A DNA stretch of 64,000 nucleotides from Spirulina sp. (GCA_044070495.1 JBIPSI010000008.1:64001-128000); one strand, 5' to 3'; numbered from the stretch's first letter, positions 1 to 64,000 are shown. A program made the numbers and translations. The notes: generated from the sequence alone by a model not told the origin.

Positions 1-742
1 CAACAACGACCTACTCAACCTGATCGGCACGGATCGGGGACTGCGGTTCGCCGCCAATGCCGCAACGGTGGAAGCCCTGTTCCAGGAGGCCGCCACCCAG
101 GCCGCTCAGTATCGGGTAGAAACCTTGGTATCCCAAGCCTTTCGCCTGCGTCGAGACTACCAAGGGGCACAACTGGAACGACAGCAAACCGTCCTCGATC
201 TGCGCTTGGCAGAAGACGCCCTGCGCTGGCAGGTCAATGCCGTGGCCGGGGGCAACCTGGGCGATCTCTCCCGCACCAGCCTGGGCCTGATCGCCACCCG
301 CACCTTCGAGGAACCCGATCTCGAAACCAACCGCCTGCGCCGCACCATCACCCTGCAACAGCAAGACAACAGCCTCGTGCAACAGGAAGAAGAAATTCGC
401 AACGATGTGGCCGCCCGTTTTGCCGATGTTCAGAGTGCCCAGCTTCAGGTAGAAGCTGCCGAACGGGCCACCGCCAGCGCCCGAAGCCAACTGGAGGCCA
501 CCCAGGAACGGTACCGCCTCGGTCGGGACAACATCAGCCTATCCGACCTGATCGACCAGGAGGAACGACTCGTCACCGCTGAAACCAATGCCCTAGAAGC
601 CCGCATTGCCTTCCTCAACAGCATGGCCGCCCTAGATCAAACCGTCGGCCTCACCCTTGACCGCTGGGCCACCCAAGTCGCCCAATCTCCCCTAGGTCAA
701 GAACTGGGCTACGGCCTGCCGCGCCCTAGGGATTCTGAGTAA
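1..742 (+). CDS. TolC-family outer membrane efflux protein, 5'-truncated by the window edge
   Basis: Frame is open from base 2 to TAA at 740-742. Helical OEP-like sequence, e.g. QLEATQERYRLGR...DLIDQEERLVTAETNALEARIAFLNSMAALDQTVG. Confidence 0.8.
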   Translation, partial: NNDLLNLIGTDRGLRFAANAATVEALFQEAATQAAQYRVETLVSQAFRLRRDYQGAQLERQQTVLDLRLAEDALRWQVNAVAGGNLGDLSRTSLGLIATRTFEEPDLETNRLRRTITLQQQDNSLVQQEEEIRNDVAARFADVQSAQLQVEAAERATASARSQLEATQERYRLGRDNISLSDLIDQEERLVTAETNALEARIAFLNSMAALDQTVGLTLDRWATQVAQSPLGQELGYGLPRPRDSE

Positions 743-1299
743 CGATTGACGCCGAAGGTTGCGAAGCATCGTGCTGGTGCCCACCGTCAAGGCTTTCTAG
801 ACAAGCTGAGGAACCCAAGTTTTGATCGGCCAGGTTAGGAGAGATTTTGCTCGTTTCAACGATCCGATAAGCGCCGTTATGGAAGAGATATAGTCGTTCA
901 TTATAAGAACGAGACAAGCTAAGCAGGGAGAATCTTACACAAGTAGGCTTTATAGATTCTCAAGCTTAATTAGAGTGACTATAAACGGTCAAGCGGCCAC
1001 GATCATAAATTCAAACCTCAGGAACTTGCAAAATTGCGTAAGCCTCCAACGTTGTTCTGGAGATAACGTCCGCTTCAATGGCGAGATCCGGCGGTGGATC
1101 GGTGTCCATATCCATCCGCATCAGGGCGCGTACTCGTGCGGCATTTTCAATAGTTAATCCTAGGAACGCGGCGATCTTCCCCTGACTCGGCGTATAGGGT
1201 CTCGTATTGCTCCCAGGTAACATCGTTGATCAACAGGTGGCTACCCGGTGACAGGTCAATGGTAGTGATGGGAAGTTTGACCAAGTTGAGCACAGTCAT
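740..1299 (-). pseudogene. Uma2-family (DUF820) endonuclease pseudogene
   Basis: ATG at 1299 gives MTVLNLVKLPITTIDLSPGSHLLINDVTWEQYETLYAESGEDRRVPRINY*. Another frame continues IENAARVRALMRMDMDTDPPPDLAIEADVISRTTLEAYAILQVPEV*IYDRGRLTVY, and C-terminal pieces read YLFHNGAY and VPQLV*KALTVGTSTMLR. Shows an internal deletion, two nonsense codons, a frameshift and an insertion. Confidence 0.85.
891..981. mobile_element. 91-bp miniature inverted-repeat element (MITE-like, TA target duplication)
   Basis: Ends TAGTCGTTCATTATAAG and CTTAATTAGAGTGACTA are imperfect inverted repeats, flanked by TA at 889-890 and 982-983. Removing the element and one TA restores the Uma2 frame (TVYLFHNGAY). Confidence 0.8.
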
Positions 1300-1526
1300 C
1301 GGGGATCCCTAGGTTTTGGAGTGGGCTTAGCTCCATTGTAAACAACGCCTAGAATGGTTCGGCCTTGATTATTTGCGAATACTAGAATGGCATCTTCCAC
1401 GGGCACTATCCCAAAACCATCGCCGACGCCGGGGAATCCCATGGTCAGCAGGATAGATTAGCAAAGCGTCATCCATGCGGCAAGGGAATTTTTGCGAGAG
1501 GCCATTAAATAGAATTGATGAGAATT

Positions 1527-1556
1527 GATGCGTTACGCTGGCGTAACGCATCCTAC
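1527..1556 (-). repeat. GTAG-type REP-like palindrome
   Basis: GATGCGTTACGC-TG-GCGTAACGCATC is a perfect 12-bp stem followed by CTAC (GTAG on the minus strand), just after the stop of the 1562-2095 gene. Confidence 0.75.
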
Positions 1557-1561
1557 GGACT

Positions 1562-2095
1562 CTAGTCGTCATCCATGAGAGCCTGCATAGCAGATTGAAG
1601 ACTGCATTCGCTCGTCACAACCGAGTCAATAAGCACACTCATAGAGTCGAGAGTAAACATCCACAGCAGTAATGTTTCGAGGAACTCTTCCGGGTCAATT
1701 CCCCTGGATTTACCTAGAGCATTAACATACTTAAAAACAACTTGGTTCTGAGAATCCAGGCAAAAGCTACCTAGGGGAATCTTTAAGTTAATGGTCGGCA
1801 ATAGCTCAATAATTGCTGAGCGGCTCAAGTCGTCTTCTAATTTTATAGGTGTTTCACAATAAAACTGGAGTAGCTTTAGCGTTTCCACATCCGATTCGTC
1901 TAGCGGGATGAAGATGAGGCTAGCAATTCTAGATCGTCCTTTTGCGTCCGCTTCAAGCTCAATGGCTAAGGTGGTGATAGGCACCTCGGACGAACAAGGT
2001 AAAACCTGACTATTGAGATCCAATTCTGATTTAATCGCCGCTTCTAGTTGCTGAAGTTCAAAGAGGCTTCTAGCCTCATTCATGGCATCACTCAT
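1562..2095 (-). CDS. YbjN / type III secretion chaperone-like small acidic protein, putative chaperone or immunity partner of the upstream DUF4157 protein
   Basis: 177 aa, acidic, with pattern LLQFY...IIELLPTINLKIPLGSFCLDSQNQVVFKY and a C-terminal amphipathic helix. Has a GAGG RBS and starts 44 nt after the DUF4157 stop. Confidence 0.6.
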   Translation of the reverse strand: MSDAMNEARSLFELQQLEAAIKSELDLNSQVLPCSSEVPITTLAIELEADAKGRSRIASLIFIPLDESDVETLKLLQFYCETPIKLEDDLSRSAIIELLPTINLKIPLGSFCLDSQNQVVFKYVNALGKSRGIDPEEFLETLLLWMFTLDSMSVLIDSVVTSECSLQSAMQALMDDD

Positions 2096-2139
2096 TGGAA
2101 TTTTACCTCTAGTTTAATGTGAGATTTTATCGGTAGTAG

Positions 2140-4896
2140 CTAGCGTTTTTTCATGGCTTCAACGAGCATCTCGACTTGCTCTTTTGGGTTATGTCTCTCA
2201 GCCAACCACATTCCGTAGTTAACGCCAGTGGCACGAATAAGTTGTTCGGTCTGGTCTGCCTTCGCTGTATCGCCTGGTTTTAGCGTGGCAACTTGTTGAT
2301 AAATAAATTTGGCATGACCAACATATTCCCTATGTTTATTTTGAGAAGACTTCTTGTCTGACCCATCTCCTGAATCGCGATATATTTTCTGAATAAATTT
2401 GGCACTACTATGACCAACCCTATAGGCTCCTGCTCCAAGTTTAATGCTTTGCCCGATGGCGGCACCAATTCCTGTTGCGCCAACCGCAATGGTGGTAATA
2501 TCGCCCGCCATACTAACTAGTTCTAAGATGACATCCGTCCATCCACTGGTTTTCCTCTTCTTATTAATCTCAGACATCTTATCGGCATACTCATAGGTAT
2601 CAATCTGTTGATCAACATCTTCTAGAGGTTTTACGGTATTATCTCGGAACTCTACGACCGTGCGGGGGGTTCCGGTTAAGTCTTCAAGCTTTTTCTTAAC
2701 CTCTGCATTGAGGGTGGAGCTAGTAATCTTCGCTTTTACGGCGACATGTGCCCTCTTAGCAACGGAACGATCTTGCCTAGAATCTCTAGCGACATCACCC
2801 AGATTCTTGGATCTTTCCTGTGCTAATTCAGAAATTTGCTTGATCGATTCTCGCACATCCTTTTTAATGCGGAAGTAGGTTTTGTAGTTAGGGAAGGTAC
2901 CTCGTCTATCCTTATCAAATACCTTAGAGTCTTTAACATTATCCTCAGTGGGAACAGTATCTCCCAGGGTGCTGGCAAGGGTTATTCTTAATGGACTGGC
3001 TAATTGTCCCATGCTGCTCTTGGTTTTGTCGGCTGTAATCGCATCCCAAAGTCGGACTAGCGCATTAATAGCCGATACTCCAATCGATAGGGCTGGCACT
3101 GTATAGACAACTGACATAGGAATGCCCTTGCCAATAATATCGTAGGCTGACTTCGCAACCTTGGCTGCGCTAGCGGCTGCATTGGTAAAGGATTGAAAGG
3201 TAACCAGGGCATCTTTCTTTTTTTCATCGCTCTGCGATTTAAATAGACGATAAATACCAATAATGCCAAGGGCAGCATCCTTAACGGCGCTCAATCCATC
3301 AGCAATCGCACCTGTAACTTTTCCAGCCACATCTGATTTCCCGACTCCTTTTTCAGAACCACTTATCTTAGCAATTGAATCTACGATTTTCGTTGAGCCT
3401 GAGGTTGCTTTGCCGAGTGACTGAACAAATCCGAAGCCAGCGGCAAAGTTATCCCAAGCACTTTTGTCTTTACTAATTGCCTGGAAATTCGCTGCAAGGC
3501 CCAGCAATCCAGAAAAAGTATCTCCTACACCAGCGGTAATATCCAACCCTGTTTTAGCCGTTGTACTGCCTGATGAGGCATCTTCCCTATCATGCAATCT
3601 ACCATCTTTAATCGTCTTCAGAGACGATTGCTCTATAGTTCCTGCCGAACCATCAAAAAAACCACCTGCTGTATCTGTTGTATTTTGTCCAACCTCGAAT
3701 GAGTCACTTTGAAACTTTGGATCAGTGACCCCTGTTAGGGTACGCTTTAAAACAATTTTGCTTTTGCGTAAATAGCCATCTTTGCCAGCGGCCTTGGCTT
3801 TCGTCCACTCCCCTATCGTAGCGGTCTCATCGGCTTCTACCTCATCTCCAGACCTTAGCTTTTTCCCACCTGATACGGTTCCCTTATCCTTTCCTGTGGT
3901 TGGATCAATGCGATGAAGCTGGGCTGTATCGTTGACGTAGGCTACTTCAAAGGCCGCCTGAATAGAAGGAGGCACATTAGAGGAAGTGGAAGGTTTTGGG
4001 AGGATAGAACCCATTGACATCTCTAACCTATTTTGTGGGATGTTAGGTTCTTGGATCGCATCTGAGTTCAAGTTTCCAGAAGCCCCAGATCGCTGCACTG
4101 TTGCCCCCTTCTGCTGCACCACATGGGTTAATTCATGGGCAATTAATTCCTGACCTCCACGGCTTCCCGGTTGATAGGCTCCTTGGCGGAAGAAAATATC
4201 CTGCCCTGTGGTAAAGGCTTTGGCTTGAATGGATCGGTTCAGTTGGTCGGATTGGCTATCGGTATGAATCCGCACATTGCTAAAGTCGGCCCCCATGGCG
4301 TGGCCTATTTTGGCTTGCAAATCGGGTGCGAGGGCTTGGCCGCTGCCCCTGGCTTGTTGAATGCCTGTTTCTAAATAGGGAGAAGCCTCTCCTGCTACAA
4401 TCTGGCCAAGCGATGCCGGCTTCATTTGCAGTTCGTCTTCCTCGGTCATCTCCAGCCGTTGAAGCATGGGCTGCATTTGCAGTTCGTCTTCTTCCAGGGC
4501 CTTGCGCTGCAAGAGGGGCTTCATTTGCAGTTCGTCTTCCTCGGGCATGGCTAGCCGCTGGACAGCCGGGGAAGGGTGGGCTGGGTTGGCACTGGGTGCA
4601 TGGATGTGCTGCACCACCTGGCTAGCCACGCGGTCAGCCTCTTGTTCGTAGGGATCGTTAGGCGCACCGATGGTGAGCTTGGGTTGAATCGGTTGCCTAC
4701 TGGTGCCGCTTGGGTCTTGGATGGTAAAGGTATGGAAAGACACCTCAGGAGCGGCACCTATGGAGTTTGGGGACAGGGCCTCTGGGGCGGTCTGGGCCTC
4801 GGGGACTGGCGCGAAGGGGCGAGGCTGAAAAGGGTCTGGGATATGGCCTTTCGGAGTTGGAGAAGATTGTTTTTTTCGAGAGAGGTTATCTTTCAT
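2140..4896 (-). CDS. DUF4157 (eCIS core domain) protein with SH3-like segment and Gly/Ala-rich hydrophobic helical C-terminus, putative toxin/cargo
   Basis: QPKLTIGAPNDPYEQEADRVA, three EEDELQM repeats, and GSGQAL...MGADFSNVRIHTD...AKAFTTGQDIFF...LIAHELTHVVQQ (DUF4157 with HExxH). Confidence 0.85.
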   Translation of the reverse strand: MKDNLSRKKQSSPTPKGHIPDPFQPRPFAPVPEAQTAPEALSPNSIGAAPEVSFHTFTIQDPSGTSRQPIQPKLTIGAPNDPYEQEADRVASQVVQHIHAPSANPAHPSPAVQRLAMPEEDELQMKPLLQRKALEEDELQMQPMLQRLEMTEEDELQMKPASLGQIVAGEASPYLETGIQQARGSGQALAPDLQAKIGHAMGADFSNVRIHTDSQSDQLNRSIQAKAFTTGQDIFFRQGAYQPGSRGGQELIAHELTHVVQQKGATVQRSGASGNLNSDAIQEPNIPQNRLEMSMGSILPKPSTSSNVPPSIQAAFEVAYVNDTAQLHRIDPTTGKDKGTVSGGKKLRSGDEVEADETATIGEWTKAKAAGKDGYLRKSKIVLKRTLTGVTDPKFQSDSFEVGQNTTDTAGGFFDGSAGTIEQSSLKTIKDGRLHDREDASSGSTTAKTGLDITAGVGDTFSGLLGLAANFQAISKDKSAWDNFAAGFGFVQSLGKATSGSTKIVDSIAKISGSEKGVGKSDVAGKVTGAIADGLSAVKDAALGIIGIYRLFKSQSDEKKKDALVTFQSFTNAAASAAKVAKSAYDIIGKGIPMSVVYTVPALSIGVSAINALVRLWDAITADKTKSSMGQLASPLRITLASTLGDTVPTEDNVKDSKVFDKDRRGTFPNYKTYFRIKKDVRESIKQISELAQERSKNLGDVARDSRQDRSVAKRAHVAVKAKITSSTLNAEVKKKLEDLTGTPRTVVEFRDNTVKPLEDVDQQIDTYEYADKMSEINKKRKTSGWTDVILELVSMAGDITTIAVGATGIGAAIGQSIKLGAGAYRVGHSSAKFIQKIYRDSGDGSDKKSSQNKHREYVGHAKFIYQQVATLKPGDTAKADQTEQLIRATGVNYGMWLAERHNPKEQVEMLVEAMKKR
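4418..4545 (-). repeat. Three intragenic repeats encoding EEDELQM(K/Q)P
   Basis: CATTTGCAGTTCGTCTTC occurs three times in 4418-4545. Confidence 0.85.
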
Positions 4897-5067
4897 CGCG
4901 CTTACCTCTAGCCTGCACCGGCCTGATTACCTAGGTTCCCAGCCTCACTATGTCACAGGAGCCTGGGCTTGTTCCTTAGCCAATGGTCGAAGATCTAAAC
5001 AAATTCCCAGGTCGCACAGACCTCCCCCTGGCTGACTAACACAACAGCGAAAAGCCTTGATATCTCA

Positions 5068-5157
5068 CAGGTTGGGCGGCACGATAGGAGAACCCAACAA
5101 GCCCGAAGTCTTTGGCAAGTGCTGGGTTTCGCTTCGCTGCACCTAACCTACTTTGGA
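5068..5157. repeat. REPIN-like inverted doublet of GTAGGTTGGG-type repeats
   Basis: Minus strand reads GTAGGTTAGGTGCAGCGAAGCGAAACCCAGCAC...CTTGTTGGGTTCTCCTATCGTGCCGCCCAACCTG. Related copies are at 41680-41745 and 49621-49678. Confidence 0.75.
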
Positions 5158-5297
5158 GGTATGTCAGGCCATTAGGCCCTACCCTTCTGCCTTATAAGGA
5201 AGCCAGAAAGGGGGAGGGCAGGGATCTAGGTTGATTTTAGGTTCGGTGTTCGGCGGCTGGTTGACTGACAAAACTTGCTAGAACCCATATCCGCCAA

Positions 5298-5358
5298 AGG
5301 GTCAGGAGACCTGACCCTTACATGAACCCGATGCCGTAGGGACGCGGTTTCCGCGTCC
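5298..5358. repeat. Two REP-like hairpins downstream of gdhA
   Basis: AGGGTCAGG-AGA-CCTGACCCT-TAC and GTAG-GGACGCGG-TTT-CCGCGTCC. Confidence 0.65.
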
Positions 5359-5410
5359 GGCGCAGGATCTTTTGTCAGTCAACCAGGTTCGGCGGTCAGC
5401 GACGGTCTCT

Positions 5411-6703
5411 CTAGCGACGATCTACGTAGTCGTCGCGGATACCCTTGGCATTGAGGGCTTCCCCTAGACGGCTGAGGGCATGGACATAGGCGGCGGTGCG
5501 GCCAGAGATCGCTTTTTCCTGGGAAATTTGCCAAATGTGTTCGGCTTCGGCCACCATCATCCCTTGCAGGCGGTGGTTCACCTCCTCCCGCGACCAATAG
5601 AGCCCGCTGCGATTTTGCACCCATTCAAAGTAGCTGACGGTGACGCCCCCGGCGTTGACCAAAATGTCTGGGAAAACGGTGATGCCCTTGTCCTCCAAAA
5701 TCAAATCGGCGTCGGCGGTGATGGGGCCATTAGCGACCTCAAAAATGTAGCGGGCCTGGATTTGGTGGGCATTTTCGGCGGTAATTTGGTTTTCTAGGGC
5801 AGCGGGGATCAAAATATCCACATCCAGGGTCAGCAGTTCTTCGTTGGTGAGGGTGGTGTGATCCTGCACAATATTGCAGACGGTGCCCTCGCAGTAGACC
5901 GCTTGCAGTTTGCGGTGGTTGGCCTTGAAATGCTGAATACTGGGGATATCCAGCCCATGGGGAGAAAACACGCCGCCCTGGGAATCGCTGACCGCCACCA
6001 CCCGATACCCGGCATCAAACAGCAGCCGCGCCACAATGCTGCCCGCATTGCCAAAGCCCTGCACCGCCACCGTGGTCATTTGGGGTCGTTTGCCCACCTT
6101 GGCCATCATTGCCTCGATGACGTTGAATGCGCCCATGCCCGTGGCTGTGTCGCGCCCCTCGCTGCCGCCCATCGTCAGGGGTTTGCCCGTAATCACCGCC
6201 GGACAGTGCTGCCGCCGAATGATGCTGTACTGATCCATCATCCAGCCCATAATCAGGGCGTTGGTGTAGACATCGGGGGCGGGAATATCCACATCGGGGC
6301 CAATGAAATCCGCAATGGCGTCGATGTAGCCCCGGCTCAGCCGCTCTAGCTCAAACTTCGAAAGTTCCTTGGGGTTGACGGTGACGCCACCCTTGCCGCC
6401 GCCCAGGGGCAAATTGAGGGCCGCACATTTAAACGTCATCCAAAAGGCGAGGGACTGCACCTCATCGAGGGTAACGCTGGGATGGTAGCGGATGCCCCCC
6501 TTGGCGGGGCCACGGGTATCGTCGTAGCGCACTCGGTAGCCCTGAAACACCCGCAAACTGCCGTCGTCCATCCGCACCGGAATCGACACCGTGAGGCTGG
6601 CTTTGGGGTAGCGCAGCCGCTCCGAAGCATCCTCGGAAATATTGACGTACTTGAGGGCACGCTCTAGGCGACGGTTAGCATCGGACAGGATGGAGGTGGT
6701 CAT
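5411..6703 (-). CDS. gdhA: Glu/Leu/Phe/Val dehydrogenase (glutamate dehydrogenase)
   Basis: GPAKGGIRYHP, GGGKGG, DIPAPDV, ITGKP, VAVQGFGNAG, NAGGVTVSYFEWVQN. Start placed at MTTSIL (6703). Confidence 0.95.
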   Translation of the reverse strand: MTTSILSDANRRLERALKYVNISEDASERLRYPKASLTVSIPVRMDDGSLRVFQGYRVRYDDTRGPAKGGIRYHPSVTLDEVQSLAFWMTFKCAALNLPLGGGKGGVTVNPKELSKFELERLSRGYIDAIADFIGPDVDIPAPDVYTNALIMGWMMDQYSIIRRQHCPAVITGKPLTMGGSEGRDTATGMGAFNVIEAMMAKVGKRPQMTTVAVQGFGNAGSIVARLLFDAGYRVVAVSDSQGGVFSPHGLDIPSIQHFKANHRKLQAVYCEGTVCNIVQDHTTLTNEELLTLDVDILIPAALENQITAENAHQIQARYIFEVANGPITADADLILEDKGITVFPDILVNAGGVTVSYFEWVQNRSGLYWSREEVNHRLQGMMVAEAEHIWQISQEKAISGRTAAYVHALSRLGEALNAKGIRDDYVDRR

Positions 6704-6846
6704 AAAATCCCTGGAAAGCGTTGGGAAAGCGCCCATTGGAGCCAGATTTAGCCCCCTAGGTTGCCTTCTATCCTCAACATTCCGCGAAACGACCGGCCCC
6801 GCTCCACTCGGCAATAATTTGTATTGTCTGTAACTAAATTAGAAGA

Positions 6847-7941
6847 TCAGGCTTTATAAAAGGGGCGCTTCACCACCTGGGCAGGGCGCTGCTGGCCGCG
6901 AATATCCACCGCTAGGGCTTGCCCGATTTTGGCGAGGGAACTGGGAACGTAGGCCAGGGCAATGGGGGTGTTCAACGTCGGAGACAGTGTGCCGCTGGTG
7001 ACGATACCCACGGGTTCGCCCCCATGGAGAACAGGATAATCGTGGCGGGCAATGTGGCGTTCAGACAAGGACAGCCCCACTAAGCGGCGGGACACCCCTT
7101 CGGATTTCTGCTGCTCTAGGACGGGCCGCCCGATGAAGTCGCCCACTTCGTCGAGGTGAACCAGCCAACCTAGGCCAGCTTCGAGGGGGCTAGTGGTGTC
7201 GTTAATGTCTTGGCCGTAGAGGGCCATGGCGGCCTCTAGGCGCAGGGTATCGCGGGCACCCAGGCCACAGGGGGCAACGCCGGATTCCAGCAGGGTGTCC
7301 CACAATTTCCCAGCAGTGACAGGGTCGAGCATGATCTCAAAGCCGTCTTCCCCGGTGTATCCGGTGCGGGCTAGGAAGGCAGGTTGGCCGAGTACGGTGC
7401 CGTCTAAATGTCCAAAACGTTCGACGACAGACAGATCCTCCTGGACACAAGTTTGCAGAATCGCTACGGCCTTTGGCCCCTGTATCGACAACAACGCAAA
7501 GTCGCTGGATTGATCCACCAGTTCCACCTCAGTTCCGGCGAGATGTTCTAGAAACCAGGCTTTGTCCTTGTCGGTAGTGGCGGCGTTGACGATGGCAAAG
7601 ACCTGTTCGATGCCCGATGCATCCCGATCCTTTAGGTAAATAATCAGGTCGTCGATGATGCCACCTTGGGGATTCAGCAACACCGTATATTGCGCCTTGC
7701 CGGGAGTCAGTCGCCCTAAATTGGAGGGCACCAACCGTTGCAAAGCCGCCAAAACGCCCTGGCCACGAAACAGAATCTTACCCATGTGGGAAATGTCAAA
7801 CAGCCCCGCCTGGGTGCGGACGGCCTCATGTTCCTGCTTGATGCCGCCAAACTGCACAGGCATTTCCCAACCGGCAAACTCGGTCATCCGGGCCTTCAGG
7901 TCTAGGCAGCGGGAATAGAGGGGCGTTTGACGCAGGGACAT
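6847..7941 (-). CDS. gcvT: Glycine cleavage system aminomethyltransferase T
   Basis: LRQTPLY, FAGWEMPVQF, GLFDISHMG, RTGYTGEDGFE, GLGARDTLRLEA. Confidence 0.97.
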   Translation of the reverse strand: MSLRQTPLYSRCLDLKARMTEFAGWEMPVQFGGIKQEHEAVRTQAGLFDISHMGKILFRGQGVLAALQRLVPSNLGRLTPGKAQYTVLLNPQGGIIDDLIIYLKDRDASGIEQVFAIVNAATTDKDKAWFLEHLAGTEVELVDQSSDFALLSIQGPKAVAILQTCVQEDLSVVERFGHLDGTVLGQPAFLARTGYTGEDGFEIMLDPVTAGKLWDTLLESGVAPCGLGARDTLRLEAAMALYGQDINDTTSPLEAGLGWLVHLDEVGDFIGRPVLEQQKSEGVSRRLVGLSLSERHIARHDYPVLHGGEPVGIVTSGTLSPTLNTPIALAYVPSSLAKIGQALAVDIRGQQRPAQVVKRPFYKA

Positions 7942-8020
7942 AACAATACGTTCACTGGATGATTAAGCTAGTATACCGACTATTTTTAGAAGATGAAGAT
8001 AGCGGGGGAGCAATCCAGAT

Positions 8021-8782
8021 ATGAAATTCACACCTAGCGCCAGTGACTATGACATGGAAGATGTAAAAAATGCTATGAGGGTAGAAGAGATTATTGGGGG
8101 CAGTGAGTTTCCAGATTTACTGAAATATACTAGAAGTTGCAACTTTAAGTGTGAGTACGCATGGATTCGTGAGTTTCTTATAGAATCTGACAAAATTCTC
8201 AAAGCAATGAGCAAGCCAAGCGATCCTTTTCAGTCTTCCTTCCCAGAAACTGCTATGTCCACCGCTATTCTTGGGCCAATGATGAGATTGCTTGGTTTTT
8301 ATGGTAACGGCTTGATAGTTCTTCATGAGGCACCAGTGAACTTCAGTCTAATGGGTGATTCTTATTCAAGAACAATTGAAGGATTCGATTTATATGAAAA
8401 CGAGGAAAAGCATTCAGTAGAAGGGAAAATCGACTTCCTAATTCTTTCTTCTGAATCTGAGAGAAAAACTGAAGAAATAGAAATTACTAGCCCCAGTGGA
8501 CTGAATTACCTAAGTTTACGCAAATGGGAACTAGGGATAGAGGTAAAGAAGTGCGGAGAAAATAATCTATCCAAACACGTTAGTCAACTACTCTTATACA
8601 TGAATGTCAATATAAATCTCGAAACACCAAAGTACGGATTATTGACTAACGGAAATGAAAATATATTAATTAAGCTATTCAGAGACTCATCGCAAAAGAA
8701 ATGTTACAGCCTTTTTGAGGCGAAGGGAGTAGGATATCTATTTTATATCTTAAAGTTTTTCAGATTTCGTGAACATTTATAG
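8021..8782 (+). CDS. AT-rich PD-(D/E)XK nuclease-like protein (type I restriction HsdR N-terminal-like)
   Basis: EGKIDFLI...IEVKK...QLLLYM...YGLLTNG pattern. Visibly lower GC than its neighbours. Confidence 0.65.
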   Translation: MKFTPSASDYDMEDVKNAMRVEEIIGGSEFPDLLKYTRSCNFKCEYAWIREFLIESDKILKAMSKPSDPFQSSFPETAMSTAILGPMMRLLGFYGNGLIVLHEAPVNFSLMGDSYSRTIEGFDLYENEEKHSVEGKIDFLILSSESERKTEEIEITSPSGLNYLSLRKWELGIEVKKCGENNLSKHVSQLLLYMNVNINLETPKYGLLTNGNENILIKLFRDSSQKKCYSLFEAKGVGYLFYILKFFRFREHL

Positions 8783-8849
8783 TCATCCTAATTAAGTTTG
8801 AAAACCTGAAAGGCTTGCTAGGTTGAGGTTTTCAGCATTTAGCTTGTCT
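8780..8849 (+). mobile_element. Partial second copy of the MITE-like element
   Basis: Gap-free hand alignment to the reverse complement of 891-981 gives 49/70 identities. Preceded by TA. Right end is degenerate. Confidence 0.7.
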
Positions 8850-8902
8850 GAGGAGTAAAGGCTGACATAAAACCCTGAACATCCACTCACCCCTAAGCAC
8901 TC

Positions 8903-9454
8903 CTACCAACGTTGGGGAGTAAAGTTATCATCATTGAGAATCACGACGCTATCCCCAGACTGGGCCAGTACAAATAATCCCTGACGATAGGCATAGCGGG
9001 CTACCGAGTTGGGCACCACCATTCCGGCCACCGCACCCATGGCATTCACATCGGCATAGCGAGGCATCAGCCGCTTAAACTTGCCCAGTCGCTCTAGGTG
9101 ATCGTTGACATCGGCTTCCGTCAATTTGCTTTTCACCTCGACCACGATGGCGTCCGTGGTATTCACCACCAGCAGGTCAATTTCAATGCCCTCATTGCCA
9201 CGTTGCACCAAAATGCCATCGTGGAATTCATGGACGGCAATACCCCGTTCTTGAAACAACCGCACCACCGCCGGACGCACCTGCCATTCCACAAACTCGC
9301 CCAAACGGTTGCCCAGCTTGCCCAGTTGCTCGTTGAGGTGTTGGTTTTGCTGTTTGATCAACCGTCGAGTTTCCTCAAGCTGGCGATCCGTTTCCTTTTG
9401 GGCAGCGGCAAGTTCGCCCAACACACGCCAAACATCATCCGCCGTAGTGGCCAT
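8903..9454 (-). CDS. DUF3782-like coiled-coil plus PD-(D/E)XK protein
   Basis: MATTADDVWRVLGELAAAQKET coiled coil, GNRLGEFVE, EIDLLVVN...VEVKSKL. Confidence 0.75.
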   Translation of the reverse strand: MATTADDVWRVLGELAAAQKETDRQLEETRRLIKQQNQHLNEQLGKLGNRLGEFVEWQVRPAVVRLFQERGIAVHEFHDGILVQRGNEGIEIDLLVVNTTDAIVVEVKSKLTEADVNDHLERLGKFKRLMPRYADVNAMGAVAGMVVPNSVARYAYRQGLFVLAQSGDSVVILNDDNFTPQRW

Positions 9455-9632
9455 AGGGCACCCGCCAAATCTTGACCTACGCCCATGCTAACACCGCTGC
9501 TCGGCTACAAAGCGGTACAGGTCGAGACCCGCTTTGGCAGATTGACGATAGCAAGATTACTGGTGATCTGGAAGCGGTTCAGGATAGTCCTACCCACGTC
9601 AGTATTTTACCAATCGATACCTGGAGACTAGG

Positions 9633-10163
9633 GTGATGACATGGAAATTTAGCTTATCAGCAGAATGCGGTTTAGATGAAAGCAAAGCGAAGCTGTTCTC
9701 CCAATATTTTGATGGAGTGATTTGGACACTCTCCAATGGCCGCCAATGCCAATGTCGAACTGCTACTTTCCAGGATATTGAAGAGAATTGGTGGTGCCAG
9801 GTCTGTCCCAATAATATCAGCGAGATTGGAATCGAGTCTCCTGAAAGTGAATATTCGATGACAGAGTTAGGAATTCTCTTTTACCAACATTTGCGTTCTG
9901 CTCCCAAGTTTCGATATGCCTTAGTTGGAGTCGAAGTCGATGAATTCAGGACTTACAGCGAGTTATTGGAAGATTTTTCTGCGTTATCTATCCCAGGTTT
10001 AGTTTTAGCTGTTGAGGTTGGGCAAGAAATGGAGCTATCCCCAGTTTATCGCCCCTTCAGTCCTGGCTATGTTTGGCTACCCTATGAGGGTGAAATTTAT
10101 AATCCACTAATGGCATCTCCAATCCTGAAGAACAAGCTGAACAAATTATTACTGGCAAGCTAA
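9633..10163 (+). CDS. Hypothetical protein, integron-type gene cassette ORF
   Basis: 176-aa AT-rich ORF with no recognisable domain, followed 19 nt later by an attC-like site. Confidence 0.7.
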   Translation: MMTWKFSLSAECGLDESKAKLFSQYFDGVIWTLSNGRQCQCRTATFQDIEENWWCQVCPNNISEIGIESPESEYSMTELGILFYQHLRSAPKFRYALVGVEVDEFRTYSELLEDFSALSIPGLVLAVEVGQEMELSPVYRPFSPGYVWLPYEGEIYNPLMASPILKNKLNKLLLAS

Positions 10164-10182
10164 TTGAGCCTATTGAGAAGCG

Positions 10183-10268
10183 GCATAACAAATCGATGGA
10201 GCCGACCACCAAGAGTTATCTGTTGGATGTTACAGATTATCTAAGTCGGCTCATCTCAATCGTTAGAC
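10183..10268 (+). mobile_element. attC-like integron cassette recombination site
   Basis: R'' GCATAAC, 5-nt spacer, L'' arm GATGGAGCCGAC, central loop, L' arm GTCGGCTCATC, 6-nt spacer, R' GTTAGAC. The L'' arm has one unpaired extra G. Confidence 0.75.
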
Positions 10269-10353
10269 AGATTTAGTCGCATAGGGTAGTGGTAAAAGCC
10301 TCCCCGTAAAGGCATCTTGCTGGATAGTTTGTATTTCATTAATGGGCAGGGGT

Positions 10354-13300
10354 CTAAAATCCCATCGGAAAAATTCCGGCTTCTAGGCGTTGGGCTTCTT
10401 CTAGCTTTTGCTGGAGCTGGTCGCGTCCGGCGGGGCTGTGGAGGATGGGGACAGTTTCGAGCAGGGCGGGGAAGGTGATGACATCCCAATCGTTGGGTAA
10501 GTAGCAGGAAACTTCGGCCCGCTGGAGCCAGATTCGCTGGCTTTCGGGGTGCCAGATAAATTGGCTGCGGGGGCCAAGGGCGAGGGCGGCGAGGGTGGGC
10601 TGGCGGGGGCAGTCCTGGGGGTTGGTGCCCTGGAAACTGGGATCGCGGTAGCGGGGTAGGGGGATGGGCTGAAAGCTGACCCGATAGTCGTGGGCCTGCA
10701 CCCCTAGGCGGGTGGCTTCGACTTGGATGCCCTCCACGCCGACGGCAAAGACGAGGTGGTGACGGAACTGGGCGCTGGGAAAGCCGATGCTGGCCAAGCT
10801 GGGGGGCAGTTCGTAGCGGTTGATGCCCGCCGCCAGGAGGGAACCCAGCAGCAGAATTTTTTGAAAACCGGGCACATCCCATTCGCCCACCAGGCGCTGA
10901 TCTCTGGCTTCGGCGTAGAGGTTGGCGAGGGCGCGGAGGCGGGGGGCGGCCTGGAGGTCTAGGGCGATCAGTTCCTGCACGTTGAGGGTTTCTTGGCCGT
11001 AGGCGCGGAGGGCGGCGGGGGTGCCACCGTAGACGGCAATGTCGGGGGCTTCGCGCAGGTAGATGGCGAGGCTGCGGCGAAAGGCGAGGTATCGCGGATC
11101 GTAGGGGTCGGCGGGGGCAAAGGCTTGGTCGATCAGGCTAGCCAGGTGAGCCTGGAACCCCACCGCCTGCTTGAGGGTGGCATCGATGCCGATATCTTGG
11201 CCGTTTCCCACCATGGCGGCATAGAAGGTTTCGTGGAGGCTGGCCCCTTGCTGGGCGAGGGCGTGGTAGGTGCGAATGGGGACAGTGAGGTCGTGGAGGG
11301 GGTCGGCAAGCTGGGGCACCCGCTGGGCCAGCCAGGGCCAAAAGTCGGCATCTAGACCGTGATCTCGCAGGGTCGCGTACACCAGTTGATCGGCGGCGGC
11401 GGTTTGGGATTGGCCCTGGAGCCACTCCAGCAGCAGCCCCCGACCGTTGGCGTAGGCTTGGGTGAGGGGATAGCCTGCCTTTTCGCTGCGGGACACCAGA
11501 ATAGACAGGGTGTTGCCACCGTTGAGTCGGCTGGCTTCGGTGGGGGAAAGGCGGGGGCTGAGGCCCAGGCGGGTGGGGTCGGTTTTGGCAGCGTCGGCCA
11601 GGGCGGTGGCGAGGGTTGGCGTATGCTGCGTCGCGAGGGTTCGCAGTTGGTCGGTAATCTGTTGACGCAGGGCTTGCTTTTGGCGTTCGTTGTCAACGAT
11701 CTGCCTCGCCAGGGTAACTACCTCGGCGGGGTAAACCCCGGTTTCTGGAAATTGCACGATGCCCAGAGCCAGGGAAATCGCGCCTTCCTCGGCCCCAAAG
11801 GTAACGTTGGGCAGTTTGGAGAGCACCTCTGGGGTGCTGGCTAGGCGGCGGCTTTCTAGCTCGGTGGATCGCTCTAGGTGGCGCACCAGGCCATAGCGCA
11901 GCAGCGGCCCCCAGGGGCTACCATCGGCCACCCATGGTCGCAGCACCAGTTGTTTCATGGACAGGGATTGCTCGTCGCGCCAGAAGGATCCCACTATTCC
12001 GGCCCCGGCGGTGATGGGTCTGGCCTCTGGGGTACGCAGCAGCGGGTCGTGCAGGGTACGCAGGGAATGATCCAGCATCCACAGCGATTCCGCCGGATCT
12101 AGCCCCGCCGCCCGACTCGATTCGACATAGATGGGCATGAAATACTCCACAAAAAAGCGGTCGGTATTGAACCGCTGCCCCGACCGATAGGCCTCTAGCT
12201 TGCCCTGTTGCAAATCGGCGGCGAGGGCGGTGATGAAGGGGCTAGTCTGCAAAAACCAAAAGAATTTACGGTCGAGGTGGGGCGACAACGCCGTCCGAAA
12301 TTGCGCCCTGGCTCGGTTGTAGGCCGCTTCGGAAAGGGGCGGTACCACGGTGCCATCGCGCAGGGTAAACCAGGCCCCATCCCGCCGAAAGGCGTAGCTA
12401 GCCCCCTCAATCAGCGGCACCGACTGACGCAGGGGCAACCCTTGCATGGTCATCCCCAGGCTGGTGGCGATTAGGTCGGGGTCGAGGGTGAGGGCGAGGG
12501 AACCCGGTGGCGGTTGACCCGTAGCTTGCAGCTCGATTTGGGGATCTTGCCAGGGGCCAGTCACCCGCAGGTTGCCCTCAAAATGCTGGTCGGGGGCCAG
12601 GGGCAGGGGTTGGCCCACCAGGCGCTCCAGTTCCGCCGCCGCCACCGAGGGCACCTGGGCGGTGAGGTCATACCCCTGGGGATCCACCTGCCCCGCCGCC
12701 GTTAGGAACAAGTTTCCCAATTGCAGGTGAGTATCGTGCAGCGTTGCCCGCTGGCCCTGGAGCCACAGCCCGCCCTGCCACCGCAGCGGCTCCGCCACCC
12801 GCCCCAGTTGGCCTTTGCCCCTGGCTATCACTAACCCTTGGGCCTCGGTCTTGGCGAGGTTAGGCCGACCCGTACCATCCAACGGTACCGTCAGCGACAC
12901 ATGGCCGTTGACCACCCCGGTTTGCAGCGTAATGGGTGTCGGCAGTAGGGCATTGAGGGGCGTGAGGGGCAATTGGGCCGCTTGCAACGTCGCTTTAGCC
13001 AAGGATTCAGGACTCGTGCCCACCGTGCCAGGATTGGGCAGGGTGCCGCTGAGGGTAAACTGGCCCTGATCGAGTTGGCCCGCCAGATCAAAGGCCATGG
13101 CCCCTGTGGCAGGGCGAAGGACGGATCCCTCAAGCCCCTCTATATATAAGTGGGATGTCCCGGTTTCTCCCAACACCGTGACCTGCCCCCCTTGGATATG
13201 TACCGCCGCCAGGCGGGGCCGACTGTCCTGATCTGGATTGTTCTGATCGCGACTGTCCTGATCCTGGCTCTCCTGGGTAGAGGTCGCCAAATCCATGGGG

Positions 13301-13827
13301 GATAAGGCCCAGGGAAAATCTCTAGGCGCTAGTACCGTGATCTGCGGCTGATCGAGGGTAACGGTCAACCAGGGATCGGTGCCCTTGGCCCAGGCCAGCC
13401 CATCCAGGCCAAGGATGACGGTGCTAATTTGCCCGTGCCACGGTTTACTCGGTTCTGGGGGAAATTGCAGCGGGCCAAGGTGAAAACCCCGTCTGGATAC
13501 CCCTTGCAGACCTCCCAGGCGCACCGGACGCTGGAAATGCTCTGTCAGTTGGGTTTCCCCATAGCGTTGCAGGCTGTGGGCCAGATAGAGGGTGCCCGCC
13601 CCTCCCGCCAGCAACAGCCCTAGCACGAGGCCATGGCTCCAGGTCAGCGTGGGTGGTTTGGCGACCTTGACCCTTGCCACCTTAGATCGGATGGCCTTGG
13701 GTTTGACGGTCTCAGATGGGACAACCTTGGATCTTGATGGCGCGGGACGAGTGCCAGGGGAGGGCAGCAGACTTTCTAGGAACCAGCCTAGGCCAAAGAA
13801 GGGACGGGGGGGACGAGATGGGGTCAT
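10354..13827 (-). CDS. Membrane-anchored AsmA/TamB(DUF748)-like N-terminus fused to an unknown ~680-aa C-terminal domain
   Basis: TM helix GLVLGLLLAGGAGTLYL, then RPVRLGGLQGVS and Gly-rich beta-strand repeats up to LRVTGPWQDPQI. The remainder is unrecognised. Confidence 0.6.
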   Translation of the reverse strand: MTPSRPPRPFFGLGWFLESLLPSPGTRPAPSRSKVVPSETVKPKAIRSKVARVKVAKPPTLTWSHGLVLGLLLAGGAGTLYLAHSLQRYGETQLTEHFQRPVRLGGLQGVSRRGFHLGPLQFPPEPSKPWHGQISTVILGLDGLAWAKGTDPWLTVTLDQPQITVLAPRDFPWALSPMDLATSTQESQDQDSRDQNNPDQDSRPRLAAVHIQGGQVTVLGETGTSHLYIEGLEGSVLRPATGAMAFDLAGQLDQGQFTLSGTLPNPGTVGTSPESLAKATLQAAQLPLTPLNALLPTPITLQTGVVNGHVSLTVPLDGTGRPNLAKTEAQGLVIARGKGQLGRVAEPLRWQGGLWLQGQRATLHDTHLQLGNLFLTAAGQVDPQGYDLTAQVPSVAAAELERLVGQPLPLAPDQHFEGNLRVTGPWQDPQIELQATGQPPPGSLALTLDPDLIATSLGMTMQGLPLRQSVPLIEGASYAFRRDGAWFTLRDGTVVPPLSEAAYNRARAQFRTALSPHLDRKFFWFLQTSPFITALAADLQQGKLEAYRSGQRFNTDRFFVEYFMPIYVESSRAAGLDPAESLWMLDHSLRTLHDPLLRTPEARPITAGAGIVGSFWRDEQSLSMKQLVLRPWVADGSPWGPLLRYGLVRHLERSTELESRRLASTPEVLSKLPNVTFGAEEGAISLALGIVQFPETGVYPAEVVTLARQIVDNERQKQALRQQITDQLRTLATQHTPTLATALADAAKTDPTRLGLSPRLSPTEASRLNGGNTLSILVSRSEKAGYPLTQAYANGRGLLLEWLQGQSQTAAADQLVYATLRDHGLDADFWPWLAQRVPQLADPLHDLTVPIRTYHALAQQGASLHETFYAAMVGNGQDIGIDATLKQAVGFQAHLASLIDQAFAPADPYDPRYLAFRRSLAIYLREAPDIAVYGGTPAALRAYGQETLNVQELIALDLQAAPRLRALANLYAEARDQRLVGEWDVPGFQKILLLGSLLAAGINRYELPPSLASIGFPSAQFRHHLVFAVGVEGIQVEATRLGVQAHDYRVSFQPIPLPRYRDPSFQGTNPQDCPRQPTLAALALGPRSQFIWHPESQRIWLQRAEVSCYLPNDWDVITFPALLETVPILHSPAGRDQLQQKLEEAQRLEAGIFPMGF

Positions 13828-13857
13828 GGGTTGGGCATGGGGAGGCAGACGGTAGCG

Positions 13858-16800
13858 CTAGAAGTCGCAGATCTGACGATCCTGGGGGCTGAGTCCTTCC
13901 CCGTGGCGCAGATAGTCCTGTACCCAGTCGCAGGCGTAGGCGATGGGGTCGAGGGTGAGAATTTGCTGGATATCCCACACCACCAGATGGCCATTGTCGC
14001 TGCCGGAGTAGAGGAACTGGCCCCTGGAGTCAAACAGTAAGGCGGTGATGATGCCCCCCTGTCCGGGCAGGGTTTTGGTGAGGGTGCCCGCTCGGTTCCA
14101 GAGCTTGATGGTGCCATCAATGCCGCCCGTGGCAATCATTTCGCCATCGGGGCTAAAGGCGACCCTGGTAAGGCCCTCGCTTTGGCCAGGGATGGCTTGG
14201 TAGGGGCCGTTGGGATAGGCCCAGAGGTGCAGGGTATCGTCTAGACTCGTAGCCGCCACAAGCTGACCATCGGGGCTAAAGGCCACCCCCCACACGGCTC
14301 CGGCATCGGTAATGGGCGTAGCGACTAGGGTGCCATCGGTGCGCCAGAGTTTGACGGTGCCTTCCTCGCTGGCTGAGGCTAAAACCTCCTCTCCAGGATG
14401 GAAGGCCAACTGCCAAATCCGCGAATTGTGGGCCTTAAATTGGGTGAGAATTGTCCCCGCCGCATCTCGAATTTGAATCGTGCCATTGTCGCTGCCCACC
14501 GCTAGGGTAAAGGGCGACGGGCTGGAGGCCGAATTGGGACGCAGGGCCAACCCAAAGCCACTGCCCAAGGTGGTATCGGGCTGCCATAGGGGCGGATCAT
14601 CGGGACGGGGTAGGGCGCTCATGTCTAGGCGGTAGAGGCCTGAGGTGCTGGCAGTAAAGAGGATCTGGCCTGTGGGGTCAAAGCTGCCTGCCCTGGGGTC
14701 GAAGGCGAAATGGCCTTGCAGTTCCAGATCGCGCCAAAGTTTCATCTCTAGGGCAGAGCCCAGGGAGGCCAAGGTACGGCCATTGGGACTGAGGGCGAGG
14801 GACCAAATGGTATCGCTGTGTCCGGTCAACTCTCGCATCAGGTAGCGGTTGCGCTGCCACAGGCGCACAGTGCCATCGTCGCTGGCGGTGGCGGCAAAGG
14901 TGCCATCTGGCCCCAGGGCGGCATCGCGAATGGTGGCCCGATGACCTTGCACGGTGCGGATAAAGGTGCCATTGCCCTGCCAAAGATGGCCCTTCGCGTC
15001 TTTGCTGCTGGCGACAATGAACCGACCATCGTCGCTACAGTCTACCCCCAGCAACGCGCCACTATCGGGGGGTTTGAGGTCGTGGAGGAGGGTGCCCTCT
15101 AGGCTCCAAACCTTGAGGGTTTGGTCGGAGCTAACGGAAACAATCTGGTTGGTGCCTGGGCAAGTGGCCACATCCCACACCTCGGCCTGGTGCCCGATCA
15201 AGGGGGGCTGTTCCTCGCCCTGAATGGTCCACCGTTGCAGGGTGCCATCCACCACCGCCGCCACCAGCCCTTGGCTGTCGGGGGTAAAGGCTACATTCCA
15301 GGGAATTTGTGAGGTGGGCCAGGTCTGGGCTAGGGTGCCGTCGCGATGCCACAGGCGAATGGTGCGATCTCCCCCCGCCGAGGCAATCCACTGGCCATCG
15401 GGGCTGGCATCTACCCCCCACACAGGCTGGTCGTGGGCCTGAATCTGGTGCAGCCGCTGCCCGTCTAAGCTCCACACCTGCACGGTGCCATCCAGGCTGG
15501 CGGTAATCACCCGCTGGGAATCGGCGCTAAACACCACCCGATGGACGGTATTTTGATGCTCGAAGGTTTGGAGTAAACGGCCATCCTTGGCCCATAGGCG
15601 GGCAGTTTTGTCGTTGCTGCCCGTGGCCAGCCATTGACCATCGGGGCTAATGTCCACGGTCAACACGCCGCCCTGGTGCTGGGTAAGACGGTTCATCTCA
15701 TTGTTGCCAAACACCGTCTGGATCAGCGCCGCCTCCACCTGCTGGGCCAGGGCCGGGTCGGAGTTTCGCACCCGCCGCTGGGCACGGTAGGCACGGATGG
15801 CCTCTACCATGGCCGCAAGCTGCTGGTGGGTATTAAACAACCCCTGGGAGGAGGAGGCCAATGCCTTCACCTCGCTGGCCTTGGCCCATTGATACTGCCG
15901 CCAACTCATCCAACTGATACCCAGGGCACCCACTAAGGCGGTGGACACCACCCCCAACAGCACGGTTTTGAGATTGGCCACCTGGCGGGCTTGGCGCAGA
16001 CGCAGGTTTTCCGCCTGGAGCCGCTCGGTTTCCAGCTTTTGCCGAATCCGCTGCTGTTCGGCCTCCTGGCTGGCCTGGAAAAAGCGGTAGTCTAGATCCC
16101 CTAGCCGACGATTGTGCTGCTTGGCCCAGTCCAGCACCCGCCGCAGACTTTTGCCCCGCAACAGGCGCGACTCGTCGGTATAGCCAGAGGCCGCCCAGGC
16201 ATTGAGGGCTTCGGCGTAGGGACGCAGGCCATCGAGTTGGGCCTGCACCCAGGTTTCGCAAAACACCGCCCGGTAAATGGGATTTTTGACCTGAAGTTGT
16301 CCTGCCCGCTGCACCACTAGGCCCGACAGTTGCAGGTCAGTCTGGGCAAGGCTGTTATCGAGGGGCACGCCTCCCTCGGCCAAAATCTGCTGGTAGAGAT
16401 CGAGCAGCAGGGCGGCCCGCTGTTCGTCGTAGAGCAGGCGGTTGCGGATGGTACGCAGGTGTTCGGGGTTGTCCTGGCTTTCCCAATGGTCAATGATGCG
16501 GGTCTGCACCAGGTTGGTCACCCAAATCGCCTCTTCTCCCGACGGAATGGGATATAACTCGTGGGCCTGAATCTCGCTGATCACCTGCTGACACAGCTTT
16601 TGGGTGAGGAAGGGTTGGCCCCCCGTCCAGTGCAGAATGGCCGCTAGGATGGCTTCGGGCTGACCCATCTGCGGCGCAAATCCGGTGAGGAGGGGCTGGC
16701 TTTGGCCGGGGCAAAAGTCCTGGAGGTCGATGGCGCGGCCAATGTTGAAGGGCGTGCGTCGGGGGTCGCGAATCAGATCCGAGGGCGTGGCCACCCCAAA

Positions 16801-17352
16801 CAGCCCCCAGGTGAGGCGACCATAGTCGGCCTGGTGTACCCGCTGCTCGTGGCAGGCGCGAATGAAGGCAAAGAAATCATTGGCGGAAAAGTCGAGGCTG
16901 AGAACGCTGTCGATTTCATCTACCAAAATAAACAGACGGCTGTGGGGCAGGTGGTTAACAATCTCGTCGATCAGCAACCGCAGTTGTTGCACCAGGGGCA
17001 GATCAGCCCATTCCTCCCAGCGGGCCTTGAGGTTAATGTCCCTCAGTAAGTCCAGATCCCGCAGCAGGGCCACCATCATGCCCCGATACCACTGTTCGTA
17101 GGACACCTGATCGCTGCCCAACTCCGTCATATCCAGATAGGCACAATGATAGCCAAGCTGGCTCAGACGATACTGCACGCGGGTACGCAGGCTCGATTTG
17201 CCCATCTGGCGGGCATTGAAAACGTAGCAAAATTCTCCGGCCAATAACCCTTCATAGAGTCGTTGATCCGCCTCTCGCACCACATAGGTGGCGGCATCGG
17301 CGGCGAGACTGCCACCGACCTGGTAAAGCGTTTGAACAGGACTGACGGTCAC
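13858..17352 (-). CDS. AAA-like (AAA_35) ATPase, TM helix and WD40 repeat protein
   Basis: YQVGGSL...YVVREAD, Walker [10 protein letters not shown], Walker [28 protein letters not shown], and about 14 WD40 repeats. Confidence 0.92.
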
Positions 17353-17394
17353 ACCATGGAGAAAAACTAGATCAGATGCTATTCCAAGGTCAGT

Positions 17395-18765
17395 TTAGCA
17401 ATCCGCATAGAGGGCGGCAAAGTAATCTCGACATAGGGAACAGCGCACCTTAGCTCGCCCCCCCTCAAACTGCACCAACCCCATAGCCTCTAGGCGGCGG
17501 GCAATGGGAGCCGCCAAAGCAACGGGTTCCTTGGCGTTAATCACCTGCTGCCACGCCTCTTGCAGGGCCGGAGACTGCTGGAAAATCAGCCATAGCCGAT
17601 GCAGGTACTCCCGGTAAATACCGTCATCGGTGGCGGCCTGATCCACCAACCGCTGCACCGTCCACCGCCCGGTCTGAAGCCAGTAGAAGGCCAGCTGAAT
17701 CAGGTAGGGATGTCCGCCTACCCGCGCTGTCAAGGAGGCGATATCCCCCGGGCTCAACGCTATATCGGCTAGGCCGTAGCGTTGCCCTAGGGTGTCCACC
17801 TGTTCTGGGGTAAACAGCGGCAGATCGAGGGGTAGCCCCACATTAAAGGGAGACTGATGGGTCTGCAACGGCAGATCAAACTCGGCGGCATAGGCCAGCA
17901 CCAGCCGCAGTTTGCCCCACTCCGGGCCAGATCGAGCCTGCTCGTACCAAGACCGCAGCATGGCCAAAAAGTTGCTGGCAATGTGGGGATGCTCTGACAG
18001 GTGATGCAGGGTGTCGATGGCAATCACCACCGGGGATGTCAGGTGGCCAAGCACCTGATCTTGAATGAAGGTGGTGCAGCTTAGCTTGCTGCCCGCACTG
18101 GCAAACCAGTAGTCGTCCACCTTGAGGTTGAGGTTGAGTTTTTGGCTGATGGCCCAGCAAAACCAGCGCAAAAAGGCATCCAGGCTATCTAAGGCATCGG
18201 CATCAACCTGACGCATATCCACCAAGGCCACGGACATGCCCTGCTGCTGCGCCCGCCCTAGGATCTGATTCATGAGTGAGGTTTTGCCCAGGCCCCAGGC
18301 CCCCTTAATGCGGAGCAGACTGCCAGGCTGTTGCAGGGCGGCACTGGCCATCTCCTCTAGCGGCGGGCGTTCCACATACCAGGGCGACTGAAACGGCAGG
18401 GGAGATCCCGGAAACTCCGGGGACTTGTCCATCATCTCGGTGGGCAGTGGAATCGGATTCACCCCAGACGCTACTCCCGCCCCCCCCGATGACTGGTTGG
18501 CAATTTCGGCCAAAATTAACCGCAGCCGCTTCTTGCTGACCGGATAACCTAACCGCTGGGATAGCGTTTGCCATAGCTTGGAGCCAATATCTTTGAGATA
18601 GCCTTCTTCATAGCCCGTATCAATGGCCATCTCCCGATACAACTGATCTTGCCAGGTACGAACAAAGACCAATTCTTCGACATAACTCAACTGCTGTGGA
18701 TCCAGGATTTGCCTAACCAGATCCAGAGCCGTTTTAACATCCATGGATGGTGATGACAGAGACAT
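17395..18765 (-). CDS. N-terminal HTH-like domain plus AAA-like (AAA_35) protein
   Basis: N-terminal YREMAIDTGYEEGYLKDIGSKLWQTLSQRLG, then YVERPPLE, GAWGLGKTSL, QSPFNVG, GGHPYLIQL. Confidence 0.88.
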   Translation of the reverse strand: MSLSSPSMDVKTALDLVRQILDPQQLSYVEELVFVRTWQDQLYREMAIDTGYEEGYLKDIGSKLWQTLSQRLGYPVSKKRLRLILAEIANQSSGGAGVASGVNPIPLPTEMMDKSPEFPGSPLPFQSPWYVERPPLEEMASAALQQPGSLLRIKGAWGLGKTSLMNQILGRAQQQGMSVALVDMRQVDADALDSLDAFLRWFCWAISQKLNLNLKVDDYWFASAGSKLSCTTFIQDQVLGHLTSPVVIAIDTLHHLSEHPHIASNFLAMLRSWYEQARSGPEWGKLRLVLAYAAEFDLPLQTHQSPFNVGLPLDLPLFTPEQVDTLGQRYGLADIALSPGDIASLTARVGGHPYLIQLAFYWLQTGRWTVQRLVDQAATDDGIYREYLHRLWLIFQQSPALQEAWQQVINAKEPVALAAPIARRLEAMGLVQFEGGRAKVRCSLCRDYFAALYADC

Positions 18766-19041
18766 TTACACTTTCATATTAAAGAGATCAACGGTACCCA
18801 CGCCGGAAAAAGAGCGCCACAATTACGAGAAAATACCGAGGCTTTTCTATGGTACCGCCAATACTAAAGCTATTTGCCTTCAAAATACCTAGGAATTTTG
18901 CTGATTGTCAGCTTCTGTCACTATTGCGCCGAGACAAGCCTTGAGTCACTATAGAACGGCTCCTTTGCCCAATTCCGAATCCTTTCTCAAATCGAGACTA
19001 GATCAATCAATCAATGGTGCGAGGGTCGCCACGCGCATCGC

Positions 19042-19090
19042 AACAAACTAAACAGACTAAACAAACTAAACAGACCAAAAAAACTAAACT
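19042..19090. repeat. Five tandem 9-bp direct repeats AACA(A/G)ACTA
   Basis: AACAAACTA AACAGACTA AACAAACTA AACAGACCA AAAAAACTA in the divergent intergenic region. Confidence 0.85.
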
Positions 19091-19219
19091 ATATCAATTC
19101 TAGAAATAGCCTATTGATAAGGATGATGGTTCCCACGTATTCTCTCCCCGCTGCCTAGCCCTAGCCCGCCGATTACCAATCCTCAGCCGATCACAAACTT
19201 GCTCGATTGCGCTGATCTG

Positions 19220-19335
19220 GCCCTCGCCCTAAATCCTTCTCCCAACGTGGGAGAGGGACTTTGAGGGGCTTTCTAGCTCCCCTTCTCCTGGGGAGACGCT
19301 TCGCAAACGCCCTCCTGGAAGAGGGGCTGGGGGTG
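19220..19335. repeat. CCCTCTCCC/GGGAGAGGG-type dispersed hairpin repeat
   Basis: CCCTCGCCCTAAATCCTTCTCCCAACGTGGGAGAGGGACTTTGA...CCCCTTCTCC...GGAAGAGGGGCTGGGGGTG. Confidence 0.7.
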
Positions 19336-19521
19336 TAGCTTGCTTCCCGTTAGGGTGGGCTGAGGGGACTCCCCAAGCAGGCAACCCAGCGCTATAGTCT
19401 GAATATTTGGTAGACTGGGCCGTCATTTGCCTGGGTGATCCAACCCTAGGGACTCCCGAAGTCTGCCCCTGTGAACCATGCCATCAACGATTGCCCTCAA
19501 CGATTAAGGAAGCCCCTCGCC

Positions 19522-20325
19522 ATGACTCGTCGCTGGATTATTGGGCTATTGAGCCTTGTTCTTGTGGTGGCTGGCTGGGCTAGTCGTCCGGCCCAGGCCA
19601 CGGTGCCCCTGCAACCGGTGAGTCAGGTTGTGGGGTTACCGCCCCTGCCCACCATGGCCACAGACCTAGAACCTCGCAAAGCCCTGGAGACTGGCCCGAC
19701 GGATTTTAAGCCCACCGAGGTGCCCCAGTTGGCCCAGGCGACCCCCCGGCAGGTCGTGGCCCTGGCGGATCCCAGCAACTATGGGGATCGCTTTGCCACC
19801 GATGCCAATGGCCAGGCGGTCACCCACGAGTTCATTGCGGTGCTCCATGAAACGGTGGGGTCGGCCCAGAGCGCCATCAACCTCTTTCGCACCCACCATC
19901 CCCGCGATGCCGACCAGGTCAGCTACCATGCCCTAATTGGCCGGGATGGCACGATCTATTACATTGTGCCGCCAGAAAAGCGGGCCTTTGGTGCAGGCAA
20001 TTCCGTCTTTAATGGCCCCAACGGCCCAGAGACCGTGCGCACCAACCCCAATTTTCCCCCGTCGGTCAACAACTTTGCCTACCACGTTTCCCTAGAAACC
20101 CCCGGCGATGGCATGAACAATCGCCGCAGCCACAGTGGCTACACCCCAGCCCAATACACCTCCCTGGCTTGGCTCTTGGCCCAAACCACCATCCCCGACA
20201 ACCGCATCACCACCCATCAGGCGGTGGATCGATCCAACAGTCGGATGGATCCGCGCAGCTTCAGCAGCCAGCAGTTTTTCTCCCTGCTGCGGCAATATCC
20301 CACCCGATCAGGGCTATCGGGCTAG
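19522..20325 (+). CDS. N-acetylmuramoyl-L-alanine amidase (Amidase_2)
   Basis: Signal peptide, VLHETVGS, SYHALIGRDG, RAFGAG, SVNNFAYHVSLE, ITTHQAVD...DP. Confidence 0.9.
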   Translation: MTRRWIIGLLSLVLVVAGWASRPAQATVPLQPVSQVVGLPPLPTMATDLEPRKALETGPTDFKPTEVPQLAQATPRQVVALADPSNYGDRFATDANGQAVTHEFIAVLHETVGSAQSAINLFRTHHPRDADQVSYHALIGRDGTIYYIVPPEKRAFGAGNSVFNGPNGPETVRTNPNFPPSVNNFAYHVSLETPGDGMNNRRSHSGYTPAQYTSLAWLLAQTTIPDNRITTHQAVDRSNSRMDPRSFSSQQFFSLLRQYPTRSGLSG

Positions 20326-20364
20326 GGGCATGACCTATCCCAGAGGATTCACTGGCCCAGAGGA

Positions 20365-21147
20365 TTACCTGGCCCAGTGAATGGTGCGCTTTTCCACGAG
20401 GGCAAAGCAGCCGTAGAGCAAGATACCCATGGCCGCTAAGGACAAAATCGCTAGGAAGGCGAGGGCCACATTGAAGCTGGCGCTGGCGGAGACAATCACA
20501 TAGCCAATGCCCCGATCCGAGGCCACGGTTTCGGAGATCACCGACCCGATGAAGGCCTGGGAAATGGCGACCTTGAGGGAGGCAAACAGGTAGGGCAGGG
20601 AATGGGGAAAGCCCACCTTTTGAAAGATTTCCCAGCGGCTAGCCCCCAGGGATCGCAGCACATCCTGCATTTCGGGTTCCACGGTGGCCAACCCCGCCGC
20701 CACGTTCACCACAATGGGAAAAAAGGCCAGGGTAAAGGCGGTGATGATGGCGGGAATGGCCCCAATGCCAAACCAGATGGCCAATAGCGGCACCAGCGCC
20801 ACCTTGGGAATGGTGTTAAAGCCCACCAGCAGGGGGTAAAGCACCAGGTAGGCCAGGCGAGAATAGCCAATTAAGAAGCCCAGCACTACCCCTAGCCCCA
20901 GCCCCAGAAAAAATCCGGTTAGCGTAGTGCTGAGGGTAATCAGACTGTGCTTCCAGATGGTGGCCCCGTAGTTCTGGGCGGCCTCCCACACATCGCTGGG
21001 GGCGGGCAGCAAAAACTGAGGAATCTGAAAAATCCGAGTGCTGGCCTCCCAAAGGATGAGCAGCAGCAGCGTGGCCACGGCGGGCAACACATAGGCGGCT
21101 TGTTTACGCTTGAGATAGCGGTTAAAGGATTGAATCAACGACGACAC
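20365..21147 (-). CDS. NitT/TauT-family ABC transporter permease
   Basis: LLPAPSDV, IPKVALVPLLAIWFG, RSLGASRWEIFQKV. Confidence 0.9.
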   Translation of the reverse strand: MSSLIQSFNRYLKRKQAAYVLPAVATLLLLILWEASTRIFQIPQFLLPAPSDVWEAAQNYGATIWKHSLITLSTTLTGFFLGLGLGVVLGFLIGYSRLAYLVLYPLLVGFNTIPKVALVPLLAIWFGIGAIPAIITAFTLAFFPIVVNVAAGLATVEPEMQDVLRSLGASRWEIFQKVGFPHSLPYLFASLKVAISQAFIGSVISETVASDRGIGYVIVSASASFNVALAFLAILSLAAMGILLYGCFALVEKRTIHWAR

Positions 21148-21349
21148 AACCTTGAGTCTCCCTGGGTCTGCGGTTGAACAATGGCTCCATCAACGACAGG
21201 ATGGAGGCGCTACGGCCCTAATGTTATGGGGCGATGACTCCCCCAAACTGCTCAAACCGGACAATCTGCCCGCCTGCCAGGATCGCCCATCAGACCGCTA
21301 CAGCTGGACGGGCGGGGCCTAGGACATGGATGGGGAATCCTCAGACCGC

Positions 21350-23965
21350 CTAAGATTCCTTGGCGAGGGGCCAGTCGGACACGATGGGCACCTGTTCTGG
21401 GTCGGCCCAGAGGATGAGTTTGGGGTCGTAGGGGCTGGTGAGGGAAGAGTGCTGGGGCAAAATCCGCAGGGAGATGCCCTGGAGGCCGCTGGAGGTATAT
21501 TCCACCTCGGTGGCGTAGAGGCTGTGGCCCTGGTCGTCTTGGCCTTGGTAGGTCATGGGGGTGGCGGTGCCGCTGTGGATTTCGCCATCGACGGCCACGC
21601 TACCCCGGTACAGTTCCACCTGCACATCGTCGGGGGTAATGGCCCCCAGTTGCAGGCGGGTCGAAACCTTAAGGGGCTGATTGACGCGCAGGTCGGCGGC
21701 TTCGGAGATGGCGATTTCCTCGAACCGAATGTCGTACCAGTGTTCCACCAAGCGAGACTGCCACACCGCCAGTTCCTTGCCGGGGCCATAGTTTTGGGAC
21801 ACCAGTTTGTGGGCGCGGTCGCTGGCGGCAAAGTAGCCCTGGCTAGCGTAGTTCTTCACCATGCGGGCGGTGTTGAACTGGGGGGTATTTAAGTAGATGG
21901 CCTCCTTCATTTTGGCTACCCAGCCGCGAGGGATTTCGTCCTTGTCGCGGTCGTAGAACAGGGGCACCACTTCTTTTTCCAGGATTTCGTAGAGGGCGTT
22001 GGCTTCTACATCGTCCTGGTAGTCGGGGTCTTCGTAGTCTTCGCCGTGGCCAATGGGCCAGCCGGTGCGGATGTAGTCGGCCTCATCCCACCAGCCATCC
22101 AGCACACTGAGGTTGGGTAGGCCGTTCATGGCCGCCTTCATGCCGCTGGTGCCGCTGGCCTCGCGGGGGCGGCGGGGGGTATTGAGCCACACATCGCAGC
22201 CCGCTACCATATCCCGCGACAGGTGAATATCGTAGTTGGGCACAAACACGATGGATCGATTCAGGCCGTGGTCGCGGGTAAAGTGGATGATGCTGCGGAT
22301 CAGTTCTTTGCCGGGAATGTCTTTGGGGTGGGCCTTTCCGGCGATCACAAACTGCACGCGGCGGTGGGTACCGTTGCCGTTGATGATTTTTTGGATGCGG
22401 TCGAGATCGCGCAGAAACAGGGTGGCCCGTTTGTAGGTGGCAAAGCGACGGGCAAAGCCAATGGTGAGCACAAAGGGATCGAGGCGTTCCTGGGCTTCGG
22501 TCAGTTCCCGCGTCGATCCCCCCCGTTCTAGCAGGTTTTTGGCCAGCCGTTCCCGCACCACCATCACCAAGTGCGACCGACATTGCTCGTGGTTGCGCCA
22601 GATTTCTTCGTCGGGGATGCTGTGGACGCGCTCCCACAGAGCCGCCTCCGGACTGGCCTGAGACCAGTTGGGGCCAAGGTAGCGGTCGTAGAGGGCCTGG
22701 GTGGAACGGGCCACACAACTGCGGGCATGGACGCCATTGGTAATGGCGCGAATGGGCACCTCATCCAGGGGCAGATCGACCCAGAGATCGCCAAACATCT
22801 CCTGGGATACTTGGCCATGGAGCTGGCTCACCCCGTTGACGAAGGTGGCGGTTTTAATCGCCAGCACCGCCATGCTGAAGGGGGCAGAAAAATCTCCGGT
22901 GTGGGTGCGGCCCAGGGCCAAAAACTCGTCTTCCCCCAGGCCAAAGCGCTGGCAATAGTGGCCCAGGTAGTGCAGCACCTTGTCGGGCGGGAACAGGTCG
23001 ATCCCCGCCGGAACCGGGGTGTGGGTGGTAAACATTTGGCTGGCCTGGGCCACCTGAAGCGCCTCGGCAAAGGAAAGGCCGTCCTCCGCCATCAGCACCC
23101 GGATCCGCTCTAGGGCCATAAAGGCCGAGTGGCCCTCGTTCATGTGGTAGGCGGTGGGAGCAATGCCCAGGGCCTTCAGCATCCGAATGCCGCCAATCCC
23201 CAGCATGATTTCCTGGTGGATGCGCATATCGATGTCGCCACCGTAGAGGCGATCACAGATGTCCTGGTCGTACTGGTTGTTGGGTTCAATGTTGGTATCC
23301 AGCAAATACAGGGGCACCGTACCCACCTGCACCCGCCAAATTCGGGCATAGACCGTCCGCCCCGGATAGTCCACCTCAATGCGGATTTCGTTGTCGTCGT
23401 CGTCCCGTTCTAAATGCAGGGGCATGTTGTAGAAGTCGTTGATCGGGTAGCGCTCCTGCTGCCAGCCATCGGCATTGAGGTACTGGGCAAAGTAGCCCTC
23501 CTGGTACAGCAGCCCCACCCCCACCAAGGGCAAGCCCAAGTCGCTGGCCGACTTGAGGTGATCCCCCGCCAGCACCCCCAAGCCCCCGGAATAGACGGGC
23601 ATACAGGTGGTAAGGCCAAACTCCATGGAAAAGTAGGCGTAGCATTCCCCAGGTACCGAATTGGGCCGATGCTTTTTGTACCAGGGTCGCTCCTTCAGGT
23701 AGTCTTCTAGGCGCTGGGCGGCCCGATCCATCTGAGCCAAAAAGCCCTCATCCTCGGTAATTTCGTTCAGCCGTTCCTGGCCGATGGTACCCAGCATCAG
23801 TACCGGGTTGTAGCGGCTCGACTCCCACAGATCGGCATTCAGCCGCCGAAATAGGTCGGCCATCTCCATGTCCCAGTCCCAATGCAGGTTGTAGGCCAGG
23901 GTGCGCAAGGCCTCTAGGCGCTGGGGCAGGGCAGGGGTGACATTAAAGGTGCGAATCGGTCGCAT
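21350..23965 (-). CDS. glgP: Alpha-glucan (glycogen) phosphorylase
   Basis: YFSMEFGL, YSGGLGVLAGDHLKSASD, HMNEGH, GFARRFATYKR, EASGTSGMK. Confidence 0.97.
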   Translation of the reverse strand: MRPIRTFNVTPALPQRLEALRTLAYNLHWDWDMEMADLFRRLNADLWESSRYNPVLMLGTIGQERLNEITEDEGFLAQMDRAAQRLEDYLKERPWYKKHRPNSVPGECYAYFSMEFGLTTCMPVYSGGLGVLAGDHLKSASDLGLPLVGVGLLYQEGYFAQYLNADGWQQERYPINDFYNMPLHLERDDDDNEIRIEVDYPGRTVYARIWRVQVGTVPLYLLDTNIEPNNQYDQDICDRLYGGDIDMRIHQEIMLGIGGIRMLKALGIAPTAYHMNEGHSAFMALERIRVLMAEDGLSFAEALQVAQASQMFTTHTPVPAGIDLFPPDKVLHYLGHYCQRFGLGEDEFLALGRTHTGDFSAPFSMAVLAIKTATFVNGVSQLHGQVSQEMFGDLWVDLPLDEVPIRAITNGVHARSCVARSTQALYDRYLGPNWSQASPEAALWERVHSIPDEEIWRNHEQCRSHLVMVVRERLAKNLLERGGSTRELTEAQERLDPFVLTIGFARRFATYKRATLFLRDLDRIQKIINGNGTHRRVQFVIAGKAHPKDIPGKELIRSIIHFTRDHGLNRSIVFVPNYDIHLSRDMVAGCDVWLNTPRRPREASGTSGMKAAMNGLPNLSVLDGWWDEADYIRTGWPIGHGEDYEDPDYQDDVEANALYEILEKEVVPLFYDRDKDEIPRGWVAKMKEAIYLNTPQFNTARMVKNYASQGYFAASDRAHKLVSQNYGPGKELAVWQSRLVEHWYDIRFEEIAISEAADLRVNQPLKVSTRLQLGAITPDDVQVELYRGSVAVDGEIHSGTATPMTYQGQDDQGHSLYATEVEYTSSGLQGISLRILPQHSSLTSPYDPKLILWADPEQVPIVSDWPLAKES

Positions 23966-24327
23966 AGGATATCGAGCCAGAAAAACATCATGCTAACTAG
24001 GCCCATTGTGACCCCGATTCATCGATTCTTCAGGAGGTTTAAGAGTCTTTTCGCAGATCCCCGCCCCATCTGCCGCCGCTCACCCCGATTCCGTCGCACC
24101 CTAGCGCGATCAGAGATTTTACAGAGACTTACCCTTAACCATCCTAAAAAATAGCCATTTAGACCGATTGCGGCTGGGGATCAATTTCAGGAATAATTGG
24201 AATGAGTTAAAAAACGTTAGCCTTCCCTAGCCTCAGTTTCTCGACGGATGGCCATTTCATGGCCATGGTCGTCGGGGAATCGCGTTAGGCTGGGAAGCAT
24301 TACATAGCCAGTTTTGAGGAATCGATT

Positions 24328-24465
24328 ATGAACCGACCTGCCACCAGCACCGGGGTAACCACCACCGCCCAAAATTCCCACCGCCCCGATGTTGAGTTTG
24401 ACCAATGGGCCAAGGCTGTTCGCCAGCAGATGGTGGCTGCCCTCAAGCGCCGGGGCAATGCTTAA
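24328..24465 (+). CDS. 45-aa small protein, below the ORF-track cutoff
   Basis: GAGGA RBS at 24316-24320. MNRPATSTGVTTTAQNSHRPDVEFDQWAKAVRQQMVAALKRRGNA*, with an amphipathic C-terminal helix. Confidence 0.65.
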   Translation: MNRPATSTGVTTTAQNSHRPDVEFDQWAKAVRQQMVAALKRRGNA

Positions 24466-25586
24466 TACAGCTCATACTTCATCCACTGGCAGGGAATGGT
24501 GCCGTTATTCACCGACCAACGCTGGGCGGATTTGAGGCCAATGGTGCGGGCCAGTTCTTTGTTGCCGCTGAGGACAAAGGCCGTCCAGCCCTTGAACCGC
24601 TGTTTCAGCACATCCCCCAGCAGCCGATAGAAGGCCGCTAGGTCGTCATCCTGGCCTAGGCGTTCTCCGTAGGGTGGGTTGCAAAGAATGTAGCCCTGGT
24701 CGGCGGGGGCAGCCAAGTCTTCCAGTTCCTGCACAAAAAACTGGATCTGATCCGCCAAGCCACAGCGTTCGGCGTTGCCCTGGGCCTGCTGGATAACGGA
24801 TTCATCGCGATCACAGCCCCACACTAGGGTGCTCAAGGTGCCCCCGTGGCTGGCGTCGGCTTCTTGGCAGAGGTCGTCCCACAACTCGGCGTCAAAATCG
24901 GGCCAGGTTTGGAAACCAAAGGATTCCCGAAACAATCCCGGCGCAATGCCCAAGGCCGCCAGACTGGCCTCTAGGGGCAAAGTGCCCGATCCGCAGAGGG
25001 GATCAATCAGCGGCACCTCGCCCTTCCAGCCCGTCCACTGTACGAGGGCCGCCGCCAGGGTTTCCTTTAACGGAGCCGTCCCCACCGCCGCTCGATAGCC
25101 CCGCCGATGCAGGCTGTGGCCAGAGCTATCCAGACTAACCGTGTAGTGATCGCGGTTTAAGTGCACGTTCACCCGTACATCGGGCTGGTGGGCATCCACG
25201 CTGGAACGCTCGCCCCAGTGGTGGCGCTGCTGATCGACAATGGCATTTTTCACTTGCAGGGCGGTGAAATGGCTGTGGTTGAGCCGACGGTGCTGACCCG
25301 ACACATCCACCGCCAGGGTGCGATCCGGCGGCAGGTAGGGTCGCCAATCAATTTTCTGAATGCCCTGGTACAAATCCTCCGCATCCCCACAGGGGCCTTC
25401 CCCCAGCGGCACCAACACCCGAAAGGCCAGCCGCGACCACAGGTTCACCCGATACAGCAGCCCCATACTGCCCTGGAAGGCCACCCCACAAAAGCCCTCC
25501 TCCACCGCCTGCGCCCCCAAGGCGGTCAGTTCGGAAGCGGCTAGGGACTCTAGGCCATGGGCAACGGTGGCAAAATACTGGGGCAT
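24462..25586 (-). CDS. THUMP-domain class I SAM-dependent RNA methyltransferase (RlmL-like)
   Basis: SLHRRGYR, APLKETLAAAL, DPLCGSGT, NPPYGERL. Confidence 0.93.
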   Translation of the reverse strand: MPQYFATVAHGLESLAASELTALGAQAVEEGFCGVAFQGSMGLLYRVNLWSRLAFRVLVPLGEGPCGDAEDLYQGIQKIDWRPYLPPDRTLAVDVSGQHRRLNHSHFTALQVKNAIVDQQRHHWGERSSVDAHQPDVRVNVHLNRDHYTVSLDSSGHSLHRRGYRAAVGTAPLKETLAAALVQWTGWKGEVPLIDPLCGSGTLPLEASLAALGIAPGLFRESFGFQTWPDFDAELWDDLCQEADASHGGTLSTLVWGCDRDESVIQQAQGNAERCGLADQIQFFVQELEDLAAPADQGYILCNPPYGERLGQDDDLAAFYRLLGDVLKQRFKGWTAFVLSGNKELARTIGLKSAQRWSVNNGTIPCQWMKYELY

Positions 25587-25774
25587 GGGGCAACGGCCAA
25601 AAACAGCGGGATAAAGGGAGGCCTAGTGTTTTGTTAAGACCTGTCCTTGGGATACTACCACTGGACAAAACCTAGGCTATTCTATTGATAATCCTTGCTA
25701 GCCACTAGCCGGGGTAATCCTGTGGGTCAAGGTGATTGGCCCCTTTCGCTGTCGAATTCTTGGAGGAACGACTT

Positions 25775-26260
25775 ATTTCTAAGACTCAACTGGTCAACCG
25801 GCAAATTCGGTCACCTCAGGTGCTGCTGATCGATCATGAAAACCAAAATCAAGGGCTCGTAGATACCCGCGACGCGCTTAAGCTCGCCGAGGATCAGGGG
25901 CTTGATTTGGTTGTGGTTTCCAATGGCAAAGATGCCCCCGTTGCCAAAATTCTTGACTACGGCAAGCTTCAGTATCAGCAGAGTAAGCGCCAAAAGCAAA
26001 GCTCCAAGCCTTCGCTGAAGGAAGTTAAGCTGCGTCCCAACGTGGGTGAGTCCGACTACCAGCTCCGCATTAAGCGAACGGTGGAGTGGCTGTCTAAGGG
26101 AGACTCGGTGAAATTTATTATTCGGCTGCGGGGTCGCGAGCACCAGCACCGAGACCGGGCCGGAGAACTGCTAGACCGGATTGTGCAGGATATCGGCGAT
26201 GCGGGCAAGGTGCAAGCCCTGGATAAGCGTGCCTTAGTGCTGATGATTACCCCGGCCTAG
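25775..26260 (+). CDS. infC: Translation initiation factor IF-3 with ATT start
   Basis: GLDLVVVS...PVAKILDYGK, KEVKLRPNV, RLRGRE. GGAGG at 25762-25766 lies 8 nt before an in-frame ATT at 25775. Confidence 0.92.
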   Translation: MSKTQLVNRQIRSPQVLLIDHENQNQGLVDTRDALKLAEDQGLDLVVVSNGKDAPVAKILDYGKLQYQQSKRQKQSSKPSLKEVKLRPNVGESDYQLRIKRTVEWLSKGDSVKFIIRLRGREHQHRDRAGELLDRIVQDIGDAGKVQALDKRALVLMITPA

Positions 26261-26322
26261 GTGAGCGTTTCTCTAAACCAATCACGTCCGTAGGATGGGC
26301 AGCGGGTTGACCGTTGCCCATT

Positions 26323-26360
26323 TTAGATCCCAGGGTTCTTTAAAGAACCCTGGGATCTAA
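26323..26360. terminator. Perfect 38-bp palindrome between convergent genes, candidate terminator or repeat
   Basis: TTAGATCCCAGGGTTCTTT/AAAGAACCCTGGGATCTAA. Confidence 0.6.
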
Positions 26361-26462
26361 CTACAGAGTACCTACCTGTAGTACGTGAGCTTGTATCCAA
26401 CTCGGCACGCCTAGGAGATTGACCTTGGCAATCACAGACACCGGGTTTCCGTATCGGCTGTC

Positions 26463-26843
26463 CTAGGGGGTGGCCCAGCCGAGGATGTGGGCGACCTCTT
26501 TCCATACCAGAAGGGGGTCGAAGGGTTTGGTAATGACACCAGCTACCCCTAGGCGGGCGAAGCGGGCTTGGTCGCTGGGAAGCACGCGGGCGGTGAGCAA
26601 AATGACGGGGATGGCGCAGGTGGTGGGGTTGGCCTGGAGCTTTTCGACGACGGTGACGCCATCCAGATCGGGCATGGACACATCGAGGACGATGGCATCC
26701 CAGGGCCGATGGCCCGCTAGTGCTAGGCCCTCCAGCCCCGACTTAGCTCCGGCGGTGTGCCAGTGGCCAAATTCCTCTAGGGAAAGGCAGACAACATCGC
26801 GAATGTCGGGTTCGTCGTCGATGACTAAAATCTGTTTAGCCAT
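26463..26843 (-). CDS. Single-domain response regulator (CheY-like)
   Basis: ILVIDDE, AIVLDVSMPDLDG, ILLTA, ITKPF. Confidence 0.93.
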   Translation of the reverse strand: MAKQILVIDDEPDIRDVVCLSLEEFGHWHTAGAKSGLEGLALAGHRPWDAIVLDVSMPDLDGVTVVEKLQANPTTCAIPVILLTARVLPSDQARFARLGVAGVITKPFDPLLVWKEVAHILGWATP

Positions 26844-29607
26844 GGGACCTCGTGGGTAGGGTGAAATAGAAGGTGCTGCCTTCACCGAATACGCTCTCTA
26901 CCCAGATTTCCCCACCATGCTGGGCAATGATACTTTTGCAGATGGCCAATCCTAGCCCGGTGCCCCCCCGCTGACGCGAATCGGACACATCCACCTGCTG
27001 GAAGCGGTCAAAAATCACCTCACACTGATCGGCGGGAATTCCCCGCCCTTGGTCAGTGACGGAAAACTGTATGGTCGTGGGCGATACTGACTCGGCCCGT
27101 AGCCAGATCTCGCTACCGGCGGGGGAAAACTTAATGGCGTTGCTCAGCAGGTTCACCAGGGTTTGCACGATGGCGTCGGGGTCGGCCCAGAGGGTGGCCG
27201 AGGGGGAGCAGAAACGGAGTTGAATGCCGGATTCTAGGGCGAGGGCTTCGACACCCTCCATAGCCTGGGTCATCAATTGCAAGACCGAACAGTCTTCCTC
27301 AACCAGCTTTACCTTACCGGAGGCTAGCCGCTCTAGATTCAGAATATCGTTAACCATGCGAATGAGGCGGTCGGTGTTGGTCAGGGATACATTCAGCATG
27401 TGCTGGGCCTTGTCCGGGCGGTTTTGCAGCACCCCAGAATCGAGGATGCCCAAGGCTCCGCGAATGGCGGTGAGGGGGGTGCGCAGTTCGTGGCTGACCA
27501 TGGCGATGAATTCGTCCTTGAGGCGGTCAATCTTGTGGCGTTCGCTCATGTCCCGCACCACCACCAGCACCTCATCTTGGGTAACAGGCACAATCCGCGC
27601 CTCTTCCCAGTACTTCTGGCCCTCTACGGTAATTTCGTATTCCTGACGCTGGATGCTACCCGTTGTGAGGGCCAATTCAATGCAGTGCCGTCGCTCGGCG
27701 GCAATGGCGGGGGGCAACGCCTCATACATCGATTGCAGATGGGCGGTGCCCTTATCCCCAATCCAGTTGGCGGTCTCTAGGTTGTAGATTTCGAGGGGAA
27801 TGCCATCTCGGCCCAGCCGCATCAGCAGGTCGGGAATGGCGTTGATCAGCGCCTGCTTGGTGGCGTTGCCCTGGGCGATAGAGGCGGTTTGTTCGGCCAC
27901 CTGCTGCTCTAGTTCACGCTCGTAGTTGGCGCGTAGCGCCTCAGCTTGGCGACGCTCGGTAATATCCTGAAAGGCGGCGATGCAGTAGCGGATCTGCCCC
28001 CGGTCGTCCAACACGGGGATCGTATGCACCTCGATGGGAGTACGCTGGCCGTTGATATCAATCTCTAGGTTGTCGGTGTAGGCGGCTTTGCCTCGCAACC
28101 CTTTGGCCACGGGCAGATCCTCCACCGGGCAGAGTTCCTGGGTACCCGCTAGGTAGAGACCGTAGTCCTTAGGTAACTCCGCAAGGCTGCTGGGCAAAAT
28201 TCCCGCTGGCAAGATCTGCTGCCCCTTGTAGTTGAGAAATAGCATACGACCATCGGTATCGTGGACGCTGATGCCGACGGGCACCCCATCCAGGAAGATG
28301 GCTAAGGTATCTTCCCGGTGGCGCAGGGTTTGTAGGGAATTCATCAACTGCCAGAGCCGTTCGTCAAACTGCTGGCGTAGGGCATTGACTTCTTTAATAG
28401 AACTGGGCTGGCTGGGGGGCAGGGAGGGGGCATCAAGGGAGAAGGATTCCGTAGCCCGCTGGAGGTCTAGGATGGGCTTGGTGATCGTTTCAGCCGTCCA
28501 GATGCCGAGCCCCGTGGAACCCAGCAGGGCCAAGGCACAGAACAGGAGGGTGCGGGTGAGGTTGGCGTAGATGGTGGCCATGAACTCCTGGCTGGGGATG
28601 GCGGTCACCATCAGCCAGTCCAGATCCCCTTCCATGGGGCTAGCGTGGAGAAAATAGGGGCGGGATTCAAACCAAAAGGTGAAAAAGGTGGGGGATTTAA
28701 TATTGTTGAGGCGATAGTACTGACTCACCAAATGTTGCACCGCCGCCTTGGTCAGGGCATTGTCGCTTTGGTACCAGCGCAATTGGTGATATTGGGCTGG
28801 GGCATTGGGGGGCAGATCGCCCATCTCCTCGGTGAACAATAAGGATTCCCCAGTGGAGGTGGCCACCAGGGTGCCGTTGGTTGTGAGGAGAAGCACCTGT
28901 CCCTCGCGCTGGTATAACACCTGCTGCAACACCTGGCCGAGTTCTGGCAGCAACACCCCAGCGCTGGAGATCCCCTTTAATTCTTTCCGACGGTCGTAGA
29001 CCGGCTGGGATCGCACCATCGCCAAGAGCGGTTGATCGGAGCCTTGGTGCAGCGTCACCACGAGTTGCCAAAACCCCTTAGGAGCGCCCCTCGCCTCGCG
29101 ATACCACGCATCCTCTGGGGGATCGATGGGCAGGTAATCGTCGAAATAGGTCTCCAACAGACGGCGGTTTTGCCCGTCGGCATTGCCCCGGTAGTAGTAG
29201 TAGCTATCATCCTGGCGGGTGATGTTGCGGTGGCGGATGAGGGTGTCGTCGTTGGCTAGGCGCGACACCCCCAGAAATTCCCCGGTGGGGGTAGTCATCG
29301 TTAACTGGGTAATCTCTGGAAAACCCTGTACTTGCTGAAGAAAGCGAGTTTCTAGGTAGTCGAGGGGGGGCTGTCCTGGGTTGTTGAGCATCACTTGGGC
29401 ATTCATGCGAGTGATGGTCTGGGGTAACTGAAGGTAGGTGCCGAGGCTAGCCTCCACGCGCTGGCCCGTTTCTGCCATCAACTGGCTAACGATATCCTGC
29501 ACCGCCCGCTGTCCGCTACGGTAGGACACATACCCCACTAGCCCCGTGATGCCGAGCACTTGGAGGACAAAGGGAACAATCAGCAGGGTGCGCAGGGAAA
29601 CCGCCAT
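26836..29607 (-). CDS. Membrane sensor histidine kinase (Cache-like periplasmic domain, HAMP, PAS)
   Basis: Two TM helices, PAS-like segments, H-box VSHELRTPL, NLLSNAIKF, DQGRGIP, GGTGLGLAI. Confidence 0.93.
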   Translation of the reverse strand: MAVSLRTLLIVPFVLQVLGITGLVGYVSYRSGQRAVQDIVSQLMAETGQRVEASLGTYLQLPQTITRMNAQVMLNNPGQPPLDYLETRFLQQVQGFPEITQLTMTTPTGEFLGVSRLANDDTLIRHRNITRQDDSYYYYRGNADGQNRRLLETYFDDYLPIDPPEDAWYREARGAPKGFWQLVVTLHQGSDQPLLAMVRSQPVYDRRKELKGISSAGVLLPELGQVLQQVLYQREGQVLLLTTNGTLVATSTGESLLFTEEMGDLPPNAPAQYHQLRWYQSDNALTKAAVQHLVSQYYRLNNIKSPTFFTFWFESRPYFLHASPMEGDLDWLMVTAIPSQEFMATIYANLTRTLLFCALALLGSTGLGIWTAETITKPILDLQRATESFSLDAPSLPPSQPSSIKEVNALRQQFDERLWQLMNSLQTLRHREDTLAIFLDGVPVGISVHDTDGRMLFLNYKGQQILPAGILPSSLAELPKDYGLYLAGTQELCPVEDLPVAKGLRGKAAYTDNLEIDINGQRTPIEVHTIPVLDDRGQIRYCIAAFQDITERRQAEALRANYERELEQQVAEQTASIAQGNATKQALINAIPDLLMRLGRDGIPLEIYNLETANWIGDKGTAHLQSMYEALPPAIAAERRHCIELALTTGSIQRQEYEITVEGQKYWEEARIVPVTQDEVLVVVRDMSERHKIDRLKDEFIAMVSHELRTPLTAIRGALGILDSGVLQNRPDKAQHMLNVSLTNTDRLIRMVNDILNLERLASGKVKLVEEDCSVLQLMTQAMEGVEALALESGIQLRFCSPSATLWADPDAIVQTLVNLLSNAIKFSPAGSEIWLRAESVSPTTIQFSVTDQGRGIPADQCEVIFDRFQQVDVSDSRQRGGTGLGLAICKSIIAQHGGEIWVESVFGEGSTFYFTLPTRSHG

Positions 29608-29628
29608 GGATCCTTAGCCAGTCCTTCG

Positions 29629-32205
29629 CTATCGCGACATGGGATAGAGGGACAGGGTGTTGCCACCCCTCGCCTGGGCCTCCCTCAGGGCCTGATGCGC
29701 CGCCACCATCAACTGCGCCGGTCGCGTAGACTCGGTGGGGGTGATGCCACTAATACCAAGGCTCAGGGTGACGTGGGATCGCTGACCACTGGCCCCATGG
29801 GGGATGTGGAGTTGATCCACCGCCTGCTGAATCCGGGTGGCCACCCGCAGGGCTCCGTCGAGATTGGTATTGGGCAACACCACGCTAAACTGGGCATCGC
29901 CGGAACGTGCCACGAGGTCAATGTGGGGATTAACCGTATGGTACAGGGCGCGGGCCACCCGCCGCCGCAACCCCTCGCTGGCTCCCTGGCCGTAGGCCTG
30001 TTGGTAGGTCGCGAAATCGTCAAGGGCACAGATTAGCAGGGCGAGGGGAGCCTGATCCTGACCGTGTCGATCCCATTGTTGCCGCAAAAAGATTTCTAGG
30101 TGGCTACCGTTGGCCACCTGGGTGAGGGGATCGTGGTAGTCGGACTGGGCCCAGTGCAGGGCCTGCTGCTGACGCATTTGATCCAACTGTTGGCGCAGGC
30201 GAGACCGCTCTACCCGGCTGAGCACCCGCGTCACCAGTTCTGGCCCCACGATGGGCTTGCCGATCAGGTCGTCGCCCCCCGCCTCAAACACCTGGTTCAC
30301 GGTCACCGTATCGGGATAGGTGGCCAACATTAGGGTGGGCAGATTGCCGTAGGTGGGGTCTTGACGCACCACCTGGCACAGGTCAAAACCGCTGAAGGTG
30401 GGGGTATCCAAGGCCAAAATCAGCAGATCCGGCTGTATCTGCCGCAACTGATCCCAAAACTGCCGGGGATCGCTGAGGCCAAACATCTGCAACCCCCAGG
30501 GGGACAGCAGGGTTTGGATGGTGTCTAGGGTCACCGGATCATCGTCCACCACCAGCACCCGAGATTCCGGCGGGTGAGCACAGGGCAAGACCTGTTCTAG
30601 GGCCTCGATGACCTGGCCCGTACTCACGGGGGCCACCAAATAGCGATGCCCTTGCAGTCGGGCCACCTGTACCCGTTCCTCTAAGCTCTCCTGGCAGGTA
30701 ATCACTAGCACGGGCAGTTGGGGATAGTGGCGACGGATAGCTTGTAGCGGGGCCAGCTTAGTCGCCGGGGGCAGATCGGCATCTAACCCCAGCAGAATGG
30801 CCCCCACCTGCGGACTGAGGGGCGTCTCGGCCAAGTCGGGCAGGTGGTCACACACCTCCACCGAGTAGCCCATCGAGGGCAACCGCTGCTGCAATTGCTG
30901 AACCATCGCCCCGTCCCCATGCACCACCAGCAAGCCACAACCCTTGGCCCTCTTTTCCTGGGCCAAGGGCCCGAGGCTAGGGCCGTCCGCTGGGGCCTTG
31001 GCCTCAGCGGGGCTTTGCTCGATGATCTGCTTAAGATGATGGAAGGCCTGCACCACCTGGACTACCTGCTCGGTGGTGAGGGCCTGATCTTGGGCCAAAA
31101 GCGTTTCAATCTGACGGGCCTGCACCGATCCATCCGGGTGGCCAAAGGTTCCCAGCCCCCCCGCTAGGCGATGGGCCTCCTGTTCGGCTTGGTGGCGATC
31201 CTGGTCGGCTAATCCCGTCGTCTGTAACTGCTGAATAGCCTGTTCTATCAGGGCTAGGCGTTCCGGCAATCTGTCTCGAAAGTGCTGGGTAAGCGCGGCC
31301 AAACCAGCAGCCATGCCCTCCGTGACGGGGGCCACCGGAGGGTCATCTTCCCCAGCCCCCGAACCATTGCCCTGGGGATCGAGAGCATCGTGGGCCTCGT
31401 CGCTAGCGTGGCCATTGCGGTTATCACGATTGCGGTTGTCAGGGTGGTCGCCCTTGCGATAGCCATTGTGACCATTGGGGCGGCCAAGGCTAGGGTCTTC
31501 GGAATCTGCCTCTACGGGGGCCGTTTCCGTTGGTTCCCCTAAGCGATAACCCAACCCATACACCGTTTGGATAACCGCCTCCGTAATGCCGCTGCGCTTG
31601 AGACGATGGCGCAGATCCTTCACCAGGTTGGTCACGGCCCCCTCGGTGGGGGAGTCCTCAATGGCCCAGAGGTGATCCAGAATGGTGCTGCGGCTGAAGA
31701 CTCGGTGCGGATGGCGCAAAAACAGCTCCAGCAGGCCGTATTCCTTGGGGGTGAGGGGCACCACTTCCCCGTCGTAGGTCACCTGGGCAAGGCCCGGATC
31801 AAGCTGGATGCGCCCCCACACCAGGGACGGGATCTCGGTGGCTACTGCCCCCCGCCGCAGCAAGGCCCGCACCCGGGCCAACACACTCTGCACCTCAAAG
31901 GGTTTGGTAACGTAGTCGTCGGCCCCGGCATCTAGCCCCGTAATGATGTGTTCGTCCCCGGTTTTGGCCGTTAGGATCAAAATGGGCGTGGTGGATCCCT
32001 GCCGCCGCAACTCTCGGCAGAGGCTAAGACCATCCAACTGGGGCAGGGCCAAATCGAGAATAATCAGGTCGTAGTTCCACTGGGAGGCCAGATCGAGGGC
32101 GGTTGCACCATCCACGGCCTGCTCTACGGTATAGCGAGCGGCGGTTAAATGCAGGGCCAACAGTTGGCGGGTGGTGGTATCGTCTTCGACCAGGAGAATT
32201 TTCAT
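29629..32205 (-). CDS. Multidomain response regulator: REC-wHTH-Hpt-REC-REC-degenerate GGDEF
   Basis: MKILLVEDD...LIILDL, LTPKEYGLLELF...IQTVYGLGY, AHRLAGGLGTFG, DPLTQVAN, DLVARSGDAQF. Confidence 0.9.
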   Translation of the reverse strand: MKILLVEDDTTTRQLLALHLTAARYTVEQAVDGATALDLASQWNYDLIILDLALPQLDGLSLCRELRRQGSTTPILILTAKTGDEHIITGLDAGADDYVTKPFEVQSVLARVRALLRRGAVATEIPSLVWGRIQLDPGLAQVTYDGEVVPLTPKEYGLLELFLRHPHRVFSRSTILDHLWAIEDSPTEGAVTNLVKDLRHRLKRSGITEAVIQTVYGLGYRLGEPTETAPVEADSEDPSLGRPNGHNGYRKGDHPDNRNRDNRNGHASDEAHDALDPQGNGSGAGEDDPPVAPVTEGMAAGLAALTQHFRDRLPERLALIEQAIQQLQTTGLADQDRHQAEQEAHRLAGGLGTFGHPDGSVQARQIETLLAQDQALTTEQVVQVVQAFHHLKQIIEQSPAEAKAPADGPSLGPLAQEKRAKGCGLLVVHGDGAMVQQLQQRLPSMGYSVEVCDHLPDLAETPLSPQVGAILLGLDADLPPATKLAPLQAIRRHYPQLPVLVITCQESLEERVQVARLQGHRYLVAPVSTGQVIEALEQVLPCAHPPESRVLVVDDDPVTLDTIQTLLSPWGLQMFGLSDPRQFWDQLRQIQPDLLILALDTPTFSGFDLCQVVRQDPTYGNLPTLMLATYPDTVTVNQVFEAGGDDLIGKPIVGPELVTRVLSRVERSRLRQQLDQMRQQQALHWAQSDYHDPLTQVANGSHLEIFLRQQWDRHGQDQAPLALLICALDDFATYQQAYGQGASEGLRRRVARALYHTVNPHIDLVARSGDAQFSVVLPNTNLDGALRVATRIQQAVDQLHIPHGASGQRSHVTLSLGISGITPTESTRPAQLMVAAHQALREAQARGGNTLSLYPMSR

Positions 32206-32454
32206 AGAACCAGCGAATACCGAGCGGATAGCCCCAGATTCTGTATGTTTTAGGGTATCGCTAAATCCTCAGCTTTCCCAGGTGAGGAAAGTGAGTAAGC
32301 TTGGGGCCAAGCGTTAGCTCAATCCTTAAAAAATCAACAGACAACCAATCCCATTCCTATCCTTAACCCCAAGTCAACCACGCCTCCGCCCCTGCGCCAT
32401 CGGGCAAACATCAGACAGCCGTAGGTCGATCTACATCGAATCGCTTGAATTGGG

Positions 32455-33270
32455 CTAATCCTCTGTCCCAGCAGGAGATTGGGCATTGTCGGCCAACGCT
32501 TTTTGAACTTGCTCAATCAGCCAGGTATTAAACAGTTCGTCTAGCAAGCGCTGACGGGTGGCATCGTCTAACTTAGCAGGAAAAAACTTTTCTAACCTAA
32601 CCACCACAAACCAATCCCCCACCTTGGTCGGGGGCCACAGTTGCCCCGGCTGGCTAATGGACAGCACCCGTGCCAGGGAGGCGTGGGGTACGGAAAGCTC
32701 CACTGGGCCAATCAAACCGCCGGTTTGGGCCTCCTGCCCTTCGGAGTACTGGCGGGCCAGATCGGCAAAGGGTTCGCCATCGTCTTGAATCCGAAAGTAC
32801 AACTCCTGGGCCAATCCTGCCTCCCGCGTGCGAATCAGGGAGTACAGCACCCGATCCATCTGGGTTTTGCGCTGGAGAAAATAGGATTCGACCTTGTTGC
32901 CCCAGGTATCGAGTTTAAATTTGTGCAGGCGGCGATCCCGCTGGGCTAGAGACTCCAAATCCGCTGCCGTCAGCCCTCGCTGCTGGAGGTAGGCTTGGCA
33001 CTGTTCGGGGGAAGCGAGTTGGTTGGCCTGCTGAAACTGCTGGACAGCGGCGGCAGCTTCTTCTTCATCCAGGGAAAAGGGGACAATGGCTTGGTCAATC
33101 ACCACCTCGCGCAAAAAGGCGGGCAGGAGGCCGTAGCGGCGTAAACAGGGGAGTAGGTCGGTGGAGGATACGAGGGTGTCCCCTACGCGCAGGGCGTCAC
33201 CTTGATGGGATTCGCGATTCTCCCTATCATCCCTCAATCCATCGTCAGCGGTGGGCAACCCAGCAGACAC
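32455..33270 (-). CDS. PpiC/parvulin-type peptidylprolyl isomerase
   Basis: YSLIRT...AQELYFRI...FADLARQYSEGQEAQTGGLIGPV. Confidence 0.88.
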   Translation of the reverse strand: MSAGLPTADDGLRDDRENRESHQGDALRVGDTLVSSTDLLPCLRRYGLLPAFLREVVIDQAIVPFSLDEEEAAAAVQQFQQANQLASPEQCQAYLQQRGLTAADLESLAQRDRRLHKFKLDTWGNKVESYFLQRKTQMDRVLYSLIRTREAGLAQELYFRIQDDGEPFADLARQYSEGQEAQTGGLIGPVELSVPHASLARVLSISQPGQLWPPTKVGDWFVVVRLEKFFPAKLDDATRQRLLDELFNTWLIEQVQKALADNAQSPAGTED

Positions 33271-33357
33271 AGCGTAACCTCTTCACCACAACCCTTCAGC
33301 CCCAACCTTAACGCAAACTGATCCCTTTTCAGCAGTTTTCTAATCGGGTACCCAGGA

Positions 33358-34050
33358 TCACAGCGGCAATGGCTTTGCCTTGGGAAAGTAGCGCCCGATC
33401 AAGGACTCTGAAAGGCCGAAGCGACGCAGGGCTTCGGGCAAATCCACCCGCCGCACTTCCAGGAGATAGCGAATGGCCTCCGCCTGGATCTGTCGATCCG
33501 TTTGGGTCTGGGCGGCGACGAGGCGCTCCTGGTACTGCTGCTTTTCCTCCTCGGTTAGGGAAATATCCTCCTGGAAGTACAGTCGCAGGTAGAGGAAGCC
33601 GTCTTTAAAGTCTGCCCCGTGGTACACCAGCTCATTTTGCACATCGGCCCAAAAGCGGGTGGTGCGCCCGGTTTGCTGGGCGGCAATTTGCCGACGGGCA
33701 TACTGCACCAGCAGCTTATAGAGGTTCTTCAGATCGACGGTGGGCAGATCGGCAATGTCGGTGCGGCTGTTGAGCACCACCAAAAAGCCAAAGCCAAAGG
33801 CCAAGGCCTGCCCCAGCAGGGTGAGATCCACGGGGGGACGAGTCTGAAGCCCAAACAGGAGCCAGAATAACCCCGCCGGAATGGTGAATTGAAAGCCCAC
33901 CCATAGCCAGAAGCCGGAACTTTTGTGGGGTTGAAAGAAGGGCAGACGGCGGCATTCCTTAAACAATTCCTCGACGGCTACCCACACATTTAAACCACCC
34001 GGAATGGCTGCCACCAACAACCACAGTCCCCAAGATGACAGCCACTGCAT
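33358..34050 (-). CDS. Hypothetical membrane protein
   Basis: About three N-terminal hydrophobic helices and a soluble helical C-terminus. GAGGGGAG RBS before the ATG at 34050. Confidence 0.75.
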   Translation of the reverse strand: MQWLSSWGLWLLVAAIPGGLNVWVAVEELFKECRRLPFFQPHKSSGFWLWVGFQFTIPAGLFWLLFGLQTRPPVDLTLLGQALAFGFGFLVVLNSRTDIADLPTVDLKNLYKLLVQYARRQIAAQQTGRTTRFWADVQNELVYHGADFKDGFLYLRLYFQEDISLTEEEKQQYQERLVAAQTQTDRQIQAEAIRYLLEVRRVDLPEALRRFGLSESLIGRYFPKAKPLPL

Positions 34051-34066
34051 CACCAAACTACTCCCC

Positions 34067-34804
34067 TCAGCCCTGGTGACGGTGGAACACAATCACCGGA
34101 TTCAGCTTGAAGTAGCCCTTGGCGGTGAGGGTAAGAAAGGTTTGATCGTCGAGGCGGGCGGCCTTGTGGGGATAGACCCCAAACAGGGGCAGCACCATGT
34201 CAAAAAAGCCCGTAGTCAGCGGACTGATATAGCCGTTGTTACGCAGCCGCAGGGCCATCCGTTGCACCTGATCCAGCCCTAACCTCAAACTGTGGGACAG
34301 GTGTTCTGGGGTAGCGGGCTGGCGTTCCAGTTCCTTCATCATGCGTACCGAGGGCCAGTCTAGGCTGGTAACGGTGCGTTTGAGGGTTCGCATGAAGGGC
34401 CAGAGTTCGGCCTGAGCAGGCTTGTGCATCCCCTGTTCCTTCAGCAGATGGTGGGCCGTTTCTCGGAAGTCATCGGACTGAAGAATGGGCACCGCCATGG
34501 CTTCTAGGGCGCGGGTTGCCGCCGCCGCGTGGTTGGGGTCTTCGGGGGGCCAGGTCTTAGCTTGGCGCTGGTGATGGTACTGATCCTCCAGGGCCAACCG
34601 CGCCACCTCGTAATGTTGATTCAAATCTTCGTGGCGGGTCACCACCTGACGCAGCCGATCCACCGCCTCCGGATCCTTGGCCTCTAGGGCGGCCCCCAGG
34701 TCTTGCACCTGGTGGTGTAGATCGGCGGGGAGGGCGGTTTCCAATTTGGCGAGGGCAATCAGGCAGGCTTCTAGGGTTAACGCATCCGCAGCATTGATGG
34801 CCAT
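34067..34804 (-). CDS. Hypothetical protein with possible C-terminal winged helix
   Basis: Host-like coding bias. TPEHLSHSLRLGLDQVQRMALRLRNNGYI...LTLTAKG. Confidence 0.7.
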   Translation of the reverse strand: MAINAADALTLEACLIALAKLETALPADLHHQVQDLGAALEAKDPEAVDRLRQVVTRHEDLNQHYEVARLALEDQYHHQRQAKTWPPEDPNHAAAATRALEAMAVPILQSDDFRETAHHLLKEQGMHKPAQAELWPFMRTLKRTVTSLDWPSVRMMKELERQPATPEHLSHSLRLGLDQVQRMALRLRNNGYISPLTTGFFDMVLPLFGVYPHKAARLDDQTFLTLTAKGYFKLNPVIVFHRHQG

Positions 34805-35071
34805 GGGACAGATCCGCAAGGTAAGAATTAGGAGTCAATTTCAAAAACAGGCTAACGCTATTCTATCCGTCCTATCCCCAGGCTTCATCGGTTTAATCGT
34901 TCCGTCTAAGCTTAATATGGAATGCCTGATCCTAAATCTGGCTTGGGTGCCCTCGGTATCAGCGGACGAGAAGACCTCGCCCCTAAGGTTTGTCGGGCTA
35001 GGCACCGGGGGTTTTCCAAGGCGGATTTAGTACGAGGTTTTGCCAGCACCCCGACCTGATCGCCCTAGGCT

Positions 35072-35608
35072 ATGAACGACGCATCTGCAAAGGACACCCC
35101 AGTTTCCTGTGCCATCGCCCTGGGCAGTAATCTGGGCCATTCCCGCCAAGTGATGGCCTCGGCCCTAGATCGGCTGGGATCCCTGGAAGGCACCACCGTG
35201 ATGGCTCAATCCAGCCTCTACAAAACCGCCCCCGTTGGCCCTCCCCAGCCCGACTACCTCAATGCCTGTGCGATCCTCCAAACTCGCCTGTCTCCCCACG
35301 CCCTAATGCAAAGCCTGTTGGCCATCGAAGCCGATTTTGGCCGCCTTCGCCAGGAACGCTGGGGGCCGCGCATTCTCGATCTAGACCTAATTTTGTACGC
35401 CGATTGGGTGATCCATGAACCCGATCTGCACCTGCCCCACCCTCGCTTTCGAGAACGGGCTTTTGTGCTGGTGCCCCTGGCCGAAATTGCCCCCACCTGG
35501 ATCGACCCGGTCACCGGGCAGTCGATGGCCGAACTATGCAGCCGCCTAGACAGCCACGGCATCGAACCCCTGCCCCCATCGCCACCGTTTAACCCATCCA
35601 CCTTGTAG
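35072..35608 (+). CDS. folK: 2-amino-4-hydroxy-6-hydroxymethyldihydropteridine diphosphokinase
   Basis: IALGSNLG, QPDYLNA, RWGPRILDLDLI, LPHPR...RAFVLVPL. Confidence 0.96.
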   Translation: MNDASAKDTPVSCAIALGSNLGHSRQVMASALDRLGSLEGTTVMAQSSLYKTAPVGPPQPDYLNACAILQTRLSPHALMQSLLAIEADFGRLRQERWGPRILDLDLILYADWVIHEPDLHLPHPRFRERAFVLVPLAEIAPTWIDPVTGQSMAELCSRLDSHGIEPLPPSPPFNPSTL

Positions 35609-35625
35609 GGTGGGTCACAGCATAA

Positions 35626-35660
35626 AAAATCCCAGGGTTCTCGGAGAACCCTGGGATTTT
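35626..35660. terminator. Likely bidirectional intrinsic terminator
   Basis: AAAATCCCAGGGTTCT-CGG-AGAACCCTGGGATTTT between convergent folK and glmM. Confidence 0.7.
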
Positions 35661-35698
35661 GGTGGAACCTTGGGATTTTGGCGGAGTTCTGGGGTGAC

Positions 35699-37168
35699 CT
35701 AGATCGCCAAATGGTGAGACACAACGTTGGAAATGTACTGCGTCCAGTAGTCCACCAGGTCTTGCTGGATAGCTTCCACCATGACGCGAATCACAGGCTC
35801 GGTGCCGGAGGGGCGCACAAGGACGCGGCCTTCGTTGCCCATGGCCTGTTCGGCGGCTTCGATAGCCCGCTGCACAGGGTCGCAGTCTTGCCAGTTCATG
35901 CGCCGTTCCCGGTCGGTGACGCGCACATTTTGCAAGCGCTGGGGATAGGTTTGGAAGCTCTGGTCGATCAGGGAGGCTAGGGAACCGCCGAGGGGCTGCA
36001 CCAGGGAAGCCAGGTGCAGGGCGGTGAGGATGCCGTCGCCCGTGAGGCTGTAGTGGTGGCAGAGGATATGGCCAGACTGTTCGCCGCCCAGTTTCGCGCC
36101 CCGGTTCACCATTTCGGCATGGACGTATTGATCGCCGACTTTCGTACGGATGAGGGTGCCACCCAGGTTTTCCCAGGCCCGCTCAAAGCCCAGGTTGGCC
36201 ATTACCGTAGAAATGATGGTGTTGTCGGGTAGGCGGTTTTGGGCTTGTAGGTGCTTGCCCCAGAGGTACAGAATATAGTCGCCATCCACCACGCGGCCCT
36301 CGGCGTCGATGGCCATCACCCGGTCGGCGTCGCCATCGAATGCAAAACCCAGGTCGGCCCCATGGGCTTTCACGGCGGCTTTAATCGGATCTAGGTGGGT
36401 GGATCCACAGTGGACGTTAATGCGGTCGCCATCGGGACTGCCGTGGAGGGTGATGACTTCGGCTCCAGTGGCTTGAAAGACCTGTTCCGCCAAACGCGTG
36501 GCCGATCCCCAGGCGAGGTCGAGCACCACCTTCATGCCGCGCAGGTCGAGGTGGGGCAGCAGCGGTTCTTGCAGAAAATTAATGTAGCGATTCACCAGTT
36601 CGGGCCGATAGTAGCACTGGCCCCAGGTTTGGCTGGGTTCCAGGTTCAGCCCCTCGGTGTGGCCGCGCAGGGCCGCTTCAACGGTGGCCTGAAGGGTGCT
36701 GCTGAGCTTGGTGCCGTCGCCGCCAAAAAACTTGATGCCGTTGTCCTCCGGCGGGTTGTGGCTGGCGGACACCATGATGCCGCCCAGGGCATGGCAGGAT
36801 TCGGCCAGGTAGGCCACGGTGGGGGTGGGACAAAGGCCCAGGTGCCACACATCTAACCCAGCGGAGGTGAGCCCAGCGGAGAGAGCCGTGGCTAGCATGT
36901 GCCCAGAGTTGCGCGAATCTTGCCCAACGATGATGGGGCCGTGGGTTTGCCCCTGGCTGCGGAGCACCTGCCCCGCCCAGTAGCCTACTTCCATAGCTAG
37001 GGGGGCGGTGAGCAAATCCCCCGCCTTGCCGCGAATGCCGTCGGTGCCAAAGAGGGGCGTTTTGGGCAGTTGTAGGCCCGCCAGTGCCCCTGCAAAATCG
37101 TGGGAACGGTCATCACCTTGCTGCCCAGCGGGAGGGCTTCCCGTGGGCCGAACCGGAGAACTTACCAT
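35699..37168 (-). CDS. glmM: Phosphoglucosamine mutase
   Basis: [42 protein letters not shown]. Confidence 0.96.
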
Positions 37169-37279
37169 ACTCGTTTCCTCATCACACACACTCAGAATGG
37201 AGAATACCACCTCTGCCCTAGGATGGAACTAGCGCCCTGTGCCAGTTCCCTTGCCTATGCTGGATTTCAGCCTGTATCT

Positions 37280-37777
37280 ATGCCAGATTTCACCCCGCCA
37301 GAGAATATCCCCGCCGATGCCCCTGAGGTGTCCCTCGTCGCAGGCATCACCCTGTTTAACCAGGGTGAATATTACGACTGCCACGATGTGCTAGAGGCTC
37401 TGTGGATAGAGGCGGATCCTACCGAGAAACCGTTTTATCAGGGCATTTTGCAAATCGCCGTGGGGCTATATCACCTCGGTAATCGTAATTGGCGGGGGGC
37501 CACCATTTTGTTGGGCGAAGGCGTAAACCGTTTGCGTCCCTTTGAACCCAGCTATGGCGGCGTCGCCGTGGCCGATTTAGTGGATGTGGGCTGGGCTTGG
37601 TTGGTGGCGCTACAGCAAACCGGGATCGACCGGGTGGAGGACGTGGCCCAGGCCCTCGCCCAAACCCAGCAAACCACCACGCCCCAATCCGTTACCCTAG
37701 GGGACGGGGAACTAGGGCTGCCCGTTCCTGCCATTGCCGTGGCGGAGATCCACAGAGGGGAGGCCGATCCCACCTAA
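37280..37777 (+). CDS. DUF309 domain protein
   Basis: LFNQGEYYDCHDVLEALW...FYQGILQIAVGLYH. Confidence 0.9.
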   Translation: MPDFTPPENIPADAPEVSLVAGITLFNQGEYYDCHDVLEALWIEADPTEKPFYQGILQIAVGLYHLGNRNWRGATILLGEGVNRLRPFEPSYGGVAVADLVDVGWAWLVALQQTGIDRVEDVAQALAQTQQTTTPQSVTLGDGELGLPVPAIAVAEIHRGEADPT

Positions 37778-38012
37778 AGGCCGAAGATGACAAGCATCCA
37801 GAACAGTGGAGGCAAGGGAGATCGGGCCTAGGGTGGGTGACCCATAGGGATGCCAAAGTATGCGACCTGTCAACAAAAGTGGCGTAGGAGCGTAGAAAAA
37901 TTTACATTCTTGCGACCATGCTGAGTTAGCCTCCCATGGGCTAACCCTACTGCCCTGCTAGGATAGGCGATGGGGATTTGATTCCCCTAGCAAGGCTGGA
38001 AAGGACTGGGCT

Positions 38013-39176
38013 ATGCAAATTTATCTCGACTACAGCGCCACCACGCCCCCGCGCCCAGAGGTGATCGCCGCCGTGCAGTCGGTGATGGCGGAACAGTGGG
38101 GCAACCCCTCCAGCCTGCACCAGTGGGGCAACCGAGCCGCCACGGTTTTGGAACAGGCCCGCTTCCAGGTGGCCGGGTTGATCAATGCCAGTGCCGACTC
38201 GATTCTGTTTACCGCTGGCGGCACCGAGGCCGATAACCTGGCCCTGCTGGGGGTGGCCCACAGCTTTGATCGTCCCCAGCACTTAATTATTTCCTCGGTG
38301 GAACATTCCGCCATCGCCAAGCCCGCCGATGCCCTCGAAGCCCAGGGCTGGCAGGTTACCCGCTTGCCCGTGGATAGTCGGGGGCGCGTCCATCCGGATA
38401 CCCTGCGCCAAGCCCTCCGCAGCAACACGGTGCTGGTGTCGATCATCTACGGCCAAAGCGAAGTAGGCACCCTGCAACCCATCGCCCAACTGGGCCAGAT
38501 CGCCCGCGACCACGGGGCCATTTTCCACACCGATGCGGTGCAGGTGGCCGGACGCTTACCGATTGATGTGCAAGCGTTACCCGTAGATTTGCTGTCCCTT
38601 TCCAGCCACAAAATCTACGGCCCCCAGGGAGTCGGTGCCCTTTACGTGCGGCCAGGGGTTAAGCTAAAACCCCTGATCGGCGGTGGGGGCCAAGAATTGG
38701 GCCTGCGGTCGGGCACCCAAGCCCTGCCCAACATTGCCGGATTTGGGGTGGCCGCCGCCCTGGCTCGGCAGGAAATGTCCAAGGAACCCCAGCGGTTGCG
38801 GGATCTGCGAGATCGTCTTTTTAACCAGTTGGCCAATGTGCCAGGACTCATCCCCACGGGGGATCACGACCATCGCCTGCCCCACCACGCCAGCTTTTGT
38901 CTCACCAGCGGCGACGGCGAACGGATCAGCGGCAAAACCCTCGTGCGCCAGATGAACCTCGCCGGAATCGGCATCAGTGCCGGAGCCGCCTGCAACAGTG
39001 GCACCCTCACGCCCAGCCCCATCCTCAAGGCCATGGGCTACAGCGACACCTTGGCCAAATGCGGCATCCGCCTCAGCCTGGGTCGCCACACCACCATCGA
39101 AGATGTGGACTGGGCCGCCCTTGTCCTCAAACAGGTGATCGAACGTTCCCTCGCAACCCTGCTCACCCAGGTCTAG
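38013..39176 (+). CDS. Cysteine desulfurase (IscS/NifS family)
   Basis: IYLDYSATTP, GNPSS, HTDAVQ, SSHKIYGPQG, RSGT, SAGAACNS. Confidence 0.95.
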   Translation: MQIYLDYSATTPPRPEVIAAVQSVMAEQWGNPSSLHQWGNRAATVLEQARFQVAGLINASADSILFTAGGTEADNLALLGVAHSFDRPQHLIISSVEHSAIAKPADALEAQGWQVTRLPVDSRGRVHPDTLRQALRSNTVLVSIIYGQSEVGTLQPIAQLGQIARDHGAIFHTDAVQVAGRLPIDVQALPVDLLSLSSHKIYGPQGVGALYVRPGVKLKPLIGGGGQELGLRSGTQALPNIAGFGVAAALARQEMSKEPQRLRDLRDRLFNQLANVPGLIPTGDHDHRLPHHASFCLTSGDGERISGKTLVRQMNLAGIGISAGAACNSGTLTPSPILKAMGYSDTLAKCGIRLSLGRHTTIEDVDWAALVLKQVIERSLATLLTQV

Positions 39177-39226
39177 CCCATCCCAGGCACACCAGGTAGG
39201 ATCGATGGAGGATCGCGTAAAAGGGC

Positions 39227-39790
39227 ATGGCTATGGTTGCCGTTCCAGCGGGGTTTAGCCCCCAAGACTATCTGGCGCTTGAGCAAACCAATCCCATTCG
39301 CCATGAATATCGGCGCGGGTTGGTCTATGCCATGACCGGAGGCAGCGATAGCCACAACCGCCTGAGCATTAACCTGATCACCGAAATTAACCTGCATTTG
39401 AGGGATAGCGATTGCCAGTTTTTTGCGGGTGATGTCAAGGTCAACTATCGGGATGATTTTTTCTACTATCCCGATGCCTTTGTGACCTGCGATCCCCGTG
39501 ATTTAGAGGATCGCTACGTGAAGCGCTACCCTAAACTTATTGTTGAAGTGCTCTCTCCCTCCACAGAAGCCTTTGACCGAGGTGAAAAATTTGCCGATTA
39601 TCAACAGTTAGACTCCCTACAGGAGTACGTCGTAATCGCCCAAGATCGACCATGGGTAGACTGTTGGCGACGGCTTGAAGGCCAAGGCCAATGGCAGTCC
39701 TGGATCTATCGGGACACGGAACCCGTTGTGCTAGATAGCCTTGGACTAACGATTTCCCCAGCGGATCTTTACCGGGGGGTGATGGTTTAA
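39227..39790 (+). CDS. Uma2-family endonuclease
   Basis: RHEYRRG..YAMTGGS..HN, YYPDAFVTCD, LIVEVLSPST. Confidence 0.92.
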   Translation: MAMVAVPAGFSPQDYLALEQTNPIRHEYRRGLVYAMTGGSDSHNRLSINLITEINLHLRDSDCQFFAGDVKVNYRDDFFYYPDAFVTCDPRDLEDRYVKRYPKLIVEVLSPSTEAFDRGEKFADYQQLDSLQEYVVIAQDRPWVDCWRRLEGQGQWQSWIYRDTEPVVLDSLGLTISPADLYRGVMV

Positions 39791-39887
39791 CGTCACCCCC
39801 CCTGAAGTCACGAGATCCCGCTGGGTCAGAACAGCAATCGACGGCGGCAGATCAGGGGTTCTTTCGCGAGGTCTAGAACGCTGGAAC

Positions 39888-39955
39888 AGAACCCCGGTTT
39901 CTACCCTTGGCAAGGCCAAATCTTGTAGGCGCACCGACGAAGAAACCGGGGTTCT
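39888..39955. repeat. Perfect 15-bp inverted repeat (AGAAACCGGG-type)
   Basis: AGAACCCCGGTTTCT and AGAAACCGGGGTTCT with a 38-nt spacer, between convergent genes. Confidence 0.75.
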
Positions 39956-40030
39956 CTCAATACTAAACCGATGCTCTGGGGCCAAAACACCACAAAAGCA
40001 CTAACCTTCTAACCTTCTAGCCTGAGATGC

Positions 40031-41533
40031 CTAGCCATTCAGCTTTTTGCTGAGCAGTTGATTGCTGAGCTTGGGATCCACTCGTCCGCCGCTTGCCTTC
40101 ATCAACTGGCCCACAAAGAAACCTTGCAGCTTTTTCTTGCCGCCCCGGTAGGCTTCCAGTTCTTCGGGGTGGGCGGCGAGGACTTCGTCTATCATCGCTT
40201 CGATCTGGGCCGGATCGGAAATTTGGCTGAGGCCGCGTTCCTCCACCATGGCCTGGGGAGAACCGCCCTGGGTGAGCAGTTCGGGCAGCAGGTCTTTGCC
40301 GATTTTGTTGCTGATGGTGCCCGCTTCGATCAGCTTCACCAGTTCTGCCAGCATCTCTGGCTTCAGGGGCAGTTCCTCAATCGTCAGCTTTTCGGAATTG
40401 AGGTAGGCCGCGATGTCTTGGGTGAGCCAGTTAGCGGTGAGCTTGGGGTCGGCCCCGGTAGCAACGGTAGCCTCAAAGAATTCCGCAATGCTGCGCTCGT
40501 CGCTGAGCACACGGGCATCGTAGGCGGAGAGGCCAAAGGCTTCCTCGTAGCGGCTGCGCTTTTGGGCAGGCAGTTCCGGCAGTTCCCCTTGCCACGCCTC
40601 TTTTTGCGCCACAGAAACCACAATCGGCGGCAGGTCAGGTTCCGGGAAGTAGCGGTAGTCGCTAGAGCCTTCCTTGGAGCGCATACTCTTGGTGCGCTGG
40701 GTGCTTTCGTCCCACAGGCGGGTTTCTTGGTGGATTTTCTCCCCCGCTTCGTTGGCCTTAATTTGGCGATCAATTTCGTACTCAATCGCCTTTTGGATGG
40801 CGCTGAAGGAGTTCATGTTTTTGATCTCCACCTTGGTGCCAAATTCCTTTTGGCCCACGGGACGCACGGAAATGTTCACGTCGCAGCGCAGGGAGCCTTC
40901 CTGCATGTTGCCGTCGCTGATGCCCAGGTAGCGGACGATGCGGCGCAGTTCTTGAGCATATTCGGCGGCTTCCTGTCCGGTGCGAATGTCCGGCTCCGAG
41001 ACGATTTCCACCAGGGGCACCCCGGCCCGGTTGTAGTCCACCAGGGAGTAGGTGGAACCCGCCAAACGGTCGCTGCCCGCGTGGACGAGCTTGCCCGCAT
41101 CCTCTTCCATGTGCAGCCTGGTGATGCCGATGCGCTTGCGGGTGGCTTCCTTGGTCTTCTTGTCGATCAGCTCAATCTCTAGCCAGCCGTGCTCGGCGAT
41201 GGGCAGGTCGTACTGGGAGATTTGGTAGTTCTTGGGCAGGTCGGGGTAGAAATACTGCTTGCGGTCAAACTTGGAGTAGGGGGCAATTTGGCAGTTCAGG
41301 GCCAGCCCCGCCTTGACGGCATACTCCAGCACCTTTTGATTCAGCACCGGCAGCACCCCAGGCATCCCCAGCACAATCGGGTCGATGTAGGTGTTGGGAT
41401 CGGCCCCAAAGGCGGTGGAGGCCGGAGAGAAAATCTTGGTCTCGGTACACAACTGGCAGTGGGTTTCTAGACCAATGATGGCCTCGTACTGGGTTTTGGC
41501 AGACTCGGTTTTGGCGGGGGCCGCAGTGGTCAT
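40031..41533 (-). CDS. gatB: Asp-tRNA(Asn)/Glu-tRNA(Gln) amidotransferase subunit B
   Basis: IIGLETHCQL, FDRKQYFYPDLPKNYQISQ, HMEEDAGK, GSLRCDVNIS, DYRYFPEPDL. Confidence 0.98.
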   Translation of the reverse strand: MTTAAPAKTESAKTQYEAIIGLETHCQLCTETKIFSPASTAFGADPNTYIDPIVLGMPGVLPVLNQKVLEYAVKAGLALNCQIAPYSKFDRKQYFYPDLPKNYQISQYDLPIAEHGWLEIELIDKKTKEATRKRIGITRLHMEEDAGKLVHAGSDRLAGSTYSLVDYNRAGVPLVEIVSEPDIRTGQEAAEYAQELRRIVRYLGISDGNMQEGSLRCDVNISVRPVGQKEFGTKVEIKNMNSFSAIQKAIEYEIDRQIKANEAGEKIHQETRLWDESTQRTKSMRSKEGSSDYRYFPEPDLPPIVVSVAQKEAWQGELPELPAQKRSRYEEAFGLSAYDARVLSDERSIAEFFEATVATGADPKLTANWLTQDIAAYLNSEKLTIEELPLKPEMLAELVKLIEAGTISNKIGKDLLPELLTQGGSPQAMVEERGLSQISDPAQIEAMIDEVLAAHPEELEAYRGGKKKLQGFFVGQLMKASGGRVDPKLSNQLLSKKLNG

Positions 41534-41679
41534 AAACCGCTCCAACAAACGATTGATTGCAATAGTCTGTCTATTGTAGCCCCGCCCCTGCCCTCTCCCC
41601 AAGAAGCTAGTCCCATGGTGGGTTTGACCTAGGGCCGATCCTAGCGAACTGCCACAATACCCAAAAGCCCTGCTTTGTC

Positions 41680-41745
41680 GTAGGTTGGGTGTAGCGAAGC
41701 GGAACCCAACACTCACCGAGGAGTCCGGCCTTGTTGGGTTCTAGC
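41680..41745 (+). repeat. REPIN-like GTAGGTTGGG element copy
   Basis: GTAGGTTGGGTGTAGCGAAGCGGAACCCAACACTCACCGAGGAGTCCGGCCTTGTTGGGTTCT. Confidence 0.75.
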
Positions 41746-41767
41746 ACTGTGATCCCCCATGGTTCTG

Positions 41768-42460
41768 TTAGGTTGGCTTTAGCTTTCCCTTGGCCTTCAA
41801 CCACTTCAAGGCTTCCCGCTGGCTGAGGGAGGCAAGGGCCGCTCCAGAAACAAAGTCCTGAACCGCCTCAGGGGCCGTCTTAGAATATTCCCGCAAGGCC
41901 CACCCAATGGCTTTTTGAATAAAGAACTCTGAGGAATCCTGATTTTCTTCCACCAAAGAGAAGAGCAATTGCGTATCGGTTTCTGCTTTATAGCCCAGTT
42001 GAAACAGTAGCGTGGTACGACGTAGCCACAGGTTGTCGCTTTGCCGCCATGGGTTAATCACCGCATCGCGATGGTTTGGATACTGACGCAACAGTTTGCC
42101 CACACCATGACTAGCCAGGGAGTCCACGGTATCCCACCAAGATTTAGTCGTAATTAGGTATTCCAGACAGGGCACAATGTCGGGCGTAAGGTGTTTTTGC
42201 TGTTTACCCAAAATCAATAGCGCTACATACTGATATTCCCGCGCTGGCCAACCCCAAAGATCTTTCACCACTGCTTCAATCTGATCGGGATTGGGTAACC
42301 CATACTCAGCCACAAACTGCTTAAACAGATCGGCCTGAGCGGGACTTTTAATGCCCAAAAACTCGAACTGATTTCGCATATACTTTTTCATCGGCTCCGC
42401 TTGATCCGGGTTGGCCGCTGCCTCAAATCGTGCTTTCAGGGGGGCTAGGTAAGTATTCAT
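41768..42460 (-). CDS. alkD: DNA alkylation repair protein (AlkD family)
   Basis: MKKYMRNQFEFLGIK, REYQY, SWWDTVDSLA, EFFIQKAIGWALREYSK. Confidence 0.9.
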   Translation of the reverse strand: MNTYLAPLKARFEAAANPDQAEPMKKYMRNQFEFLGIKSPAQADLFKQFVAEYGLPNPDQIEAVVKDLWGWPAREYQYVALLILGKQQKHLTPDIVPCLEYLITTKSWWDTVDSLASHGVGKLLRQYPNHRDAVINPWRQSDNLWLRRTTLLFQLGYKAETDTQLLFSLVEENQDSSEFFIQKAIGWALREYSKTAPEAVQDFVSGAALASLSQREALKWLKAKGKLKPT

Positions 42461-42705
42461 GCTCGCGACAGAACTCAAGCGACAGAACTTAGCTCAGCAT
42501 AGGCGACACCACCTCGCCTGTGTTGGTAATAAGGTAATTTGCCTCTCCAGGACATAACGTAGGCATCTAGGACCTCGCTTCGGCTGTCAACGACACAGGC
42601 AACGAAAATCTAGTGAAATAATCTGTTTAGCCATCCGCTGAATCAACTTTCTGAACCAGGGACAGGGACGATACTCAGACACCTAGTACAGCCGAAGACT
42701 ATGGT

Positions 42706-42840
42706 AAGTTTGTTCCTTTTTCCACCCGTATGATAGCTGCCATGAGAGCCCGTGAATCTAGTCGCGATGATCGGTTGTTTTATGCTCCCTTTGCAGCATT
42801 TCTCGCTGGCGAAGCCGCGTTTCAACGAATAGATCCTATG
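42706..42840 (+). pseudogene. N-terminal fragment of a SAM-dependent methyltransferase (LCM/TIGR00027-like)
   Basis: STRMIAAMRARESSRDDRLFYAPFAAFLAG resembles the A..RA.E....D.LF.DP.A..LAG N-terminus of that family. Similarity ends abruptly. Confidence 0.55.
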
Positions 42841-42978
42841 GGTGTAGATCATACGGGTAATGTATCCGTTCACAACGGTGCTGGGGTAAACCTCAGCGCC
42901 GCCGATATACTTGAAAATGAAGTACCGTTCGGCATTTAGGTTCCAATCAGGCTTTGTTGTACTGGGGAAAACCATCTC

Positions 42979-43704
42979 ATGATCGCCCCGCCCCCGAACG
43001 CCCCTGTTCTATTCCACGGTCGCCAGATCACCAAGACCTACCAGATGGGCGAGGTGGCGGTGCAGGCCCTACGCCAGGTGGATATCGATCTCTACGAAGG
43101 GGAGTTTGTGGTGCTGCTGGGGCCATCGGGCAGCGGCAAGTCTACGCTGCTGAACATCCTGGGCGGGCTAGATGTACCAACCAGCGGCGAGGTATTTTTT
43201 AAAACCCAAAACCTGACCGCAGGGGGAGATCGCCGCCTCACCCGCTTTCGTCGCGAGTCCATCGGTTTTGTCTTTCAGTTCTACAACCTCATCCCCAGCC
43301 TAACGGCCAAGGAAAACGTCGCCCTCGTCACCGATATCGCCCCCCACCCGATGCGGCCCGAGGTAGCCCTCGATCTGGTGGGCTTGGCTGACCGCCTCGA
43401 CCACTTTCCCTCCCAACTCTCCGGTGGACAGCAGCAGCGAGTAGCGATTGCCCGCGCCATTGCCAAACGCCCCGAAGTTCTCTTCTGCGACGAACCCACC
43501 GGGGCGCTCGACTTTACTACCGGCAAACTGGTGCTGGAGGTGCTAGCCCGCGTGAATCAAGACCTGGGCACCACCGTCGTGATCATCACCCACAACGCCG
43601 GGATTGGGGCCATGGGGGATCGCGTCATTACCATGCGCGACGGCCAGATCCACTCCGTAGAGCACCATCAGCGGCGGGCGAAGCCAGAGGAGTTGGAGTG
43701 GTGA
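42979..43704 (+). CDS. ABC transporter ATP-binding protein (LolD/MacB-like)
   Basis: [41 protein letters not shown]. Confidence 0.95.
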
Positions 43705-43722
43705 GCGACCAAAGATGCGAGG

Positions 43723-43780
43723 TAAACCCTTGAACCTTGAACCTTAGAACTTTGGAACCTTAGAACTTTGATCCCTGAAT
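43723..43780. repeat. Short 7/8-mer tandem repeat, TTGAACC-like
   Basis: TTGAACC TTGAACC TTAGAACT TTGGAACC TTAGAACT TTGATCC. Confidence 0.8.
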
Positions 43781-43792
43781 TCCCCCCTACCC

Positions 43793-46162
43793 ATGCGCTC
43801 CCTCCACCGTAAACTCCTCCGCGACCTCCGCAGCCTCCGAGGCCAGATAATCGCCATCGTACTGATCGTGGCCTGTGGCATAGCCAGTTTGGTAACCATG
43901 ACCAGCACCTACCAGTCGCTGCGGCTGTCCCAGGAGCAATACTACAGCCAGTACCGCTTTGGGGAGGTATTTGGGCAACTGCGACGGGCACCGGAGGGGG
44001 TGATGGGGCAGATTCAGGCGATACCGGGGGTAGGGCAGGCGCGATCACGGGTGGTGGAGACCGTCACCCTAGACGTGCCGGGGCTGGAGGATCCGGCCAC
44101 CGGGCGACTGATTTCCATGCCGGAGCAGCGCCAGCCCGTGCTCAACGACATTGCCCTCCAGTCGGGCCGCTATTTTCAGCCTGGGCGGGCCGACGAGGTG
44201 ATCGCCAGCCCCGCCTTTGTGGCGGCGAACCACCTAGCCCTGGGGGACGCCATCAGCGCGGTAATCAATGGCCGTTGGCAGACGCTGCGGATTGTGGGCA
44301 CGGCCCTGTCACCGGAGTACGTCTACGAGATCAGCGGCACCGAACTGTTGCCCGACAGTCAGCGGTTTGGGGTGTTTTGGATGGGGCGTGAGGCCCTGTC
44401 CACGGCCTTTGACCTGAACGGGGCCTTCAACGATGTGGTGCTAACCCTAACCCCAGGGGCCAACCAGCAGGCGGTGATCTTTCGCCTCGACCAGTGGCTA
44501 GCGCCCTACGGCGGACTGGGGGCCTACGGGCGCGAGAACCAGGTTTCCCACCGCTTTCTGGAGGACGATTTGCAGGGGCTCCAGGTGATGGCGCTGATTC
44601 TGCCGGTGATTTTCCTGGGCATTGCCGCCTTTTTGCTGAATATGGTGTTGGCCCGCCTGGTCGGCAGCCAGCGGGATCAAATTGCGGTGCTCAAGGCCTT
44701 TGGCTACCGCAACATCGAGGTAGGACTGCATTTTTTGCAGTTGGTGATGGTGGTAGTGGCCCTAGGGGCAGCGGTGGGCATCGGCCTGGGTCGCTGGTTG
44801 GGGGCGAGCTTCACCGAATTCTACACCCAGTACTACCAGTTTCCGGCAGTGCAGTACCGGGCTGGGTTGGGGCTGATGTTGGGGGCGGTGACGGTGAGCC
44901 TGATTGCGGCGCTGGTAGGAGCTTTCAATGCTGTGCGCGGTGTCGTGGCTCTGCCCCCCGCCGAGGCCATGCGGCCTGCCCCTCCGGCCAGCTTTCGGCC
45001 CACCCTATTGGAGCGACTGGGGTTTCAGCGCTGGCTCTCCCCCACCGGACGGATCATTCTGCGCAACCTGGAGCGTCGGCCCTGGCAGGCCATGCTGGCC
45101 ATCGTCGGCATTGCCCTGGCGGTAGCCATTCTGGTAGTGGGCGGCTACTTCGGTGATGCCATCGACCACATCCTGGCGGTGCAGTTCAACACGGTGCAGC
45201 GGGAAGACCTGACGATCAGCTTCACGCAACCCCTATCGGGCCGAGTGCGCCACGACCTCGCCCAACTGCCGGGGGTGCTGCGGGTGGAACCCTTCCGGGC
45301 GGTGCCGGTACGCCTGCGGTTCGAGCAGCGATCCCGTCTAGGTAGCATCACCGGGCTGTCAACCCCCAGCACCCTACGCCAGATGATCGACGCCGACCTG
45401 CGGGCAGTGCCCCTGCCCAGCAGCGGACTCGTGCTTAGCCAAACCCTGGCGGAGTTGCTGCATGTCCAGGTGGGAGACACCCTGACGGTGGAGGTGCTGG
45501 AGGGATCTCGCCCCACCCGCCCGGTGCCCGTCGTCGGACTGGTGAACGAGCTGGTGGGACTCTCCGCCTATATGGAAGTGAATGCCCTCAATGCCCTGAT
45601 GCAGGAGGCCCAGAGTTATTCCGGAGCCTACCTGCGGGTAGACTCCGAAGCCTTGCCCATCCTCTATCGCCAACTCAAGCGCACCCCCACCGTGGCCAGC
45701 GTCGCCCAACGCCAGACCGCCCTCGAGCAATTCAACGACACCGTGGGAGCCACCTCCGGGGCTATGAACACTGTCCTAATGCTGTTTGCCACCATCATCT
45801 CCGCCGGGGTGATCTATAATGCCGCCCGCATTGCCCTCTCCGAACGTAGCCGCGAACTGGCCACCCTACGCATCATCGGCTTCACCCAACGAGAGATCGC
45901 CTTCATTCTGCTAGGGGAACAGGGAGCGCTCACCCTGGCGGCGGTGCCCCTGGGCTGGGGGCTGGGCTACGCCATGGCCTGGGCCCTAAGCGAGTTCGCC
46001 GTCACCGACTCCGAGCTGTTTCGTCTGCCCTTTGTGATTCAGCCCGCCAGCTACCTGTTTGCCCTGGTCGTCACGGTGCTGGCGGCGATTGGCTCCGGTC
46101 TGCTCATCGCCCGCCAGTTGTACAGCCTGGACTTGGTAGCCGTATTGAAAACAAGGGAGTGA
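43793..46162 (+). CDS. ABC transporter permease (FtsX/MacB-like, duplicated)
   Basis: Two periplasmic plus FtsX modules, with IAVLKAFGY and ERSRELATLRIIG. Confidence 0.93.
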   Translation: MRSLHRKLLRDLRSLRGQIIAIVLIVACGIASLVTMTSTYQSLRLSQEQYYSQYRFGEVFGQLRRAPEGVMGQIQAIPGVGQARSRVVETVTLDVPGLEDPATGRLISMPEQRQPVLNDIALQSGRYFQPGRADEVIASPAFVAANHLALGDAISAVINGRWQTLRIVGTALSPEYVYEISGTELLPDSQRFGVFWMGREALSTAFDLNGAFNDVVLTLTPGANQQAVIFRLDQWLAPYGGLGAYGRENQVSHRFLEDDLQGLQVMALILPVIFLGIAAFLLNMVLARLVGSQRDQIAVLKAFGYRNIEVGLHFLQLVMVVVALGAAVGIGLGRWLGASFTEFYTQYYQFPAVQYRAGLGLMLGAVTVSLIAALVGAFNAVRGVVALPPAEAMRPAPPASFRPTLLERLGFQRWLSPTGRIILRNLERRPWQAMLAIVGIALAVAILVVGGYFGDAIDHILAVQFNTVQREDLTISFTQPLSGRVRHDLAQLPGVLRVEPFRAVPVRLRFEQRSRLGSITGLSTPSTLRQMIDADLRAVPLPSSGLVLSQTLAELLHVQVGDTLTVEVLEGSRPTRPVPVVGLVNELVGLSAYMEVNALNALMQEAQSYSGAYLRVDSEALPILYRQLKRTPTVASVAQRQTALEQFNDTVGATSGAMNTVLMLFATIISAGVIYNAARIALSERSRELATLRIIGFTQREIAFILLGEQGALTLAAVPLGWGLGYAMAWALSEFAVTDSELFRLPFVIQPASYLFALVVTVLAAIGSGLLIARQLYSLDLVAVLKTRE

Positions 46163-46167
46163 TGGGT

Positions 46168-46293
46168 TTGAACTTTGAACCTTGAACTTTGAACCTTGAA
46201 CTTTCAACTTTGAACTTTGAACTTTCAACTTTGAACCTTGAACTTTGAACTTGCAACTTTGAACCTTGAACTTTGAACTTTCAACTTTGAACG
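46168..46293. repeat. 18 tandem heptamers TT(G/C)AAC(T/C), STRR-like
   Basis: 126 bp that parse into 18 units of 7 nt. Confidence 0.95.
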
Positions 46294-46303
46294 GAGCTTC
46301 CCC

Positions 46304-47680
46304 ATGACCAGCCCCCAGGCCACCATCGATACCGAGACCAAACCCCGCCGGATACCCCGTTGGTCGCGCCACTGGCTCTACGCCATCGGTGGCCTGGGGC
46401 TAGCGGCACTGGTGGGCTATGTCCTGCGGCCCCAGCCGATTGCCGTGGATCTGGCAACGGTGGAGCGGGGCGAGTTGCAGGTGACGGTGAATGCCGAGGG
46501 CCAAACGCGGGTGCGGGATCGCTACACCATTGCCGCCGCCGTCGATGGCGAACTCCAGCGCATTGACCTACGGGCGGGGGATGCCGTAGATGCCGGGGCG
46601 GTGGTTGCCCGCCTCGATCCGCTACCCCTCAGCAGCCAAGTGAAGGCCACCCAGGCCCGCCGCCGCTCGGTGGAGGCCCAACTGGCCGGAGTGGACACCC
46701 AGCGGCCCAAGCCCGAAGCCCTAATGCAGGCAGAAACCCGGATTCGTGCCGCCCAGGCCCAGCAGGCCCAGGCCCAGGCCCAGGTGCGCGAGGCCCAGGC
46801 CACCCTGGTACAGGCCGAGCGAGATCGGGATCGGATGGCGACCCTAGAGCGGCAGGGGGCCATCGCCCGTCGCGATCTAGAGGCCATGGATCTGGCCGTC
46901 ACCCAGCGGCAGCAGGCTTTGGCCACCGCCCGCCAGCAGGTCAACGTCGCCCAAGCCGATGTGCAGGAGGCCCAGGCGACCCTGGAACGGATCACCGCTG
47001 AACAGCAGGATCCTGACTATTTACTAGAGGTGTATCGGGGGGAACTCGCCGCCCTGGATGCCGAACTGGCGAGTCTGGCCGACAACGCCCGCCGCGCCAC
47101 CATCAGCGCCCCCGCCGCTGGCAGGGTTCTAACGGTACTGGAACCCAGCGCCCGATTTGTGGCCGCAGGTACGCCCCTACTCACCCTAGGCGATCCCAAT
47201 AGCCTGGAATTGGTCATCGATATCCTCTCCACCGATGCGGTGCGGGTATCCCCTGGCAACCCCATCTACCTGGAGCGTTGGGGCGGTGAAGGTACCCTAC
47301 AGGCCACCGTGCGCCAGGTGGAGCCCGCCGCCTTCACCGAGGTCTCGGCCCTGGGCGTGGAGGAACAACGGGTGAATGTGATTGCTGACCTGACCGACCC
47401 TGCCATGGCCCTAGGAGATGGCTTTCGGGTGGATGCCCGCATTGTGGTGTGGCAAAGCGACAACGTACTGACGGTGCCCATCAGCGCCCTGTTCCGCTGC
47501 GATGCTGACTGGTGCACCTTTGTGGAGGAAAATGGTCGCGCCCAACGGCGACGGATAGACATCGGCCCCCGTAGCGATTTCGAGGCGGTTGTTACGGAGG
47601 GGCTAGCCGAGGGGGATCAGGTGATTCTCTACCCCGACGACCAGATCGAGCCAGGGGTACGGGTGCGGGGCAGAGGCTAA
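46304..47680 (+). CDS. Efflux membrane fusion protein (HlyD/MacA-like)
   Basis: N-terminal TM, lipoyl-like halves, long coiled coil, VSALGVEEQRVNV. Confidence 0.93.
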   Translation: MTSPQATIDTETKPRRIPRWSRHWLYAIGGLGLAALVGYVLRPQPIAVDLATVERGELQVTVNAEGQTRVRDRYTIAAAVDGELQRIDLRAGDAVDAGAVVARLDPLPLSSQVKATQARRRSVEAQLAGVDTQRPKPEALMQAETRIRAAQAQQAQAQAQVREAQATLVQAERDRDRMATLERQGAIARRDLEAMDLAVTQRQQALATARQQVNVAQADVQEAQATLERITAEQQDPDYLLEVYRGELAALDAELASLADNARRATISAPAAGRVLTVLEPSARFVAAGTPLLTLGDPNSLELVIDILSTDAVRVSPGNPIYLERWGGEGTLQATVRQVEPAAFTEVSALGVEEQRVNVIADLTDPAMALGDGFRVDARIVVWQSDNVLTVPISALFRCDADWCTFVEENGRAQRRRIDIGPRSDFEAVVTEGLAEGDQVILYPDDQIEPGVRVRGRG

Positions 47681-47717
47681 CAGGGTTGAGGCGGACGGGT
47701 TTTGCCAGATCAGGCCA

Positions 47718-48623
47718 TTAGCCCCGAAACTCGGAGGCCACAATCATGGAGCCGATGCCGAGGTCGGTGAAGATTTCGAGCAGCAGGGCGTGGGGAATGC
47801 GGCCATCGAGGATGTGGGCGGCTCCGACCCCTTGGGCCAGGGAGCGCACGCAGCAGTTCACCTTGGGAATCATGCCGCCGGAGACAATGCCCACGTCGAT
47901 GAGCTGGCGGGCCTTTTGGATATCCAGCTTGGGCAGCAGGGTGCCGGGGTCGGTGTAGTCCTCTAAAATTCCCTTGGTGTCGGTGAGCAGGATCAGCTTT
48001 TCGGCCCCTAGGGCGGCGGCAATTTCCCCAGCCACGGTGTCGGCATTGATGTTGTAGGCTTGGCCGTGTTCGTCCCTGGCCACGCTGGAAACAATGGGAA
48101 TGTAGCCCGCCTCCACCAGGGTCTTGATCACGCGGGAATCCACGCCGCTAACTTCGCCCACAAAGCCTACCCCCTCGGCCCCCTGGGGACGGGCGGTGAT
48201 CAGGTTGCCATCCACGCCGCACAGGCCCACGGCTTTGCCCCCGGCCTGGTTAATGAGGCCCACCAGTTCTTTGTTGACGCGGCCCACCAGCACCATTTCC
48301 ACTACGTCCATGGTGGGGGCATCGGTGACGCGCAGGCCGTCCTTAAACTGGGGTTCGATGTTCAGCTTGCCCAACCAGGTGTTGATCTCCGGGCCACCGC
48401 CATGCACCACCACCGGACGCAACCCCACGCAGGCCATAAACACAATGTCGCGGATCACGTCGGCCTTGAGGCTGCTGTCCTTCATGGCCGCGCCGCCATA
48501 CTTGACCACCACCGTGCGGCCCCGAAACTGCTGAATGTAGGGCAGGGCTTCGCTGAGGATCTGCACCCGTGTGGCCTCGGCGGCATGGATACCGTCGGCA
48601 CTGGAGGAAGAGGACTGAACCAT
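47718..48623 (-). CDS. argB: Acetylglutamate kinase
   Basis: [40 protein letters not shown]. Confidence 0.97.
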
Positions 48624-48663
48624 AGGGCTAGGGCGATAGGAATGATAGGCTCTCGCTAGTGTA

Positions 48664-49227
48664 TCAATTGAGCTGGGCCGAGGGCGCATCCGCCCGTAGT
48701 CTTTCGTCAACAAGGCTTAAAATTTGCGCGGCGATGGCCTCCACGCTGTCCTCCGTCCCCACGGGCACCCGCACATCCGCCTGGGCATAGAGGGGCTGGC
48801 GCTGCTCCACCAAATCCGCCAGGGTTTGCCGCCAGTCGGGCCGTTGCAGCAGGGGCCGTCCCGTTTCCCCCGATAGGCGCTGCTCTAGCACCGCCAGGGG
48901 CACATCCAGCCACACCACAATGCCGTGGTGCAGATAGCTCCAGTTTTGCCGCTGGGTAACCATGCCGCCCCCCGTGGCAATCACCAGCCGCCGATAGGCC
49001 GAGAGCTGCGCCAACACCTCCGTTTCCTGCCGCCGAAAGGCCGCTTCCCCAGCTTCGGCGAACATTTCAGGAATCGTTCGCCCCGCCGCCGCCTCTAGCA
49101 CCGCATCGGTATCAAAAAACTGATAGGCCAAGGCCTGAGCCAGGGCGGTTCCGGTGCTGCTTTTGCCCGCCCCCATCATGCCAACGAGGTAGAGATTGGT
49201 GCCTTGGAGTCGTTCGGTAAGGGTCAT
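48664..49227 (-). CDS. aroK: Shikimate kinase
   Basis: [30 protein letters not shown]. Confidence 0.96.
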
Positions 49228-49559
49228 GGGGAATCGATAAATGGGATGGGGGGTTAGGGCGCACTGCTAGGCGTCCGTAAGGCCAGTTGGGGTATCCCGG
49301 CAATTTTGCCAGCGGCGCCCAGGGTGACAAGCTCCTGTTGAAATAGGGCCACTGCGACCGCTTTCAGACAGTCTACCTCTGACAACGCATGGCCCCCTGC
49401 AAGGCTATCAGAAATCTCTAGGGTAATTTTCATGGCGTGGCGAGGCCGGTTTGAGCATCGTAGACCAGAGGAACACGGTCTAATACTAAATCCTACTTAG
49501 CTAACCCCGATTCCCCGATGGTGCATTGCGGCTAATCAAGGTGGTCAGGGCGTCGCCAG

Positions 49560-49678
49560 GTAGGGGATAGCCGCGAATGCCCCCTACGATTCTGCCTTTT
49601 GGGAATCGGGGTTATGGGATTCGGAGAAGATTTGGGGCTTGTTGGTTCTGCTATCGCGCCACCCAACCTACTTTGGAG
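49560..49678. repeat. REP-like hairpin plus half of a REPIN-like element
   Basis: GTAGGGG...CCCCTAC at 49560-49588, and GGGCTTGTTGGTTCTGCTATCGCGCCACCCAACCTACTTTGGAG. Confidence 0.65.
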
Positions 49679-49714
49679 ATGGGGCAGGCAATCAGGGGCT
49701 AGAGTCCATGGTTC

Positions 49715-51442
49715 CTAGGCGAAGGCTTCGTCCTCTGGGTCGTCTGTGGTGGTGGTGCGATCAGGAGCAGAACGACGGGCAAAGGCAGTGCAATAGCCAT
49801 CGGGGCTGACTTGCATTCCATATAGCGGCGAGGCCATACCCCGACAGCGTCCGTTATAGAAATGGCGGCAGCGTTGGCAGCTATCGGGCTGTTCGGGGCG
49901 ATCCTCTGGCTCCACCTGTCGCAGCAAATCGCGCTGGGTAAGGCCCTTAATCACCAGTTCATCCCCCTGCCAGCGGGCTTGCACGATGCCGGTGTCGGCC
50001 AGGGTGCGCCAGCGGGGGTCGGCGGTAAGGCGGTCGGGCAACAGCAGCAGCACGCTGTCGTCCATGGCGGTGATTTCCCCCTCAAACAGCGGATCGGGGG
50101 CGGCGGGCTGCAAAAAACGGTCGCCAATGGGAAACTCTACCCGCTTCCCCACGGAGGGCAGATGGAGTTGGTAGCGGGTTTGCAGTTCCTCTAGACTGGC
50201 TAGGTCGGCCAGGTGATTGGGGGGGCCATGAACAAAGGCCACATGCTGAGGACGCAGGTTGTGAATCAGTTGGGTGGTGCCGACGGCGTCGCTGTGGGTG
50301 GTGAGCAGATAGGTATCGAGTTGCACTCGGCCTGTATCGAGATCGGGGGCCAGGGTTTGCAACCAGGCCAAGGTAGACCCCGCTTCAGATTCGGGGGCGG
50401 CCAACACCGCCGTGGCGAGGTGGGAGGCAAAGGCTTCGGGTAACAGCACCGTCCAGGGGTGGTTAGATTCCCGACAATAGCGGCTGAGGTCGGCGTCGCG
50501 ATAGCCCAGCACAATGGCCGGGGTGGTCGGATCGGGCATCTCGCCAACCCCCAGCCGTCGAATGCGAGGCCGCACCCGTTCGTCCCAAAACAGGGGCTGG
50601 TGTCGGGCAAAGTTTTGCACACTGCTGGGCAGGTAGGGCAACAGTTCCAGGTAGTGATCGCAGCCCGCCGCCACCGTGGCATCCACCCACACCGTCACAT
50701 CCTTGCCCGTGAACTGGTGATGACTTCGCAACAGCATCACCAATTCCTGCCCCTGGCCGAGGGTGGGCACGGGCAACAGAACGGAACGTCCCGCTTGCAG
50801 ACGGTCGTAGATGGTCTGGGCCAGTTGATTTTCCTGCTGTCGCCGATGGGGATGACGGGCAGTGCCAGCGCTCCCCTCAATGATCAGCACATCGGGGCGC
50901 ACCCCCCGCAGAGCCTCTAGGGGCAGACCATCCACTAGCCGCGAGTTGGAAATAAAAAAATCGCCCGTGTAAAACAGGGTGTAGGGGCGCTGGGGTGTGG
51001 TGTAGGTCAACAGCACACAGGCGGCACCGGGCAAATGCCCCGCTGGCCACAGTTGCAGGGTAAGGTCGTCCGTAAGCTGGAGGGGCGTATTCCAGGGCAA
51101 CGCCTGACACAGATGGGGCGGCACCTGTTCGGGACGATCTAACCAGTTCAGCGGCAATAGCTGGGCGGTGACCTCACTGCCATAGATGGGCACCTGGGGA
51201 AAGGCGCGATGGAAATCCAGCAGGCCACGGGCATGATCGCTGTGGGCGTGGCTGCACAGCAACATATCCGCCCGCTCTATCCGATCCCGTGCGGCCTCCA
51301 GCAGAGCCATGTTCGATAGGCCACAGTCCAGCAAAATCCGCCGTGGCCCTAGGCTTACCTCTAGGCAAACGCCCTCGCCACCGTGACCCGCCCCAAAGGC
51401 CAAGCAGGATAGTTCACTCACGGTTGCCGATACCGAATCCAC
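49715..51442 (-). CDS. Metallo-beta-lactamase / beta-CASP family hydrolase (putative RNase)
   Basis: LLDCG, HAHSDH, AGHLPGA, YTGDF, and a C-terminal Cys cluster. Confidence 0.88.
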   Translation of the reverse strand: MDSVSATVSELSCLAFGAGHGGEGVCLEVSLGPRRILLDCGLSNMALLEAARDRIERADMLLCSHAHSDHARGLLDFHRAFPQVPIYGSEVTAQLLPLNWLDRPEQVPPHLCQALPWNTPLQLTDDLTLQLWPAGHLPGAACVLLTYTTPQRPYTLFYTGDFFISNSRLVDGLPLEALRGVRPDVLIIEGSAGTARHPHRRQQENQLAQTIYDRLQAGRSVLLPVPTLGQGQELVMLLRSHHQFTGKDVTVWVDATVAAGCDHYLELLPYLPSSVQNFARHQPLFWDERVRPRIRRLGVGEMPDPTTPAIVLGYRDADLSRYCRESNHPWTVLLPEAFASHLATAVLAAPESEAGSTLAWLQTLAPDLDTGRVQLDTYLLTTHSDAVGTTQLIHNLRPQHVAFVHGPPNHLADLASLEELQTRYQLHLPSVGKRVEFPIGDRFLQPAAPDPLFEGEITAMDDSVLLLLPDRLTADPRWRTLADTGIVQARWQGDELVIKGLTQRDLLRQVEPEDRPEQPDSCQRCRHFYNGRCRGMASPLYGMQVSPDGYCTAFARRSAPDRTTTTDDPEDEAFA

Positions 51443-51462
51443 CCCTTAGCCACCTCAATGGC

Positions 51463-51585
51463 CTAGTGAGCCGACCCGTTGCCGTGGTAGCTATCGGTGT
51501 CGTAGAAGCCGTTTTTGGTGCCAAAGAACAGGGTGGCCACTACGAACAGCCCCGTCAAAACCGCCAAAACCAGTTTGATATCCAT
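51463..51585 (-). CDS. ndhP: NDH-1L complex small subunit NdhP
   Basis: 40 aa, MDIKLVLAVLTGLFVVATLFFGTKNGFYDTDSYHGNGSAH. Single TM helix with the characteristic FFGT.NGFYD.D.YHGNGSAH tail. Confidence 0.9.
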   Translation of the reverse strand: MDIKLVLAVLTGLFVVATLFFGTKNGFYDTDSYHGNGSAH

Positions 51586-51859
51586 AGGAAATCCGTAAAA
51601 AAGGGATAAACCGCGTTTGCTATGCTCCATCCAGCCTGCAAGCCATGCACCCATCAAGGTCACACTTCCAGCCCAGACTTAGACAAAGACTAGCTTAGCA
51701 GGCCCGCCAGAGGAGCCAATGTAACGGTTTTTGACACCCTCACTCCAGCCCAGTATCGACGATACCCGTTTTCTCCCTCCTTCCCAGACTCCGGCTGGGA
51801 ACACCCAATCGAGGCTGGAGCCTCGGAGAAGGAGCAGAGCGCTGGGAGAGGGGCCGTGG

Positions 51860-53320
51860 TTACGGCAGGTTATCAATGGCCTCGGCTTCCTCTGGCGTGG
51901 CAACGGAGGAAAACAGCGCACTCTTTGCTGCCCCTAGGGCCTCCGTTAGCACCAGCGGAAATTCAGCTTCCTGGGACGCGGCTTCGACCCGTTGCTTGAG
52001 CCTGTTCACCATGCGGCGGTTGCGGTCGGCCAGGTTGGTTTCTTCGCCAGGATCTTGGGCGAGGTTAAAGAGTTCGGTCTTGGAGGGGATGGTAATTTGC
52101 CAAACCAGTTTCCAGTCGCCCTGGTGGACGGCGGCGCGGAAGGGTTCAACATCATAGCCTAGGGCATCTCGATCCAAGGATTGCCCCTCGGCTAGGGCGG
52201 GCCAGATATTGAGGCCATCCAGGGGTTTGGTTTGATCGAGGGATGCCCCAGCCAGGTTGGCAAGGGTCGGATACCAATCGATAATGTGCATGGGCTGGTT
52301 TGCCACGGAACCCGGTTCGATCCGTCCCGGCCAGTTGGCGAGGGCCACAACGCGAGTGCCCCCTTCGTAGAGTGCCCCCTTGCCGCCACGAAACGGGCCA
52401 TTATCCGCAGGAATGGTGCCCCCAGAGGTGTCCACTTCCCCGGTAACCGCAGCAGACCGAGGGCCACCGTTGTCGCTCTGGAAGACGATCAGCGTATTGT
52501 CGCGCATTCCACGCCGTTCCAGCGCTTCGACAACCTGGCCAATCTGTTCGTCCATCACCGTGATCATGGCAGCATAGGCGCGACGGTTAGGATCCTCAAT
52601 ATTGGCGTATTGGGCGATAGCTTCCTCCGGTGCTTGGTAGGGAGCGTGGGGCGCGGTAAAGGCCAGGTACATAAAGAGCGGGGTATTGGTGTCGTGCTCG
52701 TCGATCAGCTTTACGGCATCCTGCCCTAGCAGAGTCGTAACGTAGCCCTCTTCCTCTACCAGTTCATTGTTGCGATACCAGTCAATAACGCCGTGGGCCG
52801 AGTGGGTGAAATAGTCAATCTCGCCCAGAATTGGGCCATAGTGGTAGTCAAACCCCCGCTGCAAGGGCCAATATTGGCGATCTGCGTGGCCTAGGTGCCA
52901 TTTACCCACCAGGGCGGTGTCATAGCCCGCTTCTTTCAGCGCCTGGGGCAAGATCCATTCATCGGTGGCTAGCCCGTAGGTCGCCGCCGATGGAATTGCA
53001 ATGGTCTGCAACCCGTAGCGGAAGGGATATCGCCCCGTCATCAGGGCCGCCCGCGACGGCGTACACCAGGGATGGGCATGGTAATGTTCGAGGCGGACTC
53101 CAGTTTGGGCCAGCCGATCTAGGTTAGGAGTCCGAATGTCAGAACCATGGAATCCGACATCTTTCCAACCTAGGTCGTCGGCCATGATGTAGACAATATT
53201 AGGGCGCGGCGATTCCTGGGCCACTGCCGCTGGGGGCAACCAGCCTCGGATTCCCACCAAAAAGGCCACCAAGAAGGCGACCAAGAGACTCAGTTTCTTC
53301 ATACTAGGCATTCCTTCCAT
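51860..53320 (-). CDS. Secreted arylsulfatase (Cys-type, formylglycine-dependent)
   Basis: Signal peptide, PNIVYIMADDLG, CTPSRAALMTGR, GKWHLG, SDNGG. Confidence 0.93.
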   Translation of the reverse strand: MEGMPSMKKLSLLVAFLVAFLVGIRGWLPPAAVAQESPRPNIVYIMADDLGWKDVGFHGSDIRTPNLDRLAQTGVRLEHYHAHPWCTPSRAALMTGRYPFRYGLQTIAIPSAATYGLATDEWILPQALKEAGYDTALVGKWHLGHADRQYWPLQRGFDYHYGPILGEIDYFTHSAHGVIDWYRNNELVEEEGYVTTLLGQDAVKLIDEHDTNTPLFMYLAFTAPHAPYQAPEEAIAQYANIEDPNRRAYAAMITVMDEQIGQVVEALERRGMRDNTLIVFQSDNGGPRSAAVTGEVDTSGGTIPADNGPFRGGKGALYEGGTRVVALANWPGRIEPGSVANQPMHIIDWYPTLANLAGASLDQTKPLDGLNIWPALAEGQSLDRDALGYDVEPFRAAVHQGDWKLVWQITIPSKTELFNLAQDPGEETNLADRNRRMVNRLKQRVEAASQEAEFPLVLTEALGAAKSALFSSVATPEEAEAIDNLP

Positions 53321-53594
53321 TGATCATCCGTGGCTAGAGGCAAGGGATCTGGGGGTAGGTCTAAACCGCACAACGCAGCCGAGCAACATTAACCAAGATG
53401 AATCCGTGAATTCCTCGAATCCGTAAATTCTTTATGCCTTGACCCTAGGGCACCAGCGTAGAAGTTCGCTAAAATGATGGCTATCCCAAAATTGCAAGAT
53501 CACAAAAACGAAATATTAAGAATCATCAAAAACATCAAGCCCCCTCTGCTGAGGGGCGTCTTTTCTAGGAGATACACTATTACTTGGCCAAGAA

Positions 53595-54587
53595 ATGACG
53601 TCACTGAAGGACTTAGGCGATCAATTTCTAAACGATGCTGGCCCTAGCACTGCATCGCTTTATAGTTTTAGAGATATTGATGAGTTAGCGGTTTTTTTGC
53701 CCGAAGATGTCCGTCTGACGCCCCTGGAGTGTGAGCCTTTTCGATGTCAGTCTGCCTTCCTCAACCTTGGTGCGGTTCAATTTACCTTTAACCACGTCAA
53801 CCGAAATCTCTACGCCACGGGGGGTAAACAGACAGACTTTTTAAGTTTTTCGATGATCCTTCAGGGGAATGGACAGCACGGCATTGAAAATAATCGCCTG
53901 GTCAACGAAGACTATTTGTTTGGCTTTGATCCAAGTCGCAAGGCCGATCTGGTCTTTCCAGGCAATTGTCTCTACTGTGCAGTCTACATTCAACCGACTA
54001 TTTTTAAAGCCTATGTCCAGGCCATGGATCGCCTAGATCTGGATAGCAAATTCTTGGCCACCAACTATGCTTATATAGCAGGTTCGTTCGCCCCTTTACG
54101 ATCCTATCTCAAGCAGATTTATGCCTTACTGATTCAGCAATCCAATCGATTACAAAACCGAGACTTTCAGAAAATTATCGTACAAGACTTTATTCCTTTG
54201 TTGATTGCCGCATTGCCAGTCGGATCATCCTCCCAAAACGATACCAAATTCCTACGTCGTTCGCGCTTAGTCAAACAGGCGGATGACTACATGCAATCTC
54301 GCCTCGATCAGGCACTCACCCTTACGGATCTTTGTGAAGCCCTTGGCACGAGTAGCCGCGCCCTTTGCTACGGATTCCAGGAAATGTTTGGAACCAGTCC
54401 CATGTCCTACCTGAAAATTCTTCGGTTAAAAGCGGCCCATCAATTGCTCAAGACAGCTAGTCAAAATGCAATAACGGTCACGGAATCCGCAACTCAGTTT
54501 GGTTTTTGTCACTTGGGGTATTTTTCCCGCGACTACAAACAGATGTTTGGCGAACTGCCCTCAGCAACCTTGAGGCAGCGCTTGTAG
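53595..54587 (+). CDS. AraC-family transcriptional regulator (EutR-like)
   Basis: LTDLCEALGTSSRALCYGFQEMFGTSPMSYL...FGFCHLGYFSRDYKQMFGELPS. Confidence 0.92.
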   Translation: MTSLKDLGDQFLNDAGPSTASLYSFRDIDELAVFLPEDVRLTPLECEPFRCQSAFLNLGAVQFTFNHVNRNLYATGGKQTDFLSFSMILQGNGQHGIENNRLVNEDYLFGFDPSRKADLVFPGNCLYCAVYIQPTIFKAYVQAMDRLDLDSKFLATNYAYIAGSFAPLRSYLKQIYALLIQQSNRLQNRDFQKIIVQDFIPLLIAALPVGSSSQNDTKFLRRSRLVKQADDYMQSRLDQALTLTDLCEALGTSSRALCYGFQEMFGTSPMSYLKILRLKAAHQLLKTASQNAITVTESATQFGFCHLGYFSRDYKQMFGELPSATLRQRL

Positions 54588-54682
54588 AATTGGCATTTTT
54601 CAAGGCCATAACTCTCCACGATGGCATTGCCCCCTGCGAAGGCTGAGCAAACCCAGGAAGTTCTGCCCTGGGGCGAAGAGGG

Positions 54683-56734
54683 CTACCAGGTGAAGCGGAG
54701 ACCTTGGGAAACCAGGAAGGCTTGTAGGGCAGGCATTTGACCTGTTACCACAATTTGGGACGGGGTGAGGTCGGCGGGTTTGCCTTCGCGTAGGAGCCAG
54801 CCAGCGGTGGCCCCTGCCGCGCCGCCAATGCTCCATTCCCCGTAGTGAACGCGGGTAACGCCGTTGACGATATGGCTAACGGCAATGCTCTTGCCACCAA
54901 TTAAGACGTTATCCACGCCCTGGGGCACGATGGCCTCCAGGGGAATTTGCAGGGGCCGCACCACAAATTCCTTGATGCTGGCGGCGGCGGCTTCGTAGGT
55001 GGGTCGCCCATCGCGATAACGGCAGCCGTGGATGTCGATGTCGTAGTGGGCCAGCGCAACGGCGGTGAGGCTAAAGTCTCGGCCCCCGGTCATATCTTCG
55101 CGCAGGTCGGCTTCTACGGCCATGAAGCTGTCTTGGCCATAGGCAGGGCGGCCCAAAATGCGGCGACCTTCGCGGATGTAGGGCACCATACTAAGGCCAG
55201 ACTGGGTGCCCAGGGGCGCGTCTTTGCCCGTCAACAGGGTGAGGGGCAGTTTGTCAGTGGATTCCCGATCAATCAGCCATTCCGCAAACATGAGAGAGTG
55301 AATTTCGCCATAGTTGAGGGATTCTGCCGACAAACCGCCCATCCAGTTCTGTTTTTGTCCGTCTAGGCGAAGATCCTCTTCGGTCAACACCAGGGGCGGA
55401 TCCATAAAGTGCCAGTCGTTGCCCTTGTTCCAGTTCATCAGCGTCATTTCCCCCGGTCGGGTGACGTTGACATTGCCGCTGTCGGTGGCGTGGCTGACGA
55501 TGCGGCGATAGTTAAACACGCTGCTGCTGTTAAAGAAGGGAAAGCCTTCTAGATCAAACGATTGCCAGTGCTCTTCCCGCGTGAAGGCCGGTTCAATTTG
55601 TTGCAGTTCCTTCAGGCTAGCCTTGCGGTCATCCAACGTGGCCAGCACAAAGGGATAGGTGTAGGCCTGGGTGCAGTCGGGGTTTTCGCGGGGGGCGGCG
55701 TTCACCTCCCCGGTAAAGGATTGGGCATCGGATCCGACGCGGTGGGGCAGATTGGCCCAGCCCACCAGTTCTCCGGTGTCGGTGGCGTCGATCACCACCA
55801 TGCGACCACCGGGGGGCGGCTGGAGGCGGACGGGGATCTTGTTGTAACTGTCGCTATCCGACCAGCTATACCACTCCGATAGCTCGCGGGAGAGCCGCCC
55901 CGTGGGTACATAGTTAGGATCGAGGGGAATCCGCCGTACGCCGTAGATGGCCGTTACCACCCGACCCGACGCATCAAAGGCCGCGCCCTTAAAGGCCGTC
56001 GAGGTCGCCCAGCGACTTTCTGGCGCACTCTGAACCGCCTGCCGCATCCACATTTCCGCCGCCGTGGCCCCCGCCTTGGGGGAAAAGCACAGTTCCCCCA
56101 CCCAGCAGCTATTCACGGCACTCACGGGCTTGGGGCTGGGCATCCCCGTCCAGTCAGGCAAATGCACGGGCTGTCGCTGAATTAACGCCTTGAAGGACTC
56201 CCAACTGGGGGAGAAATTCCGCCGCCAGCGCATCGCCCGCGATTCATCAATGGCCGAAACCCCCTGGGAACTAATTTGCCCGCCCAGCCAGGGAGTGAGT
56301 TCAATCATGCAGGTGGTGGCCCCGGTTTTCATGGCGTGGGAGGCCGCCGCAATGCCGCCCAGGGTGCCGCCAATCACCACCACTTCGCAGGTCCACACTT
56401 CCTCGGCAATGGGCAGCGGGTTCAACACCGGACGCCCGTTCGCCGTTTGAATTTGGCGCACCCCCTGGGCCACCTCCGCCCGGTTTACCACCTGCCCCAC
56501 CGGGCGCTGGGCCATCACCACCGGCCCCCGCCAGTGACCACTCACCGAGCGAAAGGCCGCCAGCAACAAACTACTCCCCAACACCGCCACCATCACCAAA
56601 CCCGATAACCGGGTCATGCGGCGCTGGGCACGTCTGCGCTTGAGGGGAAGAGAACGATACCGACGGCGTTCCAGCATGGGCCAAAGGGCAACAAAACTCA
56701 AAATCTTGACTGTGAGTGTAACAACGAAATTCAA
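54683..56734 (-). CDS. FAD-dependent oxidoreductase, membrane-anchored or exported; start uncertain
   Basis: VVVIGGTLGGIAAA, LGGQISSQGV, VIDATDTGEL, PYIREGRRI. Confidence 0.85.
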   Translation of the reverse strand: MNFVVTLTVKILSFVALWPMLERRRYRSLPLKRRRAQRRMTRLSGLVMVAVLGSSLLLAAFRSVSGHWRGPVVMAQRPVGQVVNRAEVAQGVRQIQTANGRPVLNPLPIAEEVWTCEVVVIGGTLGGIAAASHAMKTGATTCMIELTPWLGGQISSQGVSAIDESRAMRWRRNFSPSWESFKALIQRQPVHLPDWTGMPSPKPVSAVNSCWVGELCFSPKAGATAAEMWMRQAVQSAPESRWATSTAFKGAAFDASGRVVTAIYGVRRIPLDPNYVPTGRLSRELSEWYSWSDSDSYNKIPVRLQPPPGGRMVVIDATDTGELVGWANLPHRVGSDAQSFTGEVNAAPRENPDCTQAYTYPFVLATLDDRKASLKELQQIEPAFTREEHWQSFDLEGFPFFNSSSVFNYRRIVSHATDSGNVNVTRPGEMTLMNWNKGNDWHFMDPPLVLTEEDLRLDGQKQNWMGGLSAESLNYGEIHSLMFAEWLIDRESTDKLPLTLLTGKDAPLGTQSGLSMVPYIREGRRILGRPAYGQDSFMAVEADLREDMTGGRDFSLTAVALAHYDIDIHGCRYRDGRPTYEAAAASIKEFVVRPLQIPLEAIVPQGVDNVLIGGKSIAVSHIVNGVTRVHYGEWSIGGAAGATAGWLLREGKPADLTPSQIVVTGQMPALQAFLVSQGLRFTW

Positions 56735-57080
56735 AGACGACGCAGGAACTTTTCCCTAGGCCAATGCTTCCCCCAATGTTCGCCATGCCCAAGGCCAAGC
56801 GACCCAGGGCACCCCCCTAGGAAGTCCTGGAAAATCTGAGGCATGGCCCAGGAAATATGTTAAGTTGTGTGAACAGCCTAGGGGTTGTCATCTGTCAATA
56901 GCGGTGTGCTGGTTGAGTTTGCGAGCAGGTTCTCTGTGTCGCGAACAGGTTGGAGGAAAGTTCCCCAGCCCAGCCGCACCCCAGATCACCCTAGAGCCAC
57001 AGCAATGGGAGGACGGTGCAAGGGTTTCTTCCTGATGCTGAAGGATCGCGCTTGTACACGTCGTTGCTTGGAAGAAACGC

Positions 57081-58403
57081 ATGGGGCTAAAGCCAACCGT
57101 TGCCTTTAACCATTTGGGATGCGAGAAAAATCGCGTTGACACCGAACATATGCTGGGTCTGCTGGTGCAGGCAGGCTATGGCGTAGACGCCAACGAGGAA
57201 TTGGCCGACTACGTGGTAGTCAACACCTGTAGCTTCATCGAAGACGCCCGCCGGGAATCGGTGCGAACCCTGGTGGAACTCGCGGAAGCCAACAAAAAAA
57301 TTGTGATCACGGGCTGCCTCGCCCAGCATTTTCAGCACGAACTCCTCGACGAAATTCCAGAGGCCGTGGCCCTGGTAGGCACAGGAGATTACAACCGCAT
57401 CGTCGAAGTAATCGAACGGGCCGAAGCCGGGGAACGGGTCAAAATCGTCTCCCCAGAACCCACCTACATTGCCGACGAAACGGTACCCCGCTACCGTACG
57501 ACCGCCTCCAGCGTGGCCTACCTGCGGGTGGCCGAGGGCTGCGACTATCGCTGCGCCTTCTGCATCATTCCCCACCTGCGGGGCAACCAGCGATCCCGCT
57601 CCATCGAATCCATCGTGGCCGAGGCTAAACAACTCGCGGACGAGGGAGTGCAGGAACTGGTGCTGATCTCGCAAATCACCACCAACTACGGCCTAGACCT
57701 CTACGGAAAACCCGCTCTAGCCAAGCTCCTGCGGGCCTTGGGCGAAGTCGATGTGCCCTGGATTCGGATGCACTACGCCTACCCCACGGGCCTCACCCCG
57801 GAGGTGATTGCCGCCATTCGCGATACCCCCAACGTCTTGCCCTACCTGGATTTACCCCTTCAGCACTCCCACCCGGAGGTGCTGCGGGCCATGAATCGTC
57901 CCTGGCAAGGGCAGGTCAACGACGACGTGATCCAGCGCATCCAGGAAGCCCTACCCGAGGCGGTGCTGAGAACCACCTTCATCGTGGGCTTTCCGGGCGA
58001 AACGGAAGCCCACTTTGACCACCTGATGGCCTTTGTGGAACGCCACCGATTCGATCATGTCGGCGTCTTTACCTTCTCCCCAGAGGAGGGTACCCCCGCC
58101 TACAGCCTGCCCAACCCCGTGCCTGAAGCCGTGGCCGAACAGCGTCGCGAAGCCCTGATGTTGGCTCAACAGCCCATTGCCTGGGCCAAAAACCAGGATG
58201 ACATTGGCAAAACCGTGGACGTATTGATTGAGCAGGAAAATCCCGCCACGGGGGTCAGCATTGGCCGATCCGCCCGCTTCGCCCCAGAGGTAGACGGCCT
58301 GGTTTATGTAAAAGGCTCAGCCCCGTTGAACCAAATTGTTCCTGTCACCATCACCGCCGCCGACACCTACGACCTCTTTGGCCAAGTAGCCACAGATCCC
58401 TAG
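57081..58403 (+). CDS. rimO: Ribosomal protein S12 methylthiotransferase
   Basis: [29 protein letters not shown]-terminal TRAM domain (APEVDG). Confidence 0.97.
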
Positions 58404-58493
58404 GCCATGCCTTCCCTAGGCCGCTGATCCCCAGCCTCGTTCCCTTGCCCTACCCCTTCTCCCCGACTCTGTAATCTCCTTAGAGGATTCGTT

Positions 58494-59924
58494 ATGACCT
58501 TCTCCTTTGCCAGCCTAGGATTGTCGGCTGCCCGTGTCAGCCACCTAGAGTCTCTGGGTTACCACGAGCCTACCGCCATCCAGGCGGAGGCCATTCCCCA
58601 CCTGCTATCGGGGCGGGATCTGATTGGTCAGGCCCAGACGGGGACGGGCAAAACCGCTGCATTCTCCCTGCCGCTCATGGAGCAGGTGGATCCTAACAAC
58701 CCTGCGGTTCAAGCCCTAGTGCTCACCCCCACCCGTGAGTTAGCCCTTCAGGTCTGTCAGGCCATGCGCAGCTACCGCATCCAAGGACGACCCAAAATTC
58801 TGGCCCTCTACGGTGGCCAATCCATTGATCGCCAGCAGGAACAACTGCGGCGCGGTGCCCAGATTGTGGTGGGCACCCCTGGGCGCATCCTCGACCTGCT
58901 CAACCGGGGCACTCTCTCGCTCAAAAACCTGGGCTGGCTGGTGCTCGATGAAGCCGACGAAATGCTGAATATGGGCTTCATTCAAGATGTGGAAAAAATC
59001 CTTAGCAAGGCCCCGGCCCAGCGCCAAACCGCCTTTTTCTCCGCCACCATGGCCCCGGAAATTCGGGAACTGACCACCAAGTTTCTGCAAACCCCGGTCA
59101 CGGTCACCATCCAATCGGCCAAGGCTTCTCCCCGCCACATTCAGCAAATTTCCTACGTGGTGCCCCGAGGCTGGACGAAGGTACGCGCCCTCCAGCCCAT
59201 CCTCGAAATTCAGGATCCCGAGTCGGCCATTATCTTTGTGCGCACCCGCCGCACCGCTAGCGACCTGACCCGTCAGTTGCAGGCGGCTGGCTATAGCGTC
59301 GATGAGTACCATGGCGACCTCAGCCAGTCTCAGCGGGAACGGCTGCTGATGCGGTTCCGCCAGCAGCAGGTGCGCTGGGTGGTGGCCACCGATATCGCCG
59401 CCCGTGGCATCCATGTGGATGACCTCACCCACGTCATCAACTTTGACCTCCCCGACGCCGTGGAAAACTACGTGCACCGCATTGGCCGCACCGGGCGGGC
59501 CGGAAAGCCGGGGGTGGCCATTTCCCTGGTGTCGCCCCTAGAAAAGTACAAGTTGCGCCAGATTGAGCGGCAAACCAAGCAGCCCATGGTGTTTATGCAG
59601 ATTCCCACCCGGGCTGAGATTGCCGCCCGTAATCTGGAGCGTCTGCGCAGCCAAGTACGCGAGGCCATTACCAGCGAACGGCTGGCCTCCTTCCTGCCCA
59701 TCGTCTCTCAACTAAGCGAAGAGTACGACATCCACACCATCGCCGCCGCTGCCCTGCAAATGGCCTACGATCATACGGTACCGGCATGGCAACGCACCGA
59801 CCACCAGGTGCAAGCGGAGGATGGCCACAAGGAATCGGGATCGAATAAGCCCGTCCCTGCCCCCAAAAAGCGGGTACAGCGGAACCCTAAAAATCAGCAG
59901 CCCGTGGAGTCCTCCGGAAACTAA
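58494..59924 (+). CDS. crhR: DEAD-box RNA helicase CrhR
   Basis: AQTGTGKT, PTRELA, DEAD, SAT, HRIGRTGRAG. CrhR-like C-terminus (ERLASFLPIV..L.EEYD...IAAAALQMAYD), downstream of rimO. Confidence 0.92.
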   Translation: MTFSFASLGLSAARVSHLESLGYHEPTAIQAEAIPHLLSGRDLIGQAQTGTGKTAAFSLPLMEQVDPNNPAVQALVLTPTRELALQVCQAMRSYRIQGRPKILALYGGQSIDRQQEQLRRGAQIVVGTPGRILDLLNRGTLSLKNLGWLVLDEADEMLNMGFIQDVEKILSKAPAQRQTAFFSATMAPEIRELTTKFLQTPVTVTIQSAKASPRHIQQISYVVPRGWTKVRALQPILEIQDPESAIIFVRTRRTASDLTRQLQAAGYSVDEYHGDLSQSQRERLLMRFRQQQVRWVVATDIAARGIHVDDLTHVINFDLPDAVENYVHRIGRTGRAGKPGVAISLVSPLEKYKLRQIERQTKQPMVFMQIPTRAEIAARNLERLRSQVREAITSERLASFLPIVSQLSEEYDIHTIAAAALQMAYDHTVPAWQRTDHQVQAEDGHKESGSNKPVPAPKKRVQRNPKNQQPVESSGN

Positions 59925-60065
59925 GGGCTACCTGCTTACCCTAGGGATTAGGTCGGTGTTGTTGCATTAGATTACGTATGAAAGAGCACAGCCTAAACCT
60001 TGGGGCATCCTAGAATTAGGGCAGCACGGGATCACTCCGCTGCCTATCTTGGGAGGTGTTGAGCC

Positions 60066-60266
60066 ATGTTAGTCATGATGACTGAGAACCAGATCATCTC
60101 ACCCCATACGGTGTGTCAAAACTGCGTGTTGGCGGATCACAATGGTCAACCTCGCTGGCGGCACGGCAGTCTGGGCTGCGGACGCCTATTGACGGGTGGC
60201 CTAGATCACGGTCAGCCTGCCCAGTTTGAATGTCAGATGGGCTTCCGGGTTGCCAGTATCGATTGA
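60066..60266 (+). CDS. Small Cys-rich hypothetical protein
   Basis: Strong GGAGGT RBS. VCQNC...LGCG...FECQMGF. Confidence 0.8.
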   Translation: MLVMMTENQIISPHTVCQNCVLADHNGQPRWRHGSLGCGRLLTGGLDHGQPAQFECQMGFRVASID

Positions 60267-60302
60267 TTTCTAGCGACCGGATTCCAGCGATTGATTTCCA
60301 GC
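60261..60302. repeat. Three imperfect 14-bp tandem repeats
   Basis: GATTGATTTCTAGC GACCGGATTCCAGC GATTGATTTCCAGC. Confidence 0.6.
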
Positions 60303-60709
60303 GATGAATCGCTCCAATTGTCTTGATCGTTGTCCCATCGGTTTTAGCTGGACTGGGCTAGCATCCCGATAGCGGTAAGTCCTGTGGGTGAGCCGTTTTC
60401 TGTGTGCTGTCCTAGGGTCATAAAACTAGGGTTATAAAAGGGAGGGGCTCTGGGGCGCGTTCTTCCCCTCGGCTATGGGCAGGGCTGGGCGAAGAATCCT
60501 GAGAGAGTCTTGGCCTGGCGGTGGGGCATGGATTTTTGTAACGCTGTGTGAACATTAAGCTGCATGAACGACTGGGCCAGAATTGGCTAGGCCATGACCG
60601 AATGTGTTACCAGTAGGAATACTGGCGGAATGCCTGTGCTGCTTGACTGAAGCACTTTTCGGCCAATTGTTAAAACGTGAATTTAAACCGCTTTAAAACC
60701 TTTGAGTTC

Positions 60710-64000: not shown

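Follow-up and report, generated by a model that had tools for sequence, protein, structure and literature searches.

Analysis of a 64,000-nt stretch of DNA (the window) from a probable cyanobacterium revealed a gene for a 918-amino-acid (aa) protein with a DUF4157 domain, followed on the same strand by a gene for a small acidic protein of 177 aa. We read the pair as a cargo domain family and a partner type that are both new within the known scheme of polymorphic DUF4157 cargos. In the reading that we prefer, to which we give about an even chance, the large protein is one of five polymorphic cargos of a contractile injection system (CIS), and its C-terminal effector is kept soluble and harmless by a chaperone-protector with a YbjN fold. 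The first-pass annotation had proposed a candidate undescribed system; this was too strong, since the accessible text of PMC8213781 already describes DUF4157 cargos with variable C-terminal toxins. The literature searched contained neither the C-terminal family nor a YbjN-fold partner for a CIS cargo, and no paper in it joined the terms "YbjN" and "contractile injection." If the reading is correct, this partner could be the first example of a dedicated chaperone or protector for the cargo of phage-tail-like injection machines.

Analysis of reading frames and coordinates confirmed the arrangement proposed earlier, a 918-aa frame with an acidic 177-aa gene 44 nt downstream (Table 1). The claim that both starts are preceded by the same sequence also held, with CTAGAGGTAA located 5 and 7 nt before the respective ATG codons. 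This element occurs three times in the window, compared to 0.02 copies expected, and 15 times in the genome, compared to a naive expectation of about 10. Comparison of homologous loci revealed no conservation of CTAGAGGTAA ahead of the homologous genes, and promoter-like and terminator-like sites were not more frequent than in shuffled sequences. Gene callers elsewhere place the start of the large gene at codon 52, resulting in a protein of 867 aa. The 918-aa start is favored because conservation among the five DUF4157 paralogues in the genome extends upstream of codon 52, with an invariant R26-P27-F28-A29.

Table 1. Positions in the window of the cargo gene, the partner gene, and their parts
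Feature	Position	Strand	Basis
Gene for 918-aa DUF4157 (eCIS_core) protein, putative CIS cargo	2140..4896	-	ORF and Pfam
Gene for acidic 177-aa YbjN-family protein, predicted class I type III chaperone-like fold	1562..2095	-	Pfam and model
44-nt spacer between cargo gene and partner gene	2096-2139	-	
CTAGAGGTAA, Shine-Dalgarno-like (GAGG) element, before ATG of 918-aa gene	4902..4911	-	
Second CTAGAGGTAA, before partner ATG, within the 44-nt spacer	2103..2112	-	
N-terminal region, aa 1-188, Pro/Gln/Glu-rich, motif QPKLTIGAPNDPYEQEADRVA, putative loading sequence	4333..4896	-	Composition, paralogue alignment; analogy to Cgo1/Cgo2
Three direct repeats of 44-51 nt, each encoding an EEDELQM(K/Q)P unit	4418..4560	-	DNA repeat family D1
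DUF4157/eCIS_core domain, aa 189-265	4102..4332	-	Pfam
SH3-like beta domain, aa 317-383	3748..3948	-	Model, Foldseek, VIA-align
Module A, Gly/Ala/Ser-rich helical region, aa 390-622	3031..3729	-	Composition, model, alignment
Basic/aromatic beta hairpin DRRGTFPNYKTYFR, nearly invariant, aa 660-677	2866..2919	-	Alignment, model
Helical linker, aa 678-759, length differs among homologues	2620..2865	-	Alignment
C-terminal module B, aa 760-918, basic, many invariant polar residues	2143..2619	-	Alignment
Gly-zipper-like hydrophobic stretch, aa 786-822 (VILELVSMAGDITTIAVGATGIGAAIGQ...)	2431..2541	-	Hydropathy

Pfam analysis of the 918-aa protein identified eCIS_core (PF13699) at residues 189 to 265 (E = 9.9e-32, 109.4 bits, cutoff of 22) and no other family. 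The DUF4157 domain proposed earlier is present, but it does not form the extreme N terminus; it is preceded by 188 residues rich in Pro, Gln, and Glu, a region that alignment revealed to be common to all five DUF4157 paralogues of the genome. The EEDELQM(K/Q)P repeats within it begin at residues 119, 135, and 152. The HExxH motif of the domain reads HELTH (residues 254 to 258) and is invariant across the five paralogues. The order of parts is therefore Pro/Gln/Glu-rich region, DUF4157, and a variable C-terminal domain.

The C-terminal 618 aa matched no Pfam family. They comprise an SH3-like domain and then about 530 aa of Gly/Ala/Ser-rich helices. Residues 17 to 83 of the C-terminal domain (317 to 383 of the full-length protein) were modelled as beta strands with block pLDDT values of 64 to 86. 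For this segment, Foldseek returned SH3 domains with probabilities of 0.95 to 1.00 at E values of only 0.08 to 0.26, and VIA-align returned the SH3b region of LytB (Z score of 8.2), in line with the SH3-like beta segment noticed at first. The Gly/Ala/Ser-rich hydrophobic helices of the same annotation agree with the composition of residues 391 to 600 (12.4% G, 12.9% A, and 11.9% S) and with the hydropathy peaks. Module A is poorly modelled (pLDDT below 50 at residues 388 to 600) and closes with a hydrophobic helix at residues 587 to 622. The invariant polar residues of module B (H, E, D, K, and R) include H829, H855, E857, and H861, and this module is the sole part in common with distant relatives from CIS loci that also have the partner.

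The four other DUF4157 proteins of the genome and the 918-aa protein are 53 to 64% identical over residues 1 to 265 and part company sharply right after HELTHVVQQ. In all five, the N-terminal part has a genome-like GC content (0.55 to 0.58) and the C-terminal part a low one (0.42 to 0.51). The values for the 918-aa gene are 0.564 in the N-terminal part and 0.453 in the tip, compared to 0.442 in the partner gene and 0.567 in the genome. The tip of one paralogue is a barnase-like RNase with a Barstar gene downstream of it, which indicates that a cognate, protective binder is encoded at this position. Such a conserved N terminus with a swapped low-GC C terminus and a cognate small gene corresponds to the polymorphic toxin scheme, and the partner studied here occupies the same position as Barstar. 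The pair might accordingly be a classical toxin-immunity pair, with a C-terminal, possibly enzymatic toxin and a YbjN-fold protein that only blocks it, with no role in solubility or loading, and so protects the producer or sister cells. The invariant residues of module B could equally indicate an enzyme. Because the gene downstream of the RNase paralogue encodes a true immunity protein, pure immunity is as natural as a chaperone function. We nevertheless consider this explanation rather unlikely, since the fold of the partner is that of peptide-binding secretion chaperones and not of any immunity family returned by the structural searches.

The partner has a pI of 4.1 (30 D+E versus 12 K+R residues), whereas the C-terminal parts of the cargo have pI values of 9.2 to 9.8. 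It matched the YbjN family PF10722 (E = 7.9e-7, 29.8 bits, cutoff of 22), as did 9 of the 20 aligned members of its family at E values up to 0.01; YbjN and the class I type III chaperone fold belong to the same Pfam clan, CL0097. The structural model (pLDDT of 91.2, pTM of 0.86) displays an alpha/beta chaperone topology, in which helices flank a twisted antiparallel sheet. Comparison by VIA-align and Foldseek revealed DR_1245 as the best match (Z score of 15.6, rmsd of 2.3, 135 aligned residues), followed by VecA and YbjN (12.8), SicP (11.8), Spa15 and ExsC (11.7), and CesT (10.3), with SycT also in the range of 10.3 to 11.8. The best 34 of 50 structural matches were all YbjN-family proteins or class I type III secretion system (T3SS) chaperones. 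Judged by this model, the YbjN/class I type III chaperone fold can be predicted confidently, as had been proposed for a small acidic CesT/YbjN-fold partner. Because the machinery linked to the protein is a CIS, we class it as YbjN-fold and not as a T3SS chaperone. The partner lacks any segment resembling a signal peptide or a membrane span and could therefore neutralize the cargo only in the cytoplasm, which in practice amounts to the holdase reading. The chaperone and immunity roles do not exclude each other.

The pairing of the two genes was surveyed in a class sample of 401 genomes; loci that encode relatives of the C-terminal domain come from seven genomes besides the source genome and from one named MAG contig. 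The partner gene lies directly downstream on the same strand in 8/8 of these loci, with gaps of 9 to 182 nt in the seven loci measured. Conversely, the partner profile detected 12 loci in 11 of the 401 genomes, and the C-terminal domain family lies directly upstream in 9 of the 12, so that the co-occurrence which the first-pass annotation had proposed to test was found from both sides. One partner locus (G137) has no large gene upstream; at another (G252), the upstream reading frame, which is cut at the locus edge, has no detectable similarity to the cargo family. The partner follows module B even where the remaining C-terminal region has diverged, an observation that also suits a toxin with its immunity protein. 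We take the partner to be cognate to the C-terminal domain of the cargo. The only Pfam family detected on the relatives was eCIS_core (29/36 in one set and 26/61 in another), and the same scans of both sets detected neither PAAR, Rhs, or VgrG nor any other delivery domain.

The window was correctly described as free of sheath, tube, and baseplate genes, and the whole-genome matches all lie on contigs other than C8, the contig of the window. No CIS gene is located on C8, and hence none within about ten genes of the 918-aa gene; according to the accessible text of PMC11297309, 88% of predicted eCIS toxins (EATs) are found within ten genes of the operon. The postulate that the delivery machinery is encoded elsewhere was checked by a genome search, which revealed CIS genes on C7 (sheath, four gp19 tubes, CIS_tube, and Pvc16_N, with a histidine kinase and a LuxR regulator), C14 (VgrG-like spike, WHD-AAA ATPase, and another DUF4157 gene), and C30 (gp25 and Baseplate_J). 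The genome-wide sheath, tube, Pvc16_N, Baseplate_J, and gp25 matches are located on C3, C7, C30, and C40. In two distant genomes, distant relatives of the pair are directly associated with CIS genes: in one (G238), the pair is positioned inside the CIS cluster, between Baseplate_J and WHD-AAA ATPase, Pvc16_N, sheath, tube, and spike genes, and in the other (G279), it adjoins the CIS ATPase and Pvc16_N.

These data bear on the possibility that the pair is unrelated to CIS, in which case DUF4157 would be a stand-alone zincin-like peptidase domain on a protein that is secreted or that functions within the cell via another route, and its neighbor, a YbjN protein with a general function in stress or regulation, would be adjacent by chance. 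The lack of CIS genes in the window would fit this explanation, as would YbjN-family proteins such as AmyR and the YbjN of Escherichia coli, for which the accessible texts of PMC5398634 and PMC13466201 report no demonstrated secretion role. The genome of origin encodes no paralogue of the partner, and its three other PF10722 matches are unlinked to DUF4157. The partner subfamily, however, is very small, with 19 clusters retrieved from 5.8 billion proteins by a word-indexed search, which relatives can escape, and it is almost always joined to the cargo family. The CIS marker Pvc16_N is present in 8/8 genomes that carry the domain, compared to 169/401 overall, and distant members reside in CIS clusters. 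In addition, the N-terminal 265 aa of the cargo are shared with the paralogue that adjoins CIS ATPase and spike genes. A role unrelated to CIS is therefore very improbable.

The position of distant family members in the middle of a CIS cluster, between baseplate genes and the ATPase gene, is consistent with a different function, that of an accessory of the CIS life cycle and not of a toxin against a target. Such an accessory might permeabilize or lyse membranes of the producer for particle release or ghost-cell formation, or it might be an inert part that fills or anchors the tube, and the partner would keep it inactive until needed. SH3b-like domains are often seen in cell-wall-binding proteins, and the sole cell-wall-type match of the cargo was the LytB match of VIA-align. 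The accessible parts of PMC8894136 and PMC8213781 report that cyanobacterial CIS act after shedding of the cell envelope and raise the possibility that eCIS-associated proteins aid lysis. However, the cargo belongs to a set of five paralogues with exchangeable tips, among them an RNase tip that is accompanied by an immunity protein, and a weapon fits this better than a housekeeping part. The domain is found in only 8/401 genomes, whereas CIS are found in 169/401, indicating that it is not a general requirement of CIS machines. We regard an accessory function as improbable.

Hydropathy analysis of the 918-aa protein with a 19-residue Kyte-Doolittle window revealed peaks of 1.78 at residue 596 and 1.63 at residue 789. 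The corresponding segments, residues 587 to 622 and 786 to 822, are moderately hydrophobic and long enough for a bilayer, although a helix buried in the soluble partner reaches a comparable 1.67. Foldseek comparison with the alpha-pore-forming toxins XaxB, NheA, SmhA, MakB, and ClyA gave no significant match (best E values of 0.13 to 0.27, probabilities of 0.1 to 0.44), VIA-align of the C-terminal region returned only generic helical hairpins (Z scores of 10 or less), and the look-alikes in the ESM Atlas (RTX, SseF, and a VasX_N-bearing cluster) were all below threshold. Support for membrane activity is weak. We think that the C-terminal cassette most likely acts on the membrane or envelope of a target.

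In the preferred reading of a chaperoned CIS cargo, the N-terminal 265 aa, that is, the Pro/Gln/Glu-rich region together with DUF4157, would be the shared part that directs the cargo to the machine, and the AAA+ ATPase would load it into the tube lumen, by analogy with Cgo1 and Cgo2 of AlgoCIS. The low-GC C-terminal 600 aa would constitute an exchangeable effector cassette made up of the SH3-like domain, the Gly/Ala/Ser-rich amphipathic helices, the hydrophobic helix, the invariant beta hairpin, and the basic C-terminal module with its Gly-zipper stretch. The partner, co-inherited with the cassette, would bind it in the cytoplasm of the producer and keep its hydrophobic part, which is prone to aggregate, in a soluble and harmless state until loading, thereby combining chaperone function and self-protection. 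The partner itself would stay behind in the cell.

The closest known counterparts of the cargo are DUF4157 proteins of characterized particles. Cgo1 and Cgo2 fill the tube lumen of AlgoCIS and require their N-terminal domain for loading, according to the accessible texts of PMC8894135 and bioRxiv 10.64898/2026.05.27.728243, and Alr3311 and Alr3312 of Anabaena were detected by mass spectrometry in purified CIS particles (PMC8894136, accessible part). All four have the same order of parts as the 918-aa protein, with an N-terminal region, a central DUF4157 domain, and a variable C-terminal domain. Their genes belong to the CIS cluster, and the accessible texts describe no partner for them, whereas the 918-aa gene is an orphan strictly linked to a YbjN-fold partner, and its unannotated C-terminal family is set apart from theirs by their descriptions. 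In the EATs, as far as the accessible texts of Geller et al. 2021 and Danov et al. 2024 describe them, DUF4157 likewise precedes a variable toxin domain, from which a long linker separates it; immunity genes adjoin some EAT genes, and EAT genomes carry eCIS (PMC8213781, PMC11297309). The validated EAT domains described there are mostly enzymes (ADP-ribosyltransferase, deaminase, and nuclease), whereas the C terminus of the 918-aa protein, outside all Pfam families, looks helical and amphipathic. Polymorphic toxins of the barnase/barstar type share with the pair the conserved N-terminal trafficking part, the sharp break, the swapped low-GC tip, and the cognate downstream gene; they differ in that the tip of the 918-aa protein lacks a known toxin fold, and the fold predicted for the downstream product is that of a chaperone instead of a known immunity protein. 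The partner has the predicted fold of the class I T3SS chaperones SicP, SycT, CesT, and Spa15 and of YbjN, AmyR, and DR_1245 (Z scores of 8 to 15.6 over 108 to 135 residues). Another class I chaperone, SscB, covers a transmembrane segment of the membrane effector SseF (PMC13466201, accessible part). The client SseF has hydrophobic segments, as has the presumed client here. Class I T3SS chaperones are, like the partner, small, acidic, and encoded beside the client (here a presumed one), but they serve a type III system and usually bind the N-terminal region of the effector, whereas the presumed machine of the partner is a phage-tail-like injector and the partner tracks a C-terminal module. Eag (DUF1795) chaperones of the type VI secretion system shield transmembrane helices of effectors by binding N-terminal prePAAR transmembrane domains. 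Their fold family differs from that of the YbjN-fold partner, but the logic would be the same: a cytoplasmic chaperone encoded beside the effector of a contractile injector covers its hydrophobic helices before loading.

The first-pass annotation had described a DUF4157 gene followed by a small acidic gene, and ORF analysis confirmed this arrangement, with reading frames of 918 and 177 aa separated by a spacer of 44 nt. Pfam analysis of the 918-aa protein predicted a single family, PF13699 (eCIS_core, formerly DUF4157; E 9.9e-32). The SH3-like beta segment noticed earlier was recovered at residues 317 to 383, for which Foldseek returned SH3 domains with probabilities of 0.95 to 1.0, yet with E values of only 0.08 to 0.26, and VIA-align returned the SH3b region of LytB (Z 8.2). 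The C-terminal parts of the cargo protein are basic (pI 9.2 to 9.8). For both the 918-aa protein and its 177-aa partner, NCBIfam contained no family and a PDB sequence search gave no match at E < 0.2.

Location of the gene pair, of the parts of the 918-aa protein, and of the contractile injection system (CIS) genes in the same genome
Feature	Location	Strand	Basis or remark
918-aa DUF4157 (eCIS_core) gene	window 2140..4896	-	ORF and Pfam PF13699
177-aa YbjN-family partner gene	window 1562..2095	-	ORF and Pfam PF10722
Pro/Gln/Glu-rich region	aa 1-188		three EEDELQM(K/Q)P repeats and the motif QPKLTIGAPNDPYEQEADRVA
DUF4157 domain with HELTH	aa 189-265
Ser/Pro-rich linker	aa 266-316
SH3-like beta domain	aa 317-383		confident in AlphaFold2 model
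Gly/Ala/Ser-rich helices	aa 390-622		hydrophobic helix at end (Kyte-Doolittle 1.78); poorly modelled
Hairpin DRRGTFPNYKTYFR	aa 660-677		nearly invariant
Helical linker	aa 678-759		length differs among homologues
Basic module (module B)	aa 760-918		many invariant polar residues
Gly-zipper-like hydrophobic stretch	aa 786-822		Kyte-Doolittle 1.63; within module B
CIS_tube, 2,391-aa protein, four gp19 tubes, sheath, histidine kinase, LuxR regulator, Pvc16_N	C7:40000-59000
VgrG-like spike, Cache-HAMP protein, WHD-AAA ATPase, another DUF4157 gene	C14:1-9200		contig start
gp25 and 737-aa Baseplate_J	C30:48100-50400

The sequence CTAGAGGTAA, which had been reported to be shared by the two genes, does precede both start codons, and three copies are present in the window versus 0.02 expected. 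Genome-wide, 15 copies were counted versus approximately 10 naively expected, which is no enrichment, and the sequence is absent at the homologous loci of the relatives compared. A conserved regulatory element was ruled out on these two grounds, and CTAGAGGTAA is best read as a local Shine-Dalgarno-like sequence. A promoter and terminator scan gave the same site counts as in shuffled sequences.

Several features were observed around the pair. Between a TolC-like OEP gene and the partner gene lie 819 nt (window 743-1561) of intermediate GC content (0.49) with only short ORFs (50 to 70 aa), none of which matched a family; this stretch may be the eroded edge of an inserted cassette. The 514-nt spacer between a glutamate dehydrogenase-like gene and the DUF4157 gene contains a perfect 17-nt inverted repeat (CTGGTTGACTGACAAAA / TTTTGTCAGTCAACCAG, window 5257-5273 / 5370-5386, arms 96 nt apart), possibly the relic of a small mobile element or else a structured terminator. 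A second low-GC islet (window 8021-10163, GC down to 0.39) follows a GcvT-like gene; it carries ORFs of 253 and 176 aa with no Pfam or NCBIfam family and a 183-aa ORF with weak matches to DUF3782, PD-(D/E)XK and NERD, all under the cut-offs. A 1,157-aa high-GC ORF (window 10354-13827, minus strand) showed a sub-threshold DUF748 match (E 0.013) and is overlapped by a long ORF on the same strand in a different frame.

Analysis of the whole genome revealed five DUF4157 genes. Their products share 53 to 64% identity over the first ~265 aa, with a nearly identical DUF4157 core, and part ways immediately after HELTHVVQQ; in a 656-aa paralogue on contig C14, the similarity to the 918-aa protein reaches aa 409 and includes the SH3-like domain. 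In all five genes the GC content of the N-terminal part (0.55 to 0.58) is close to that of the genome (0.567), and that of the tip, the region after DUF4157, is 0.42 to 0.51. The values for the 918-aa gene are 0.564 and 0.453, and the partner gene has 0.442. The 817-aa paralogue on contig C13 (C13:37782-40754, L041:1783-4755) ends in a barnase-like ribonuclease (PF00545, E 1.2e-6) and is directly followed by a Barstar gene (PF01337, E 2.9e-22). Judged by their family matches, these two genes clearly represent a toxin and its immunity protein, again on the common N-terminal scaffold. This case from within the genome shows a cognate protective binder occupying the position behind an orphan DUF4157 gene. 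The 177-aa partner might be an immunity protein pure and simple, a reading that we consider rather unlikely. Two further paralogues (C14:109615-111495, 626 aa; C19:58558-60741, 727 aa) have low-GC tips without a Pfam family, and the ORF map showed no small same-strand gene downstream of either.

Searching for relatives of the C-terminal region with a word-indexed search revealed 36 proteins, mostly labelled cyanobacterial and including one from a Chloroflexi MAG, and PF13699 was present in 29 of them. An exhaustive phmmer search yielded 114 representatives at E values up to 0.001. Pfam scanning covered 61 of the 103 new ones and found eCIS_core in 26 of the 61, a sub-threshold Phage_T7_Capsid match in one, and no other delivery domain on any of them. 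A match to the C-terminal region occurs in 8 of the 401 genomes of the class sample, the genome studied here included. The co-occurrence of the two genes, proposed earlier as a check, was borne out from both directions. In all eight loci examined (seven other genomes of the sample and one named MAG contig), the next gene downstream, on the same strand, is YbjN-like, at a distance of 9 to 182 nt in the seven loci measured, and the pairing is kept in genomes G038, G238 and G279, where the alignable part of the cargo is confined to the last ~150 aa (module B). Conversely, a profile of the partner identified 12 loci in 11 of the 401 genomes, with the cargo family directly upstream in 9. Of the remaining three, one is truncated by the end of its contig, another follows an ORF that looks unrelated and is itself cut at the locus edge, and one is without a large upstream gene. 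The partner subfamily is small: a word-indexed search, a method that can overlook relatives, gave 19 clusters among 5.8 billion proteins. The genome contains no paralogue of the partner and has three other PF10722 matches elsewhere. A contig search with the large protein alone returned only two loci, of which one is a weak Bacillus match.

Delivery by machinery encoded elsewhere had been suggested, and CIS genes were indeed found on contigs C7, C14 and C30, scattered over at least three places. In G238, the pair is flanked on one side by a Baseplate_J gene and on the other by a convergent WHD-AAA ATPase, Pvc16_N, sheath, four gp19 tubes, a protein of 2,055 aa, CIS_tube and a VgrG-like spike. 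The neighbours of the pair in G279 are the ATPase, Pvc16_N and a two-component pair of LuxR type. The CIS marker Pvc16_N is present in all eight genomes with the C-terminal family versus 169 of the 401 genomes in the sample, a comparison in which related genomes do not count as independent. That the pair lacks any connection to a CIS is, in our judgment, very improbable.

Other features of the CIS regions were recorded. On C14, the ATPase and spike genes are separated by a Cache-HAMP sensor gene, and on C7 a histidine kinase and a LuxR-type regulator lie beside Pvc16_N, the same regulator arrangement as in G279. More sheath and baseplate matches on C3 and C40 may represent prophage tails. A 988-aa Peptidase_C14 (caspase-like) and nSTAND1 NTPase protein is encoded ~10 kb from the C7 block (L034:8853-11819, C7:68852-71818).

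The partner, suspected from the outset to have a YbjN or chaperone fold, matched Pfam PF10722 (YbjN) with 29.8 bits against a cut-off of 22. Its model, built from a 20-sequence alignment, reached a pLDDT of 91.2. Foldseek placed the YbjN-like protein DR_1245 first (E 9e-4) and type III chaperones next. VIA-align aligned 135 residues with DR_1245 (Z 15.6, rmsd 2.3), and further matches were VecA and E. coli YbjN (both Z 12.8), AmyR (12.4), SicP (11.8), Spa15 and ExsC (both 11.7), SycT (11.2) and CesT (10.3); rows 1 to 34 of 50 all belong to the YbjN or type III chaperone fold. The partner is acidic (pI 4.1). The class I chaperone SscB is described in a review as covering a transmembrane segment of SseF (PMC13466201).

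The C-terminal 618 aa matched no Pfam family, even at E values up to 1 across the 36 relatives, where eCIS_core alone recurred. Foldseek and VIA-align searches with the C-terminal model gave nothing significant, only SH3 domains (aa 317-383) and helical hairpins of a generic kind. With a mean pLDDT of 62.5, and values mostly below 50 for residues 88 to 300 of the domain, the model is poor, and a known fold may still be present. The ESM Atlas returned RTX (0.84; TM 0.44), SseF (0.76) and a cluster with 23% VasX_N (TM 0.32), all under the tool's own thresholds and taken as leads only. From its composition, two moderately hydrophobic segments and these sub-threshold look-alikes, the tip, an undescribed domain, is read as probably membrane- or envelope-active. 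The soluble partner has a helix as hydrophobic as the two segments, and the invariant His, Glu, Asp, Lys and Arg residues in module B could point to an enzyme. When the partner was modelled together with cargo residues 580 to 918, the result (score 0.16, mark 0.32) spoke neither for nor against a complex. The 918-aa protein might also serve the CIS life cycle or lysis and not be a weapon; we hold this to be improbable.

Taken together, we see about an even chance that the 918-aa protein is an orphan CIS cargo with an exchangeable, undescribed and probably membrane- or envelope-active tip, and that the YbjN-fold partner would bind this tip in the cytoplasm, acting on it as a holdase and as self-protection. 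A broader reading is possible but tentative: the YbjN-fold subfamily may constitute dedicated CIS cargo chaperones, which would hold a hydrophobic, membrane-attacking tip in solution and pass it on to the AAA+ unfoldase of the CIS. If true, an entirely different injector has taken over the client-holding logic of type III secretion, the YbjN family, widespread yet of obscure function, gains its first clear secretion-linked client, and a new membrane-active effector family, the first candidate effector type, can be named for cyanobacterial CIS. For annotation, the case shows that orphan DUF4157 genes are assignable to a distant CIS via the common N-terminal region.

DUF4157 is described as a core domain of eCIS that contains HExxH, precedes variable toxins on their N-terminal side and is of unknown role (Geller 2021, PMC8213781; Danov 2024, PMC11297309). 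According to the AlgoCIS reports, Cgo1 and Cgo2 consist of an N-terminal domain, DUF4157 and a C-terminal domain and fill the tube lumen; loading requires the N-terminal domain but not DUF4157, and unfolding of the cargo is attributed, as a presumed role, to the AAA+ protein Alg15 (PMC8894135; bioRxiv 10.64898/2026.05.27.728243). The DUF4157 proteins Alr3311 and Alr3312 of Anabaena were detected in the purified thylakoid-anchored CIS, and about 40% of cyanobacterial genomes are given as carrying CIS, with targets and function unknown (PMC8894136). How CIS cargo is chosen, kept safe and loaded is an open question, actively studied for protein delivery, and the loading parts known so far are an N-terminal loading sequence and an AAA+ ATPase. 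YbjN and contractile injection were not found together in the literature searched, and titles and abstract openings on DUF4157 or CIS cargo contained no cargo-specific chaperone of YbjN fold. A partner that has a secretion-chaperone fold and is inherited along with an exchangeable tip of the cargo would represent a new and directly testable component, and cargo-specific chaperones would supply what is missing from the CIS loading model. The interpretation given in the first-pass annotation is supported overall, with membrane insertion remaining a putative trait. The claim of an undescribed system is narrowed: variable tips on DUF4157 cargo are a general scheme known before, and what appears to be new is a C-terminal family with three conserved parts together with its obligatory YbjN-fold partner.
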